A DNA stretch of 58,228 nt from Abditibacteriaceae bacterium (GTDB lineage Bacteria; Armatimonadota; Abditibacteriia; Abditibacteriales; Abditibacteriaceae), in the NCBI GenBank assembly GCA_031372065.1, contig JANMKN010000250.1, forward strand, positions 1-58,228, in the 5' to 3' direction. The notes below the pieces were generated by a model that did no database searches, was not told the origin of the DNA, and worked only from the letters and a program-made list of their open reading frames with translations. Both the position numbers and the translations under genes were made by a program. Shown here piece by piece: positions 1 through 58,228 of this stretch (position 1 is its first letter; each line of letters starts with the position of its first letter).

Positions 1-109
1 AGACTTTTCAAACTGATTCTGAGACAATCATAAACAACTACATATAGGCGATTGAAAGAGCAGTTTTTTAGGAACTTGGAGCTTTTTCGACGAGCAACAA
101 AACGAAGAC

Positions 110-319
110 TATGAAAGTTGCCGCCAATACAATTAAGGTTGCCGCCAACACAATTAAGATTCCGCTCAATAGAATTAAGGTTGCCGCCAACACAATTAAG
201 GTTGCCGCAGGCCAAATTAGGGTTGCCGCCAACACAATTAAGGTTCCGGTGAGCCGAATTAGAGTTTCTGTAGGGAAAATTAAGGTTCCGCTCAATAGAA
301 TTAAGGTTCCGGTCGGGGC
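110..319. repeat. Degenerate 21-bp tandem array (core AATTAAGGTT plus variable 11 nt), 9 full units from 131 and a degenerate first unit
   Basis: Units start at 131,152,173,194,215,236,257,278,299; AATTAAGGTTGCCGCCAACAC recurs. Confidence 0.9.
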
Positions 320-369
320 AAATAGGCTCACTTTTATGAAAAACTAAGACCCTCGCACCACATCCAACC

Positions 370-1344
370 ATGTTTCTTACCATCACTCCTAATTTATGCA
401 TCGAACGCACGATTTGCTTGCCGGAATTTGCCGCCGGAGCGGTTCATCGCGTGGCTCCGTCGCAATTGAAGGTCAATGTCGGCGGCAAAGGCATCAACGC
501 GGCGCGTGTGGCGACCAAATTAGGCTGCCAATCGCACGCTTTGGCGTGGGCCGGACGGCGGCAAAAAGCGTGGCTCGACGAAGAATTAACGCACGAGAAC
601 ATCGCGCATGACTTGGTAGAAACCACAGCCGACACGCGCATTTGCGTGAACGTTTTGGCGGGCAAGGGCTTTATCAAAACCGAAATCGTCGAAGCGGGCA
701 ACAGTTTGAGCGTTAACGAGGGCACGCGTTTGCTCGAACGTTACGCGGCGCTTTTGCCACAAGCCGAAATGGTGGCAATTTGCGGCTCGTATCCGCCCTG
801 CGAAAATCCCGCCATGGATATGCATTTGGCTTTGCTGGTGCAAATCGCCACGCAAGCGGGCAAACGCGTGTTGGTAGATGGCAAAGGCAAAGCGTTTCAA
901 AGGTGTCTGCGCTCCAAAACGCCGCCGTGGGCGGTGAAACCGAACCTCGACGAAGCGCAGGAATTATTGAATCGCACCATTACCACGCCGCAGGACGAAC
1001 GCCGCGCGGTGCGCGATATTTTGAAGCGTGGCGTGGAAGTTGTGATTCTGTCTTGCGGCGCGCGCGGCGCTTATTTCGGCACCAATCACGGCATTTGGTT
1101 CGCGGCGGCGCCTGCGGTGCGCGAAGTCTCGGCAGTGGGCAGCGGCGATTCGCTCGTCGGCGCCTTTTGCGCCCAGTTTTTGGAAACAAATGATCTGCTT
1201 TTGGCGGCGCGCTGGGGCATCGCGGCGGGCACCGCCAATGCCACGCAAAGCGCGTCGGCTTTTATTGGCCCGGAAGAGATTGAACCGTTGCTCGGCGAGG
1301 TCAAAATCACGACGAACGAATTGGGTTTATTGCCCCGAAATTGA
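370..1344 (+). CDS. 1-phosphofructokinase-family (PfkB) hexose kinase
   Basis: N-terminal TITPNLCIE and GGKGINAAR; KPNLDEA; C-terminal SAVGSGDSLVG PfkB signature. Confidence 0.9.
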   Translation: MFLTITPNLCIERTICLPEFAAGAVHRVAPSQLKVNVGGKGINAARVATKLGCQSHALAWAGRRQKAWLDEELTHENIAHDLVETTADTRICVNVLAGKGFIKTEIVEAGNSLSVNEGTRLLERYAALLPQAEMVAICGSYPPCENPAMDMHLALLVQIATQAGKRVLVDGKGKAFQRCLRSKTPPWAVKPNLDEAQELLNRTITTPQDERRAVRDILKRGVEVVILSCGARGAYFGTNHGIWFAAAPAVREVSAVGSGDSLVGAFCAQFLETNDLLLAARWGIAAGTANATQSASAFIGPEEIEPLLGEVKITTNELGLLPRN

Positions 1345-1557
1345 CAAAAACATTGTGCGACGGAACTTTGCGTTGTTCCGGCACGTCGCAAGGCGCCGAA
1401 ACTCCGCAGAAATCCGTTTTTTTCGTGGTTTTTCGTTCATTTTCCAGAAAAAAGCGCTTCTTCATCTCGCCGCGCCCGACGCGGCAGTTTAAACTAACGG
1501 AACCTTTTTTCGACACTTTACAAGGCTGTCGTTTTGTCCCTCATTTTTGGGCCTTAC

Positions 1558-3666
1558 ATGGTCTTATTGATGCGCAGCACCATGCAGAAATCGCAGAAAC
1601 TCTCGCCCTCGCCCTCCGCCCCCGAAATTGTTGGCGCCACGCCCGCCACACCAGTTCCCGACTCATCGCAATCACCAATATCGCTTATGCGGCGCACCGA
1701 ACGCTGGCTGTGGCTATCCGCGTTACCGCCGGTTTTATTTGTCGGTGTCGCCCTGAGCCTGCGCACGCCCGCGCCGACGAGTGTGACTACTTCAGCGGGA
1801 AATACGCTTTTGGTGCAAAATAGCGCGCCGGTGGCGGTGTTGACGGCGGCGGATACAATGGTGACAAGTTTCAAATCAATCGGCGGTTTCGCTTTGCTGA
1901 ACGGCGAATTGCAACCGGCCATTCAAGTGCGCGGCGAAGCACCGATTGAAGGCCGCGTGACGCAAGTTCTGGTCAAAACCGGCCAAAAAGTCACGGTTGG
2001 CGACCCGATTATGCGTGTGCAAGGCAAAGTCAAAGCAGCCGGCTCGCGAGACGCTATGCGCAAGCAAGATGCTGCCGAAGCCGCGCAAGTGGCCGCTGCC
2101 CATCAGCAGGAAAGTTTGCAAAGCAAACTCGCCACGCGGCAGGAAAAATTATTAGCCGCCCAACAGCGCGTCGCGCAAGCACAAAAGCGCGTCGCACAAG
2201 CGCGCACCGTGGTCGGCAGATTGGCAAAAGGTGAGCGCATCACGCGCACCGAAGTCGCAGCCATCGCCACACCAGAACTTTCCACGCGCTTGGCGGCACG
2301 CGGCTCAGTCGCTTCGCATCGCAACGAAGCCCGCGAGGCCGCGCAAAAAGAAACGACTCTCGTCGCGTGGCGCGCGGCCAAAAAAGCCGCCGAACAAGCG
2401 CGCCATGAGGCCGATGTAGCCGTTGCCGAAAGCAGCAAGGCCAAGCGCGACGCACAAGCGGCGACCAAAGACGCCGCTGCAAAAAAGCAAGCTGTCAAAG
2501 AGGCACAGGCACAGTTAGCCAAACTGCAAGGCGACGCTCTGGAAGAGGCACGCACCTCGTTAGCAAAAACGCAAGTGGCCGCGCAGGACGCCGAAGTCAA
2601 GGCCAGCGACTTGCAAAAAGTGGTCGTCATCTCCGAGGCAAAAAGCGAACTTTTGCGCAAAACCACCACCGAAGCCGATCAAAAATTAGCCAAACTGCCC
2701 GAACCGGCTTCGTCCAATGCCCCAACGCCCAAACCAGAAGAAAAAGTGGCGATTTCCAACGAGGCGCTTTCGGCTAACGACGCCATGAAATTGGCCGAGG
2801 CCGCTTTGGATGAAAGCAAGCAAGCCGCCGCCGAAGCCGAACACTTAAAAGACGAAATTGATTCCTATGCGCGGCAAGTCAAAACACTGCACGCCACGCT
2901 AAATTCGACCAGCGAAAATCTGGAATCGGCGCAAATGAATGTCGTAGATTCGAAAATTGCAGAGAAACTCGAAGCCGTGCGCTCCCCCGCGACGGGCGTA
3001 GTTTTGGATATTGCCACTGCGGCCCGTTATGTTGCCCCTGGAGAAACCATTATCGCCATTGGGCGGCCTGACCGCTTGGAAGTGCGTTTTGAAGACACTT
3101 CCGATGCGTGGAAGGCCTTAAAAATCGGCACACAACTGTCCGCTGCCATTCAGGAAGGCGCGCAAAAAACGCCGGTTTTAGCTGAATTACAGGAAATTAA
3201 AGAACCCAAGAATGGCAAGGCCGCTGTTCTGGTCACAGCGATTGATAATCCGCGTCAGGTCACTGGCGCACGCCGTTTTCGTTCTGGTCTGGCGGTGCAA
3301 TGCTCCATTGCACGCCCCGGCGCGCGGGAATCTCTCAGCATTCCCAGCGCGGCTCTGTGGCGCGATACTGCCGGTCAAACTTTAGTCGCAGTTCTGGTTC
3401 CAACAGCAGTCAATGCCCAGCCCGCAACGCCTGCCGAAGTGCAAACCGATATTCAACCAGACGTTCTTGCAACGCCTCCGACAGCCAATGCTCTTGCAAC
3501 TTTTCGTGTGCAGTGGCGCGCTGTAATTACCGGCCAAGGCGATGCCCTGCAACAAGAAATCGCCGGAGGTTTGCAAGCGGGCGAGCGCATCGCCTTGCGT
3601 CCCGCGCCTTTGCGTGAATTAACCGAAAAGCATGGGCCGAACTCCTTTGTGCAAATGTCTGCCTGA
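1558..3666 (+). CDS. HlyD/RND-type membrane fusion (periplasmic adaptor) protein with very long Ala/Lys/Glu coiled coil
   Basis: N-terminal TM; lipoyl half-motifs APIEGRVTQVLVKTGQKV and VRSPATGVV; C-terminal IPSAAL and GGLQAGERI; start codon uncertain (1558/1570/1582). Confidence 0.75.
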   Translation: MVLLMRSTMQKSQKLSPSPSAPEIVGATPATPVPDSSQSPISLMRRTERWLWLSALPPVLFVGVALSLRTPAPTSVTTSAGNTLLVQNSAPVAVLTAADTMVTSFKSIGGFALLNGELQPAIQVRGEAPIEGRVTQVLVKTGQKVTVGDPIMRVQGKVKAAGSRDAMRKQDAAEAAQVAAAHQQESLQSKLATRQEKLLAAQQRVAQAQKRVAQARTVVGRLAKGERITRTEVAAIATPELSTRLAARGSVASHRNEAREAAQKETTLVAWRAAKKAAEQARHEADVAVAESSKAKRDAQAATKDAAAKKQAVKEAQAQLAKLQGDALEEARTSLAKTQVAAQDAEVKASDLQKVVVISEAKSELLRKTTTEADQKLAKLPEPASSNAPTPKPEEKVAISNEALSANDAMKLAEAALDESKQAAAEAEHLKDEIDSYARQVKTLHATLNSTSENLESAQMNVVDSKIAEKLEAVRSPATGVVLDIATAARYVAPGETIIAIGRPDRLEVRFEDTSDAWKALKIGTQLSAAIQEGAQKTPVLAELQEIKEPKNGKAAVLVTAIDNPRQVTGARRFRSGLAVQCSIARPGARESLSIPSAALWRDTAGQTLVAVLVPTAVNAQPATPAEVQTDIQPDVLATPPTANALATFRVQWRAVITGQGDALQQEIAGGLQAGERIALRPAPLRELTEKHGPNSFVQMSA

Positions 3667-3706
3667 TGTCCGCTTGATTTGAACTTGATTTGGAAGTTGT
3701 TATCTT

Positions 3707-5029
3707 ATGAAGCTGTTTTTCCCTCGTTTTTCCCTGTTGGCCGTGCCCTTGGTTTTAGGAGCGCAAAGCCCTTCCTTATTGGCCGCCCCCCTTGATCGCA
3801 ATGGCGCCGCCACCGACACAGCAGCGTTGCCTTGGCTCAAAGGTATTTTGCCGAACGAAGTCACAGCGGGCGATGAATTTTCGCGCGCCGCAGCCGCCTT
3901 AGAAAAATGCCGCGCCGCCGAAAGAGATGCCTCGCGCCGTGCCACGCGGGGCGAAATCACGCAGCGCGAATTACAAACCTATCGTAGCGCTACCCAACTC
4001 GCCCAGCAGCGCGTCGAGGCTTTACTATCGCGCGATGGCAAACCACACGCAACGCTGCCGATTGCCCAAAATACCCCAAGTGCGCCGCCCTTGCGAGTGC
4101 CGGCTTTGGTGTCGTTGCCACCAGTGCCTACCACTAACAAAGTGCCCGTTTCCATTCTGCGTTTGGCGCCGCGTGTGACGGCAGTGGATCAAAACGCCGA
4201 AGGCAAAGTGTCTTCAGGGGCTTACGGCTATCGCTCGATGCACGCGAAAATCAAATTCATCGCTATGCTGCCGACGGATAAAGGCGCGACTTCGGGCGCG
4301 GCCATGCCGCAAACAGCACCAGAAACGAAAACGGCGGTGGCGCCTGCCTTGCCGCCGGCCACTACGCGCAATGCCGCGCCGATTAGTTTGCCCGTGGCGA
4401 CACTGCCGCCGATAACTACGCCTGCAAAGCCCACCGCGCCGAAGCCGCCAGAGAATGAGGCCAAAAACGCCAAGCAATCTGCCGCCGATTTGCAAAGGTT
4501 GGCCCAATTAGACGCCGCACTTCAGCGCGCCGATAAGCGCTTGAGCGCGGCCAACGAGGCTCTGAGCGAAGGCCAACAGCAATTAACGCGCTTTGCCGGC
4601 ACGCTACGCCAAGCCATGATGGAAGCTGGCCCCGATGCCGTCGGTTTGCATCCTTTTGTAAAAGTCGCTGAAAAATATGCGGGCACGCCTTATGTATGGG
4701 GCGGCGAATCGCGCAACGGTTTCGATTGCTCCGGCATGATTATCCGCGTCATGCGCGATTTGGGTTATCAAGCGTTGCCCCACTCAGCCGCCGAGCAGTT
4801 TCGTTATGGAAAACCCATCGCGCAGGAGCTTTTAAAGCCGGGTGATTTAGTTTTCTTCGCCAATACTTACAAAGCGGGCATTTCGCACGTCGGCATTTAT
4901 TTGGGTAAGCGCCGCTTTATTCACGCTGCCGGAACCGGCAAAGGCACCATCGTTTCTTCGCTGGACATGCCGAAGTTTCAGCAAAAATACGCGGGCGCCC
5001 GCCGCCTGATCGCCTCACGCGGTGATTAA
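3707..5029 (+). CDS. Secreted NlpC/P60 (C40) peptidoglycan endopeptidase
   Basis: Signal peptide; GTPYVWGG, GFDCSG, PGDLVFF, SHVGIYLG, FIHA motifs. Confidence 0.92.
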   Translation: MKLFFPRFSLLAVPLVLGAQSPSLLAAPLDRNGAATDTAALPWLKGILPNEVTAGDEFSRAAAALEKCRAAERDASRRATRGEITQRELQTYRSATQLAQQRVEALLSRDGKPHATLPIAQNTPSAPPLRVPALVSLPPVPTTNKVPVSILRLAPRVTAVDQNAEGKVSSGAYGYRSMHAKIKFIAMLPTDKGATSGAAMPQTAPETKTAVAPALPPATTRNAAPISLPVATLPPITTPAKPTAPKPPENEAKNAKQSAADLQRLAQLDAALQRADKRLSAANEALSEGQQQLTRFAGTLRQAMMEAGPDAVGLHPFVKVAEKYAGTPYVWGGESRNGFDCSGMIIRVMRDLGYQALPHSAAEQFRYGKPIAQELLKPGDLVFFANTYKAGISHVGIYLGKRRFIHAAGTGKGTIVSSLDMPKFQQKYAGARRLIASRGD

Positions 5030-5047
5030 AGTAGCTGATTAAGATAA

Positions 5048-5095
5048 AAACACCAAAGGCACGACGAGAAAATTCTCGTCGCGCCTTTGGTGTTT
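5048..5095. terminator. Hairpin between convergent genes
   Basis: AAACACCAAAGGCACGACGAG / CTCGTCGCGCCTTTGGTGTTT inverted repeat. Confidence 0.75.
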
Positions 5096-5129
5096 GTAGT
5101 TGTGCCGCACTCGACACTTACCTCGACAC

Positions 5130-6407
5130 TTACAATGTTCGCCCCATCGCTTCCAAAAAGGCTTGCACCACCAGCGGGTCAAGGGCTTGACCGGCTTCTT
5201 CGGCTAACGAATCCAAGGCGCCGCCGACCACAGACATTGGGCCACGATCAGCACGCGGTTGCGTCATGGCCGCAAAACGCGACGCGACGGCTAAAATGCG
5301 CGCGCCGAGCGGAATCATATCGCCGGAAAGTCCATCGGGCGTGCCTTTTCCATCGTAGCGCTCGCTTTGATGCCGCACCAAAGGCGCGATTTCGGCTAAT
5401 CCCTCGGTTTCGGCCAACCAATCGGCGCCGCTCGATATCGCCACACGCACATTTTCTAATTCTTCGGGGCTGAGTTTGCCTTCTTTTTGCAAAATGGCAT
5501 CGGGCACGCCCAATTTGCCGGTTTCGTGCAGCAAAGCGGCAAATTCGACGCGTTCGCGCCCTTCGCTGGGCAGATGCAACTGACGCGCGATAAGTCCGGC
5601 ATAAAACGCCACCGCTTTGGCATGGCCGGTTCGATTCGGTTCGCGCCTTTCGGCGGTGGAAGCCAATAATTCCGCGATGGCGCGATAAGCATGCGCTAAA
5701 CGCTCCAAACGCCGCGCCGCGCCCAAAGCATCGCCCGCTTGCGCAGCGGCGGCTTCGACCAAAGGTTTCAAATGCGAGGACAACAAACCTTCGGGCGTGG
5801 CGATCCATAGCAACGCGAGGCCCACGATGAGATTTTCGTCTTCGCCGTATTGCGATAACAAGGGCAAAGCCAACGCGGGCAAAGCTGCTGCCGTCTCGTC
5901 GGGCGAGGGTGCTTCGGCATCGCCCGCCAACGTATTGCGCGCTTCATCAGTCAAGGCGAGCGTGTTGGCCCAATCGCAAACTTCGCCGATAATCACCTGT
6001 AAATGCGCCGGAACTTGTTTAATGAAAAATGGTTCTGCCGGCAAATTAGCCCACAAATGCGCGGCGGCCAAGCGAGAATCGCCAAAGAGTGACGCCTCAA
6101 AAAGTTCGCCTTCGGCGGCGGCGTTTTCGGATTCCAAACCTTCGTAAAGGTCGAGTTGGGCTTCACTTTGCGACACAGCCAGCAAACGCAACGCGTCGCC
6201 GGTCATTTCGCGAGAAAACACCGCCACAGTTTGCCCGCCGACCAATTCACGCAGGCCAATTGCTATTTGTTCGGCCAATTGTTCCGCGTCTTCACGATCA
6301 CTTTTATGCACGCGCTGCATCCAAACCAACAAGCGGCGCGTGCCATCCGCCATTGTTTGGTCAGGTTCTTCATTCCAGCCTGTGACATTCCATTGCGATA
6401 TGCGCAC
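5130..6407 (-). CDS. HD-GYP domain protein with GAF-like N-terminus; metal ligands degenerate
   Basis: LHETGKLGVPDAILQKEGKLS, ERYDGKGTPDGLSG, IPLGARILAVA, LDPLVVQAF. Confidence 0.85.
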   Translation of the reverse strand: MRISQWNVTGWNEEPDQTMADGTRRLLVWMQRVHKSDREDAEQLAEQIAIGLRELVGGQTVAVFSREMTGDALRLLAVSQSEAQLDLYEGLESENAAAEGELFEASLFGDSRLAAAHLWANLPAEPFFIKQVPAHLQVIIGEVCDWANTLALTDEARNTLAGDAEAPSPDETAAALPALALPLLSQYGEDENLIVGLALLWIATPEGLLSSHLKPLVEAAAAQAGDALGAARRLERLAHAYRAIAELLASTAERREPNRTGHAKAVAFYAGLIARQLHLPSEGRERVEFAALLHETGKLGVPDAILQKEGKLSPEELENVRVAISSGADWLAETEGLAEIAPLVRHQSERYDGKGTPDGLSGDMIPLGARILAVASRFAAMTQPRADRGPMSVVGGALDSLAEEAGQALDPLVVQAFLEAMGRTL

Positions 6408-6478
6408 GACAACCTCCCGATTAAATAAAATAGAGTGCGCGCTCTTTTGACAAACACGGCAAGGCGCTTCGATTTTCC

Positions 6479-7183
6479 ATGTCAGTTTCTACCAAAAACA
6501 ACGCAGATTCCAACGCCATTTCGCTTTATCCGCCTTTTTCAGCGCGCGGACGCTTGCGTGGATTGTATGTTATCACCGATGCCTCTTTGGGGGGCGGCCA
6601 TCTCCCTATTACCCGCGCGGCGTTGGCTGGTGGCGCGCGAATGATTCAATTGCGCGATAAAAGCACGCCGTTGCCGGAACTTTTGCTCATCGCCCGCGAA
6701 ATGCGGCGCCTAACGCACGAAAAAAACGCGCTTTTTATCATCAATGACCGCGCCGATTTCGCTCTTTGCGCCAACGCCGATGGCGTGCATCTTGGCCCCG
6801 ATGATTTGCCTGTGGACGCCGCGCGCCAAATTCTTGGCCCGCACAAAATTATCGGTGCCTCGTGCGGCACTGTCGAGGAAGCTATCGCCGCACAGCGCGA
6901 TGGCGCCGATTATATCGGCTGCGGCGCGATATTCGGCACGCAAACCAAAAGCGATGCGGGCGCGGCGATTGGTCTTGATGCCTTGCGGCGAATTACTGGG
7001 GCTACTGCCCTGCCCGTCGCGGCTATCGGCGGCGTGAATCTCTCAAATATCGCCGCCACACGCGAAGCCGGCGCCGCAATGGCTGCTGTTATCACCGCGA
7101 TTACCAACGTCGGCGCTGAGAGCGACATGACACAAGCCACGCGCGCTTTAGTGGAAAGAATGAAAGCATCGGCGTCAGCTTAA
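6479..7183 (+). CDS. thiE: Thiamine-phosphate synthase
   Basis: LYVITD, IQLRDK, FIINDR, DGVHLG, TQTKSDA, AIGG motifs. Confidence 0.95.
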   Translation: MSVSTKNNADSNAISLYPPFSARGRLRGLYVITDASLGGGHLPITRAALAGGARMIQLRDKSTPLPELLLIAREMRRLTHEKNALFIINDRADFALCANADGVHLGPDDLPVDAARQILGPHKIIGASCGTVEEAIAAQRDGADYIGCGAIFGTQTKSDAGAAIGLDALRRITGATALPVAAIGGVNLSNIAATREAGAAMAAVITAITNVGAESDMTQATRALVERMKASASA

Positions 7184-7221
7184 AAAGTCGGCAAACCCGC
7201 TTAACTCACATTGATAAGCAT

Positions 7222-7535
7222 CGGATATGAATACTGTGCTGATCAATGAATATCCCTAATGAATGGATACTCTGACTCATCCACTTGATACTCTGCACAG
7301 CCGCTTGACTGATATTATTATCAAACGGATATGAATACTCGCCTGATTAATGAATATCCCTAATGAATGGATACTCTGCACAGCGTTTGGGTAATCTGCA
7401 CAGCCGTTTGGCTCTCTTACATCACGAAACAATAAGAATACGAGCCTGATTAATGATCTTCACTAATGAATGGGTCTTCTGCACAGCGTTTCACTCATCT
7501 GACGCGCCCTTTGGGTCATCTGAACGCGTGCGTCA
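7222..7535. repeat. Three ~104-bp direct repeats built from ~21-bp subunits
   Basis: CGGATATGAATAC...AATGAATATCCCTAATGAATGGATACTCTG at 7222 and 7326; degenerate third copy near 7430; TCTGCACAGC recurs. Confidence 0.85.
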
Positions 7536-7569
7536 AACTCTTCGATAGGACTTTGCAAACACTCTCACT

Positions 7570-8544
7570 ATGAATCTCTCGACACTCGGCGAATTTGGCC
7601 TGATTGCGCGCCTTCAGCAAACTCTGGCGCAGCGTCCCGGCGTGCGATGCGGCATTGGCGACGATGCTGCGATTTTGGAAAGTCTTTCCGCGCCGATTGT
7701 CACTTGCGACGCGTTGGTCGAACAAATTCATTTTCGCCTCGATTGGACAACACTGCGCGATCTCGGTTGGAAAGCGATGGCCGTCAACATTTCCGACATC
7801 GCCGCTATGGGCGGCACTCCTGTGGCGGCTTTTGTCGCGTTGGCGCTGCCACAAGACTTCGCCGTCGAACAAATCGAAGAACTTTATGCGGGCATGGAAG
7901 AAGCCGCCGCTGCCTTCGCTTTCACCATCGCGGGCGGCGACACCACAAAATCGCCCGGCCCCATGTTGCTTTCGATTACGCTCATCGGCAACGCAACGCA
8001 GCCTGTGCTGCGTTCTGGTGCGCAAATCGGTGATATTTTGCTCGTCACCCGCACACTGGGCGATGCGGCAGCGGCTTTGGTGGCCTTAGAGAAAGGCTTG
8101 GCCGTGCCCGACGAACTTTTATGGCGCCATCACAAACCAATGCCGCGCCTGCGTGAAATGCACACCGCGCTGACTATCGAAAATGCGGTTCACGCCGCGC
8201 TGGATTTATCCGATGGATTGGCGGGCGACGCGGCGCATATTGCCCGCGCGTCGAATGTCACCTTGGAAATTGAAACGGCGGCCTTGCCGATTTCAGCATC
8301 CTGCCGCGCCATAGCCGCAACGATGCAAAAAAATGTTTTCGATTGGGCGCTTGCGGGCGGCGAAGATTATGAATTGCTGCTTTGCGTGGCGCCTTGCAAA
8401 GCCGACGCGGTGCGCGCTGCCATCGAAAATGGCGGCACGCCCTGCACCATTATTGGGCGCGTAATTTCCCAAGGCAAGGTGCCCGTTATGCTGCTTGACA
8501 AGGGAACACACAAACCTGCGCCAGGCGGATTCGCGCATTTCTAA
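7570..8544 (+). CDS. thiL: Thiamine-monophosphate kinase
   Basis: GEFGLI, GIGDDAA, AVNISDIAAMGG, GGDT, DLSDGL, GGEDYELL. Confidence 0.95.
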   Translation: MNLSTLGEFGLIARLQQTLAQRPGVRCGIGDDAAILESLSAPIVTCDALVEQIHFRLDWTTLRDLGWKAMAVNISDIAAMGGTPVAAFVALALPQDFAVEQIEELYAGMEEAAAAFAFTIAGGDTTKSPGPMLLSITLIGNATQPVLRSGAQIGDILLVTRTLGDAAAALVALEKGLAVPDELLWRHHKPMPRLREMHTALTIENAVHAALDLSDGLAGDAAHIARASNVTLEIETAALPISASCRAIAATMQKNVFDWALAGGEDYELLLCVAPCKADAVRAAIENGGTPCTIIGRVISQGKVPVMLLDKGTHKPAPGGFAHF

Positions 8545-8807
8545 AAGCGGTGCGAAATCGAAATTCTGATGGCGCATTATACGTCACAAAACGAGTCCGC
8601 AAAAACGCGTGTGCATGATTGCTTGCTGCGCTAAACTGGCGTGATAACCGGAACGTCGTTCGCGTTTCACAGCCATTTTATCTTTCATTTTCACAGGGTT
8701 TAGAATGGTTCAAAGTTCGGGTGCCCTCCGGGCAGATTCAAAGTTAGTTGCAACATCCAACGTTAAACATTGAACCTGAAACCTTGAACCACACAGAAAG
8801 GACTTTC

Positions 8808-9785
8808 ATGCAAGTAGATGCGGGCTTAAAGTTTTTCGTTTGGCTGGTTATCATGGTGGTCGGCCTTGTCGTTTCGTTTGTCGTCGGCGCCAGCGGCGGC
8901 ACATTGGGGCCAGTTTTGGGTGTGCTATTGGGCCTCTCCACTTTCGTCGTCGCGTGGCTGGTTTCATCTGCCATTCGTATGGTGGCGCAGTGGCAACGAG
9001 CGATTGTGCTGCGTTTGGGCAAGTTCACCGGCATCAAAGGGCCGGGATTGTTTTTCATTACGCCGCTCATCGAATCCGTTAGTAGCGTCATTGATTTGCG
9101 CACGATTACTTCGACTTTCAAAGCCGAACAAGCCATCACCGCCGACACAGTGCCGGTAGATGTAGACGCCGTTTTGTTCTGGCGCGTCACTGACCCCGAA
9201 AAAGCGGCGCTTGAAGTGCAAGCCTACGATCAGGCTGTGGGCTGGGCTTCGCAGACCGCTTTGCGCGACGTGATTGGCCGTTCTACGCTGGCCGATATTT
9301 TGTCGGGCCGCGAAAAAATTGACTCGGTCTTGCGTGAAATCATTGACCATCGCACCGAACCGTGGGGCATTAGCGTCACCAGCGTGGAAATCCGCGACGT
9401 TGTGATCCCCAATAATTTGCAGGATGCCATGAGCCGTCAAGCGCAAGCCGAACGCGAACGTCAAGCGCGCATTATTTTGGGCGAAAGCGAAACGCAAATC
9501 GCCAGCAAATTCATGGAAGCCGCCGCGTTGTATGCCACTAATCCTGTCGCGTTGCACCTGCGCGCCATGAATATGCTTTACGAAGGCATGAAAGACAAAG
9601 GCAGCCTGATTATCGTGCCTTCTTCGGCACTCGAAACCATGAACCTTGGCGTCACCAGTTTGGCTTCGCTCAAAACAATGGCCGATCAAGCGGGCGCCAC
9701 GCAACTCGCCGCGCCGGTTCCGGCCCTTGGCCCACAGCCACCTTCTGCTGTTGCGCCAGTAAATTTTCCGGGAATGGACTTATAA
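8808..9785 (+). CDS. SPFH/stomatin (slipin) family membrane protein
   Basis: RBS GAAAGGA before ATG 8808; VLRLGK, GPGLFF, QTALRDVIG, AMSRQAQAERER. Confidence 0.92.
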   Translation: MQVDAGLKFFVWLVIMVVGLVVSFVVGASGGTLGPVLGVLLGLSTFVVAWLVSSAIRMVAQWQRAIVLRLGKFTGIKGPGLFFITPLIESVSSVIDLRTITSTFKAEQAITADTVPVDVDAVLFWRVTDPEKAALEVQAYDQAVGWASQTALRDVIGRSTLADILSGREKIDSVLREIIDHRTEPWGISVTSVEIRDVVIPNNLQDAMSRQAQAERERQARIILGESETQIASKFMEAAALYATNPVALHLRAMNMLYEGMKDKGSLIIVPSSALETMNLGVTSLASLKTMADQAGATQLAAPVPALGPQPPSAVAPVNFPGMDL

Positions 9786-9872
9786 AAATGGGGAATGCGA
9801 AATGCGGAGTGCGGAATTTAACACTCCGTCCTGCCCAAAGGGCACCCGCGCACTCTTCACTCCACATTTGAA

Positions 9873-10643
9873 ATGGATGCTCTGATTTTGGCCGGTGGCA
9901 AAGCGCCTGATGATCTACTGGATAAAGCGCCGTCTGGTGATCGCGCGCTGATTGATCTCGAAGGCAAAACGCTGCTGGCTTACGTTTACGAAGCGCTACG
10001 CCAAACGCCCGGCATCGAACGCATCGCCGTGGCCGGTTTGCCCGGCACATTAGCCGCTTTGGAACAAGTCGCGCCGGGCGCCTTGCCCGCACCCGCAGCG
10101 GAAACCATGATGGACACTGTTGTTTCGGGCCTTAAAACGCTGAATGCGCCCGATGTTCTGATTAGCACTTGCGATATTCCTCTCGTTGGTCACGCTGCCT
10201 TTGAAGAACTTATCAACAAAACGCGGGCACGAAATCTCGAAGCGTGCTATCCGATTGTGCGCCGCTCGGTATGTGAGGCACGGTTTCCCGAAGGCAAACG
10301 CACTTACGGCAACGTGAAAGAAGGCGCGTTCACGGCGGGCAATGCTGTCATAGTGCAAAGCCATGTCATTGAACCAATGCTTGATTTTTTCAAAGCGTCT
10401 TATAATGCGCGCAAAAATCCTTTGGCAATGGCACGCTTATTTGGCTTCGGTTTTTTGATTAAAGCCCTGACACGCCAACTGCGCGTTGCCGAAGCTGAAG
10501 CCACTATGTCGCGCCTCTTGGGTTGCCGCGCAGGAGCAATTGAAATGGACGATGCCTCAATCGCCTTCGACATTGATAAACTGGAACATTACGATACAGC
10601 CCGCAAAGCTTTGGTAGAGCGGGCTTCATCAGTCTCAGGTTAA
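9873..10643 (+). CDS. MobA-like NTP transferase (nucleotidyltransferase family)
   Basis: ALILAGG N-terminus, STCDIPL, FDIDK. Confidence 0.8.
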   Translation: MDALILAGGKAPDDLLDKAPSGDRALIDLEGKTLLAYVYEALRQTPGIERIAVAGLPGTLAALEQVAPGALPAPAAETMMDTVVSGLKTLNAPDVLISTCDIPLVGHAAFEELINKTRARNLEACYPIVRRSVCEARFPEGKRTYGNVKEGAFTAGNAVIVQSHVIEPMLDFFKASYNARKNPLAMARLFGFGFLIKALTRQLRVAEAEATMSRLLGCRAGAIEMDDASIAFDIDKLEHYDTARKALVERASSVSG

Positions 10644-10655
10644 AAGTGCTAAGTC

Positions 10656-11090
10656 ATGCAAAACAAGCAAGTTATCGCGACACCCGACGCGCCTCCGGCT
10701 CTGGGGCCTTATTCTCAGGCGATTCGCGTCAACGACACCATTTATGTTTCGGGGCAGTTGCCCATGGACCCGAAAACACGCCAATTAATCAACGGCAACA
10801 TGGCGGCGCAAACCGAGCGTGTGTTGCTCAATATTCGCGCCATTTTGGAAGAAGCCGAGGCCTCATTGGAACACGTCGTTAAAATCACGATTTACATGAA
10901 CGACCTCGCGCAATTCGACGAGATGAATCGCGTTTTCGGATTGTTCTTCCCCACCAGCGACCACAGCCCTATGTTGCCTCCGGCTCGCTCCACAGTCGAG
11001 GTTTCGCGCTTGCCTCGCGGCGCCGCTATCGAAATGGATGCCATCGCTGTTGTCACATCGGGCGGCTACACGGATTTCGAGATGTTTTAA
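10656..11090 (+). CDS. ridA: RidA/YjgF family imine deaminase
   Basis: GPYSQA, YVSGQLP, PARSTVEVSRLP, IEMDAIA. Confidence 0.9.
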   Translation: MQNKQVIATPDAPPALGPYSQAIRVNDTIYVSGQLPMDPKTRQLINGNMAAQTERVLLNIRAILEEAEASLEHVVKITIYMNDLAQFDEMNRVFGLFFPTSDHSPMLPPARSTVEVSRLPRGAAIEMDAIAVVTSGGYTDFEMF

Positions 11091-11105
11091 AGCCAATTGA
11101 AGAAC

Positions 11106-11139
11106 AAAAAGCCGGAAGCGAGAATGCTTCCGGCTTTTT
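11106..11139 (+). terminator. Intrinsic terminator
   Basis: AAAAAGCCGGAAGC-loop-GCTTCCGGCTTTTT. Confidence 0.85.
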
Positions 11140-11326
11140 ATTGAGCCAGCGCCCTTCAATTCATTGCAGCAGGGCGTTTTTCACAGCAATAAGTAGACAG
11201 AAAAATAACGTTAAGCCGGTGGCAGGGAATCTGCATAAGAAGGCGCCTACCTCAAATTTAAATTTGGCGAAAACCTTGACTACTATGTATGTCGCTCAAA
11301 GCTTCAACCAAAGAGAGTTGTTCCGT

Positions 11327-11545
11327 ATGAAATCCAAGTTCACACCTTTAGTTATTTCGCTCCTACCCTGCACAGGTTTCTGTGCTTTGGTTTGGTCGGA
11401 TGGGCACCAATGCGATACGCAGGATTTTTCGAATCTTGCAGACGCACGTCACGCTTTTAATGCGATGTGTCAGCATTATCCCTGCGCTGTCCGTGTGGTC
11501 AATGGCGAAGTGCAAACGCAAAACGACATCACATCATACTGGTAG
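11327..11545 (+). CDS. Small hypothetical protein
   Basis: ATG 11327 in frame with ORF 11141..11545; fills the intergenic gap; no recognisable motif. Confidence 0.4.
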   Translation: MKSKFTPLVISLLPCTGFCALVWSDGHQCDTQDFSNLADARHAFNAMCQHYPCAVRVVNGEVQTQNDITSYW

Positions 11546-11554
11546 GCCGTGTTT

Positions 11555-12415
11555 TTAAACAAATTCAATGCCTGCTTCACGCAACAGCGGCGTAAAAAAC
11601 TCTCTATCCACTGCCGTTTGCGCAAAAACTTCGTTTGTTGTCAGATCACGAAAGCTATAGGCGCCTTGATATTCGCTGTGCAGCGAAATCGGGCCATCGA
11701 AATGGCTTTCTTTTAAGCATTGCAACACGCGCGGCCATGGCACATTGCCCTCAGAGAGCGGGCAGAATCTCACTTTATGACGGCGTCCACCCGCGTAACC
11801 GCTGCCATCATTTGTCCAATAGAAATCTTTGACGGCCAACATTATCGTGCGCTCACGCAGTAAATCAAGGCCCATCATCCAAGCGGACGAGCCGCCCTCG
11901 ATAGTCGCGTGCGCCGGATCAAAATAAAGACCAAGCCATTGCGGATCAACATTTTCCAAGGCATAGGCGATGTCGGCTAAATTGGCACCGAAAAAATTGT
12001 GCGAATGGTTGTGATAGCCGCCTTTGATGCCAATTTCTTTGTTTAAAGCCGCTAAATCGGCCAATCGAGCCGCGACTTCTTGCCGCTGTTTGCGCAGCGT
12101 GCCAAAACCTGCATACGAAAAATAACCGAGCTTGTAATAGTGGATGCCTGCCTGCGCAGCAGCGCGCAGAATGGCTTCGTTTTGGGCATCGGTGGCATCC
12201 ATTATCGCCGTCGTAATCATGGCAATGCGCACGCCTTCGTGATGCAGCAGCGCAGCGGCAGCAGGCAGGTCTTGTGTTGCGAGTTCGGGTTCAACGTGGC
12301 CGCCGGAGCGCACTGTAAGGTCAATGGCTTCGAGGTTCATCGCACGCAAACGGCGCGCGGTTTCATCAAGCGGCATTCCGGCGAGATGTTTAGAGAAAAC
12401 ACAAAGTTGAGACAT
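11555..12415 (-). CDS. Sugar-phosphate isomerase/epimerase (xylose-isomerase-like TIM barrel)
   Basis: YHNH, YFDPAH, AVKD, GPISLHSEY metal-site motifs. Confidence 0.85.
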   Translation of the reverse strand: MSQLCVFSKHLAGMPLDETARRLRAMNLEAIDLTVRSGGHVEPELATQDLPAAAALLHHEGVRIAMITTAIMDATDAQNEAILRAAAQAGIHYYKLGYFSYAGFGTLRKQRQEVAARLADLAALNKEIGIKGGYHNHSHNFFGANLADIAYALENVDPQWLGLYFDPAHATIEGGSSAWMMGLDLLRERTIMLAVKDFYWTNDGSGYAGGRRHKVRFCPLSEGNVPWPRVLQCLKESHFDGPISLHSEYQGAYSFRDLTTNEVFAQTAVDREFFTPLLREAGIEFV

Positions 12416-12655
12416 GATGTCTAATTTCCTTCGGACGTGCTTTTAAGCATACGAAATTTCCCAGCGGCCTTTACAAACAATTAAGAAATCGGGCGCAACC
12501 CGACAAAATGCGTCGCGTCTGGCAAGGACGACTTTGCCTTAGTCAGCCGATTGTTAGCAGCGCAGATCACATCAAGAGGCAACCAAATCTACCTTACTGG
12601 CATTGCCTTTGCGCCCTTTAGTGAATCGGAACAGACAACAGCGGAGGACAAGACT

Positions 12656-14341
12656 ATGGAAAACATCAATTCAAATCAACCAACGCGCCGGAAATCGCGC
12701 GGCGTGCTGCTAACTGGCGGCGTGCTGGCGGCTTTGGGCGCCGGATATGCCATTGGCACCAATGTCAATGCCCAACAAGATGCGCCCGGTGGCACATCCA
12801 CCAGCAACGCTCCCGTCGTGAATACGCCTGCGACCCGCGATGCGGCTTTAATGCAAGATGCCTTTGGCGCTGTCGCTAAGGCTGCTGAACCCGCAGTTGT
12901 GACCATCACGACTCAACAGAAAGTTGCCACTGCTTCCCGCTCGCTGCCCGGTTCGCCTCGCGTGCGTCCGTTTGGCAATAACAGCGAAAACGGCGGCAAT
13001 GGCGCTGACCCGTTTGAAGAATTCATGCGCCGCTTTAAAGACTTCGGATTTTCACCGAACAGCGTGCAAAAAGAAAAAATGCGCGGTATGTGGCACGAAG
13101 TCCAAGGTCGCCAGTCTGGTGGCTTGGGTTCTGGCATGATCTACCGACAGGACGGCCTGATTATTACCAATGCGCACGTTGTCAAAGGCGCCGATAAAGT
13201 AACAGTCAAACTCAACGACGGACGCGAGTTTGCCAAAGCTAAAGTTTTGGGCGTGGATGAACGCTCCGATGTGGCTGTTGTGAAAATCGAAGCGACGAAC
13301 CTGCCTACGGTAAAATTCTCGGACTCCGACAAAGTAAAAGTCGGCGACTGGGCGATTGCGGTTGGCAACCCGTTTGGTTTGGAACACACAGTTACAGTCG
13401 GCGTGATTTCGGCCAAAGCGCGCGAAGTGGACGCGTTCTCGCGTCAACGTTCCAGTGCGGGCGAATATTTTCAAACGGACGCTTCCATAAATCCCGGCAA
13501 TTCTGGCGGGCCGTTGCTTGACATTTATGGCCGCGTTATTGGTATCAACAACGCCATTTATAGCGAAAGCGGCGGCAACATTGGCATTGGCTTCGCGATT
13601 CCCATCAATGTGGCGCGCGATATCGCTGACCGTTTGGTCACTGATGGCAAAATTCGCCGTGGCTATTTGGGCGTTAGCATCACGACTTTGGATGAAACTA
13701 CTGCAAAAGGCTTCGGATTGCCCAAGGAAACCAAAGGTGTGTTGATTCAAGACGTGAATCCCGACACGCCGGGGGCAAGAGCCGGCCTGCAAGTAGGCGA
13801 TGTCGTTCAAGAAATCAACGGTCATGCCGTTGCCAAAAGCTCTGAATTGCAACGTGCCGTGCAAGCCGCGCCAGTCAATTCCAAAGCGAGTCTAAAAGTT
13901 TTGCGCAATGGCAAAATCGTAACGCTGACCGCGATGCTTGACGAGCTAAAAGATGAGCCAGCCGCTGGCAACACAGAGGAACCCGAAGAAGAAAAGGTTG
14001 ACCCGCGCAACAATGGCACAGCGCTCAACGACCTTGGAGTTACTGTCAAGACCTTGACGCCTGCACTTGCCACTCAACTGCGTTTGAAGTTGAAGTCGGG
14101 CGTGGTGATTACGGATGTCAAACCCGACTCGCCCGCAGAAAACGCTGGTCTCAATGACGGCGATGTCGTTTTACGCGTTGGCGTGATTCCCGTCAACAAC
14201 GTTAGCGACTTTCAATCTGCCATAAAGAATCTGTTAGCCGGACAAGCTGCCGGCGATAAGCAGATAACAATCTACGTCAACTCCGAAGATAGCACGGGCA
14301 CGCGACGGAATGCCTTCATAACGCTGACTATCGGACAATAA
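12656..14341 (+). CDS. degP: DegP/DegQ (HtrA) serine protease with two PDZ domains
   Basis: RBS GGAGG before ATG 12656; ITNAHV, SDVAVVK, QTDASINPGNSGGPL; two PDZ repeats. Confidence 0.92.
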   Translation: MENINSNQPTRRKSRGVLLTGGVLAALGAGYAIGTNVNAQQDAPGGTSTSNAPVVNTPATRDAALMQDAFGAVAKAAEPAVVTITTQQKVATASRSLPGSPRVRPFGNNSENGGNGADPFEEFMRRFKDFGFSPNSVQKEKMRGMWHEVQGRQSGGLGSGMIYRQDGLIITNAHVVKGADKVTVKLNDGREFAKAKVLGVDERSDVAVVKIEATNLPTVKFSDSDKVKVGDWAIAVGNPFGLEHTVTVGVISAKAREVDAFSRQRSSAGEYFQTDASINPGNSGGPLLDIYGRVIGINNAIYSESGGNIGIGFAIPINVARDIADRLVTDGKIRRGYLGVSITTLDETTAKGFGLPKETKGVLIQDVNPDTPGARAGLQVGDVVQEINGHAVAKSSELQRAVQAAPVNSKASLKVLRNGKIVTLTAMLDELKDEPAAGNTEEPEEEKVDPRNNGTALNDLGVTVKTLTPALATQLRLKLKSGVVITDVKPDSPAENAGLNDGDVVLRVGVIPVNNVSDFQSAIKNLLAGQAAGDKQITIYVNSEDSTGTRRNAFITLTIGQ

Positions 14342-14367
14342 CAAAGGCCGAACCTGCAAGGCAGGCC

Positions 14368-14414
14368 AAAGTAAAGGAGACATGAAAATAATTCATGTCT
14401 CCTTTGCTTTTTTT
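14368..14414 (+). terminator. Intrinsic terminator after degP
   Basis: AAAGGAGACATGAA / TTCATGTCTCCTTT followed by a T-run. Confidence 0.8.
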
Positions 14415-14558
14415 CAGGGTGCTTGTGCGAAAAATATGAAATGCCCTTTCGTGGTTGATACGAATTCGCTGAAGACAATAAGCAAGTGACAAACGTGAAC
14501 TAAAGAAACATCAAACGATATGCGGCCACTTACACTGCCACCCCGTTATAACAACGCA

Positions 14559-14903
14559 TTACGGCTGTTTGCCGCGCGGTTGCAGGACGCTTACCAATGA
14601 TTTCAACAGGCGGGTGCGATATTCCGTCGCTATGGCCACGTTACGCTGATGCAGTTCCAAAAGAGCAGTGTCCACCTCAAAGTTGCCCTCTGCGCTCTGG
14701 TGCATGGGAATTGTGGTTTTGCTATCGCCATCCCATTCCACAATCGTTGAGGCGGCCAAACGTGGCTTGGATTCAACGTCGCCGTCCTCCGACGGCTTGA
14801 CTTCGGTGTAATACGTTTCAACCGTCATTTCGCCAGCGTCTTCGATAGCCTTGACGATCTTTTGCGCGGCGCTGCGGACGGACTTTTCTAACTCATTGGA
14901 CAT
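14559..14903 (-). CDS. Hypothetical protein; stand-alone copy of the domain shared with the two upstream genes
   Basis: RBS AAGGA; LAASTIVEWDGD...LHQRNVAIATEYRTRLL. Confidence 0.8.
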   Translation of the reverse strand: MSNELEKSVRSAAQKIVKAIEDAGEMTVETYYTEVKPSEDGDVESKPRLAASTIVEWDGDSKTTIPMHQSAEGNFEVDTALLELHQRNVAIATEYRTRLLKSLVSVLQPRGKQP

Positions 14904-14914
14904 GGTTTCTTTCC

Positions 14915-15691
14915 TTAAATATTTTGCGGGCTGTTTTGCAGTTCCAGCATTTGTTTGATGAATCTCAGGACGGCTGGCAAGACCAATAAAGGCCCGCCGG
15001 GGAGCGACAAGCGAAGCGACAGGCTGATCGCCATTTGCACAGTGGCGGTGAACATTTTCAGCATTGTTTCACGGGATTTCAACGCCAAAGCGACTGTGCG
15101 TTGATGCAGCATCACCTCCTCGACTGAATTGCTGCCCGGCCATACGGTTTGCACGTCACCCGACCAATTTACGCTGGTGTGGGCCAGCAAACGCCCGGCG
15201 ATGCGGGTTTCGATTGATACACACTCCGCGACACTCTGCCGTAGCTTGTCTATCAGCGTTTGAAAGACCTGCTGCGCCTGCTCCCAGCCTAAGCCGGACA
15301 CCGCTAAATTGTCATCCACACTAAAACTGACAGGCTGCGCTTCGCCTTGTAACAAAGCCAACAATTCGCGTTCGGGTCGGGGCAAATCCATCATGGTTTC
15401 CGCTCCGGCGGTAAACGAAACCGGACCGAGAGGTTCCAATTGTTCCAGCCTGCTCGCCGCCACAGTGAGCAGTTGCTGCGAGCGGCGCAGGCTGTTTTCG
15501 CTTGCGCCAAGACGCGTCGCCGCCAATACAGGGTCAGTCGGCAAATTGACCTGCCAAAGCACTGGAACCGGCGTCGTGGGCACATCGAACGATATATCGC
15601 CCGTCACGCTGTCCATTGCTGTTGCCGCGTTGCTTGTCCACAAGTCCAGCACGTCAATCGGCGCGGCGCCATCGCACAAATTTAGCTCCAT
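14915..15691 (-). CDS. Hypothetical protein with the shared C-terminal domain and a hydrophobic tail
   Basis: Operon spacing; LLAHTSVNWSGD...LHQRTVALALKSRETML; tail LSLPGGPLLVLPAVLRFI. Confidence 0.8.
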   Translation of the reverse strand: MELNLCDGAAPIDVLDLWTSNAATAMDSVTGDISFDVPTTPVPVLWQVNLPTDPVLAATRLGASENSLRRSQQLLTVAASRLEQLEPLGPVSFTAGAETMMDLPRPERELLALLQGEAQPVSFSVDDNLAVSGLGWEQAQQVFQTLIDKLRQSVAECVSIETRIAGRLLAHTSVNWSGDVQTVWPGSNSVEEVMLHQRTVALALKSRETMLKMFTATVQMAISLSLRLSLPGGPLLVLPAVLRFIKQMLELQNSPQNI

Positions 15692-15705
15692 TTAGCTCCA
15701 TGATG

Positions 15706-17910
15706 TTACAGGATTTTGATCACTTGGGCCAAGCCGCTGGCCGCCGAGACCGCAGTTTTGAGTAATTCGGTGCGGTGCGCCTGCGCTTGTTGCACCATTG
15801 CGACGTGGATGGCCCACAAAGCGTCGTCCACGCCGTCCTCGGTGGTCGGCACGCAGATTTCTGTATCGCCATCCAGTTTGATGCGCGTCACAGCGCGCAG
15901 GTGAGCGCCCGCAAACAAATCGTCTTTGCTTTGCCCAGTTTCCATCTTATCGCTAACGTAGGTGGTCACTTCCAACTGCGATATGTTCTGCACGAATTCC
16001 TGCAAAGCGACGCTCAAATCCTCAGTAAATTTGCCTAATGCCGTGCTAACGTTCTCCTTCAAGTCACTGGCTTCTTTAGACGCCGTGCCAAAGACTTTTT
16101 TAATGGTGTCCCCGGCCACACTAAAATCTTCATCTTCGCCGCTTTCTGGGGCACTTTCAGGCGCAGGCGCGCTGACAGAGGACACTGCCGGTGTGGTTTG
16201 TCCGCCTATAGTTACCATAACCGTAATCGGTGACTGGACTGGCATAAGAGGCGCTGAAGGTGTGGCAACCTGCGGCGGTGTGCCACCTGCGTTTCTAACA
16301 GAAGCAGGTTTCGGTTCGTCCGGCACAGTATGCGGTTTTTCGGGTTCTGGCGGTTTTTTTGGCTCTGTTTCGTTCGGTAGTGGCATGATAAGTTTGATAC
16401 TTGGCCTTTCAGTCACAGGCTCACCAGCGGCAGCAACTTGCAACCGCACTGCCGGGTCGCCGAGGATGACGAAACTGCGCGCGTCGTTGTTGGCAGTCCA
16501 CCGTTTACCCAGTTCAACGCGGTCATGGTCGTCGGGTGTGTAGTCGGGATCGTTGAAAATTTCCAGCCTTTCGCTCAGGTCGGAGGACAACTCGGAGTAG
16601 CGTTGGTTGAAATATTCGAACGCCGCACCGACCGGGTAGCCTTCGAGCAATTGCGTTAAGGTGCTTTTATAGGCCGCAAGCTGTGGCCCGGCCATGTCGG
16701 ATACAAAGGAACAACCCCATGCCCGCTCAACGTGACCCAGCACGGCTAAGGCGCCGCCATCGGGGTGGCCAAGCATACGCTGTGGCAATCGCGCCACGAA
16801 AGGATGCGGCGCGATGGCAGTTGGCCCATTGGAAGTTCGATGCGGGAAATCATCCAATTGTGGTGTGCCTGCGCCATAGCAAGCGAAGTGAAACGCGATC
16901 AGCCCCAACAAATTGGCATCGTCCGTGATGTCGTCTGCGGACAGGTAATGTTCACGTTGGACTTTCCCCTCTTGGCGTCTTTGAGGGCCGGGCCAATCTT
17001 GGCAAATCAATGCACCTTGATGGGATAATTGGTGCGGGTCGCCATCCGAAAACCCCATGCCGTGGCTGGCAGTAAAAAGCAGGGCCGGAGGCTGCGCGCC
17101 GCCCATCAACTTCTGCAAATTAGCCTTCCCAGCACCGTTTCCCACCAGCGTTTCGACCTTCCAATCAGGAAAACTCAGCGGACTGACTTCTCCATCAGGG
17201 GCATTCTGGCGTTTGTTAGTTACATAATCGGCCAAGGGTTGCACTAACTGACTGCTGCTTAGGAACGTGGCTCTGTCGTTGTCATTACAAACGCCAACGA
17301 AGGCTGCGCGCCGTGGCAATGCGAAGTTGCTGGTTTCAGCAGCCACCACGCTGCGGGCATATTGCGCGTATTCTTCCGGTGTGGGAAAGTGCAGACGCCC
17401 AACAGCGTATGCCACGTCAAGCTGATATTGAAAGCGATAGGGAATCTCTTGCGGGTCACCGACCAGCAGCAAATAATAAGGCACCTTTTCCGGGTCTGCG
17501 GGGCCGGTGGTGTCGGCGCCCCAGCGCCGCAAAAACTCCTGTTTGGTTTGGTTCGGCTGATATTCCAACACCTTATAATAATTCCTTGCCTGCGCTTTGC
17601 GGTGTTCGAGCAGCACACCCAATGCTTTCTTGACTTTTTCATCGGTGTCCTTCGCAAAGACGACGCCCCAGCCGGTTTCCTCTAATTTTTTGGGGTCTAC
17701 ACCCGCAATCGGAGCAAATTTTTTCGGATCTGTTCGCTTCCGTAGCTCCTCCAAATCGTCCAAGTGTTCTTTGTCCTGCTTTTTATTTTGTTTGCTATCG
17801 CATATTTCCTGCGAAAGTTCCGCTGGCGTCATCGGCGCCAGCAGATACTCGCCAGTCGCGCCGTTGATACCGTTAAAAACTAACTGCTCGTCTGTCACAA
17901 TGTCTGTCAC
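15706..17910 (-). CDS. Gingipain-like C25 (caspase-hemoglobinase fold) cysteine peptidase with Pro-rich linker and C-terminal unnamed domain
   Basis: YYLLLVGDP and AVGRL (C25 N-lobe); catalytic FTASHG and FACYGAG; ILGDPA; RBS AAAGGAG before GTG; no signal peptide. Confidence 0.8.
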   Translation of the reverse strand: MTDIVTDEQLVFNGINGATGEYLLAPMTPAELSQEICDSKQNKKQDKEHLDDLEELRKRTDPKKFAPIAGVDPKKLEETGWGVVFAKDTDEKVKKALGVLLEHRKAQARNYYKVLEYQPNQTKQEFLRRWGADTTGPADPEKVPYYLLLVGDPQEIPYRFQYQLDVAYAVGRLHFPTPEEYAQYARSVVAAETSNFALPRRAAFVGVCNDNDRATFLSSSQLVQPLADYVTNKRQNAPDGEVSPLSFPDWKVETLVGNGAGKANLQKLMGGAQPPALLFTASHGMGFSDGDPHQLSHQGALICQDWPGPQRRQEGKVQREHYLSADDITDDANLLGLIAFHFACYGAGTPQLDDFPHRTSNGPTAIAPHPFVARLPQRMLGHPDGGALAVLGHVERAWGCSFVSDMAGPQLAAYKSTLTQLLEGYPVGAAFEYFNQRYSELSSDLSERLEIFNDPDYTPDDHDRVELGKRWTANNDARSFVILGDPAVRLQVAAAGEPVTERPSIKLIMPLPNETEPKKPPEPEKPHTVPDEPKPASVRNAGGTPPQVATPSAPLMPVQSPITVMVTIGGQTTPAVSSVSAPAPESAPESGEDEDFSVAGDTIKKVFGTASKEASDLKENVSTALGKFTEDLSVALQEFVQNISQLEVTTYVSDKMETGQSKDDLFAGAHLRAVTRIKLDGDTEICVPTTEDGVDDALWAIHVAMVQQAQAHRTELLKTAVSAASGLAQVIKIL

Positions 17911-17958
17911 GTTTTGCTCCTTTGAAATGTGTGAAATGTGTCGTTTTTGGCGAAAGCT

Positions 17959-20900
17959 TCAAGTGCCCAGTTGTTTGTCTAATGCCCACGCCACCACATC
18001 ATTCAATGATTTACCGCGCGCGTCGTGGCGCAATTGCGTGAGGGCAGCGTCATCAAGTCCGGCGCGCGGCGCGACATTTTGCAGCAAATCGGCGCAGTAT
18101 TTCTGATGAGGTGAGCCAGCCTCTTCGAATAAGCGCACGGCAGCAGTGAAGAGGCGGCAAGCGGCGTGCAGTTCGCTCCGCGATTCGGCGATTTCTCCCA
18201 AATTCGACAAGCCCCGCGCCACGCCGAAGGTGTCCCCCAACGCTTGTTCGATGTTAAGGGCTTCTTCATAAAATTTCTGCGCTTCTTCCAATCGTTCCAA
18301 TTCTTGGGATTGCACCCCCAGATTAGTCGCCGTTTCGGCCACACCGCGATTATCTCCCAGCTTGCGTCGCAGGGCTAAGGCTTCTTGCAGGTGCAGCGAG
18401 GCCGCATCGCGCTCGCCAACCTCATCTTCGGTCAGCCCCCAGTTGTTCAGCACCATGCTGGCACCTTGATCATTGCCGGACTGCCGGTAGATTTCCAACG
18501 CCGTTGCGAAGTGTTGTCCTGCACCAGCGGCATCCTGCACATCGCGTCGCGCCGACCCTAACAAATTATGGGCGGCGGCTTGACCTCGTGCATCGCCCGC
18601 CTGCTCGCAGCGCGCCAAAACCTGTAGCAAAATCTGCTGTGCGGCCTCCTCTTCACAAGCATCAAGATGCAATCCGGCGCGTTCCAGTTGAAGATTGTTT
18701 AATATTTCACTGTCAGGTGACTGCGGCGGCGTAATTTGTAGACCGCTTTCTATTTGGCGCACTGCTTCGCGTAAAAATCCACGCCTTTGCAAAAAGCATC
18801 CTAACAGCAACGAGAACTCGGCGGCTTGCGCGGCTTCGCCCGCCGCGCGGCACCATTCCTGTGCGCTATATGCGTTCTCGTAATCGACTTGAAGGCGGCT
18901 TAGTGCTTTCATCTCACCGGGCGAGCGCAGCTTTGCCATTTGTTCGCGCGCTATTTTCAAAAAATGCTGTGCGTGCTTTTGCCGCACGCTAACGCCATCG
19001 GGCGATTCGTCCAGTTTCTCCACTGCGTAGTCGCGCAAGGCTTCAAGCATGGTATGACGCCTGGCGCCGTTGCCGGAGGCGTCGCGCAGCAATGAATGGC
19101 GATCCAGTTCGGCCACACTTTCCAACGAGTCGAAGATGTCGCAGATAGCCTCTATGTCGTCTATGGTGAAGCCGCCGTGAAAGACTGCCAGTTGCGCGAA
19201 TAACGACTTACCATCATCGGTGAGCAGTTCATAAGACCAGTCAATCGTGCCGCGCAGAGCGCGCTGGCGCTCTGGTAAATCAGGCGATTTAGATTTCAAT
19301 AAACTGAAACGTTTGCCGAGGCGTTCGAGTATTTGGAAAGGTTCCAAAACCTCAATGCGCGACGCGGCGAGTTCAATAGCCAAGGGTATGCCTTCGAGTT
19401 GCCGGCATAGTTCCACAATGGCGGCGCGATTCTCTTCGTTCACCATAAAATCCTTCTGGCAGGAGCGGGCACGCGCGGTGAACAATTGCTGTGCGGTTTC
19501 CGGCAACAATGGCGGCACTTCTTTAAGTTCTTCGCCCTGTAATTTCAAGGCACGGCGCGAAGTGGCGAGGATTTTAATGCCCGGCGCAGCCGTCAGCATA
19601 TCGCTGATGACCGTGCCAGCATCGGGGATTTGTTCCAGATTATCCAGAACCAGTAACATACTCCGACCCTGCAACAAGCCATGAATTTGCTCCCGCGCTG
19701 TAGCTGGTGGCTGTATGGTAAAGTCCAGCGTATTGGAGATGTGTTGCAACATCCCATCGCTGTCGCGCTTGTCTGCAAGTTCAATCCAACACACGCCGTC
19801 AGGAAACTCACTAACCCAGTCGTGGGCACAAAGTGTTGCGAGTTGCAACGCTGAACGCGTTTTGCCCAAACCGCCAAAGCCCGTTAGGGTCAGCAGACGG
19901 GTGGCCGGTTGGCGTAAAACTTCGCCCCATGCGATGATTTCTTCTTCGCGTCCGATGAATGGCGTATTTGGCTTGGGCAGATTGTATAATGCTGGCGTGG
20001 CGACTTTGAGCGGTTGTTCAAGTGGCAGCAGAGTTTGCCCTACGCATCCGCTTTTCAAACGCATGAACAAGACGGGCATCCACCAGTCGTCACTTTTAGG
20101 CACATTGGCGCGTGCTACGCCGCGTGCCACTGCCATAGCACGATCAATCTGTCCATCGCGGCGCAATTCCTTAAAGAAGCACGGCATGAAGTGTTCAACC
20201 GTCTCCATAGAGACTTTTCCCTGCATGGCAATGACAGCCGGGACGCCTGCATCGGCCAAGAGCGGCCCCAGTGCTGTCAACGCGCCACCTGGCCCCTTGG
20301 CTGTTGCATCACCCGCGCTCTGGCACGAAGCCAACACAACTAAGCGCGGCGGTTGTTGAATTGATTGTTTCAGGCAATTGGCGAGTTCAGCGCCCTTTTC
20401 TTTCTTTACATCGCCCGTCGTGTCTTCCAGAAAGAGGATTGGTTCTTCTCCGGTCAGTGATCCATGACACACCAGATAGAGAATGTCGTAACCGTCTCGG
20501 AGCTTATTAGCAATATTGATTAGCGCGGCGTTGCCCGGCATATCCGGGTCGGAGCATAGTGTTTCTACGGTAATTCCGCCTAAACAAAGTTGCGCAGCGC
20601 CTTTCCAGAAACCTTGCCCGGACAGCGCTTCTATTTTCTTTGATGCTTCCTCTACAGTAATTCCGCCTAAACCGGCACAGGCGCGGGCCAATTCTCCTTT
20701 TACATCAATGGCCGTGAGAGGCGGCCCGCCACCCGGCTTCCACTTGTTCAAACTTTTAGGGTTTGCAATGACCACCAGCGCCTTCAAGTCGTGCAGCGGG
20801 CGCATATCTATAGGGCGCATATCGCTGCTGCTCAAATAGCGCGAAAAAACATGGTTTTCATTGGTCAGAAGAGGTTTGCCGCTCTGGGGATCGTGCAGCT

Positions 20901-21234
20901 TTTCCCAGTGCAAGCCATGCAAAGCGGTGGCACGACGCTCAATGGAAAGGCGAATGCGTAATGCCGCGCTGAGCGCACTGGCGCGGGCGCAAGCTATGTC
21001 AAATGCATTATGTAACTCGCCGACCCAAAATGATTTGCTGAGTTCGATAGCATATTCTTCGCTGCTATAGATTAAACCGTCCAACTTCTCCAGATTGAGG
21101 TCTAAATAGGTTGGTTCATCGCCCAACAAGCGCGCTTCGGTATCGCTGCCCACTTGACTAAAATCTAATTCGACCGTATAACGGTCATCATCTCTTTTGA
21201 ACAACTTGATTTCCAAATCAGCGTAAGCGGACAT
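17959..21234 (-). CDS. CHAT protease - STAND (NB-ARC/AfsR-type) ATPase - TPR protein
   Basis: CHAT LHWEKL, LVCHG, LASCQS, VIAMQ, WWMPVLF; Walker A GFGGLGKT; Walker B LLVLDNLE; EGIPLAIELAA; C-terminal TPRs. Confidence 0.9.
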   Translation of the reverse strand: MSAYADLEIKLFKRDDDRYTVELDFSQVGSDTEARLLGDEPTYLDLNLEKLDGLIYSSEEYAIELSKSFWVGELHNAFDIACARASALSAALRIRLSIERRATALHGLHWEKLHDPQSGKPLLTNENHVFSRYLSSSDMRPIDMRPLHDLKALVVIANPKSLNKWKPGGGPPLTAIDVKGELARACAGLGGITVEEASKKIEALSGQGFWKGAAQLCLGGITVETLCSDPDMPGNAALINIANKLRDGYDILYLVCHGSLTGEEPILFLEDTTGDVKKEKGAELANCLKQSIQQPPRLVVLASCQSAGDATAKGPGGALTALGPLLADAGVPAVIAMQGKVSMETVEHFMPCFFKELRRDGQIDRAMAVARGVARANVPKSDDWWMPVLFMRLKSGCVGQTLLPLEQPLKVATPALYNLPKPNTPFIGREEEIIAWGEVLRQPATRLLTLTGFGGLGKTRSALQLATLCAHDWVSEFPDGVCWIELADKRDSDGMLQHISNTLDFTIQPPATAREQIHGLLQGRSMLLVLDNLEQIPDAGTVISDMLTAAPGIKILATSRRALKLQGEELKEVPPLLPETAQQLFTARARSCQKDFMVNEENRAAIVELCRQLEGIPLAIELAASRIEVLEPFQILERLGKRFSLLKSKSPDLPERQRALRGTIDWSYELLTDDGKSLFAQLAVFHGGFTIDDIEAICDIFDSLESVAELDRHSLLRDASGNGARRHTMLEALRDYAVEKLDESPDGVSVRQKHAQHFLKIAREQMAKLRSPGEMKALSRLQVDYENAYSAQEWCRAAGEAAQAAEFSLLLGCFLQRRGFLREAVRQIESGLQITPPQSPDSEILNNLQLERAGLHLDACEEEAAQQILLQVLARCEQAGDARGQAAAHNLLGSARRDVQDAAGAGQHFATALEIYRQSGNDQGASMVLNNWGLTEDEVGERDAASLHLQEALALRRKLGDNRGVAETATNLGVQSQELERLEEAQKFYEEALNIEQALGDTFGVARGLSNLGEIAESRSELHAACRLFTAAVRLFEEAGSPHQKYCADLLQNVAPRAGLDDAALTQLRHDARGKSLNDVVAWALDKQLGT

Positions 21235-21475
21235 AATAACAATCAATCCTAATTAAGATGAGTAACTACATTTACCGCTCTAATTATAACCTCTGGGGCC
21301 GTAGCTTACCGCGAAGAACACACCAAGACAATTCGCCTGATGGATCACGCATAATTTCGCCAGCCAGAGGTCAGTGCAGCAGCGTAAGGCAGATTTCTTC
21401 AGGGCAATCGAGTGAGAATTATTCGACTTTACGGCGTGCAAGACGGGCACTGGAAGGCGTCCGGCTTGAGTGCTA

Positions 21476-21925
21476 CCGTTCTATATGCTGCGGCGTGTCC
21501 TCCCATCGCCTACTGCCACATTTCTATGTCGTGTTAGAGCGTTCCGATAACTTGTGGCGGCACTCCTATCTCCTGTGGAAGCACTCCTATGGTTTGTGGG
21601 AGCATTCCTATGTCGTGTGGGGGCATTCCTATGGCGTGTGGAGGCACTCATATCGTTTGGGGAGGCACTCCGATGGATAGGAATGCACCTACACGACGTA
21701 GGAATGCCTCCACACGACATAGGAATGCCTCCACACGACATAGGAGTGCCTCCACACGCGATTTGTAGGGACAGAGATTGCTCTGACCTGTTGCCCGAAT
21801 CATGTCGTGAACGGGAGCAGGACAAGCGCTGCCTCTACAAATGGTTGCACCCGCCTCCGCAAACCAAAAGCGCCCCGCCACAAGAGATAGGAATACCTCC
21901 ACAGGCGATAAAAGTGGCTTCACAC
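21476..21925. repeat. 21-bp tandem array arranged as a large imperfect palindrome (axis 21675/21676)
   Basis: GCATTCCTATGTCGTGTGGAG-like units at 21560,21581,21602,21623,21644,21665, then the reverse complement ATAGGAATGCCTCCACACGAC from 21677. Confidence 0.9.
21762..21841. repeat. GTAG-type REP pair (REPIN-like) inserted in the array
   Basis: TTTGTAGGGACAGAG-ATTG-CTCTGACC ... GCTGCCTCTACAAA; inverted GTAG ends with internal hairpins. Confidence 0.6.
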
Positions 21926-22164
21926 GCTAAAAACGCCCTCTCACTGCCTTTTTCCCGCGAATTATGCAAATTTTGCACACCGTGGCGCAGCTTTATAGCG
22001 CCCCTGTGCGTGGAAAGTCAGAACTTTTAATTCCTCTCCCCAGCGAAGCGGTTGGATAGATTCTTAGAATATCGACTTGACCTCGTTATAAAAATGTATA
22101 ATTCCTTCCGTAACGACTTGTCGCAGCGGCAAGAGACGTATGCACTTCTTCATTGAGGATTACT

Positions 22165-25100
22165 ATGAAAACAAAAAGCGTTGTAGTATTGTTGCTCCTG
22201 ACCACCTGTTGTTCGCTCCTGCAAAATGTCGTGGCGGCAGAGATTCGTCCCGCTACACAGGCCTTGCTGGACAAGGCCGTTGAGGCTTATGACTCGCATA
22301 AATTCGACGAAGGCGTAGACCTCGCCAAGACAGCGCTGACCGCAGCGCAGAAATCAGGCGACAAAACCGGTGCGGCAACGGTTCAGGATCAACTCGGCGC
22401 TCTTTACATGCAAATGGAAGATTACGAGGAAGCGTTAAAGGCCTACGATGCCGCCGCTGCCTTATGGCGCGGATTGGGCGAGAAAGATAGCGCGGCGGAA
22501 TCACTCGCTTCTGCGGGTTTGGCCTGCCAGTTGTTGGAGGACTACGAAGAGGCACTCAAACGCCATGAATTAAGCGCCGCTCTCTTTAAGCAAGCTGAAG
22601 ATAAATGTGGTGCGGCGGGTGCGCTTGAGAACGCAGGCGATGCCTATTCTTCGTTGGGCGACGACGCTAAGGCGCTGCAATATTTTCAAAGCGCCTTAAA
22701 GTTGGCACGCGAGGCCGATGATCGCTCTTGTGAGGCAGAGGCGCTCAACGCTCTTGGCCTTCACCTTACAAATATGAGCCGCTTTGATGAGGCACTGGCA
22801 AACCATCAAATGAGCCTGAAAATTAGCCGCGAATTAAAAGACCTCAATTTGGAAGCAGAAACGCTGAGTGACATCGGTGAGATGTATGATTTCAAAGAAG
22901 ATGTAGCCAAAGCAGAGGATTATTACCAGCAAAGCCTGAAAACATATCGTGCTATTCCCGACAATGAGGGACAGGATGGCGAGGAGACAGTTCTCGGCAG
23001 TCTGGGGGCGCTTTACGAGGATACGGAACAACTGGACAAAGCGCTGAATGCCTATCGCGCCATTATGCAAATCGCCAAGGAGCGGGGCGATGATCTGGCA
23101 GCGCGAGTAGACACACTGTTGAACATTGATACGAAGTCACTGCAAGTGGCTTTACTGCGTGAAGACAAAGATTTGACCCAGCCCGACGCCGTGGAACTGT
23201 TAAATACAATCATTCTTGATCATATAGGAGAAGGCGAATTCACGGAAGCTCTCAGCGTCAACGATCTGACGTTCGCGGTAGCGCAAGGCCAAAACAACGG
23301 AGCAGGCGACAAATTACTGCTGGCACTTTGTTGGTATAGGCGCGGCCTTCTCTTACAAAAATCCGAGTTAAACGTGGCTGGGGAATGTTTCGTGCGCTCG
23401 TTGGCGTTGTGGCAGGAGGTTGAGGGCAAGGCGGGCGAGGCGTTAACTCAATTGTCTCTGGCCGAAGTCTACGCGGTTCAAGGGCGCCTATCGGACGCGT
23501 TGCAGGCCAGCACGACAGCCCTGAAATTGTATCGCGAAGAGAATGACAAGTCCGGTGAAATTGAGTCCTTGGGCAAAATTGGCGACATCTACGAAAAGCA
23601 AGGTCTCTACGATAAAGCGTTGGCGCAGCAGCAAGCCACTTTGCAACTCGCGCAGGCGGCGGACAAAAAAGACAGCGAATGCGCAGCAATGTTGGGTATC
23701 GGCGTCATTTATCGCGCGCAGGGCCAAAACGATCTGGCTTTGGCCCAATTCGAGAAAACCCGTAAGCGCTGTGAAGAAACGGACAACTCAGTGATAGCAA
23801 TTGACGTGGCTCTGGAACAGGCCGAACTCAAGCGTTTGACCGGCCACACACCAGAAGCGCTTAAGGACTTTGAAGAGATCTTGCCAACACTGCAAGAAAT
23901 GAAAGATGAGGGAAAAGAGGCCATTGTTAATGGCAGAATCGCCAAAATCCACACGGCGATGGGTCAACATGACGAGGCACTGACGATTTTCGAGGAAAAT
24001 TTGGATGTTTTCGACAAGCTGGGAATGCTTGCTGATCAGGCGGAGACACTCAACGGTCTGGGCGAAGCCCTACTCGCGCGGAATGGGCAAGAGGATGCGA
24101 AGACAGCATTAGTGGCCTTTCAGGAAAGCCTTCGAATCGCACGTGACCTTGGCCTGCCAGTGCTGATGCAGCGAGCGCAGGAACATATGACCAAGTTGGT
24201 CGCCGCGCCCGCCAAGCCACCGTCGTGCCGTTTCATAACTCCCAAACCCGACGAGCAAATCCCCTCCAACAAGTTGGAAGTGCAAGTGGAAGCCACCGGC
24301 GACAAGGAGATTGATCATGTAGATATTTTCTTGGCCAAGGCACAGAAACCTGCAAGCAGGGGGCTGCGAATGCCCTCAAGGGCACTGCCTTCACCAACTG
24401 GCGGACAGCCGGCGCCTCGTTTCAGCCGCTTTTATACCGCCGAAGTGGATATTCCGCCGGGAAATGACGATGTCCTGCTGCGTGCCTTCGCTTATGACGT
24501 AGACGGCAACCCCTCTGAGGCCGCTACCGTGACAGTGCAGCGCGGCACGGCGCCCGCTGTCCCAACCGGCACTTTATACCTTCTCAGCGTCGGCATTAAC
24601 CTCTATGAAGACGTAAAAGTCGATACCCTGAAATTCGCAGCCAATGACGCAAAGGAATTAGCCGAAGTGATGAAGCGTCAAGAAGGCTTGCAATACGCCC
24701 ACGCCAACATTATTTCGCTGACGGATAAGGACGCGACGAAGGCAAAAATACTCAACGCTTTGACGATGCTGAAAACAGCGGGACCTTCCGACACAGTGAT
24801 GGTTTTTCTGGCAGGCCACGGCGTGCAAGACGAGGGCAAATTTTACTTTGCCCCGCACGACATCAACCTGACCAATGTTGCTGGCACCGGCATGGCTTGG
24901 GCAGAGGTGGCAAACGCGCTTTCCAGTCTCCCTAAGAACACGCGCAAATTCCTGCTGGTTGACGCCTGTCATGCGGGCACACAACTTGGCAATCAGAAGG
25001 CAACCAACGGGCAGATAGGCGGTATCTTCCAATCAGATTCGCAAATTGTGGTGTTGGCGTCGTCAAGCGGCGATGAAGTGTCCTACGAAGATGAGAAAAG

Positions 25101-25287
25101 CAAACACGGCTATTTCACTTCAGCCCTGCTCGACGCTATCAAAGGTAAAGCCGATTTCCTCCAAAAGGGCATGGTGACGATGCCAGACATCTTGTCGTGG
25201 TTGAGCGGGACAGTCAAGAGACAACACCCCCAGATTCTCAGAGGGCAATTCAGCCTCAACTCGCCGGTAGCACTGGTGCCTAAATAG
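22165..25287 (+). CDS. Exported TPR-repeat protein with Ig-like segment and C-terminal caspase (C14) domain
   Basis: Signal peptide MKTKSVVVLLLL...VAA; many TPRs; LSVGINLY, LKFAANDA, FLAGHG, LVDACHAG, HGYFT. Confidence 0.9.
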   Translation: MKTKSVVVLLLLTTCCSLLQNVVAAEIRPATQALLDKAVEAYDSHKFDEGVDLAKTALTAAQKSGDKTGAATVQDQLGALYMQMEDYEEALKAYDAAAALWRGLGEKDSAAESLASAGLACQLLEDYEEALKRHELSAALFKQAEDKCGAAGALENAGDAYSSLGDDAKALQYFQSALKLAREADDRSCEAEALNALGLHLTNMSRFDEALANHQMSLKISRELKDLNLEAETLSDIGEMYDFKEDVAKAEDYYQQSLKTYRAIPDNEGQDGEETVLGSLGALYEDTEQLDKALNAYRAIMQIAKERGDDLAARVDTLLNIDTKSLQVALLREDKDLTQPDAVELLNTIILDHIGEGEFTEALSVNDLTFAVAQGQNNGAGDKLLLALCWYRRGLLLQKSELNVAGECFVRSLALWQEVEGKAGEALTQLSLAEVYAVQGRLSDALQASTTALKLYREENDKSGEIESLGKIGDIYEKQGLYDKALAQQQATLQLAQAADKKDSECAAMLGIGVIYRAQGQNDLALAQFEKTRKRCEETDNSVIAIDVALEQAELKRLTGHTPEALKDFEEILPTLQEMKDEGKEAIVNGRIAKIHTAMGQHDEALTIFEENLDVFDKLGMLADQAETLNGLGEALLARNGQEDAKTALVAFQESLRIARDLGLPVLMQRAQEHMTKLVAAPAKPPSCRFITPKPDEQIPSNKLEVQVEATGDKEIDHVDIFLAKAQKPASRGLRMPSRALPSPTGGQPAPRFSRFYTAEVDIPPGNDDVLLRAFAYDVDGNPSEAATVTVQRGTAPAVPTGTLYLLSVGINLYEDVKVDTLKFAANDAKELAEVMKRQEGLQYAHANIISLTDKDATKAKILNALTMLKTAGPSDTVMVFLAGHGVQDEGKFYFAPHDINLTNVAGTGMAWAEVANALSSLPKNTRKFLLVDACHAGTQLGNQKATNGQIGGIFQSDSQIVVLASSSGDEVSYEDEKSKHGYFTSALLDAIKGKADFLQKGMVTMPDILSWLSGTVKRQHPQILRGQFSLNSPVALVPK

Positions 25288-25363
25288 AAAAATGTGCCGT
25301 GAGGATGCAAGGCGATTTTTATCGCTGAACAATTGGGTTGGCTTGACCGCTAAACCCCTACTG

Positions 25364-25401
25364 AACACAAAAGAGCGCGCCGTAGCGCGCTCTTTTGTGT
25401 T
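25364..25401. terminator. Bidirectional terminator
   Basis: AACACAAAAGAGCGCGC-CGTA-GCGCGCTCTTTTGTGTT between convergent genes. Confidence 0.85.
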
Positions 25402-25419
25402 GGGAATTTCATGCGGATT

Positions 25420-26205
25420 TTATTCGCTTACGCCGTTATTTGAAACGTGAACAGCAGTTTCGACAGACGAATTGGAATCGGTATCCAGCGCTTCGGCCTT
25501 GGCTTTAGCTTTAGCTTTAGCTTTAGCTTTAGCTGCCTGATTATATTCGCGCGCTAACAAGCGCATCTCGCCGGTTTCGACGTAATAGATATTTTCTACG
25601 ATGTTGGTGGCATGATCGGCCACGCGTTCGAGCATTCGCGCCACCAGCAACAGTTTGGTGGCTTGCTCCACCAAACTCGGATCCTCGCGCATTTTGTCCA
25701 TCAATTCATTTTCCAAACGCTTGCACAAATCATCTACCTGATCATCGTCGCGGGCCACTTGATAGGCGCCTTCAATCGAATGATCAATAAAGGCCTGCAT
25801 CGAATCATGCACCATAGCACGGGCCAAATCACCGAGTTCAGGAATATCAACCAGCGGCTTGAAATAAGACTGCCCGGCGAGACTACGCGTAATTTTGGCA
25901 ATATCTACTGCATGATCGCCGATGCGTTCCAAATCTATCACGATGCGGATGCTGGAACCGACGACACGCAGGTCGCGCGCCATCGGCTGCTGCAAGGCCA
26001 ACAATTGCATGGCGCGGGCTTGAATGCCGAAAGTCATGTCGTCAGCGAAATCATCGTCGGTCACGACTTGCTTGGCGAGTGCCAAATCCTGACGCTCCAA
26101 AGCATCCATCGCCTTGCCGAGCGATTCCTCAACAAAACGACCTAAACGCAAAAGGTCGTTTTGCAACTCCTGTAATTGATCTTCAAAACTGCGGCGGATT
26201 ATCAT
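25420..26205 (-). CDS. phoU: Phosphate signalling protein PhoU
   Basis: QQPMARDLR, DLERIGDHAVDIA, LERVADHATNI. Confidence 0.95.
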   Translation of the reverse strand: MIIRRSFEDQLQELQNDLLRLGRFVEESLGKAMDALERQDLALAKQVVTDDDFADDMTFGIQARAMQLLALQQPMARDLRVVGSSIRIVIDLERIGDHAVDIAKITRSLAGQSYFKPLVDIPELGDLARAMVHDSMQAFIDHSIEGAYQVARDDDQVDDLCKRLENELMDKMREDPSLVEQATKLLLVARMLERVADHATNIVENIYYVETGEMRLLAREYNQAAKAKAKAKAKAKAEALDTDSNSSVETAVHVSNNGVSE

Positions 26206-26289
26206 TTTAGTCCTTGATTTTAGATATTAGATTCTGGATGCTGGATGAAAATTTACCTTGTATTCAGCATCCAGCATCTAATATCCAGC

Positions 26290-27117
26290 CTACCCAAACC
26301 TTCCCGTAATGTAATCTTCGGTTTTCTTATCCGACGGGTCGGTGAAAATTTTCGATGACGCGTCTATTTCGATGAGTTCACCAAGCAGGAAAAACCCGGT
26401 AGTATCCGAAACGCGGGCGGCCTGCTGCATATTGTGCGTCACAATGACAATTGTATATTTGTCTCGCAATTCACGCATGAGTTCTTCGATTTTCAGCGTC
26501 GAAATCGGGTCAAGGGCCGAACAAGGCTCGTCCATCAGAACCACATCCGGCTTGACCGCTAAGGCGCGGGCGATGCACAAACGCTGCTGCTGACCGCCGG
26601 AAAGCGACAGCGCGCTTTTCTTTAAATCGTCTTTGACTTCGCCCCACAACGCCGAGTCTTGCAAGGTGTTTTCCACCAGATTTGATAAATCGGTTTTGTT
26701 CTTAACGCCGAGCAAACGCGGGCCATAGGCGATGTTATCGAAAATGCTCATCGGAAACGGATTTGGTTTCTGAAAAACCATGCCGACGCGCTGCCGAAGC
26801 CTTACGACGTCCACATTTTTAGCGTAAATGTCTTGACCTTCCAGTAAAACGGTGCCGCTGATTTTCACGCTTTCGATAAGATCGTTCATGCGATTCAGGC
26901 AACGCAAAAAAGTGCTTTTGCCACAACCGGAAGGGCCGATCAACGCGGTAATGCTGTTTTCCATTATCTGCGCGTTGATGTCTTTCAGCGCTTGTTTTTT
27001 GCCATAGAACAAACTCAATTCGCGCGCTTCGATCTTCAGCGAAGACAGTGGCGATGCAGCGACTGAATTAGTCTTGCCCTCGCTGTAAGAAGGGAAATGA
27101 GAGGATGCGGTCATCAA
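26290..27117 (-). CDS. pstB: Phosphate ABC transporter ATPase
   Basis: [42 protein letters not shown]. Confidence 0.97.
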
Positions 27118-27142
27118 AAATTCCTTTGCGGAATGAAAATTT

Positions 27143-28036
27143 TCAGTTTGATTCGCCCAAACGATTGGCCGTAAAATAGCGGGCCGCGATGCTTAAAACT
27201 AAAATCATGGCGACCAAAACCAGCGAGCCACCCCACGCCAGCAAATGCCAATAATCGCTGGGATTGGTGGCGAAATCATAAATCGCTTTGGGCAAAGAGG
27301 CAGTCGGACGATTCGGATTCAGGTTCACGCCGCTATTGCCGAGCGCAGTGAACAAAAGCGGCGCGGTTTCTCCTGAAATACGCGCAATCGCCAGTAAAAT
27401 GCCCGTAATCACGCCGCCACGAGCCGTGCTGAGAACGACTTTCAAAATTGAATGCCAATGTGTGTCGCCCAACGCCAACGCGCCTTCACGCAACGAAATC
27501 GGCACTAATTTCAAAATTTCTTCGGTGGTGCGCATAATCGTCGGGAACATCATCACGCCAAGCGCCAAACCGCCCGCCCACGCCGAAAAATGCGGATTTT
27601 TCAATGGCAAAATCGCTACCGCGTAGATAAAAATGCCGATGACAATCGAAGGAATACCATTCAGCACGTCAGCGGCAAAACGCACCGCCGCGCCAAAGCG
27701 ATTTTTGCCGAATTCCGACAAATAAATGCCACCCAACACACCGCACGGCAGACCAAGGCACGACGCGATACCAATAATCATCAGCGTGCCCAAAATGGCG
27801 TGCTTCATGCCGCCGGTTACATCATCCGGCGGCTTTTGCGCGTGCAAAAAGAAGTTGGCATTGAGCGCCGAAAAGCCGCGCACTGTGATGTAATACAACA
27901 CCAAAAGCAGCGGCACGACAGCGATAAATGTAGCGAGGCTGGCACCGCCAAACATCAGAGTGTTCGCCAGTTTGCGGCGCATCATCAGCGATGGACTTGG
28001 CGTAAGAGTGATAGATTTTTGGGATTGATTACTCAT
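27143..28036 (-). CDS. pstA: Phosphate ABC transporter permease PstA
   Basis: [30 protein letters not shown]. Confidence 0.95.
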
Positions 28037-28071
28037 GTTCGCTCGGAATGACAGGTTTTTTTTAAGCCGCT

Positions 28072-29064
28072 TTAAGCCGCGCGGCCCAAATCGCGCGCCA
28101 TACGCCAGATCAGAAAACGCGCCATTGCGTTGACTACGATGGTAATGCCAAATAGCACCAGCGCCAAATACATTAACGCCGAAACTTGCTGACCGCTGGC
28201 TTCGGCAAACTGATTTGCCAACGCGCTGGACAAGGTATTGGCCGGAGCGAGCAGCGAAATATTAGCGCCGTTACCGTTGCCAATCACCATCGTAATCGCC
28301 ATGGTTTCGCCCAACGCGCGGGCAAGCCCTAAAATAATCGCGCCGATAATGCCAGAACGCGCCGATTTCAAAATCGGGCCTTTGATGGCCTCCCAATGCG
28401 TGGCGCCAAGGCCAAAAGCCGCTTCGCGCTGCGTGGGCGGCACCGCTTTAATCACTTCGCGTGAAATGGCAGTGATGAACGGCAAAATCATGATCGCTAA
28501 AATCAAACCGCCCGCCATCATGCTGTAGCCCATCGGTGCGCCGACAAACAAAGGAATCGAGCTAAAGTGTTCACTAAGCCAACTTTGAAACGGACGCAGC
28601 GCCGGAACCATCACTAAAACGCCCCACAAACCGTAAACCACCGATGGCACGGCGGCCAAAAGTTCGACCATAAACGAAAGCGGGGTGCGCATCCATTTTG
28701 GCGACAGTTCGGCGAGAAACACCGCAGTGCCGACACCAATGGGCACAGCTAAAAGTAGCGCCAGAAAGGACGACATGAGCGTGCCGTAAATGAAAGGCCA
28801 CGCGCCGTAAACATCGGCCACCGGGTCCCATGTGGACGTGGTCAGGAACTTCCATCCAAAGGCATGAATGGCAGGCAGCGAAGTGCGCCAAAGTTGGAAA
28901 GCGATTAATACGGTAATCAGCAAAACCAAACCAGCGAAAAATGCCGTGCCCCAGTAAAAACCTGATTCAACCAGATGCGAAAGAGAAAATCCCTCGCGGC
29001 GAATTGGTTCTTTGGCAGAAGCAGCGGCGCGCGGCGGCGCGTTTTCAAAGGATTCAGCGACCAT
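28072..29064 (-). CDS. pstC: Phosphate ABC transporter permease PstC
   Basis: ELLAAVPSVVYGLWG, RALGETMA. Confidence 0.95.
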   Translation of the reverse strand: MVAESFENAPPRAAASAKEPIRREGFSLSHLVESGFYWGTAFFAGLVLLITVLIAFQLWRTSLPAIHAFGWKFLTTSTWDPVADVYGAWPFIYGTLMSSFLALLLAVPIGVGTAVFLAELSPKWMRTPLSFMVELLAAVPSVVYGLWGVLVMVPALRPFQSWLSEHFSSIPLFVGAPMGYSMMAGGLILAIMILPFITAISREVIKAVPPTQREAAFGLGATHWEAIKGPILKSARSGIIGAIILGLARALGETMAITMVIGNGNGANISLLAPANTLSSALANQFAEASGQQVSALMYLALVLFGITIVVNAMARFLIWRMARDLGRAA

Positions 29065-29086
29065 AGTGTTTGCTTTTTACAGGCAT

Positions 29087-30163
29087 TTATTGAATCGAAT
29101 CAATGGCTTTTTCGTTGATGGCAACGAGTTCGTCGGGCAACGCTGCGTAGTGCAGTTCAGGCGCCATTTTTTCGCCGTCTTTCATGGCCCAATGCAGCAA
29201 ATCTTTAAGGGCGGCGGCTTTCTTGGGGTCGTCCATTTTCTTGTAAGCCAGAATGTAGGTGAACCCGGCAATCGGATAAGCGCCCTCGCCTGCGGCGTTC
29301 ATAATTGGAGCGCGCACGTCTTTTTTGACGGCTTCTAAAGCGCCTTTGGCCGCAGCGGTTGTGCTTTCGGCTGATGGCTCGACAAATTTTCCGGCATTAT
29401 TTTTCACCGAGGCGTAAGACAGGCCATTTTCCAGCGCATAAGTCAATTCAACATAGCCAAAGCCGCCGGGAGACTTAATCACGCCGGTCACGCCGTCGTT
29501 ACCTTTACCGCCCAAACCAACCGGCCATTGAACCGATTTGCCGGAACCGACTTTGGTCTTCCATTCGGGCGACACAGCTTCAAGATAATTAGTGAACAAA
29601 TAGGTTGTGCCACTGCCATCTGAACGATGGGCAATGGTGAACGGCGTATCTGGCAGTTTCAAACCGGTATTCAAAGCAGCGATTTTAGGATCGTTCCATT
29701 TCTTGATTTTGCCCAGGAAAATGTCGGCGATAGTCGGGCCATCCAGCTTCAAGCCTTTGACATCGGGCAGATTGTAAGCCAGCACCACTGCGCCCGCGAC
29801 AGTGGGAATATGCAGCACTTCGGACGGCATTTCTTTGAGGTCTTTGTCTTTGAGCGGCGCATCACTGGCACCGAAATCAACGGTTTTCGCCTTGAGTTGC
29901 TTGATGCCCGCGCCCGAACCAACCGATTGATAGTTGACCGCTGTGCCTTTAGCCATTTTGTAGGCATCGAACCATTTCGAATAAATCGGATAGGGAAACG
30001 TCGCGCCTGCGCCCGTCAATTCGATACCGGACGATGGCGCGCCTGTGGCCGCTGTTGTCCCAGAATCTCCGTTTTGCGCGGTTTGTTCTCGCCCGCCGCA
30101 GCCGGACAAAACGATAGCGGCTCCGACAGCTAAAGTTCCAGCTCCTAAAGTGAATTTTTTCAT
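29087..30163 (-). CDS. pstS: Phosphate-binding lipoprotein PstS
   Basis: Lipobox LSGC; GAGATFPYP, GSGAG, DFGASD, HRSDGSGT. Confidence 0.95.
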   Translation of the reverse strand: MKKFTLGAGTLAVGAAIVLSGCGGREQTAQNGDSGTTAATGAPSSGIELTGAGATFPYPIYSKWFDAYKMAKGTAVNYQSVGSGAGIKQLKAKTVDFGASDAPLKDKDLKEMPSEVLHIPTVAGAVVLAYNLPDVKGLKLDGPTIADIFLGKIKKWNDPKIAALNTGLKLPDTPFTIAHRSDGSGTTYLFTNYLEAVSPEWKTKVGSGKSVQWPVGLGGKGNDGVTGVIKSPGGFGYVELTYALENGLSYASVKNNAGKFVEPSAESTTAAAKGALEAVKKDVRAPIMNAAGEGAYPIAGFTYILAYKKMDDPKKAAALKDLLHWAMKDGEKMAPELHYAALPDELVAINEKAIDSIQ

Positions 30164-30193
30164 GTTTTCTCCTGATGTTTTTCAAGAGAAAGG

Positions 30194-30233
30194 TTAGGAA
30201 CGCCAGATTAAGAAAAATTTAAGAAAAGGTTAA
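30194..30233 (-). promoter_or_regulatory. Putative Pho box upstream of pstS
   Basis: TTAA at 30208, 30219, 30230 (11-bp period) followed by a -10-like TAACCT. Confidence 0.7.
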
Positions 30234-30245
30234 AGCGGCACTAAA

Positions 30246-30273
30246 AAAGGGCGGACCTAATGGCCCGCCCTTT
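30246..30273 (-). terminator. Terminator after the second pstS
   Basis: AAAGGGCGGACC / GGCCCGCCCTTT hairpin with T-run on the minus strand. Confidence 0.7.
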
Positions 30274-30289
30274 GAAAACGCCTTACTTT

Positions 30290-31351
30290 TTACTTCAGGT
30301 GTGCTAAGTTCAAAGCAACAACCGATTTTGGCAACGGCGCATAGTTGAGATCTTTGGCATAAGACTGTCCCGACCCCAACGCCCATTTCAGGAAGCGCAC
30401 AACCTGCTTGCCTTTGGCAGTGTTTAAATCCTTCTTGTAAAGCAGGATATAAGTGAACCCCGAAATCGGATAAGTGGAAGCACCAGCACGATTGACGATG
30501 GAAACACGCACGTCTTTGCCCATTTCATCAGCGCCATCTACAGCAGCAGCCGTCACGCCACTCAGTGAGGGGCCAACAAATTTGCCGGCGCGGTTTTTGA
30601 TGGCCGCATAAGACAACTTATTATTGATTGCGAAGGCGTGTTCCACATAACCAATACCGCCTTTGGTGCTTTTGACAACAGCAGCCACGCCATCGCTGCC
30701 CTTGCCGCCCAAACCGGTGGGCCAGTTAACCGATTTGCCAGAGCCGACTTTGCTTTTCCATTCGGGCGACGCAGAGGCTAAATAATTGGTGAAGATAAAG
30801 CTGGTGCCGCTGGAATCAGAGCGGTGCGCGACAACAATCGGCGTGCCCGGCAAATCCACGCCGGGATTGAGCATTTTCAAGCGATTGTCATCCCATTTGG
30901 TGATTTGGCCTTGAAAAATGTCAGCCAAAGCATCGCCGGACAATTTCAAGCCTTTGGGCACGCCCGGAACGTTATAAATAACGGTCACAGCGCCTGCCAC
31001 TGTCGGAATATGTAGCACTTCGCTCGGCATGGCCTCGGCTTCGGCGTCGCTGAGTGGCGCGTCGCTGGCACCGAAATCTACCGTGCCCGCTTTGAGCTGG
31101 TTGATGCCGCCGCCCGAACCAATGGCCTGATAGTTGACGCTAACGTTGGTGAGGTCTTTATAGGTGTCGAACCACTTGGAATAGATCGGATACGGAAACG
31201 TCGCGCCCGCGCCGGTCAACTCCTGCGCCTCTGCCGCGCCAGTCAACGCCGGGCCGACAAGCGACAGCATGGTAACGCCCACAATGGCGCCTTGGAGGGC
31301 CTTTTTCAGGCCGTTTTGTTTGAACTTTTTGTTCTGAAACTTTGTTTGCAT
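30290..31351 (-). CDS. pstS: Second phosphate-binding protein PstS (Sec signal, no lipobox)
   Basis: AEA-QELTGAGATFPYP, GSGGG, DFGASD, HRSDSSGT. Confidence 0.93.
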   Translation of the reverse strand: MQTKFQNKKFKQNGLKKALQGAIVGVTMLSLVGPALTGAAEAQELTGAGATFPYPIYSKWFDTYKDLTNVSVNYQAIGSGGGINQLKAGTVDFGASDAPLSDAEAEAMPSEVLHIPTVAGAVTVIYNVPGVPKGLKLSGDALADIFQGQITKWDDNRLKMLNPGVDLPGTPIVVAHRSDSSGTSFIFTNYLASASPEWKSKVGSGKSVNWPTGLGGKGSDGVAAVVKSTKGGIGYVEHAFAINNKLSYAAIKNRAGKFVGPSLSGVTAAAVDGADEMGKDVRVSIVNRAGASTYPISGFTYILLYKKDLNTAKGKQVVRFLKWALGSGQSYAKDLNYAPLPKSVVALNLAHLK

Positions 31352-31386
31352 TTTTGAAAAATCCTTTCGCATAAGTCAGAAAGAAT

Positions 31387-31437
31387 TTAAGCCAATGCAA
31401 TTAACTGATTTTTAAGATTTGATTAAAAAAAGATTAA
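31387..31437 (-). promoter_or_regulatory. Putative Pho box upstream of the second pstS
   Basis: TTAA at 31401, 31412, 31423, 31434. Confidence 0.7.
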
Positions 31438-31521
31438 GCCCTATCCAAATAGACTTCGGAATTGGTGGGCGAACCTTGTGTTCGTCCAGATAGGCTCTTA
31501 GCCCGTGGTAATGCGCGCCCG

Positions 31522-31593
31522 CCTCGGACTTCGTGCAGACGAAGTCGGGGTCTGTGCAGACGAAGTCGGGGTCTGTGCAGACGAGGTCGGGGA
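31522..31593. repeat. Short 21-bp tandem repeat GTGCAGACGAAGTCGGGGTCT (about 3 copies) starting from a hairpin
   Basis: Units at 31533, 31554, 31575; preceded by inverted GACTTCGT. Confidence 0.85.
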
Positions 31594-31720
31594 AGTGAGA
31601 ATGGCTAAAAGCACCTGCGCGAATGCGGAAAAAGAACCCAACATCCTGCCCAGAGGCAAGATTTAGAGGGAAAAAGAGCTAACAAGCGACTTTTCCAACT
31701 GATTCTAAAGTGGTCAAACA

Positions 31721-31752
31721 AAAAGGGACAGGCCAAGAGGCCTGTCCCTTTT
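31721..31752 (-). terminator. Terminator after the porin gene
   Basis: AAAAGGGACAGGCC-AAGA-GGCCTGTCCCTTTT. Confidence 0.85.
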
Positions 31753-31772
31753 CCCATCCGACAAACGAATTT

Positions 31773-33014
31773 TTAGAAAGCCACTTGGCCTTGAACAATC
31801 AGCGCAGTGGAATCGTTGGCTAAACCGCCCAATCCCGCACCAGAGGCGCCAGCAATCGGAGCCGCTACACCAGTGCCGTTGCGATGCACAATGTTGGCCT
31901 GAATTTTGGCATTGTTGCCTTTGATGTAGTAATTCATGCCCAGCGAAATGTCCTTCACCGTAAAACCGGGGTTGTTGCGATCCACGTCCATATAGTCGTA
32001 ACGCGCAATACCCTGAAGTTTCGGGGTGAAGTTATAGCCAAGAGTGCCATAAGCCGAGCGCACATCGCGCGTGGCGCCGCCACCCAACGGCTGCGAATCG
32101 CCTTGCAAGAGTTCGGCAAAAGCCAACCACTTGTCTTTATTATAAGTCGCAAAGGCGTTGATGATCTGACGGTCATTGCGTGGCGCAGCGCCTGTGCTGC
32201 CTTTGCCACCACTAATACCAACCATGAAGCCGGGCATACTTTTCGGCTTCAATGAAACGCGGCCAATAATAGCTTTGGCATCGGAGGCAGCCGTGGTGTT
32301 CTGGCGATCTCCAAAACCGTTATAAACGCCAGCGTCGTAGCTGACGATGCCACGCTCTCCGCGAACACGCATACCGGTTTCGCGAATGTCACCGTAGCCC
32401 CCGCCCAATGGATCACGCACGGTATACATCAAAGCACGGTTGATCAGAGGCAATGCACTCGACGAAATTTGATCGCCTTCGTAGCCAATGGGGATTTTGT
32501 ATTGCCCAGCGTCCAGATAAATGCCACCAGCTTCACTGCTGTTCATGTGGTAAGACAAGACGAGTTCTTGCAACACGTTCGATGCCTGATTGACAGAAGG
32601 CGCCGCTGGCGCCGCCGGTGTAATCAACGTTGAGGCTTTGGCGGGATCAAACATCACCCAGCCAGCAATACGGTTGGTAATTTTGCCAGAAATTTTAATT
32701 TCGGCGCGACGCAAACGAAATGTGTCGGAGACGGGCGCCGAAGGACCCTTTTGGCTAAACAGCGTGTTGGCCTGCACCTGAAGCAGGCCCGAAATTGTAG
32801 CCGGAGCTTTCGCCTTGACTGGCGGTGTCTTTTTATCGGCGCTGGCCTGATCTTTGGCAGTCAACTCCAATTTGCCTAAACGCTCGGTTAAGTCAGCGAT
32901 TTGCGCTTTGAGCGCGTCAATTTCGGCTTGTTGAGCCTGCGCGGGCAGCGTGCTCACCAGAACGGCAGCAATGGCTGCCAGTGAGACGCCATTGACTGTT
33001 TTCAGTCGGTTCAC
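31773..33014 (-). CDS. OprO/OprP-like phosphate-selective porin
   Basis: Signal peptide, short coiled coil, FRLRRAEIKISG, GQYKIP, terminal Phe (QVAF); RBS GGAGG before GTG; located in the pst cluster. Confidence 0.8.
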   Translation of the reverse strand: MNRLKTVNGVSLAAIAAVLVSTLPAQAQQAEIDALKAQIADLTERLGKLELTAKDQASADKKTPPVKAKAPATISGLLQVQANTLFSQKGPSAPVSDTFRLRRAEIKISGKITNRIAGWVMFDPAKASTLITPAAPAAPSVNQASNVLQELVLSYHMNSSEAGGIYLDAGQYKIPIGYEGDQISSSALPLINRALMYTVRDPLGGGYGDIRETGMRVRGERGIVSYDAGVYNGFGDRQNTTAASDAKAIIGRVSLKPKSMPGFMVGISGGKGSTGAAPRNDRQIINAFATYNKDKWLAFAELLQGDSQPLGGGATRDVRSAYGTLGYNFTPKLQGIARYDYMDVDRNNPGFTVKDISLGMNYYIKGNNAKIQANIVHRNGTGVAAPIAGASGAGLGGLANDSTALIVQGQVAF

Positions 33015-33114
33015 AAATTTCCTCCCAGAAATAATAGTTCCTCTCGCACGCATTTACCATCCCCATCTTGCAGGGCCGACAGTTTTTGACGAAACGAGGT
33101 GAATCGCTGAGATT

Positions 33115-33166
33115 TTAACGCAAAAAGACTTAATTTGTATTTAAGGTTAGGTTAAGACAACATTAA
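33115..33166 (-). promoter_or_regulatory. Putative Pho box upstream of the porin
   Basis: TTAA at 33130, 33141, 33152, 33163 followed by -10-like TAAAAT. Confidence 0.72.
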
Positions 33167-33191
33167 AGGGGCAAACACTAAGGGCCTCGCC

Positions 33192-33371
33192 TCATTCAAT
33201 AGGCACTGTATTACTCTTCATTTCGCTGACGACTATAACGATAGCGCCGATTAAACCAATCGGCATCAAAGCATAATTCCACACTGCATCGGAATTGGGA
33301 AAGAGCCACAAAAGTGCCCGGTTGAGGCCCGCCATAAAGAAAATAAAAGCCGATGTTTTCATAAGATTCAT
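33192..33371 (-). CDS. 59-aa small membrane protein (not in the ORF track)
   Basis: Manual translation MNLMKTSAFIFFMAGLNRALLWLFPNSDAVWNYALMPIGLIGAIVIVVSEMKSNTVPIE; two hydrophobic segments. Confidence 0.55.
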   Translation of the reverse strand: MNLMKTSAFIFFMAGLNRALLWLFPNSDAVWNYALMPIGLIGAIVIVVSEMKSNTVPIE

Positions 33372-33392
33372 AGAGATTATGAAGTAGGAATT

Positions 33393-33418
33393 TTAAGCTA
33401 ATTTTATGCTTTGATTAA
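33393..33418 (-). promoter_or_regulatory. Weak Pho-box-like repeat upstream of the small ORF
   Basis: TTAA/TTAT/TTAA at 33393, 33404, 33415, then CATAAT just before the ATG. Confidence 0.45.
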
Positions 33419-33518
33419 ATTTGGCGAGACGCGAAAAGCCAACCCATTTCTTCTTACCATTTTCTTAATGCGCCTTTGTCATTCTGTTCAAGATGACGTA
33501 ACGATGTGAGGCCGCGCT

Positions 33519-34175
33519 ATGACAATAGCCACACTTTTATGCCCTCGCTGTGGGCACAATAACATTCTCAATGCCACCCACTGTGCAAAATGCAAAATTA
33601 TGCTGCACAACCACTCCGCAGACAAAGAAGAAACGCACGAGGAATTTGAAAATAATTCGCACCCCACTCCACTGCCGTGGCTGCTGGCCGGTTGTGGCTT
33701 TGCTTTTATAGCGGCACTGCTTTTTGTGGGCACCAATCGCAACTTGCCTCCGGTGCCGAGTTCCGTGGCTTTCTTTCAACCAGTCTCCGAGCCACCACCT
33801 GAGCCGATAAACCCGGCAATCTCAACGTCCGTCGTTGCCGCGCCTTCGGCTCCGGGCGCGGTGAACCGACCACAAGCAGAATGGCTGCCTGTCGCAGAAT
33901 TTCGCGGTGACGGAGCCAGTCGTTCGCGCCCTTTCATCATCAATTCACCGCATTGGCGCGTGCGCTGGCAGGCGAAAACCACAAATGCGGCCTCCAATGG
34001 CACAAAATCGTGGTTTTATGCGTTTATTTATCGCAACGACGGCAAGCGCTTGGAGCGAATTACCAATACCGAAGCCGAATCCTCAAAAACGCTGCGCCTC
34101 GAAAAAAGCGGGACGTATTATGTGGACGTAAATGCGACGCAAGACTGGTCGCTAAAAATAGAAGAATGGCGTTAA
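33519..34175 (+). CDS. Zinc-ribbon, single-TM protein with exported beta-sandwich domain
   Basis: CPRCG...HCAKC; TM WLLAGCGFAFIAALLFVG; C-terminal WRVRW and GTYYVDV. Confidence 0.75.
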   Translation: MTIATLLCPRCGHNNILNATHCAKCKIMLHNHSADKEETHEEFENNSHPTPLPWLLAGCGFAFIAALLFVGTNRNLPPVPSSVAFFQPVSEPPPEPINPAISTSVVAAPSAPGAVNRPQAEWLPVAEFRGDGASRSRPFIINSPHWRVRWQAKTTNAASNGTKSWFYAFIYRNDGKRLERITNTEAESSKTLRLEKSGTYYVDVNATQDWSLKIEEWR

Positions 34176-34186
34176 AGCCAAGTTTT

Positions 34187-35707
34187 TCAATGCGCGAAAA
34201 TAGCGCGCGATAATTCATCTGAAGTGGTAAGACCGGCCTGTAATTTTTCGAGACCATCCTGATAAAGCGTTTTCATCCCATTCTTGATCGCAATATGTTG
34301 AATGGCATCCGCATTTTCGCGCATCATCACGGCCTGACGCACATCTTCGGTAAATTCCAGCAGTTCCATGACCGCCAAACGTCCCCGCACGCCCCGTCCA
34401 TTGCACGCTTGACAACCGGCGCCACGATACAAAAGTGCGCCCGGCGGCAGTTTCCATGTGGCTAAGGCCAGTTGATATTCTTCGCTGCTCGTATCAAGAG
34501 GTTCGCGGCACTGACGGCAAATCAAGCGCACCAAACGCTGCGCCAAAACACCGCTCAAACTTGAGGCAATCAGAAACGGCTCAATCCCCATATCTTGCAA
34601 GCGCGCCACAGCAGCAGCAGCGGAATTCGTGTGCAAAGTAGACAAAACCAAATGCCCTGTCAGCGCAGCGCGCACAGCCATTTCCGCAGTCTCAATGTCG
34701 CGGATTTCGCCGACCAAAATCACATCCGGGTCTTGCCGCAAAATCGCTCTTAAACGCGCCGCGAAGGAGTTGCCGATTTCATGCTGCACGTTGCATTGCA
34801 TGATGCCCGGCATTTCATATTCAATCGGGTCTTCCACGGTCACAATATTCTTGGCGTCATCACGTGTGGCAGCTAAAGCGGCATACAGCGTGGTAGTTTT
34901 GCCGCTACCGGTTGGGCCGGTCACCAAAATCATGCCATGTGAATGGCCGAGCAATTTCTGAAAACGATTGCGCGCTTCTTCGGTAAAGCCTAAACGCGTT
35001 AAATCGGTGACAAGCGATGACGGATCAAGCAAGCGCAAAACTAACTTTTCGCCGTAGATGCCGGGCAAAGTAGATAAACGAAAATCAATCGGCTTTCCAC
35101 CGATGCGCGCTTTAAAACGCCCATCTTGTGAGACGCGCGTTTCGGCGATATTAAGGTGCGCCATCAACTTAATGCGCGAGGTAACCGAAGGCTGCAATTC
35201 GCGTGGAATGAGGCGTCCCGCCGTTAAAGCGCCGTCCACGCGAAAGCGCGGCAATAAGCCGCCACGTTCCGGCTGCAAATGCAAGTCGGAAGCGCGCATC
35301 GAAACCGCTTGCAGCAAAAGCTGATTCGCCAACTGCACAGCTTCGCTGGCGTTGTCATCGTCTTCATCTTCTTCGTCATCGCCTTCCAACAGAACGCGAC
35401 TACCGCCCATGTAAACCGGGCCATCCTGCCCCAATCCCACTTGAGATGCAACTTTGTTTGGTTTGGAAGCAGGCGTCGAAGTGTTGTCAGAAGTAAGGTT
35501 GTTTGCAGGCGGCGAAGACGCACTTTCAGAAAAAGCGCCTTGCACATCTGTAAAACGCGAAAGTTCCTGCGGCGTAACCCAACCATTATCGAGAATGACT
35601 TGTGCTAAATTCTTATCGCCTGTGCGTTGCGACGCGGCACTATGAATCTGCGGCGCGCTTAGAAGTCCGGCCTGCACCAACGCCAACGCCAGTTTTTGAT
35701 CGCTCAT
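34187..35707 (-). CDS. GspE/PilB-family secretion/pilus assembly ATPase
   Basis: ASDLHLQP, GPTGSGKTTTLY, TVEDPIEY, LRQDPDVILVGEIRD, TGHLVLSTLHTN, CxxC pairs. Confidence 0.93.
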   Translation of the reverse strand: MSDQKLALALVQAGLLSAPQIHSAASQRTGDKNLAQVILDNGWVTPQELSRFTDVQGAFSESASSPPANNLTSDNTSTPASKPNKVASQVGLGQDGPVYMGGSRVLLEGDDEEDEDDDNASEAVQLANQLLLQAVSMRASDLHLQPERGGLLPRFRVDGALTAGRLIPRELQPSVTSRIKLMAHLNIAETRVSQDGRFKARIGGKPIDFRLSTLPGIYGEKLVLRLLDPSSLVTDLTRLGFTEEARNRFQKLLGHSHGMILVTGPTGSGKTTTLYAALAATRDDAKNIVTVEDPIEYEMPGIMQCNVQHEIGNSFAARLRAILRQDPDVILVGEIRDIETAEMAVRAALTGHLVLSTLHTNSAAAAVARLQDMGIEPFLIASSLSGVLAQRLVRLICRQCREPLDTSSEEYQLALATWKLPPGALLYRGAGCQACNGRGVRGRLAVMELLEFTEDVRQAVMMRENADAIQHIAIKNGMKTLYQDGLEKLQAGLTTSDELSRAIFAH

Positions 35708-35717
35708 CTCAGGACTT

Positions 35718-36398
35718 TTATTGATAGATTTCGTTAGCGGTTTCAGGATTGGATGCGACGGCGGCTGCGGCGACTTGTGTGGTTAAGGTTTTCTTACCGA
35801 ACTTACCCAGCTTAAAGTTGGGCATGACAAACAATATCGTAAGCAAAACAACCCAAATTCCCAAGCCATACATCGCATAACGTGCCGCATTAAGTGCCTG
35901 ACGCGGCATCTGACCAAGCAAAGTTACATAAGCCACAAAGCCCAATGGCGGGCACACCAAACTGACGGCATCTATGATCTGATTTGGCTCGTCGGCGACG
36001 TAAAACGACTGCGAGGCTATACGCAACGTGTTAGGGCCAGTGATTGGCATTGGAGATTGGTGACCATTGGCCGACGGCATTATATTGCTCATTTGGGCCG
36101 CCGCTTGCTGTGCCAGTGGACTAACGGCATTGGCCCACGGCAAGCGAGAGCCACACGACACACAATTCAATGTGGTGTAAGCGTTTTCTGTTTGGCACCT
36201 CAAACAATGCCCGCACGGTTCGCGCTCATGCATTTCGGCCTTGGCCCACGGCAAAGGCAAATTGCACTCACCACAAAGCGAGCGACTATAAGGATTCTCC
36301 GTATAACAGAGTGGACACTGCCCCATCGGCGCCTTTTCAGCGCCGGACGCGGAGGACGAGTTTGAGGAGTTACGTTGCGTAAGACTTGAATTCTTCAT
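35718..36398 (-). CDS. Double zinc-ribbon membrane protein
   Basis: Two CxxCxTEN...CxxC...LPWA repeats; two C-terminal TM segments. Confidence 0.75.
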   Translation of the reverse strand: MKNSSLTQRNSSNSSSASGAEKAPMGQCPLCYTENPYSRSLCGECNLPLPWAKAEMHEREPCGHCLRCQTENAYTTLNCVSCGSRLPWANAVSPLAQQAAAQMSNIMPSANGHQSPMPITGPNTLRIASQSFYVADEPNQIIDAVSLVCPPLGFVAYVTLLGQMPRQALNAARYAMYGLGIWVVLLTILFVMPNFKLGKFGKKTLTTQVAAAAVASNPETANEIYQ

Positions 36399-36479
36399 AA
36401 AAACTGCACGAAAACACTGCGGCATCAAAGCCCAGTGATTCGCACTTCACCATGTTTTGCTCAGTTTTAGAAAAAGAGA

Positions 36480-36505
36480 TTAACGATTATTTAAAACTAT
36501 TTTAA
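36480..36505 (-). promoter_or_regulatory. Pho-box-like repeat upstream of the zinc-ribbon/PilB operon
   Basis: TTAA at 36480, 36491, 36502. Confidence 0.55.
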
Positions 36506-36540
36506 GAACAAGTGATTTCGACCAGATAAGAGAATAATTT

Positions 36541-36577
36541 GACGGCGCCCATCTCCGGTTTGGAAGTGGGCGCCGTC
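36541..36577 (-). terminator. Hairpin after the prepilin-like gene
   Basis: GACGGCGCCCA...TGGGCGCCGTC. Confidence 0.65.
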
Positions 36578-36610
36578 TGCATTGAACCGTCAACAGTTGC
36601 CTATTTGGCT

Positions 36611-37603
36611 TTAGCCAACGGGAGTTACGCCATCAACCTTGTAAACCTTTGGCGAAGAAGTCACGCAATAGGCTTCTTTGCCCCACTTAAAGCTGTCCGG
36701 GTTGAGCGTGGATTCCAAAGTCTGTGCCTTCACATGACCATCGCAAAACAGGAAATTGATAGTCTTGTTATGACGCTTATAATTCGCATATTGGATGCGC
36801 GGCTTGGTGCCAGCCGGATTTTCTTGCGCGTCCACAGCAACGTCATACGGAGTGGCAACCAATACATGAGAGGCAGCGGCCCCACTCAATGGCTTGCCTA
36901 TACCGGCACCTACGCCACCTTGAGTCTCAGCGTCCCACGGCGTGGTTGGTGCATCCATGCTGACACCGGACGCCGGACGATGCGATTTGATCGCCGTGCC
37001 ACCACCAGAGGAAGTGCCGCCCAGATTCAGCGGATTGTCATTCATTTCCGTCAGCAAAATGACATCAGAAGCACCTTTGACGTTAGCGGAACGCACCGTG
37101 CGCAGACCGGGTTCATTGCCAGCACGCTTGCGAGGCATCACCAATTCGTTGGGGATATAAGATAAACGCCCAACCTGATTGTCCACGATGCCAGCAGATT
37201 GAGCGGTCTGTCCAGTTGCATCGCAATCGGCCTGAGCGCAGTTAGAAGGCGCAACGCCGCCGTTTTCATCGCTGGGGCAAACCCAAAGGGCTTTGTTGTT
37301 GTCCACGTAATCGGCCAGCATTCCGCTGTAATGTGTGTAGCCAGCAGCGCTGGTTGTGCCAACATTGTAGAAATAGGCTTGCGGCCACATTTCGTCGTGA
37401 TCTTTCTGATAAAGCGCCACAGCAGTGCCAATTTGCTTCATGTTGTTTAAGCAAACTGAACCGCGTGCGGCTTCACGAGCGCGTCCGAAGACTGGCAAAA
37501 GAATACCGGCGAGCAAAGCGATGATCGCTATTACGACCAAAAGTTCGATGAGCGTGAAACCGCCACGCTTCTGTGGGTTACGGCTGATGATTGTGTTCTT
37601 CAT
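36611..37603 (-). CDS. Prepilin-type N-terminal methylation / DUF1559 / H-X9-DG protein
   Basis: [33 protein letters not shown]...[33 protein letters not shown]. Confidence 0.92.
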
Positions 37604-37687
37604 TAATTCATTTCTCCTCGGCGTTTTTTCTCCCCCTTGCGAGGAGCAGCGCCACAAGAAATGATAGTCCACGGGGTGCGTCACAAC

Positions 37688-37724
37688 TTAAAGAGCAACT
37701 TAAATTCATATTAAGTTTTGATGA
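37688..37724 (-). promoter_or_regulatory. Pho-box-like repeat upstream of the prepilin-like gene
   Basis: TTAA at 37700 and 37711, degenerate unit near 37722, then -10-like TAAGTT. Confidence 0.4.
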
Positions 37725-37804
37725 GGCAACTTTCACCTCAAGCGCTGTGTGCAACCGGTAAACGCGAGCGGATTCTAAAATTTGCCACAAAATAAAGGAA
37801 AAAT

Positions 37805-38737
37805 ATGTCCGCATTTCAAAAATTGATGACCATCGCCGCGCTGGGAACGACAACACTCGGCGCGACGCTGACGGCTTTTGCCGCCGATGCGCCCAAGCGC
37901 AAAATTTTGTTTTTTACGAAGTCGAGTGGCTTCGAACACTCGCCGATTTCGTGGAAAAAAGGCCAGCCTTCGTGGGCCGAAAAAACGCTGACCGAACTCG
38001 GCGAAAAGAACAATTGGGAATGGATGTTTTCCAAAGATGGCTCGAAGTTCAGCAAAGATTATTTGAATCAATTCGACGCCGTGTTTTTTTACACAACGGG
38101 CGATTTGACCACCAAAGGCACCGACGGTAACCCGCCGATGACCACAGAAGGCAAGCAGGCGCTTTTCGATTATGTGCGCGCGGGCAAAGGCTTTCTCGGC
38201 ACGCATTCGGCGACGGATACCTTTCACACCGACAACGAATCTAAAAAAGGCCCGGAACGCTATCTTAATCATGGCGACAAAGCCGATGATTATGTGAAAT
38301 TTGTCGGCGCTGAATTTATCATTCACGGCGCGCAGCAGGACGCAAAAAATACCGTCATTGACCCGAAATTTCCCGGCTTTGAAAAGGCGGGCGCCGAATT
38401 TACGCTCAAGGATGAATGGTATTCGCTGAAGGATTTCGCGCCGAACGTTCATGTGCTGACCGTAATTGATGCGCCCGCCATGAAGGGCGCACCTTATGAA
38501 CGTCCGGCTTATCCGACAACATGGGCAAGGCAGGAGGGCGCGGGTCGCGTTTGGTATACGGCGATGGGACACCGCGAAGACGTGTGGACGAACCCGCTTT
38601 TTCAAGACATTTTAGTCGGCGGCATCAAATGGGCGCTGGGCGATTTGCCCGCCGATGTAACGCCTAACCTCAAGGCCGCCGCGCCCGACGCCATGACGAA
38701 CCCGCTTTATCCCGAACCCAAAGCTGCCGTGAAATAA
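37805..38737 (+). CDS. Exported ThuA-domain (class I GATase-like) protein
   Basis: ILFFTKSSGFEHS, FYTTG, GTHSATDT, DEWY, GRVWYTAMGH. Confidence 0.88.
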   Translation: MSAFQKLMTIAALGTTTLGATLTAFAADAPKRKILFFTKSSGFEHSPISWKKGQPSWAEKTLTELGEKNNWEWMFSKDGSKFSKDYLNQFDAVFFYTTGDLTTKGTDGNPPMTTEGKQALFDYVRAGKGFLGTHSATDTFHTDNESKKGPERYLNHGDKADDYVKFVGAEFIIHGAQQDAKNTVIDPKFPGFEKAGAEFTLKDEWYSLKDFAPNVHVLTVIDAPAMKGAPYERPAYPTTWARQEGAGRVWYTAMGHREDVWTNPLFQDILVGGIKWALGDLPADVTPNLKAAAPDAMTNPLYPEPKAAVK

Positions 38738-38864
38738 AGTCTTGTCCGATTGCCTGCGCCTGTCGGAACAAAAATAATTGGTGAAGTGTCGTTTGTTATA
38801 ATCAAAAAGCGCCGCGCTCAGGAATTCTTTGAAGAATTTTTCACTGCGTGGCGCTTTTGTTTTT

Positions 38865-40079
38865 ATGAACAACGCCGCCCCTGCTCCCTCACCTTCTTCG
38901 GTGCCAATTCCGCCTGCCGCGCGGCCCCGTCCGACGTTTAAAACACGTCGCTCGTGGGCCATTCATTTGTGGGATTTGGCTTATGCGCGCGAAATGCTGG
39001 TGCCGATGTGCCTCGGCATGATGGCGCTGGTTTTGGCACTCGCAGGCAACTTTGTTTATTGGGCGCTCAATTCGATCATCGGGCAAGGCATGAGCGCCGC
39101 GCCGATTTTGAAATTGTTCGTTTTGGCGGCGCCCGGTTTTGCTGTGCAAGGCATTCCCGTCGGCGTGATTTTAGCGGTTTGCTTGGTGCTGAATCGCGCT
39201 GTGCGCGACAACGAAATCATCGCGCTGCGTTCGAGTGGCGCTTCAATGGGGCGCATCGTCGCGCCGTTTATGGTGATGGCTTTATTTGCCAGCTTGTTCA
39301 ACTGGCTGATGATCGAAAAAATCATCCCGCGCACCAACGAAATGGCAAGCAAAACCATGATGACACTGATGTCGCGCGCGGCCATTCCGCTGATGCAAGC
39401 CGATAAATATTTTCGCGTCGGGCCATATTATTTTTATGTGCGCGATGTGGATTCCAACACGAAAGTTTTAAGTGACGTGATGATTTACGAACACGCGGGT
39501 AGCGGGCCGATGGCAAGCATCGCCATGACGCCATTTCCCACGGTGTATTTGGCAAAATCAGCCCACGAAAACCCAAAAGTGCCGAATCAGTGGATTCTCA
39601 CTGATGTTTTCACGCACTTTTACGACGAAAAAGGCATCGAACGGCTTTTTAAGCACGAAGAACGCGTGACTTTGAATTTGGGGCGCGATATTTCCACTTA
39701 TTGGGGCGACGATAAAGAACCGTTCGCCATGACCAGCGATGAATTGGCGCAGCGCATCAAAGACCTATCGCAAGCCGCCTATGACCAAAACAGAGTCAAC
39801 AGCATGAGAGTGGATTATTACCGTCGCTCGGCCTTGGCTGTCGCGTCGCTAATGATGGCTTGGGTCGCCGCACCGATGGCTTTGCGTTTTGCGCGGCATG
39901 GCTCGTTTGCGGGACTCGTTTTAGCCTTTGGGTTGGCCTTTTTCTATCAAGGTTTTGAAGGCTGGTTCCGTGCTTTGGGCATCGCTTACCCCGACAGATT
40001 CCCTGCTTTGATGGCCGCATGGCTGACGAATGTGATTTTTCTTTTTCTCGGCGGCCTGCTTTTGTGGCGCGAGCGTTAA
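38865..40079 (+). CDS. LptF/LptG family LPS export permease
   Basis: RDNEIIALRSSGAS motif; 3+3 TM layout; AAWLTNVIF. Confidence 0.88.
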   Translation: MNNAAPAPSPSSVPIPPAARPRPTFKTRRSWAIHLWDLAYAREMLVPMCLGMMALVLALAGNFVYWALNSIIGQGMSAAPILKLFVLAAPGFAVQGIPVGVILAVCLVLNRAVRDNEIIALRSSGASMGRIVAPFMVMALFASLFNWLMIEKIIPRTNEMASKTMMTLMSRAAIPLMQADKYFRVGPYYFYVRDVDSNTKVLSDVMIYEHAGSGPMASIAMTPFPTVYLAKSAHENPKVPNQWILTDVFTHFYDEKGIERLFKHEERVTLNLGRDISTYWGDDKEPFAMTSDELAQRIKDLSQAAYDQNRVNSMRVDYYRRSALAVASLMMAWVAAPMALRFARHGSFAGLVLAFGLAFFYQGFEGWFRALGIAYPDRFPALMAAWLTNVIFLFLGGLLLWRER

Positions 40080-40085
40080 TTTTTC

Positions 40086-42512
40086 ATGAATCGCAGTTTT
40101 TTTCGGCGCGCGGCGCCTTTATCCGGCCTTTTGCTGTTTCCGCTCATCGCGCACGCGCAAAATCAGGACTTGCCACCAGCGGAACCGGCGGCGGCCAAAC
40201 CCTCGCCTTTGCCCGTAGAAAAAGACGCGCCGCCCGCTTTAATCCCCGATATAAAGCAGCCGTTCGAGGTGACGCCGTCAGGGGGCACGCCATTCGCCGA
40301 AGAACGCAAACCGCCGCCGCCCGCTGAGAATTTGCCGGAAATTTCGCCGCCAACAGTCAGCGGCAAAGAACTGCCCGGCGGCCAATTCACCTTGCAATCG
40401 CTTGACGACAAAGAACCGGAACTGATTTATTTGGGCGAACAAAAATTAATCATTTCAGAAAAGCCTGTGCGATTATCTTACGGCAAATTTTCGGTGGTCG
40501 GTGATCGTTTGGTCATTGATTCCAACAAAAATCTGGCAACGCTAACCGGCAAACTGACCGTTAAAAGCGGCGACCAGAATTTGTCAGGGCGCACCTTAAC
40601 TTACGATTTGGATTCGGGCGTTTGGCAATTATTCGATCTCGAAAAAACTTTTCCGCCGGAGTTTTTTCCGAACCAGAGCGTGATTGAACCAATTTATGTG
40701 CGCGGTCAAAAAATCACTGGCGACCAAGGCCGCGTAACGGGCACCGATTTTTCAGTTTCTTCGTGTAACCGGGGCCATTATTATATTTTGTCGCGCGAAG
40801 TGCGTTTTTATCGCGATAAAGAAGACGAACCAACGCGCATCGTTTTGCGCCGCAATTCCATCTACGTTTTGGGAAAACGTATCGTGCCGCTGCCGGTGTT
40901 TTCGGTCAACTTGAATTCCGGTATCAGTCGCCGCGTGCCGTTGCAGCCGACCTTCGGCCAAAACGCTTACGACGGCGTTTTCGTGAAGTCCACTTATTCG
41001 TTAGCCGCCAACGCCAAACGCACCGATAACTTACTCATTGACCTCTTGCAAAAACGCGGCTTGGGCTTGGGATTTAATCGCGAATTGGCCTCCGGAGCGG
41101 GCGTTTTTTATCTGTATGCGCTGACGGGAAAAAGCGGCGGGCGACAAATTGATAGCCGCGTCAATCGCATCTGGAAAATCAGCAAGCCGCTGACGGCGAC
41201 GCTCAATTTTCAATCCACGCAAAACAGTTCCGCAGGCTTTACAGGCTCCTCGCGCACCGGCGATTTGAACTTTTCCTATGAAAAACCGAATATCCAAAGC
41301 AGCCTTTTGTTGCGCAGCGGCCAAAGCGATGGCAGCGGCAGTTCTTTCAAAGACTTCGGCGTGACGTTGCAGCATCGTCAAACCATCGGCAAGTTTTCGG
41401 TGGATGCGGGCACGGTTTACAGCACCAACTCATTTGGCGCGGGCAACGATTCCAAGACAATGGATAACACCGTGCTTTTAAACTGGCGGCAAAAGCGCCT
41501 TGATTTGTTTTTGCGCGCCGAGAATCACGATGATTTAACCGGCACCAATCAGCGCAATGGCGCTTATCAACTCGAACGCTTGCCGGAATTCGGTTTCGTC
41601 ACCGATACCGCGCGCACCAAAATTCCGTTTTTCTCCAAATTCGCGCCGGGCAATTTGGCGCTCGGCTTTGGCGAATTCAACGAGCCGTCTTCGGGGCAAA
41701 AACTCTCGCGCACGGCGTTTACTTACAACTTCAATCCACGCACGTTTACCTTGTTAAAGCGCGGCACTTTCAAATCGGAATTGACGGCTGTCGGGCGCTT
41801 TGAGCAGGCGTTTTATTCCAACGACACGGCACGCTATAACTACGATACATTTTTGAACTTTAACACTGAATTAGGTCGCGCTTCAGTGCGTTTGAACTAT
41901 ATCAAGCAGCAATTTCGCGGTTTCACGCCGTTTCAATTCGATTTTTTGTTTCCCAGCCAATCAATAGACGGCACCTTGGCTTATCGCATCGCTGACAAAT
42001 TCGAGTTTGAATTAACCGGCGGTCAGGATTTGGAAAATAAAGTGGCGCGCGACATCGTGACGCAAATTCGTTTTCGGCCACGAAAAACAATTTTCCTCTC
42101 GTTTGGCGCCAATTATTCGCGCGAAACCAGTCAATTTGGTGATTTAGTGTCAAATTTACACTATGAGCGGCCTGACAAACGCTTTTTGCAAGGCACGGTG
42201 GATTTGGGCGTGCGCTATTCGGCGCAAAGCAACAAACTCTCGCGCATCAACGCCGCTGCGGACATGGCGATTACTAAGAAAACGCACATTCAGGCCCTTG
42301 GCAGTTACAACGGCTTTTCCAGCACCTTCGATTTCGCGCAAATCCGCCTGACGCGCGATTTGCATTGCTTTAATTTGTATGCGACGTTCGACCAGCAACG
42401 CAAAGAAATTCGCTTCGACTTGGCCTTGAAAGCCTTCCCTTTCTTCGACACGCGCTTTGGCCGCAATGACACCGGCACCGGCTTCACGCCCTATTTCGGA
42501 CAGGTTCAGTAG
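40086..42512 (+). CDS. LptD-like outer-membrane LPS assembly protein
   Basis: Signal peptide, OstA-like jellyroll, FSVSSC, LERLPE, large beta-barrel with RDLHCF; adjacent to lptF/G. Confidence 0.75.
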   Translation: MNRSFFRRAAPLSGLLLFPLIAHAQNQDLPPAEPAAAKPSPLPVEKDAPPALIPDIKQPFEVTPSGGTPFAEERKPPPPAENLPEISPPTVSGKELPGGQFTLQSLDDKEPELIYLGEQKLIISEKPVRLSYGKFSVVGDRLVIDSNKNLATLTGKLTVKSGDQNLSGRTLTYDLDSGVWQLFDLEKTFPPEFFPNQSVIEPIYVRGQKITGDQGRVTGTDFSVSSCNRGHYYILSREVRFYRDKEDEPTRIVLRRNSIYVLGKRIVPLPVFSVNLNSGISRRVPLQPTFGQNAYDGVFVKSTYSLAANAKRTDNLLIDLLQKRGLGLGFNRELASGAGVFYLYALTGKSGGRQIDSRVNRIWKISKPLTATLNFQSTQNSSAGFTGSSRTGDLNFSYEKPNIQSSLLLRSGQSDGSGSSFKDFGVTLQHRQTIGKFSVDAGTVYSTNSFGAGNDSKTMDNTVLLNWRQKRLDLFLRAENHDDLTGTNQRNGAYQLERLPEFGFVTDTARTKIPFFSKFAPGNLALGFGEFNEPSSGQKLSRTAFTYNFNPRTFTLLKRGTFKSELTAVGRFEQAFYSNDTARYNYDTFLNFNTELGRASVRLNYIKQQFRGFTPFQFDFLFPSQSIDGTLAYRIADKFEFELTGGQDLENKVARDIVTQIRFRPRKTIFLSFGANYSRETSQFGDLVSNLHYERPDKRFLQGTVDLGVRYSAQSNKLSRINAAADMAITKKTHIQALGSYNGFSSTFDFAQIRLTRDLHCFNLYATFDQQRKEIRFDLALKAFPFFDTRFGRNDTGTGFTPYFGQVQ

Positions 42513-42683
42513 AGCCTCGCCAATAAACGCGTTTAAGACAAACATGAAGTGAATTTTGGGTTGGTTTTATCAAGCGAAAAAACTTGATTGCCCCCTTACA
42601 TCCATCTTTTCATCAGAGTTATAATATTGGTCATCCTTCGTATCAGGCGAGGGAAATTAACAGTGTTGGTTAGGAGAAATATC

Positions 42684-43163
42684 GTGGCCGATTTCGATTT
42701 ACCCGCGCCGCTGACGGCGCAAGAATTACAAGATGTGAACACACATCTTGATGCACTGGAAACGCTTTTAAGCCGCTTTGATATCAGTCTGACGCCGGAG
42801 CAGATCAGGCAAATGCAAAAGATGGGGCAAAAGAGCGTGCCATTTGCCCAAGAGTGTCTTGCCGCTGCACAAAACAATGGCAGCGCGTTGCCTCCTGATT
42901 TCGATGTCGCCGCTTTTGCCGTCGCGCTCGCTCTTTACAATCAGATGGCTACCATTGGGCTTAAACTCAAGCAAATGACCGACGGCGTCGAAAATACCGC
43001 CACCGTCGCCGGTTCGCAAACGATGGGTGATGCCAATTCGGTTTATGGCTACTTCAAAACTGGCGCCCGCAAAAAGGCGGCGCTCAAAGCCATAGTCGCT
43101 CTGCTCGCCGAACGCTACAAACAATCGCGCGCCAAAACGCCGCCACCGAACAATCCGGCTTAA
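42684..43163 (+). CDS. Helical hypothetical protein (~159 aa)
   Basis: RBS AGGAG before GTG; SLTPEQIRQMQKMG..F..LP.DFD..AGS..VYGY..LAERY pattern resembling a widespread uncharacterised family (from memory). Confidence 0.8.
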   Translation: MADFDLPAPLTAQELQDVNTHLDALETLLSRFDISLTPEQIRQMQKMGQKSVPFAQECLAAAQNNGSALPPDFDVAAFAVALALYNQMATIGLKLKQMTDGVENTATVAGSQTMGDANSVYGYFKTGARKKAALKAIVALLAERYKQSRAKTPPPNNPA

Positions 43164-43174
43164 ACATTCCCTTT

Positions 43175-43531
43175 CATCACACAAAAAGTGCTGACATCAG
43201 ACAAAAAGTGCTGCCATCACATAAAAAGAGCAGCGAACGAGTAAAAAATACTCGTTCGCCGCTCTTTTTGTCTGATAACGAGTATTTTCTATTCAATCAC
43301 GAGTATTTTTTATTCAACGTTGAGTCTTCGATACTCGTGATTGAATCTCCAATACTCAACGTTGAATGATTTTCATTCAATCGCGAGTCTCTAACACTCG
43401 ACGTTAAATAAAAATCATTCGTGAACGAGTATTTTTTATTTAACGTCGAGTGTTTTACATTCGTGAGCGAGTGTTTTTTATTCAACGTTAAATGTTTTTC
43501 ATTCAATGGCGACTATTTGAGATTCGTTGGT
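43175..43531. repeat. Three 20-bp repeats, long hairpin, then twelve 21-bp units with a GART-N7-AYTC core
   Basis: CATCACACAAAAAGTGCTGA-like x3 (43175,43195,43215); hairpin 43223-43269; units every 21 bp from 43280 to 43511. Confidence 0.9.
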
Positions 43532-43561
43532 GAGTTCTCAAACGCGTCCACAGGTCAAATC

Positions 43562-43744
43562 TCAACCGCGAAACAGCAGGCCAGAGAGAAAGTTTTCGAC
43601 GCCGCGCATTTCGACGAGCGAGGCGACCATCAGCGCGGCTAAGATGAAAATGGTGGCGCCCAAAGTGAATTCAACGGCGAAGTCAATCCACGCCAGCAAG
43701 CGAACAAACCAATGCGGTTTTGAATGTTCCATGAGGTGCATCAT
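43562..43744 (-). CDS. Small hydrophobic hypothetical protein
   Basis: RBS AAGGA; TM-like FTLGATIFILAALMVASLV. Confidence 0.45.
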   Translation of the reverse strand: MMHLMEHSKPHWFVRLLAWIDFAVEFTLGATIFILAALMVASLVEMRGVENFLSGLLFRG

Positions 43745-43903
43745 CCTTTTGCTTCGCCCGATTGGTTTTTGTGTTAGCGAAGCGTAACTTCTTTTTCCAC
43801 AAACCGCTTGTATTTTGAAAACTCTTATAAATGAAATGCAGGGTCAACTTTGTCTTGCGGGTTTTGGCACCAAAGGGAGGTCCATATGTCATAAAATCTC
43901 CTT

Positions 43904-44251
43904 ATGGCTTTAAGCGACCTATATCCCGAATTGTGTCAATGGCTTACGCATGGCGGTTTGCTTAGTGTCCGTCCAGAAAGCGAGATGAAAATTATCGCTT
44001 GGGTTGGTGATGCTGGCGGCTTTCCTATTGACGGAAGTTGCACCGCGACCACTGTGGATGACTTATTTGCCGCCGTTGAAAAGAAAATTGCCTCGTGGCG
44101 GGTTCAAAATTACGAATTACAACAGCAAATCCTGAACGATATGCCGAATGTGTGTCGGCATGACAAAGAAATTTGCGTGACAGGCTGGCCGCCCATTCCC
44201 AACCCGCATTACGACCCGTCAGCCCTACCACCTTGGCAGGAAGAAGCCTGA
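43904..44251 (+). CDS. Hypothetical protein
   Basis: ATG-initiated 115-aa ORF with no competing long ORF. Confidence 0.55.
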   Translation: MALSDLYPELCQWLTHGGLLSVRPESEMKIIAWVGDAGGFPIDGSCTATTVDDLFAAVEKKIASWRVQNYELQQQILNDMPNVCRHDKEICVTGWPPIPNPHYDPSALPPWQEEA

Positions 44252-44256
44252 CTTTT

Positions 44257-44290
44257 TTCATTCCAGCACGCCGAGTTCGACATCGGGCAC
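44257..44290. repeat. 34-bp direct repeat, copy 1 (duplicate of the 3' end of gene 44889..46652)
   Basis: TTCATTCCAGCACGCCGAGTTCGACATCGGGCAC identical to 44888-44921. Confidence 0.95.
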
Positions 44291-44341
44291 GGGGCGCGGA
44301 TTTAATAGTTGCGTATGATAAAATATCGTCAGGAGGTCATA

Positions 44342-44563
44342 ATGATACAAACCATTGAAGCGCTCATTGACGAAAACGGCAAGGTGAGTTTATTGGAAGA
44401 AGTTCATCTCCCAACGCCGCGCCGCGCGCTTGTGACTATATTAGACGAAGCGGCCAGCGACAAATCCGCAACCGCTTTGCTCAGTGAGGCGGCTCTTGCT
44501 GTCGATTGGAACCGTCCGGAGGAGGACGAAGCGTGGTCACACCTTCAGCCGGTGTCGTCGTAA
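44342..44563 (+). CDS. Putative antitoxin of a PemK/MazF module
   Basis: RBS AGGAGG; AbrB-like N-terminus IEALIDENGKV; C-terminal LSEAALAVDWNRPEEDEAW; overlaps toxin start. Confidence 0.75.
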   Translation: MIQTIEALIDENGKVSLLEEVHLPTPRRALVTILDEAASDKSATALLSEAALAVDWNRPEEDEAWSHLQPVSS

Positions 44564-44886
44564 CCGTTCTCTTTCCTTTTTCCGACCTCAGCAGTTCAAA
44601 GTTGCGCCCCGCAGTCGTCTTGGCCGATGCATGACGCGGCGATTCGGTGTTATGCCAGTTGACCAGCAATCCTTATGCTGATCCCGCTGCCGTTCAAATC
44701 GAAAACGAAGACTTTGCTACCGGTTCGCTGCGCCGCACAAGTTACGCCCGGCCCGGCAAAATCTTTACGGCCAACGAAAGTTTGATGGCAACTGAAGTCG
44801 GCCAACTCAAAGACGATGCATTTCGCGCCGTCGCCAATGCAGTTGTTCATCTTTTGCAAGCCAACATTCCATGTGAGGAAGAGTAG
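44533..44886 (+). pseudogene. mazF: PemK/MazF-family toxin interrupted by in-frame TGA
   Basis: MVTPSAGVVVTVLFPFSDLSSSKLRPAVVLADA*RGDSVLCQLTS...SYARPGKIFT; TGA at 44632-44634. Confidence 0.85.
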
Positions 44887-44887
44887 C

Positions 44888-44921
44888 TTCATTCCAGCAC
44901 GCCGAGTTCGACATCGGGCAC
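44888..44921. repeat. 34-bp direct repeat, copy 2
   Basis: Identical to 44257-44290; contains the stop codon of the beta-helix gene. Confidence 0.95.
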
Positions 44922-46652
44922 AGGGCCGCGCGGATAGGCGTGCTGGCGAAAAACGGGGCTTCCGGCGGGGACGACGAAATTGCGCGTCAGGTAATCGGGG
45001 AAGTCGAACGGCTCCACGATACTACCCTGCTCTAATTTCAATTCGGCGCGCACCGCATCCAGATTTTCATACTTTTTATTGCGCTTCCAGGATGTGCCCC
45101 AATTGAACACGCCCTGATTGTCGTGCGCGGCGTAAAGGTTGTTTTCAAATTTGAAATTCAGCGTTTCCAGCGATAAACCAAGCGGCTGGCCTTTGTCATC
45201 TTTGGCGCCGTATTCTTTGGCGATATCCTGCGCGGCTTTGGTGTTTTCCGGCTTGTGTTCCTGCATTACGGAGGGCCAATGGCGCTCATCATTGACATCA
45301 AACCAGCCCCAGACTTGCGCATCGCGGTTATAAGCCAAAGTGTTGTTGCGCACCGTAGTGTCGTGATTCCAAACCGGATGCTCCGGCGTGCCTTTGGGGT
45401 CATCAATCTTCGGCGTGGTGCGTTTTTGTTCGCGGAACGCCAAGCCTTCTTTGTTACCAATAAGCAGATTGTGTTCAATTAAACAGCCGGGCGAACTGGA
45501 AAGTGCGATGCCCGCCGCCGCGCCCCACGCGCCGGGGCCGCTTTGCAGGCCGTTACCGAGAATTACGTTGTCCGTTGCTTTAAGTCCATAAGAAATTTCG
45601 TAGAAAATCCCGGCATCTTCATTGTCGGCGATTAAACAATGGCTTACCGTGTTGTCTTCATTGCCGATGTCGAACCAAATGCCGTTGCCCCGGTTTTCGA
45701 GAAAGCGCGAGCGCTCGAAAATCGCGCCGCGCGTAAAAGCGATTTTATCGCCGCCCGCTTCCCAACCGCGAGAGAAGTTTTTCACGTTGTTATTGCGCAC
45801 AAGGCATTCGCTGAACATCAAATTATGGGCGTGATTGGCGCCGAAACCAAGCTGCCCGTTGTCTTGAAAGGTGCAGTTGCGCACGATTTGGTCGGGTGCC
45901 AAAAACGCCGCGCCGCTGGAATTGGTGCGCTCGAAAACACATTCGATAATTTCATCGCCACGCCCTTTGAATTGCGCCGCTGCACTTTGCGCTTGATTGG
46001 CCGCGTAACGAAAACGCACGCCGCGCGTAACGACATATTCGCCTTTCACGTCCCACAGCAAGTTGCGCGTTGAGGCTTCCACTTTGGGCGCCCAATTGGG
46101 GTCGTCATCGAGTTTTGCACCGTTATTTGTCCACACATAGAGCTTTTTACTGTCTACATCGGCGAAAAACGTCCCGCGCGCCAATTGCTGCCGTTTTAGC
46201 ACCTGCAAAAGTGGGTAATTGTCGGCAAAAACCTGCTCGGCGCGACCAATTAAGGCGTGATAATCGTCGCCGGGATGCGTGCCAGTTTGGCTCCACGTCA
46301 AAAACCGATGCGGCCAATCTACGACGAAAATGTTGTCCGGCGAAGCCACGTCAGCCTTTTGCCAACCGAGGATTCTATCGGCGCCAGTGACGATCACACT
46401 TTCGGCATTGGCCGCTTCAAAGCGAAGCGGCTTGTCTTTGGTGCCGCTGGTTTCAATCGTCACAGTTTCACGGTAAGTGCCCGCGTGAATCGAAACCACA
46501 TCGCCCGCAAGAGCCACTTTCGCGGCGTCATTTATCGTGCGAAATTGCGCGGCGGCGGGCACGTTTTTAAGTTCCTGCGGCGCGACGTGCAATGTGCGCG
46601 CGGCGACGGGAAAAGTCAGGCAAAAAGCGGCCAGCAGGAGAAAACTTCGCAT
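44889..46652 (-). CDS. Secreted right-handed parallel beta-helix protein (pectin-lyase-like fold)
   Basis: Signal peptide; FRTINDAA...AGDVVSIHAGTYRE; GIWFD, GIFYEIS repeats. Confidence 0.85.
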   Translation of the reverse strand: MRSFLLLAAFCLTFPVAARTLHVAPQELKNVPAAAQFRTINDAAKVALAGDVVSIHAGTYRETVTIETSGTKDKPLRFEAANAESVIVTGADRILGWQKADVASPDNIFVVDWPHRFLTWSQTGTHPGDDYHALIGRAEQVFADNYPLLQVLKRQQLARGTFFADVDSKKLYVWTNNGAKLDDDPNWAPKVEASTRNLLWDVKGEYVVTRGVRFRYAANQAQSAAAQFKGRGDEIIECVFERTNSSGAAFLAPDQIVRNCTFQDNGQLGFGANHAHNLMFSECLVRNNNVKNFSRGWEAGGDKIAFTRGAIFERSRFLENRGNGIWFDIGNEDNTVSHCLIADNEDAGIFYEISYGLKATDNVILGNGLQSGPGAWGAAAGIALSSSPGCLIEHNLLIGNKEGLAFREQKRTTPKIDDPKGTPEHPVWNHDTTVRNNTLAYNRDAQVWGWFDVNDERHWPSVMQEHKPENTKAAQDIAKEYGAKDDKGQPLGLSLETLNFKFENNLYAAHDNQGVFNWGTSWKRNKKYENLDAVRAELKLEQGSIVEPFDFPDYLTRNFVVPAGSPVFRQHAYPRGPVPDVELGVLE

Positions 46653-46760
46653 GATTGAAGTGTGACAAAAATCAGCTTTTGCTTTTTCGGTGCCTCATGC
46701 CCAAAACGAATCTGCCCGAAAAGGCGACGATTCTGGCGTCGTTGCAAACACGATTAGACG

Positions 46761-47630
46761 CTAAGTAGATTTATCCCTTATAGGGTGCTTGCGCTGCCTT
46801 CGTCGTGCGCTTTTGCGGCGCTCTCGAACTGCCAGAGCGTGATTTTGCACTTTCGTGTTGTCTGCTTCCAACGAAGTTACTTCGCCTTGTCGCGCTTCAA
46901 TTTCATTTCGTGCCGTAGCGGCATCGCGCAGCATAGATTGATATTCTTTGAAGATTTGAATTTCGCCATTTGCAGACTGATTTCTTTTCCAAGGCTCGGC
47001 TAAATAATGGTAATCCATGCCATAACTGTTGGGTTTAAGGCGGGCTGTGATAAAAGCCTGACGGCGCAAAATATGGGGCGGTGCAGCATAACAAATGCAA
47101 CTACCACAACGGCGCATAACTTCTCGCGTATCGGCTTCTTGGTAATCCTCCCACCACGGATAAATTTTCATGGCCTGCCAGAAGCTAAAATGTGTTTCAT
47201 TGCTTTGTTGCTCGGCTTCTTTTATGTAATTCAAAGCAGCGTCCAAACCGAAAGTCAGGCAACGCACCGTTGTGTGAGGCACACCGGGATTTTTCATTTT
47301 GTGGCGAAGATGCGCAAAATGTTTGGAGTTCAAAGGAGTCAACTGAGACGAAGTGAGAATAATGGGTTCGCTTGGTTCGGCATCGAATGGGTTCGGCACG
47401 ACAAATTCTCCAGAAAGATAGACCAAAGTATTCGCCTGACGCTGATATGATAATCCCCACATCAAACGCGACAAGAATTGCGAGCCACTTCTATCGGAAA
47501 TAATGTGCCATGTGTTATGGAAGTAGTTGGTGCTGAAAAACACTTTGGTGCCGGGACGCGGCACTAAAATACGGTAAGTCACATCGCCAACAGGCTCCAA
47601 ATATAAATGGAGTTTCAAGCGCGCATCCAC
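46761..47630 (-). CDS. Hypothetical protein
   Basis: 289-aa ORF directly downstream of the sigma factor; no motif recognised. Confidence 0.65.
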   Translation of the reverse strand: MDARLKLHLYLEPVGDVTYRILVPRPGTKVFFSTNYFHNTWHIISDRSGSQFLSRLMWGLSYQRQANTLVYLSGEFVVPNPFDAEPSEPIILTSSQLTPLNSKHFAHLRHKMKNPGVPHTTVRCLTFGLDAALNYIKEAEQQSNETHFSFWQAMKIYPWWEDYQEADTREVMRRCGSCICYAAPPHILRRQAFITARLKPNSYGMDYHYLAEPWKRNQSANGEIQIFKEYQSMLRDAATARNEIEARQGEVTSLEADNTKVQNHALAVRERRKSARRRQRKHPIRDKST

Positions 47631-47675
47631 GGCGCGCCGGTTGGCGGGTTGCTGTTGTTTAATTGAATGTTTCCT

Positions 47676-48635
47676 TTAATCTTCGAAAAGCTCGCGCAGA
47701 TTTTCAGCTTGGCGCAGAGTATTGCGCGCTTCGCGTTCGATTTGGCGCACGCGCTCGCGGGTTATATGTAGGCGTTTTGCGATGGTCGCCAGCGTCATAG
47801 GCGCCTCGCCATGCAAACCATAGCGCAAACTCAAAATTTCCGCGTGGCGCACGGGCAATTGGTTAATCGCTTCATGCACGGTAGCACAAAACCGCTCCCG
47901 GTCAATGGTGTTTGTAGCGTATTCTAAGGGCGATAAGGCCTCGGTGTCTTCCAGCACATCTTCCAGTGTCAAAGTGCCCTCTTCGCTGAGCAACATCAAT
48001 TCCAGCGATGTCAAATCCTGCGCTTGCTCTCGCAAGGCTTGCACGCGTTCTGGTGGCAAGCCAACATGATTGGCTATTTCTGCTGTAGCAGGTTCGCGTT
48101 CCAAGGTTTGGGTTAAAGCCACTCGCACCTTTTCCACGCGCTGAAGGCTTTCTATAACGTGTAACGGCAAGCGAATGGTGCGTCCCGTGTCGGAGATAGC
48201 CCGCATGATCGCTTGGCGAATCCAAAACGTAGCATAAGTCGAAAATCTGTAGCCCAAACGATGGTCAAACTTGCGCACCGCCCGCATTAAACCCACAACG
48301 CCTTCTTGAACAAGGTCGGCTAAGGCCAATGACGGACCAGCTAAACGCTGACAACGCCGCGCAATGGAAACGACCAAGCGAAGATTGCAACATACCATCC
48401 GCTGAAAGGCTTGCTCATCGCCCTCGCGCACAAGTTGGGCCAATTCGATTTCCGCTTCAGGGCTTAAAAGAGCGAATTCGTCGGCCTGATTCCAACACCC
48501 AAAAAAGGCGTTCGACAAAAAAGTGTCGTGGTCAGGTTCTCCGGTGGCAGGAGGCATCGCTGTGCCGGAGGGGAAACCGATGTCATGTTCGCCCGGTTCC
48601 TGAAAAAATCCAAGTCTTGCTTCACTCTGCTGCAT
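47676..48635 (-). CDS. RNA polymerase sigma-70 factor (RpoD/RpoS-like, lacking region 1.1)
   Basis: NLRLVVSIA, DLVQEG, GYRFSTYATFWIRQAI, TIRLP, TRERVRQIE. Confidence 0.93.
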   Translation of the reverse strand: MQQSEARLGFFQEPGEHDIGFPSGTAMPPATGEPDHDTFLSNAFFGCWNQADEFALLSPEAEIELAQLVREGDEQAFQRMVCCNLRLVVSIARRCQRLAGPSLALADLVQEGVVGLMRAVRKFDHRLGYRFSTYATFWIRQAIMRAISDTGRTIRLPLHVIESLQRVEKVRVALTQTLEREPATAEIANHVGLPPERVQALREQAQDLTSLELMLLSEEGTLTLEDVLEDTEALSPLEYATNTIDRERFCATVHEAINQLPVRHAEILSLRYGLHGEAPMTLATIAKRLHITRERVRQIEREARNTLRQAENLRELFED

Positions 48636-48667
48636 AGCTCACCACTGAATAATGTTACAAAGAGTGG

Positions 48668-48685
48668 TGTTACAAAAACGTAACA
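48668..48685. promoter_or_regulatory. Palindromic operator-like site upstream of the sigma gene
   Basis: TGTTAC-AAAAAC-GTAACA plus an extra TGTTAC half-site at 48653. Confidence 0.45.
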
Positions 48686-48755
48686 AATCGGCCTTATTTT
48701 GGCCAAAAACAGCGAGAACATCGGAGATAAACGCAGAAATGTTCAATACAGAACA

Positions 48756-49205
48756 TTAGGAATCGGCTTTTGGTGTAGTAAGCGGATTTTTCAGCGGGTC
48801 TTCCACCCACCACGAGCCATCGGTAGCCACTTCTTTTTTCCAAATGGGAACGCGCGATTTTACTTCGTCCACGGCCCACGAGCAGGCAGCGAAGGCTTCT
48901 TTGCGATGGGGCGACGCCACAGCGACAACAATGCTCGCTTGTCCGACTTGCAACAAGCCCAAGCGATGCGCCATCGCGCAGGGCACGCCCCACCGCTCGC
49001 GCACTTCCTCGGCGATGCGTTGCATTTCGGCCTCGGCCATCGGTTTGTAGGCTGAATATTCCAAATGCTGAATTTGGTGTCCTTGCGCATGGTTGCGCAC
49101 GGTGCCGACAAAGGTCGCCAAGCCACCCATAGCGCCACCCAATTCTTGCATGACGGACTGCGTGACTGCTTCAATCGGCAGTTCTGTTTCAACGATTTGA
49201 ATCAT
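48756..49205 (-). CDS. moaE: Molybdopterin synthase catalytic subunit
   Basis: FVGTVRN, LEYSAY, HRLG, SPHRKEAF, VPIWKKE. Confidence 0.95.
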   Translation of the reverse strand: MIQIVETELPIEAVTQSVMQELGGAMGGLATFVGTVRNHAQGHQIQHLEYSAYKPMAEAEMQRIAEEVRERWGVPCAMAHRLGLLQVGQASIVVAVASPHRKEAFAACSWAVDEVKSRVPIWKKEVATDGSWWVEDPLKNPLTTPKADS

Positions 49206-49222
49206 GGAGATTTAATGGAAAT

Positions 49223-49480
49223 TTAACCGCCCGCCACTGGCGGAATGAAGGCGATTTCGTCGGCAGGCCGAATCGGTTGTTCGAGCGTGACATAAGCGCA
49301 GTTGACGGCAATTTTGGTGTGCGGCAACCACACGGCAAGCTGCGGATATTGCGCGGCACAAGCGGCTAACAAATCTGGGGCTGTCGTTTCATCAGAGGGC
49401 AGTTCGATATTGATCGAAGTCCCTGCTTTTTCGCGCAGCATAGCAAAAAGCAAAACGGTATATATATGCGGATTCCCCAT
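49223..49480 (-). CDS. moaD: Molybdopterin synthase sulfur carrier
   Basis: LFAMLRE, IAVN, C-terminal IPPVAGG. Confidence 0.93.
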   Translation of the reverse strand: MGNPHIYTVLLFAMLREKAGTSINIELPSDETTAPDLLAACAAQYPQLAVWLPHTKIAVNCAYVTLEQPIRPADEIAFIPPVAGG

Positions 49481-49485
49481 AAAAA

Positions 49486-52400
49486 TCACTCGGCGCTGAT
49501 TACCGCTTCACCACTGCTGGGCAAATTGCGCCATGCAACAGCCACCTTGTCACTTTGGTGTATTGAATTAGCGGACAATTTCAGCGCGACAGACGAACCA
49601 TTGCGTTTGGCACTAACGATTTGCACTTTCTGACCATTGACCTGCACCGCAAAATTGTTGGCGTCATTGGCCACATCAGGAAGCGAGGCCGCGAAATTCA
49701 AGGTGACTGTTTGTGCTTGAAGATTCACTTCAATGCTGGACAATAGCGGGTTGTTCTGCGCCGCAGGCACACTTTGTTTTGCGTTGGCACCGGTGATTTG
49801 CCATGTGCCGAATTGTTCGTAATTATCCAACAAATTGCCGCGATCCCGACAAAACAAAAACAAGGCTTGACTGGTATCCACATAAGTTGCCGAGGTCAAG
49901 GTTATGCTCCAATTGACGAATAAATCGTTGCCAGCGCGGTTGATAGTGGTGTTCAAACAATGCAATTTGCCCCGTTTGTTGGCGATGATATTGTTGCTGC
50001 CCGGCGCGAAACCACCAATGTAACCGGTGCCCGCATCGTTGATAAGATACAGCAGATTGGCCTGCACATCGTAGAAAGTTTGCAATCCTGTCGTTGGATT
50101 GGCACCAATGCGCAAAATGGCCTGCGCCAGATTGCTGGCTCCGTTGGCATCTTGATACCTTGCTCCCACCGTTTGCTGCGAGTTAAGCGGCGAAGCAATG
50201 CTATCGGGTGTAATGCTGATGTTAATCGGCGCGCTGTTACTGCCTACTGCCCACGAGCCTTTGATAGCAAAAGGAGCCAACGAATTGCCACGGTCGCGGG
50301 CAAACATCCAGACATTCTGTTTAGTGCCGGCCCACGGATTGTGAGTCACCGCAATACGCCATTTAATCGTCAAGGTATTGCCATTGCGCGTGACCGTTGT
50401 ATTAGAGCAATCCAATGTGCCATGCTGGTTGGTGATGGCCGCACTGGTGCCCGGCGCAAAGCCGCCTAAATAGCCGGTGGCGGTGTCGTTGAGCAGATAT
50501 AATTTGTCGCCCAATTGATCGTAAAAGGCTTGCAAACAATCATCAAAGGGCGTGCCAACGCGCAACATAAGCTGCGACAGGCTATCGGCGCCGTTGGCAT
50601 CGGTGTAAACCGTCGTCAGGTCCTGCGCGACACCTAAATTAGCTGTGATCGCTGTCGGCGATAAGCTGGTATTCACCGGCGCTACATTGCCGGTGATTAG
50701 CCAGTTGCCAAAGGCTTCAAAATTGTCAATAAAATTGCTTTTATCGCGCGTGAAAAGGAAGCAATTTAAGCGCAAACCAGACAATTGCGCCGTTGGCGTC
50801 ACGTTCCACGCAATCGTGATATTGTTTCCAGACCGTGTCACGGTGGTTTTCGAGCAATCTAATGAACCACGCGCATTGGAAATCACATTATTGCTACCCG
50901 GCGCAAAGCCGCCGAGGAAGCCTGTTCCCGCGTCATTCAAGAAGAACAACAAGTTATTCGTCGCTGCATAATAGCAGCGCAGGGCGCCGACACCGGATGT
51001 ATTGGTATTGAGTTGCAGCATCGCCTGCGAGATGTCATCGTTGCCATTCGGGTCAGAATGAACTGTAGTAAAGACGCGCGCTGTGGCCGGTGCATTGGAA
51101 GAAGCCTGTGGCGACAAACTCAAATTGACGGGCGCATTGCCGTTTATATCATTGTCCACAATGGTAACCACGCCCCGATTATCGGCGAGCGTGGCGCCCG
51201 TTGGAGCGCTAAGGTCAACAAAAAACGTTTCGTTGGCTTCGGGATTGGTGTCGCCGATAATGGAAATCACAACCGTGCGCGAAGTCTGCCCGGCTGTAAA
51301 GGTCACCGTGCCGATTTTCGCCGTGAAATCACTGCCCGCCACTGCCGAAGCGCTGGCCGTCGCATAATTTACGGTGACATTGCTCACACTGGCGGCAGAA
51401 AGCGTGAGCGTCAAAGTAGCGTTCGTGGTGCCGCTATTGCCCTCCGTCACGGAAACATCGTTGATAGAAATGGTCGGGCTGTCGTCATTAATAATGGTGA
51501 CCACACCGCGATTATCGGCCAAATTAGCGCCCGCAGATGAACTGAGATCAACGAAAAAGGTTTCATCGGATTCAATATTTGTATCGCCGGTCACGGAAAT
51601 CACAACCGTGCGCGAAGTCTGCCCGGCTGTAAAGGTCACCGTGCCGCTTTTGGTCGTGTAATCGCTTCCAGCCACCGCCGAGGCATCTGTGGTGGTGTAA
51701 TTTACCGTAACGTTACTGGAACTGGCGGCAGAAAGTGTGAGTGTCAAAGTGGCGCTCGTGGTTGCGCTATTGCCCTCAGTCACGGAAACATCGCTGATGG
51801 CAATGGTGGGAAGGGCCGTATTTTGAAATGACCAGCCCAAATCTTTCATAATTCCGGTGACAACGGCACCGGGATTGTGCGTATTGGCACTACTAAACGG
51901 CGTCATCAATTCGTCGTTGGCATTGGGCGCAGTGCCGTCGGGCGGCGGGCTGAAAGTCGTTTCGTCCAAATGCGAGACGCTTGAACCACTTTCATAGGGA
52001 TTCGGCGCATAAATTTTTGCATTGGCGTTGCTGTTGGCGGCGCGCGTATTGGTGCCCGAAAAGAACAGCGAAGCGCTAATGAGCGCGGCGGCGCGTTGGG
52101 CTGGTGTTTGATTGGAAATTAATGTCGCGCCAGCCGCAGAACCGTTTGCCAGATGAAGATCATAAATAGAAGGATTAGTCAGGGCATAGGAGCCATCGGT
52201 ATTTACCGTGTCCAAAAAACCCAATCCATGACACAATTCGTGCAGGGCGATGGTGTAAAAATCAATATCGCTGCCCGCTTGTAAATCGGTGCCGTAGTAA
52301 AAACCAATGCTGCCTAAAACGGTGCTGTTATCTACATCGCTGTTGAAAGTGGCGGTTATATCTACAAAACCGGGGTCTAAATCGGTATCGGCCAATTGAT

Positions 52401-52743
52401 TCGCCAAAGGCACCGCGTAAAAAGTATTGGGCTGTGGCGTGCCTGTCCAATCTTCGAAAAACGATTCCGGCCCGGCAAAAGCTAAAGTCGCCGAATTGGA
52501 ACTACCGCCCTGCGGATCGAAAAACGCGTTAATGCGCACTGGCACGTTGCCGTTTAGTGTTTGCCCCCATTGTGAAGCTGCCGCTTCCAGCGCATTGCGC
52601 CGTGCCGCACCCAAAGTCGGGTCGTTAAAACCTTCATTAACGCCGTCGCCATAGGTCACTAAAACCGTGACAGCGCGCGCGGGCATTAGAAAAACCGCCA
52701 TGAAGCAAGAACAAAACAAAACCGCCATCCAGCAACGCCGCAT
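49486..52743 (-). CDS. Secreted zinc metallopeptidase with two Calx-beta domains and three Ig-like repeats
   Basis: HELCHGLGF, GSSVSHLDE, LMTP; two ISI.DVSVTEGN...ETFFVDLS Calx-beta units; three AP.N.S..P...GGFAPG...RD repeats. Confidence 0.85.
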   Translation of the reverse strand: MRRCWMAVLFCSCFMAVFLMPARAVTVLVTYGDGVNEGFNDPTLGAARRNALEAAASQWGQTLNGNVPVRINAFFDPQGGSSNSATLAFAGPESFFEDWTGTPQPNTFYAVPLANQLADTDLDPGFVDITATFNSDVDNSTVLGSIGFYYGTDLQAGSDIDFYTIALHELCHGLGFLDTVNTDGSYALTNPSIYDLHLANGSAAGATLISNQTPAQRAAALISASLFFSGTNTRAANSNANAKIYAPNPYESGSSVSHLDETTFSPPPDGTAPNANDELMTPFSSANTHNPGAVVTGIMKDLGWSFQNTALPTIAISDVSVTEGNSATTSATLTLTLSAASSSNVTVNYTTTDASAVAGSDYTTKSGTVTFTAGQTSRTVVISVTGDTNIESDETFFVDLSSSAGANLADNRGVVTIINDDSPTISINDVSVTEGNSGTTNATLTLTLSAASVSNVTVNYATASASAVAGSDFTAKIGTVTFTAGQTSRTVVISIIGDTNPEANETFFVDLSAPTGATLADNRGVVTIVDNDINGNAPVNLSLSPQASSNAPATARVFTTVHSDPNGNDDISQAMLQLNTNTSGVGALRCYYAATNNLLFFLNDAGTGFLGGFAPGSNNVISNARGSLDCSKTTVTRSGNNITIAWNVTPTAQLSGLRLNCFLFTRDKSNFIDNFEAFGNWLITGNVAPVNTSLSPTAITANLGVAQDLTTVYTDANGADSLSQLMLRVGTPFDDCLQAFYDQLGDKLYLLNDTATGYLGGFAPGTSAAITNQHGTLDCSNTTVTRNGNTLTIKWRIAVTHNPWAGTKQNVWMFARDRGNSLAPFAIKGSWAVGSNSAPINISITPDSIASPLNSQQTVGARYQDANGASNLAQAILRIGANPTTGLQTFYDVQANLLYLINDAGTGYIGGFAPGSNNIIANKRGKLHCLNTTINRAGNDLFVNWSITLTSATYVDTSQALFLFCRDRGNLLDNYEQFGTWQITGANAKQSVPAAQNNPLLSSIEVNLQAQTVTLNFAASLPDVANDANNFAVQVNGQKVQIVSAKRNGSSVALKLSANSIHQSDKVAVAWRNLPSSGEAVISAE

Positions 52744-52851
52744 ACAAAATCCCTTCTGTCCTGTCACAGGTTGAACAACACTTTTACGACCGTAAAATTG
52801 AAACGCCACACGAATTAAGGCTTTTCATCGTTCCAATTGGCACAAAAGACC

Positions 52852-55047
52852 CTACCCATTCGCCGCGTGTTCCACCGGAGCCGCGAATTTCTCGATTTCA
52901 TCCAAATTATCGGTCAATTTGCATTCGGGCAACGATTGCAAAAACGTGGCGCCATAGTTTTTCGTGACTATGCGCGGGTCGAGAATCGCCACGATGCCGC
53001 GATCACTGCGCGTGCGAATCAGGCGCCCGAAGCCTTGACGAAACATCATGACCGCTTGCGGCACTTGGTATTCATTGAAGGGATCATGGCCGTTGGCGCG
53101 CATTTTTTCGACACGCGCCTGCACCAACGGGTCATCCGGCACGGCAAACGGCAATTTCATGATGACCACGCAAGTTAATGATTCGCCCGGCACATCCACG
53201 CCTTGCCAGAAACTCGTGGTGCCGACCAAAACCGAGGCCACGTCTTCCCGAAAATCGTTAAGTAATTGACCACGCGCGGTTTCGCCTTGGCGCAAAATTT
53301 TGATGTCGCGCGGCATGACTTGGGTCAAAAAGCGCGCCGTGGCATCCACCATGCGAAAACTGGTGCAAAGCACAAAAGCACGTCCGTGTGTGCGTTTTAC
53401 GACTTCCGCCGCGCGTTTGATGGCCGCGCTTTCAAAGTAACTCACGTTGGCCGGGTCGGGTAAATCGCGCGCTAAATAAAGCAGCGCGTTATTGCGAAAA
53501 TCAAAAGGCGAACCCAAGGTGAGCGTTTCCACTTTTTGCTGTGATTTTTCTTCGTCAAGCCCCAAGCGCTGTTTCAAGAATTCAAAATTGCCGCCGGTTG
53601 CTAAAGTCGCCGAAGTGAGAACCACCGGCACGATTTTGCCGAACACGGTTTCTTGCAACGGCGCCGCGACTTCAATCGGCGCGCCGTGCAGCGATAATCG
53701 TGGCACGCGCCGCGAAGCGCCATCGCCTTGACGCGGTTGCGCTGCCGCCCAATAAACGTAATCGGGTTTGGTCATGGCGATTAGTTCGCCCGCCGCTTGT
53801 TTGGTGGTGGCCGCGCGCGCTGCAAAACCTTCGAGGTCTTTGCAAAGGCCATCGTCGTTTAAGGTCGCCGCCAATTTCAACGCATCGCGCAAAACATCTT
53901 CTAAACGCGTCAGCGGCTCGGCCAAGGCGTTTTCCATGAAATTGGGGTGGCGCAAACGCAAAGTCGTGGATTTGGTGGCATCCAAATTCGTTGTCGTTTG
54001 CAGATTTTCAAAAAAGCGCCCCGTTGCTTCGCGCGCTTCTTCAGCGGCTTCGATAAGACGATTTTCCAAGTCTTCACGCTGCTCGTTGGGCAAGGCGCTA
54101 CCGGTTATCACGGTGCGATTGGAGCGGCGATGGTGCAACAACTCAATGAGGCGCGCCACGCCCAAATTCACAATTTCCACGCCCAAATGCGCGCTCGCCA
54201 CATCTTCGATATGATGCGCTTCGTCAATCACCAGCGCGTCGAAAGCCGGCAAAACGCCGCCGCCCGCCTGAACCGCCGCATTGCCGCCCGCCGCGAGATG
54301 CGCAAACAAAAGATGATGATTCGCGATGAGAATATGCGCTTTTTCCTGCTCGCGCCGCGCAATGTAATAAAACGATTTCTCGTAAAACTCGCAGTTGCGC
54401 CCCAAACACAAATCGCTTTCGCGATTGACTTGCGACCACAATTGCGAACTGGCTTCAAACTTCAAATCGAGATTGCGCCCGGTCTTTGAGCGTTGCGCAA
54501 AGGAGCGCAAACGTTGCAGTTGGTCTACTTCTTCGCGCGAGGCAAAAAGGCCGCCGACTTGCGCTTTTTCGAGGCGACGCGGGCAAATGTAATTTTGCGA
54601 ACCAAGACACAGGGCGAAGCGAAATTCCAAACCGGCTTTTTGCAGCAGCAAATCGTGAAGAAACGGCAAATCGCGCTCAATTAACTGCTGTTGCAGCGCT
54701 TTGGTGTGCGTGGCGATGAGAACTTTTTTATTGTTTTCGACAGCCCATAAAATAAAGGGCACCAAATACGCGTAACTTTTGCCCGTCCCGGTGCCCGCTT
54801 CGACTAACAAATGCGATTTATTTTCGATGGCGTTGGCAACGGCCAAGGCCATTTGTAATTGTTCGGGGCGCTCTTCAAAATCGCGCTTTTGATTGGGCAT
54901 CGCCGCTGCCAAAAGGCCACCGTGCGCGAAAACGCGCTCCAAAGCAGCGGCGCCAAACGACAAGGCTAATTCGGGCGAAGGATGAGTTTGAGAAGTGGAA
55001 TCGGACGCGCCACGCCGCGAAAGCGTGCGCCGGGAAGCTAAAGACAC
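52852..55047 (-). CDS. dinG: DinG/YoaA-family ATP-dependent helicase
   Basis: EAGTGTGKS, IDEAH, LTSATL, FWQGVDVPG, QGFGRLIR; Fe-S cysteines. Confidence 0.92.
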   Translation of the reverse strand: MSLASRRTLSRRGASDSTSQTHPSPELALSFGAAALERVFAHGGLLAAAMPNQKRDFEERPEQLQMALAVANAIENKSHLLVEAGTGTGKSYAYLVPFILWAVENNKKVLIATHTKALQQQLIERDLPFLHDLLLQKAGLEFRFALCLGSQNYICPRRLEKAQVGGLFASREEVDQLQRLRSFAQRSKTGRNLDLKFEASSQLWSQVNRESDLCLGRNCEFYEKSFYYIARREQEKAHILIANHHLLFAHLAAGGNAAVQAGGGVLPAFDALVIDEAHHIEDVASAHLGVEIVNLGVARLIELLHHRRSNRTVITGSALPNEQREDLENRLIEAAEEAREATGRFFENLQTTTNLDATKSTTLRLRHPNFMENALAEPLTRLEDVLRDALKLAATLNDDGLCKDLEGFAARAATTKQAAGELIAMTKPDYVYWAAAQPRQGDGASRRVPRLSLHGAPIEVAAPLQETVFGKIVPVVLTSATLATGGNFEFLKQRLGLDEEKSQQKVETLTLGSPFDFRNNALLYLARDLPDPANVSYFESAAIKRAAEVVKRTHGRAFVLCTSFRMVDATARFLTQVMPRDIKILRQGETARGQLLNDFREDVASVLVGTTSFWQGVDVPGESLTCVVIMKLPFAVPDDPLVQARVEKMRANGHDPFNEYQVPQAVMMFRQGFGRLIRTRSDRGIVAILDPRIVTKNYGATFLQSLPECKLTDNLDEIEKFAAPVEHAANG

Positions 55048-55311
55048 GCCCTCAGTTTATCATTGCCACCACTGTTGTTTGGCGATGAGTTCGACAAATT
55101 CAGCGAAGCGTGTTTTTGGTCATACTTAAGCGCGCCGCGTTTTCGGGTCATCTCGAAATACTTCAGACGGCAAAAGTGTTTCATAAGCAAGCCGACGCGC
55201 CTTATTTCTCCCGATGTTTCCTGTGATGAAATCATTGGCGCGTCTGTGGTAAAAACAGCCGGAATAATTCTCGGAAGACCCCGGAAGACAAACGCCTTTT
55301 AATCATCATCT

Positions 55312-57639
55312 ATGTCCAACACATCCAATTCAGCCACCGCTTCAGCCACCGACGTGACCGCCCTTGGTGATGCAGAACGTCCCGGCGCCCGCCGCGAACT
55401 GTTTATCGCCAGTTTCACGCTATTATTTTTTGAACTGGCCTGCATTCGCTGGTTCGGCAGCATGGTGATTTTCTTGACGTTTTTCACCAACCTCGTGCTG
55501 TTGGCCTGCTTTATTGGCATGAGCATTGGCTGCCTATCCGCGCACTCCAAACGCGATTTTTCCAAGCATACTCTCATGCTCGTGCTGACCGGCATGGTGC
55601 TGGGTTGGGGCACACTGATTGCCTATCAAACCTTTAGCAACCTCAACATAGATGTCGGCGGTCAATCTTCGCCGCAACAAGTGTTTTTCGGCACCGAATA
55701 TCGCGCGGGCGACCCTTCCAAAACAGCGATTCCCATTGAATTGATCGCCAGTTTCTTTTTTGTGATGATCGCCTTGCCTTTTATTGGTCTGGGGCAAAAA
55801 TTAGGGCAGGCTTTGGACGCAATTCCGAATCGCCTTGCCGGTTATTCCGTGGATATTGCCGGCAGTCTGACGGGTATTATTCTTTTTGGCATCGCTTCCT
55901 ATCTGCAAACGCCGCCCGTAGTGTGGATTACCATCAGCGCGGGATGCATTCTGTATCTTACACGCGACACATGGCAGGGAGCGAGACGGATTTTTACCCT
56001 TGCCACTGCCGCCGCCTTGGTTTTCATGGCGTTCATGGCTGGGATGTCAAACCACGGGGATTCAACCTATTGGTCACCCTACTACAAAATCAATTACGAC
56101 CCAATTACGCGCGGCATCGAAACGAACAATATCGGTCATCAACAAATGGTTGCCGTCGGCGACGATGGTTCGGCTTATTGCTTGGCCCACTTGCTACAAC
56201 GCGATTCAGGCGGCAAACCCTTCGAAGATGTGCTGATTATCGGCGCCGGTTCGGGCAACGATGTGCAAGGCGCGCGTTTCTTCGAGGCCAAACACATTGA
56301 TGGTGTAGAAATTGATCCCGTCATTCGGCGTCTCGGCAAACAATATCATCCCAAACATCCTTACGACGACCCGCGCGTGACGATTTACAACGACGATGGC
56401 CGTTCGTTTCTCAAGCGCACCGACAAGAAATATGATCTTGTCGTTTATGCGTTAGTGGACTCGCTGGTTTTGCATTCGGGCTACACCAGTTTGCGTTTGG
56501 AAAGTTATTTGTTCACGCAAGAAGCGATGAATGACATCAAGGCGCGCTTGAAGCCGGGCGGAATGTTCGCCATGTATAACCTTTTCCGTCAGGGTTGGGT
56601 TGTCGGGCGCCTGCAACAAATGACGAAGAACACTTTCGGCAGCGACCCCATCGTCATTACATTTCCCTATCATGAAACCATTCGCATGACCGATAGCCAA
56701 AGGGGAATTACCACCTTTGTTTTGGCGGGCAACACCGGGCGCATTAAAGAAGCCTTCGCCAAAAACGGCGACTACTGGCTGAATAAAGTGCCCGAAGTCA
56801 ACAAGATGATGAAAACGTCGGCTTTCGGCGCGGCCCCGCCCAACACGAGCAAACGCTGGCAACGCATTGCGCCCGCGCGTTTGGACACTTCGTGGCCTGC
56901 CGCCGAAGGCCAAACGCCCTTGGACTTTTTGCCACGAGACAACTGGCCGTTTCTTTATTTGAAAGAAGCGATTATTCCGGGGTTGAATCTGCGCGGCATC
57001 GGCCTATTGGCCTTTTTATCCATTGCCCTGTTTTTGGCCGTAGGGCCGTGGCGCGAAAACAAGGACAACTTCAAAATTGCGGGCTACAAATTCAACGGGC
57101 GAATGTTCTTTTTGGGCGCTGGTTTCATGCTGCTCGAAACCAAAAGTGTGGTTCACATGGCGCTCTTGTTCGGCTCGACTTGGTATGTGAATTCCATCGT
57201 TTTCGCCGCCGTCTTAATAATGATTCTGCTGGCAAATTTGTTTGTGCATCAGTTCAAACCGAAGAACACCACGCCGTTTTATGCGCTTTTAATTCTCTCG
57301 CTTATTATTGGCATCGTGGTGCCGATGAACACCTTTTTGGCCTTGCCGGGCGCCCTGAAAATTATCGCGTCGTGCGCCGTGACATTCGCGCCGATTTTCT
57401 TCGCGGGCATCGTCTTCGCCACCACCTTTAGCGAAAGCAAAAACCCCGGACTCGATTTCGGCTGCAACATCGCCGGCGTAATGCTGGGCGGCCTCTGCGA
57501 AAATTTGTCGCTGATGCTCGGCTTTAGCAACTTGCTTGGCGTGGCGATTTTGTTCTACGTTCTATCGGCTCTCTTGCTGCCGAAAATCCGCGAAAGCGCA
57601 CCGATTCCTCTCGGCGTGCCCGTTCCGGCGGAAGGTTGA
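55312..57639 (+). CDS. Multi-TM spermidine-synthase-like SAM-dependent transferase
   Basis: TM blocks flanking VLIIGAGSGND, VEIDP, DDGRSFL; DNWPFLY; GAGFMLLE. Confidence 0.85.
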   Translation: MSNTSNSATASATDVTALGDAERPGARRELFIASFTLLFFELACIRWFGSMVIFLTFFTNLVLLACFIGMSIGCLSAHSKRDFSKHTLMLVLTGMVLGWGTLIAYQTFSNLNIDVGGQSSPQQVFFGTEYRAGDPSKTAIPIELIASFFFVMIALPFIGLGQKLGQALDAIPNRLAGYSVDIAGSLTGIILFGIASYLQTPPVVWITISAGCILYLTRDTWQGARRIFTLATAAALVFMAFMAGMSNHGDSTYWSPYYKINYDPITRGIETNNIGHQQMVAVGDDGSAYCLAHLLQRDSGGKPFEDVLIIGAGSGNDVQGARFFEAKHIDGVEIDPVIRRLGKQYHPKHPYDDPRVTIYNDDGRSFLKRTDKKYDLVVYALVDSLVLHSGYTSLRLESYLFTQEAMNDIKARLKPGGMFAMYNLFRQGWVVGRLQQMTKNTFGSDPIVITFPYHETIRMTDSQRGITTFVLAGNTGRIKEAFAKNGDYWLNKVPEVNKMMKTSAFGAAPPNTSKRWQRIAPARLDTSWPAAEGQTPLDFLPRDNWPFLYLKEAIIPGLNLRGIGLLAFLSIALFLAVGPWRENKDNFKIAGYKFNGRMFFLGAGFMLLETKSVVHMALLFGSTWYVNSIVFAAVLIMILLANLFVHQFKPKNTTPFYALLILSLIIGIVVPMNTFLALPGALKIIASCAVTFAPIFFAGIVFATTFSESKNPGLDFGCNIAGVMLGGLCENLSLMLGFSNLLGVAILFYVLSALLLPKIRESAPIPLGVPVPAEG

Positions 57640-57652
57640 AGCACCAAAAAGA

Positions 57653-57686
57653 AAAAAGCGGGCCATGAATTCATGGCCCGCTTTTT
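57653..57686. terminator. Bidirectional terminator
   Basis: AAAAAGCGGGCCATGAATTCATGGCCCGCTTTTT. Confidence 0.8.
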
Positions 57687-58228
57687 GTTTTCTCAACTTG
57701 ATGCGTTGTCGCTTTCTCGATGCGCGGGTCAGGAATAAACCATAGAATCGCCACAACAATATACAAACTGAAACCCAGCCAATTATTCACAAACGAAAGT
57801 CCAATCGCCGCGCAATAAATGGCAATGGAAACTTTTCCTTTCACGTCGCTACCGATGGCGCGCGCTAATTTGGAATCTGGCCCATGCTGACGAATCAATT
57901 GCACCGTCAAAATGGTGTAAGCGATGGCCGCCATCAGCAAAACGATGCCGTAACAAGCCACCGGAACAGCCGAAAAGTGGTTTTCACCCATCCACGCCGT
58001 CACAAAAGGCACCAGCGACAGCCAAAACAGCAAATGCAAATTCGCCCACAAAATCGGGCCGTTCACTTCGTCTGCCGAGTGCAACAAATGATGGTGATTG
58101 TTCCAGTAAATGCCAACGTAAACAAAACTGAGCAGATAGCTGAAAAATACTGGCATCAGCGGGCGCAAGGCTTCAAGAGTGGCACCGTGCGGCGGCTTCA
58201 TCTCCAAAACCATGATCGTGATGATGAT
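57671..58228 (-). CDS. TMEM175 (DUF1211) potassium channel, 5' end outside the window
   Basis: IIITIMVLEMK, SFVYVGIYWNNHHH, SLVPFVTAWMG. Confidence 0.9.
   Translation of the reverse strand: MIITIMVLEMKPPHGATLEALRPLMPVFFSYLLSFVYVGIYWNNHHHLLHSADEVNGPILWANLHLLFWLSLVPFVTAWMGENHFSAVPVACYGIVLLMAAIAYTILTVQLIRQHGPDSKLARAIGSDVKGKVSIAIYCAAIGLSFVNNWLGFSLYIVVAILWFIPDPRIEKATTHQVEKTKSGP

Follow-up and report, generated by a model that had tools for sequence, protein, structure and literature searches.

Background

Activation of a second protease by a CHAT protease has been demonstrated for SAVED-CHAT and PCaspase in the Haliangium type III-B CRISPR/CBASS system (10.1101/2023.06.23.546230). PCaspase is described in that report as broad in specificity and accompanied by an inhibitor, PCi (10.1101/2023.06.23.546230). 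Single-protease modules with α/β-hydrolase, MPE, Pepco, EACC1 and MBL effectors have been described by Evans et al., in whose main text C25, gingipain and CHAT are not mentioned (10.1101/2025.11.14.688446). The main texts of Kaur 2020 and Kaur 2021 mention neither C25 nor gingipain; the supplements of these two papers and of Evans et al. may list such neighbourhoods.

We analysed a 58,228-nucleotide stretch of DNA (the window) from an Abditibacteriaceae bacterium, in which an earlier sequence-only reading had proposed that a CHAT-STAND-TPR sensor acts on a neighbouring C25 peptidase. We give slightly better than even credence to a proteolytic relay of modular, two-tier design that serves immunity or cell death; a sensor would signal through a CHAT initiator and a C25 executioner to a membrane-active protein, P3. 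A literature search, with subscription papers mostly outside its scope, returned no description of a C25 tier or of the SD domain family reported below.

Results

The window carries four tightly spaced minus-strand genes, as first proposed; the open reading frames were confirmed, with intergenic gaps of 48, 14 and 11 nt (P1/P2, P2/P3 and P3/P4, respectively). The stretch is covered at even depth, without joints, by contigs of a DNA run that may be its source. Promoter and terminator scans gave no excess over shuffled sequences. The four genes are real, linked and conserved, and have the following features.

21234-17959, minus strand: P1, an ORF of 1091 aa from ATG; CHAT, NB-ARC/STAND ATPase and TPR array
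20106..20967, minus strand: CHAT domain of P1 (Pfam), of the clade travelling with the C25 family
17962..19926, minus strand: NB-ARC-TPR part of P1, from sequence motifs and paralogue comparison
17910-15706, minus strand: P2, 734 aa; C25/gingipain-fold cysteine protease (by profile), Pro-rich linker and C-terminal SD
17713..17718, minus strand: candidate activation site F65-A66 in the P2 N-terminal extension, suggested by column conservation
16120..16125, minus strand: candidate tail-release site F596-S597 in the P2 linker, a putative site in the loose motif form only
15709..16080, minus strand: SD copy 1, the P2 tail (His702, Arg713), from profile comparison
15691-14915, minus strand: P3, 258 aa; helical N-half, SD copy 2 and C-terminal hydrophobic helical hairpin
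14903-14559, minus strand: P4, 114 aa; stand-alone SD, copy 3

Pfam matched CHAT (E = 1e-23), NB-ARC (E = 1e-8) and TPR_12 on P1. The motifs LVCHG and LASCQ start at residues 254 and 301, Walker A (GFGGLGKT) at 452 and Walker B (LVLDNLE) at 528; domains and motifs together confirm the proposed fusion of a CHAT protease with intact His/Cys to a STAND ATPase and TPRs. The dyad, His257 and Cys304, is kept in all 63 aligned domains of the CHAT clade. The NB-ARC-TPR part is 40-48% identical to four paralogues in the same genome, whose N-termini resemble, by eye, class III nucleotide cyclases. Against PADLOC 2.0, P1 gave a generic TPR match only and matched no Avs model. We regard P1 as a putative sensor and initiator protease.

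P2 carries ASHG from residue 281 and FACYG from 342, giving a dyad of His283 and Cys344 that is conserved in 218 and 217 of 219 cores, respectively. Pfam Peptidase_C25 scored 25.2 bits (cut-off 23), spanning residues 377-490 only. P2 was aligned to 22 strong Pfam-C25 members at 98% in global, 96% in relaxed local and 71% in default local mode, and its Atlas neighbours bear PF01364. In the bridging alignment to C25 members the P2 Cys aligns with the family Cys, and the His is mis-registered by an insertion. When PDB sequences were searched directly by profile, no gingipain was found. On core profile similarity and the His-Cys dyad, P2 is assigned to the C25 family of peptidases; the fold rests on profiles, because the structure predictions were made for P3 and P4. 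A hydrophobic N-terminus is absent (best 12-residue hydropathy 0.74; the neighbour at 22153, which bears a signal, reaches 2.55), so that Pfam, motifs and hydropathy agree with the earlier description of a signal-less C25-type peptidase with a Pro-rich linker.

The first ~80 aa of P2 form an N-terminal extension. Of 213 cores, 185 have a large hydrophobic residue at position 65, and 199 have G or A directly after this position. R or K occupies this candidate site in 25 of the 213, with no obvious change in the hand-guessed S1 residues. The bridging alignment has a gap at the position of gingipain S1 Asp163; a hand register places invariant Thr215 there, with invariant Asp212 close by. P2 probably lacks Arg specificity. 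The candidate cut sites in the extension and the linker would fit both proposed outcomes, activation of the C25 peptidase and release of its tail. For the suggestion that the upstream protease sets the N-terminal site the loci give mixed evidence: R-G occurs beside a C14 caspase (L154), but M-G also stands beside C14 (L007). R-G is found, too, in L171-L184, beside a different CHAT architecture.

A motif, [VI]-[SAD]-[FY]-[GADS], is ~23-fold enriched in P3 loops and the P2 linker. In its strict form it was counted 190 times in 149 P3 N-halves (8.3 in shuffles) and 42 times in 80 P2 linkers (1.7 in shuffles); catalytic cores and P3 C-halves were not enriched. The motif was devised by eye on members of the families scored, and kin inflate these counts. 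It is also present in the hydrolases and phosphoesterases and, in four of five papain-C25 fusions without a CHAT nearby, precedes the papain domain. In the window, P2 has the loose form only and P4 has no motif. The motif likely marks cut sites.

The two small genes had been called paralogous, and this holds; their relationship is better described as a single ~110-aa domain (SD) present in three copies: it forms the tail of P2, the C-terminal half of P3 and the whole of P4. Profile-profile comparison relates the copies at 97-99.9% probability. The His and Arg listed above for P2 correspond to His196 and Arg207 in P3 and His85 and Arg96 in P4. The P4 domain consists of a helix, three strands and a helix, with DGD, His85 and Arg96 invariant. 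The short tails of hydrolase-type C25 proteins gave 64% against SD, over the last helix only, a hint of vestigial SD helices. P4 is absent from some loci and is an accessory component.

P3 may be a latent effector. Its motif sites F35, F93 and F123 lie in low-confidence loops of the helical N-half. A hydrophobic segment near the C-terminus occurs in 73% of 150 P3 homologues and in none of 120 P4 proteins; the hairpin of P3 in the window scores 1.52, under the 1.6 cut used. The sequence-only reading had missed the SD on P2, the three motif sites and hydrophobic hairpin of P3, and the interchangeability of P3/P4 with known protease-activated effector types. P3 and P4 had no match in Pfam, NCBIfam or PADLOC, and 33 P3 and 25 P4 members searched against Pfam at E up to 1 gave no consistent match. 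An Atlas search with P4 gave no usable match. Fold searches with the P3 model returned generic helical bundles only, and no known pore-forming fold matched the P3/P4 models. Pfam contains models of the Pepco/Trypco, EACC1, CATASP and gasdermin families, and these types are absent from the fold matches listed for P3 and P4.

The C25 family comprises at least 6,738 clusters, distributed over Chloroflexota, Cyanobacteria, Acidobacteria and others. The locus survey covered the best 80 of 602 related loci; being the best of 602 and including many Nostoc, they are not independent. All four parts stand in a single operon in 10 of these 80, and a CHAT of the P1 clade is present in 57. The homologues are syntenic: of 46 loci flanked on each side by at least 6 kb, 41 have this CHAT clade next to C25. 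Among 121 Chloroflexota genomes, C25 was found in 10 and the CHAT clade in 9, all within those 10; among 41 relatives, strong CHAT and C25 occur together only in G000 and G003. Distances of neighbouring CHAT and C25 correlate (Spearman 0.54, 55 pairs), a value confounded by kinship.

Both sensor and effector are swappable across loci. Sensors fused or adjacent to CHAT include nSTAND1-WD40, SIR2-like with WD40, CHASE2, HEAT, FGE and NB-ARC-TPR. The effector slot of the best 80 loci holds P3 in 36, a GHSFG α/β-hydrolase in 27 and both in none; in L065 it is a metallophosphoesterase that takes this place. The system lies at a synteny break, at which no exact insertion site could be demonstrated, and is found on plasmids, where its neighbours are transposases or else WYL, PD-(D/E)XK and UvrD genes. 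Viral contigs and phage records gave no match. Of the flanking proteins, 6 of 121 matched PADLOC, mostly through generic domains and with no control set, and gave no defence-island signal. The proposed sensor-to-two-protease module is thus supported by synteny, co-occurrence, intact dyads and sensor shuffling, whereas an anti-phage role is not.

Discussion

We propose that a ligand, probably invader-derived, would bind the P1 TPRs, whereupon NB-ARC would oligomerise and CHAT become active, as in known STAND receptors. CHAT would then cut the P2 zymogen near F65 and remove its extension, although P2 might instead process itself, and active P2 may amplify the signal by cutting other P2 molecules. 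With a putative preference for Phe/Tyr over Arg, P2 would cut x-[SAD]-F-small sites, namely F596 in its own linker and F35, F93 and F123 in the P3 loops. In the weakest step, the three SD copies may keep protease and substrate together, and the hydrophobic hairpin of a freed P3 fragment may enter the membrane, with death or arrest of the cell as the outcome. To our knowledge the host has no multicellular habit, which we count against the relay. More tentatively, the system may be a widespread bacterial counterpart of the apoptosome with initiator and executioner caspases; many interchangeable NLR-CHAT receptors would feed into a single executioner inside the cell, of gingipain fold and Phe specificity, that licenses plug-in effectors via a shared motif, and in the P3/P4 subtype three paralogous SD subunits would form a new multi-component membrane pore. 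We consider this fuller picture possible but doubtful.

Other explanations were weighed against the relay. With one cutter only, CHAT would cut all F-small sites, P2 would be a parallel, broad PCaspase-like effector protease degrading host proteins, and P3/P4 would be co-substrates or PCi-like inhibitors. The P2 N-terminal site does resemble the effector sites, being nearly identical in L214, and PCaspase is itself broad and paired with an inhibitor. All five genomes tested that have the locus without an adjacent CHAT carry related CHATs elsewhere, so that CHAT could be the cutter there as well. We nevertheless hold this unlikely: the motif tracks C25 into papain-C25 and hydrolase-C25 fusions, and the conserved hairpin of P3 and its exclusive exchange with the hydrolase suit an effector better than an inhibitor. 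Chance juxtaposition of an independent CHAT-STAND-TPR gene and a C25-P3-P4 cassette is very improbable, being largely refuted by the genome-wide CHAT/C25 co-occurrence and further opposed by the adjacency of CHAT in the well-flanked loci and the short P1-P2 gap, even though the exact P1 sensor architecture was not seen with P3 and P4 among annotated loci, some loci lack an adjacent CHAT, and a family of local paralogues is the origin of the NB-ARC-TPR part.

The system might instead serve non-immune stress or development signalling, many CHAT receptors feeding one C25 hub and released SD fragments forming YbaB/EbfC-like dimers that bind DNA or serve as chaperones. When the P4 model was ranked against 48,161 structures, members of the YbaB family took places 1, 2 and 6 (Z 5.3, 5.2 and 4.8; rmsd 4.9-6.2; 80-87 residues aligned). 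CHAT-clade matches, which are not copy numbers, are numerous in G081 (13) and G056 (18), flanking genes are mostly housekeeping, and CHASE2 sensors occur. The Z scores are middling, however, the best (rmsd 5.5, 80 aligned) being only 0.4 above unrelated rows; P4/SD against 30 YbaB sequences reached a profile-profile probability of at most 2.7%, and PF02575 matched none of the P3 and P4 members searched. The patchy distribution (2 of 41 relatives), the synteny break, the plasmid locations and the swapping-in of a known death-effector type also speak against such signalling, which we judge somewhat less probable than the single cutter.

Conclusions

If the relay is correct, C25, known from secreted virulence proteases, would be the third clan-CD family in intracellular bacterial immunity, and a new effector family would be defined. 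It would also be an NLR-triggered bacterial initiator-executioner cascade; in the literature found, such a cascade occurs only downstream of CRISPR/CBASS signals. The exact predicted cut sites in P2 and P3 make the model directly testable, and a sequence-specific Phe protease could serve as a tool.

As reported for SAVED-CHAT/PCaspase, a CHAT initiator stands beside a putative second clan-CD protease and small neighbouring candidate substrates; here the trigger would be STAND-TPR rather than cA3-SAVED, the second protease is C25-fold rather than C14 by profile, and the operon contains no CRISPR, sigma factor or kinase (10.1101/2023.06.23.546230). The modules in the main text of Evans et al. 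resemble the present model in that their STAND sensors can be swapped and their latent effectors bear conserved cut motifs and are cleaved at several sites, and their hydrolase and phosphoesterase types fill the effector slot in relatives of this locus; they have one protease and an R-G hydrolase motif, whereas here a second protease, a motif with Phe/Tyr and the SD family are present (10.1101/2025.11.14.688446). P1 has the effector-STAND-TPR layout and intact Walker motifs of Avs/NLR-like receptors (10.1101/2025.11.14.688446), but the relatives of its NB-ARC-TPR part are AfsR-like proteins and the local paralogues of cyclase type. Gingipains RgpB and Kgp have a comparable two-subdomain C25 core, His-Cys dyad and extension before the first strand; they differ in their signal peptide, a 229-aa prodomain, an Ig domain in place of SD and an Arg specificity that P2 probably lacks (PMC4357240). 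The modelled P4 shares the helix, three strands and helix of YbaB/EbfC, its best structural matches, while SD has its own invariant residues and no sequence or profile similarity to that family. By analogy, our best model is that the relay works like SAVED-CHAT and PCaspase and the Evans protease-effector modules, with a C25 tier and an SD family that have no description in the literature found.

Gene organization and domain content

Open reading frame calls confirm the four tightly spaced minus-strand genes of the sequence-only reading, with successive gaps of 48, 14 and 11 nt, and each motif that it quoted was recovered in its place.

P1, 17959..21234, minus strand: 1091 aa, with CHAT, NB-ARC and TPR domains in profile scans; putative sensor and CHAT protease
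P2, 15706..17910, minus strand: 734 aa, with a marginal Pfam C25 match
P3, 14915..15691, minus strand: 258 aa; putative effector
P4, 14559..14903, minus strand: 114 aa; small stand-alone protein

P3 and P4 had no match in Pfam, NCBIfam or PADLOC. The stretch occurs only in runs of freshwater-sediment DNA from a single study, with even coverage, and one run is possibly the source of this DNA. Degenerate 21-bp tandem repeats, about ten in all, form two adjoining arrays at 21551-21758, within the 0.9-kb gap 5' of P1.

Over its full length, the P2 core aligned with 22 strong Pfam-C25 members (98% globally, 71% with default local settings), and among 219 P2-family cores the catalytic His was kept in 218 and the Cys in 217. 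Judged by profile and dyad, P2 is the C25-type peptidase first proposed, yet not a secreted gingipain. About 80 residues precede its first C25-model strand.

The last ~110 residues of P2, the C-terminal half of P3 and the whole of P4 are the same domain, SD (profile-profile comparison, 97-99.9%), with an invariant His and an invariant Arg separated by eleven residues. P3 and P4 had been called paralogous; they do share a domain, but the paralogy is limited to the C-terminal half of P3, and SD also forms the P2 tail. The predicted P4 model (pLDDT 84) consists of a helix, three strands and a helix; its top fold matches were YbaB-family proteins at a Z of only about 5, a likeness that profile comparison did not support. 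The predicted P3 model (pLDDT 79) has three helices with low-confidence loops, then SD, then a helical hairpin. A hydrophobic hairpin region was found in 73% of 150 P3 homologues versus 0 of 120 P4 homologues.

Distribution of relatives

At least 6,738 clusters homologous to P2 were found among 8,000 candidates scored; clustering at 50% identity gave 752 for P3. The best named relative is L004, a locus in an Abditibacteriaceae genome bin (60% identity), which makes a host close to this family probable. In the best 80 of 602 genome loci, the operon included P3 at 36 and P4 at 24, and the full set of CHAT, SD-fused C25, P3 and P4 at 10; a P1-clade CHAT was present in 57, and 41 of the 46 loci with extensive flanking sequence had one. 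The catalytic His and Cys are intact in each of the 63 CHAT domains of this clade that were aligned. Among 121 evenly drawn Chloroflexota genomes, C25 occurred in 10 and the CHAT clade in 9, all nine with C25, in a sample whose centre genome was picked as a carrier and in which related genomes do not count independently. Of the 41 relatives, only the genome bearing the window (G000) and G003 matched both strongly, and the cassette lies where gene order ceases to match that of G001 and G002. Relatives were also seen on plasmids (three, with a further weak match), next to transposases or to WYL, PD-(D/E)XK and UvrD genes; none was found in the viral collections searched.

Sensor and effector modularity

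Sensor types among the scanned proteins were nSTAND1-WD40, SIR2-like plus WD40, CHASE2, HEAT, FGE and NB-ARC-TPR. The P1 and L004 CHAT domains are 51% identical, and the L004 sensor is SIR2-like plus nSTAND1-WD40. Four paralogues in the same genome as P1, with N-termini that read by eye as cyclase-like, share 40-48% identity with its NB-ARC-TPR part. This part looks like a local sensor swap, with the cyclase-like NB-ARC-TPR family of G000 as its probable source; this expanded family was seen on contigs C404, C143, C326 and C328. A divergent gene at 22153-25287 (plus strand) encodes a C14 caspase that retains both its AGHG and its DACH motif and also has a signal peptide, TPRs and an Ig-like domain. 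It has several paralogues in G000, two on contigs also bearing cyclase-like STAND-TPR genes, and its adjacency to the cassette is not conserved in relatives.

A GHSFG alpha/beta-hydrolase fills the effector slot at 27 of the best 80 of 602 loci, mostly cyanobacterial and none with P3. The slot at L065 holds a metallophosphoesterase, with a homologue at L069, and some C25s carry a fused hydrolase, membrane domain or papain. In Evans 2025 (10.1101/2025.11.14.688446), hydrolases and phosphoesterases are named as protease-linked effectors, and a caspase-linked hydrolase is activated through two cuts.

Other arrangements were also seen. At L039, L065, L069 and L076, an unannotated membrane-spanning tail replaces SD on the C25, and two of these C25s adjoin a metallophosphoesterase-type gene. 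Five Chloroflexota loci (L147-L151) encode papain (C1)-C25 fusions of ~980 aa, possibly a further protease tier. Housekeeping genes (recO, phosphorylase) adjoin these fusions, which bear SSF-type motifs N-terminal to the papain part. A tail-less C25 subclade (L171-L184), with an N-terminal site between R and G, adjoins membrane-anchored CHAT and TPR-CHAT genes. A lipoxygenase gene (L032:16942-19110) lies downstream of the hydrolase-type operon at L032, and ~724-aa ORFs hold its position at several other Nostoc loci.

Candidate cleavage sites

The motif [VI]-[SAD]-[FY]-[GADS] was drawn up by eye from other members of the families, and its counts are inflated by relatedness: 190 in 149 P3 N-terminal halves (shuffle mean 8.3, maximum 16) and 42 in 80 P2 linkers (1.7 on average in shuffles, at most 7). 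The linker set came from 119 matches, minus 20 already viewed and those over-long or unsplittable. No excess occurred in C25 cores (17 observed versus 18.8 in shuffles) or P3 C-terminal halves (7 versus 5.4).

P3: F35, F93 and F123, motif matches, all in loops
P2 linker: F596, a loose form of the motif
P2 N-terminal extension: F65, related to the motif

Of 213 cores, 185 have a large hydrophobic residue at the F65 position and 25 have R or K; the next residue is G or A in 199. F65 lies immediately N-terminal to the mature domain, resembling a proRgpB processing site as described in PMC4357240. All five are putative cleavage sites.

Proposed mechanism

The most likely reading, which we hold at somewhat better than even confidence, is an SD-coupled relay from STAND oligomerisation through CHAT and P2 to membrane damage by P3. 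Ligand-driven oligomerisation would turn on the P1 CHAT, which would activate P2; P2 would then cleave its own linker and P3, SD copies would link the partners, and the released P3 fragment would harm the membrane. SAVED-CHAT acting on PCaspase is a precedent for a CHAT activating a second clan-CD protease (Steens et al., 10.1101/2023.06.23.546230).

P2 is favoured as the Phe cutter because the motif accompanies C25 into fusions that lack a CHAT. This counts against CHAT itself cutting every site between Phe and a small residue, with P2 as a parallel, broad-specificity effector protease; all five genomes tested carry related CHATs elsewhere, so that model stays viable, albeit unlikely. A non-immune signalling role would fit the weak defence context, PADLOC having matched 6 of 121 flanking proteins scanned (159 selected), and we judge it improbable. 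The relay model yields precise, testable predictions.

Comparison with known systems

The layout had not been recognised as a named defence system. In the accessible literature searched, including main-text passages of the two Kaur papers (2020 and 2021) and the main text of Evans 2025, no description of the C25 tier or the SD family was found. The P1-P4 system is real, widespread and apparently undescribed. The cassette is not a member of Avs or of SAVED-CHAT/PCaspase, but it resembles the latter and the Evans 2025 modules in working logic, and the system is a variant of known logic.
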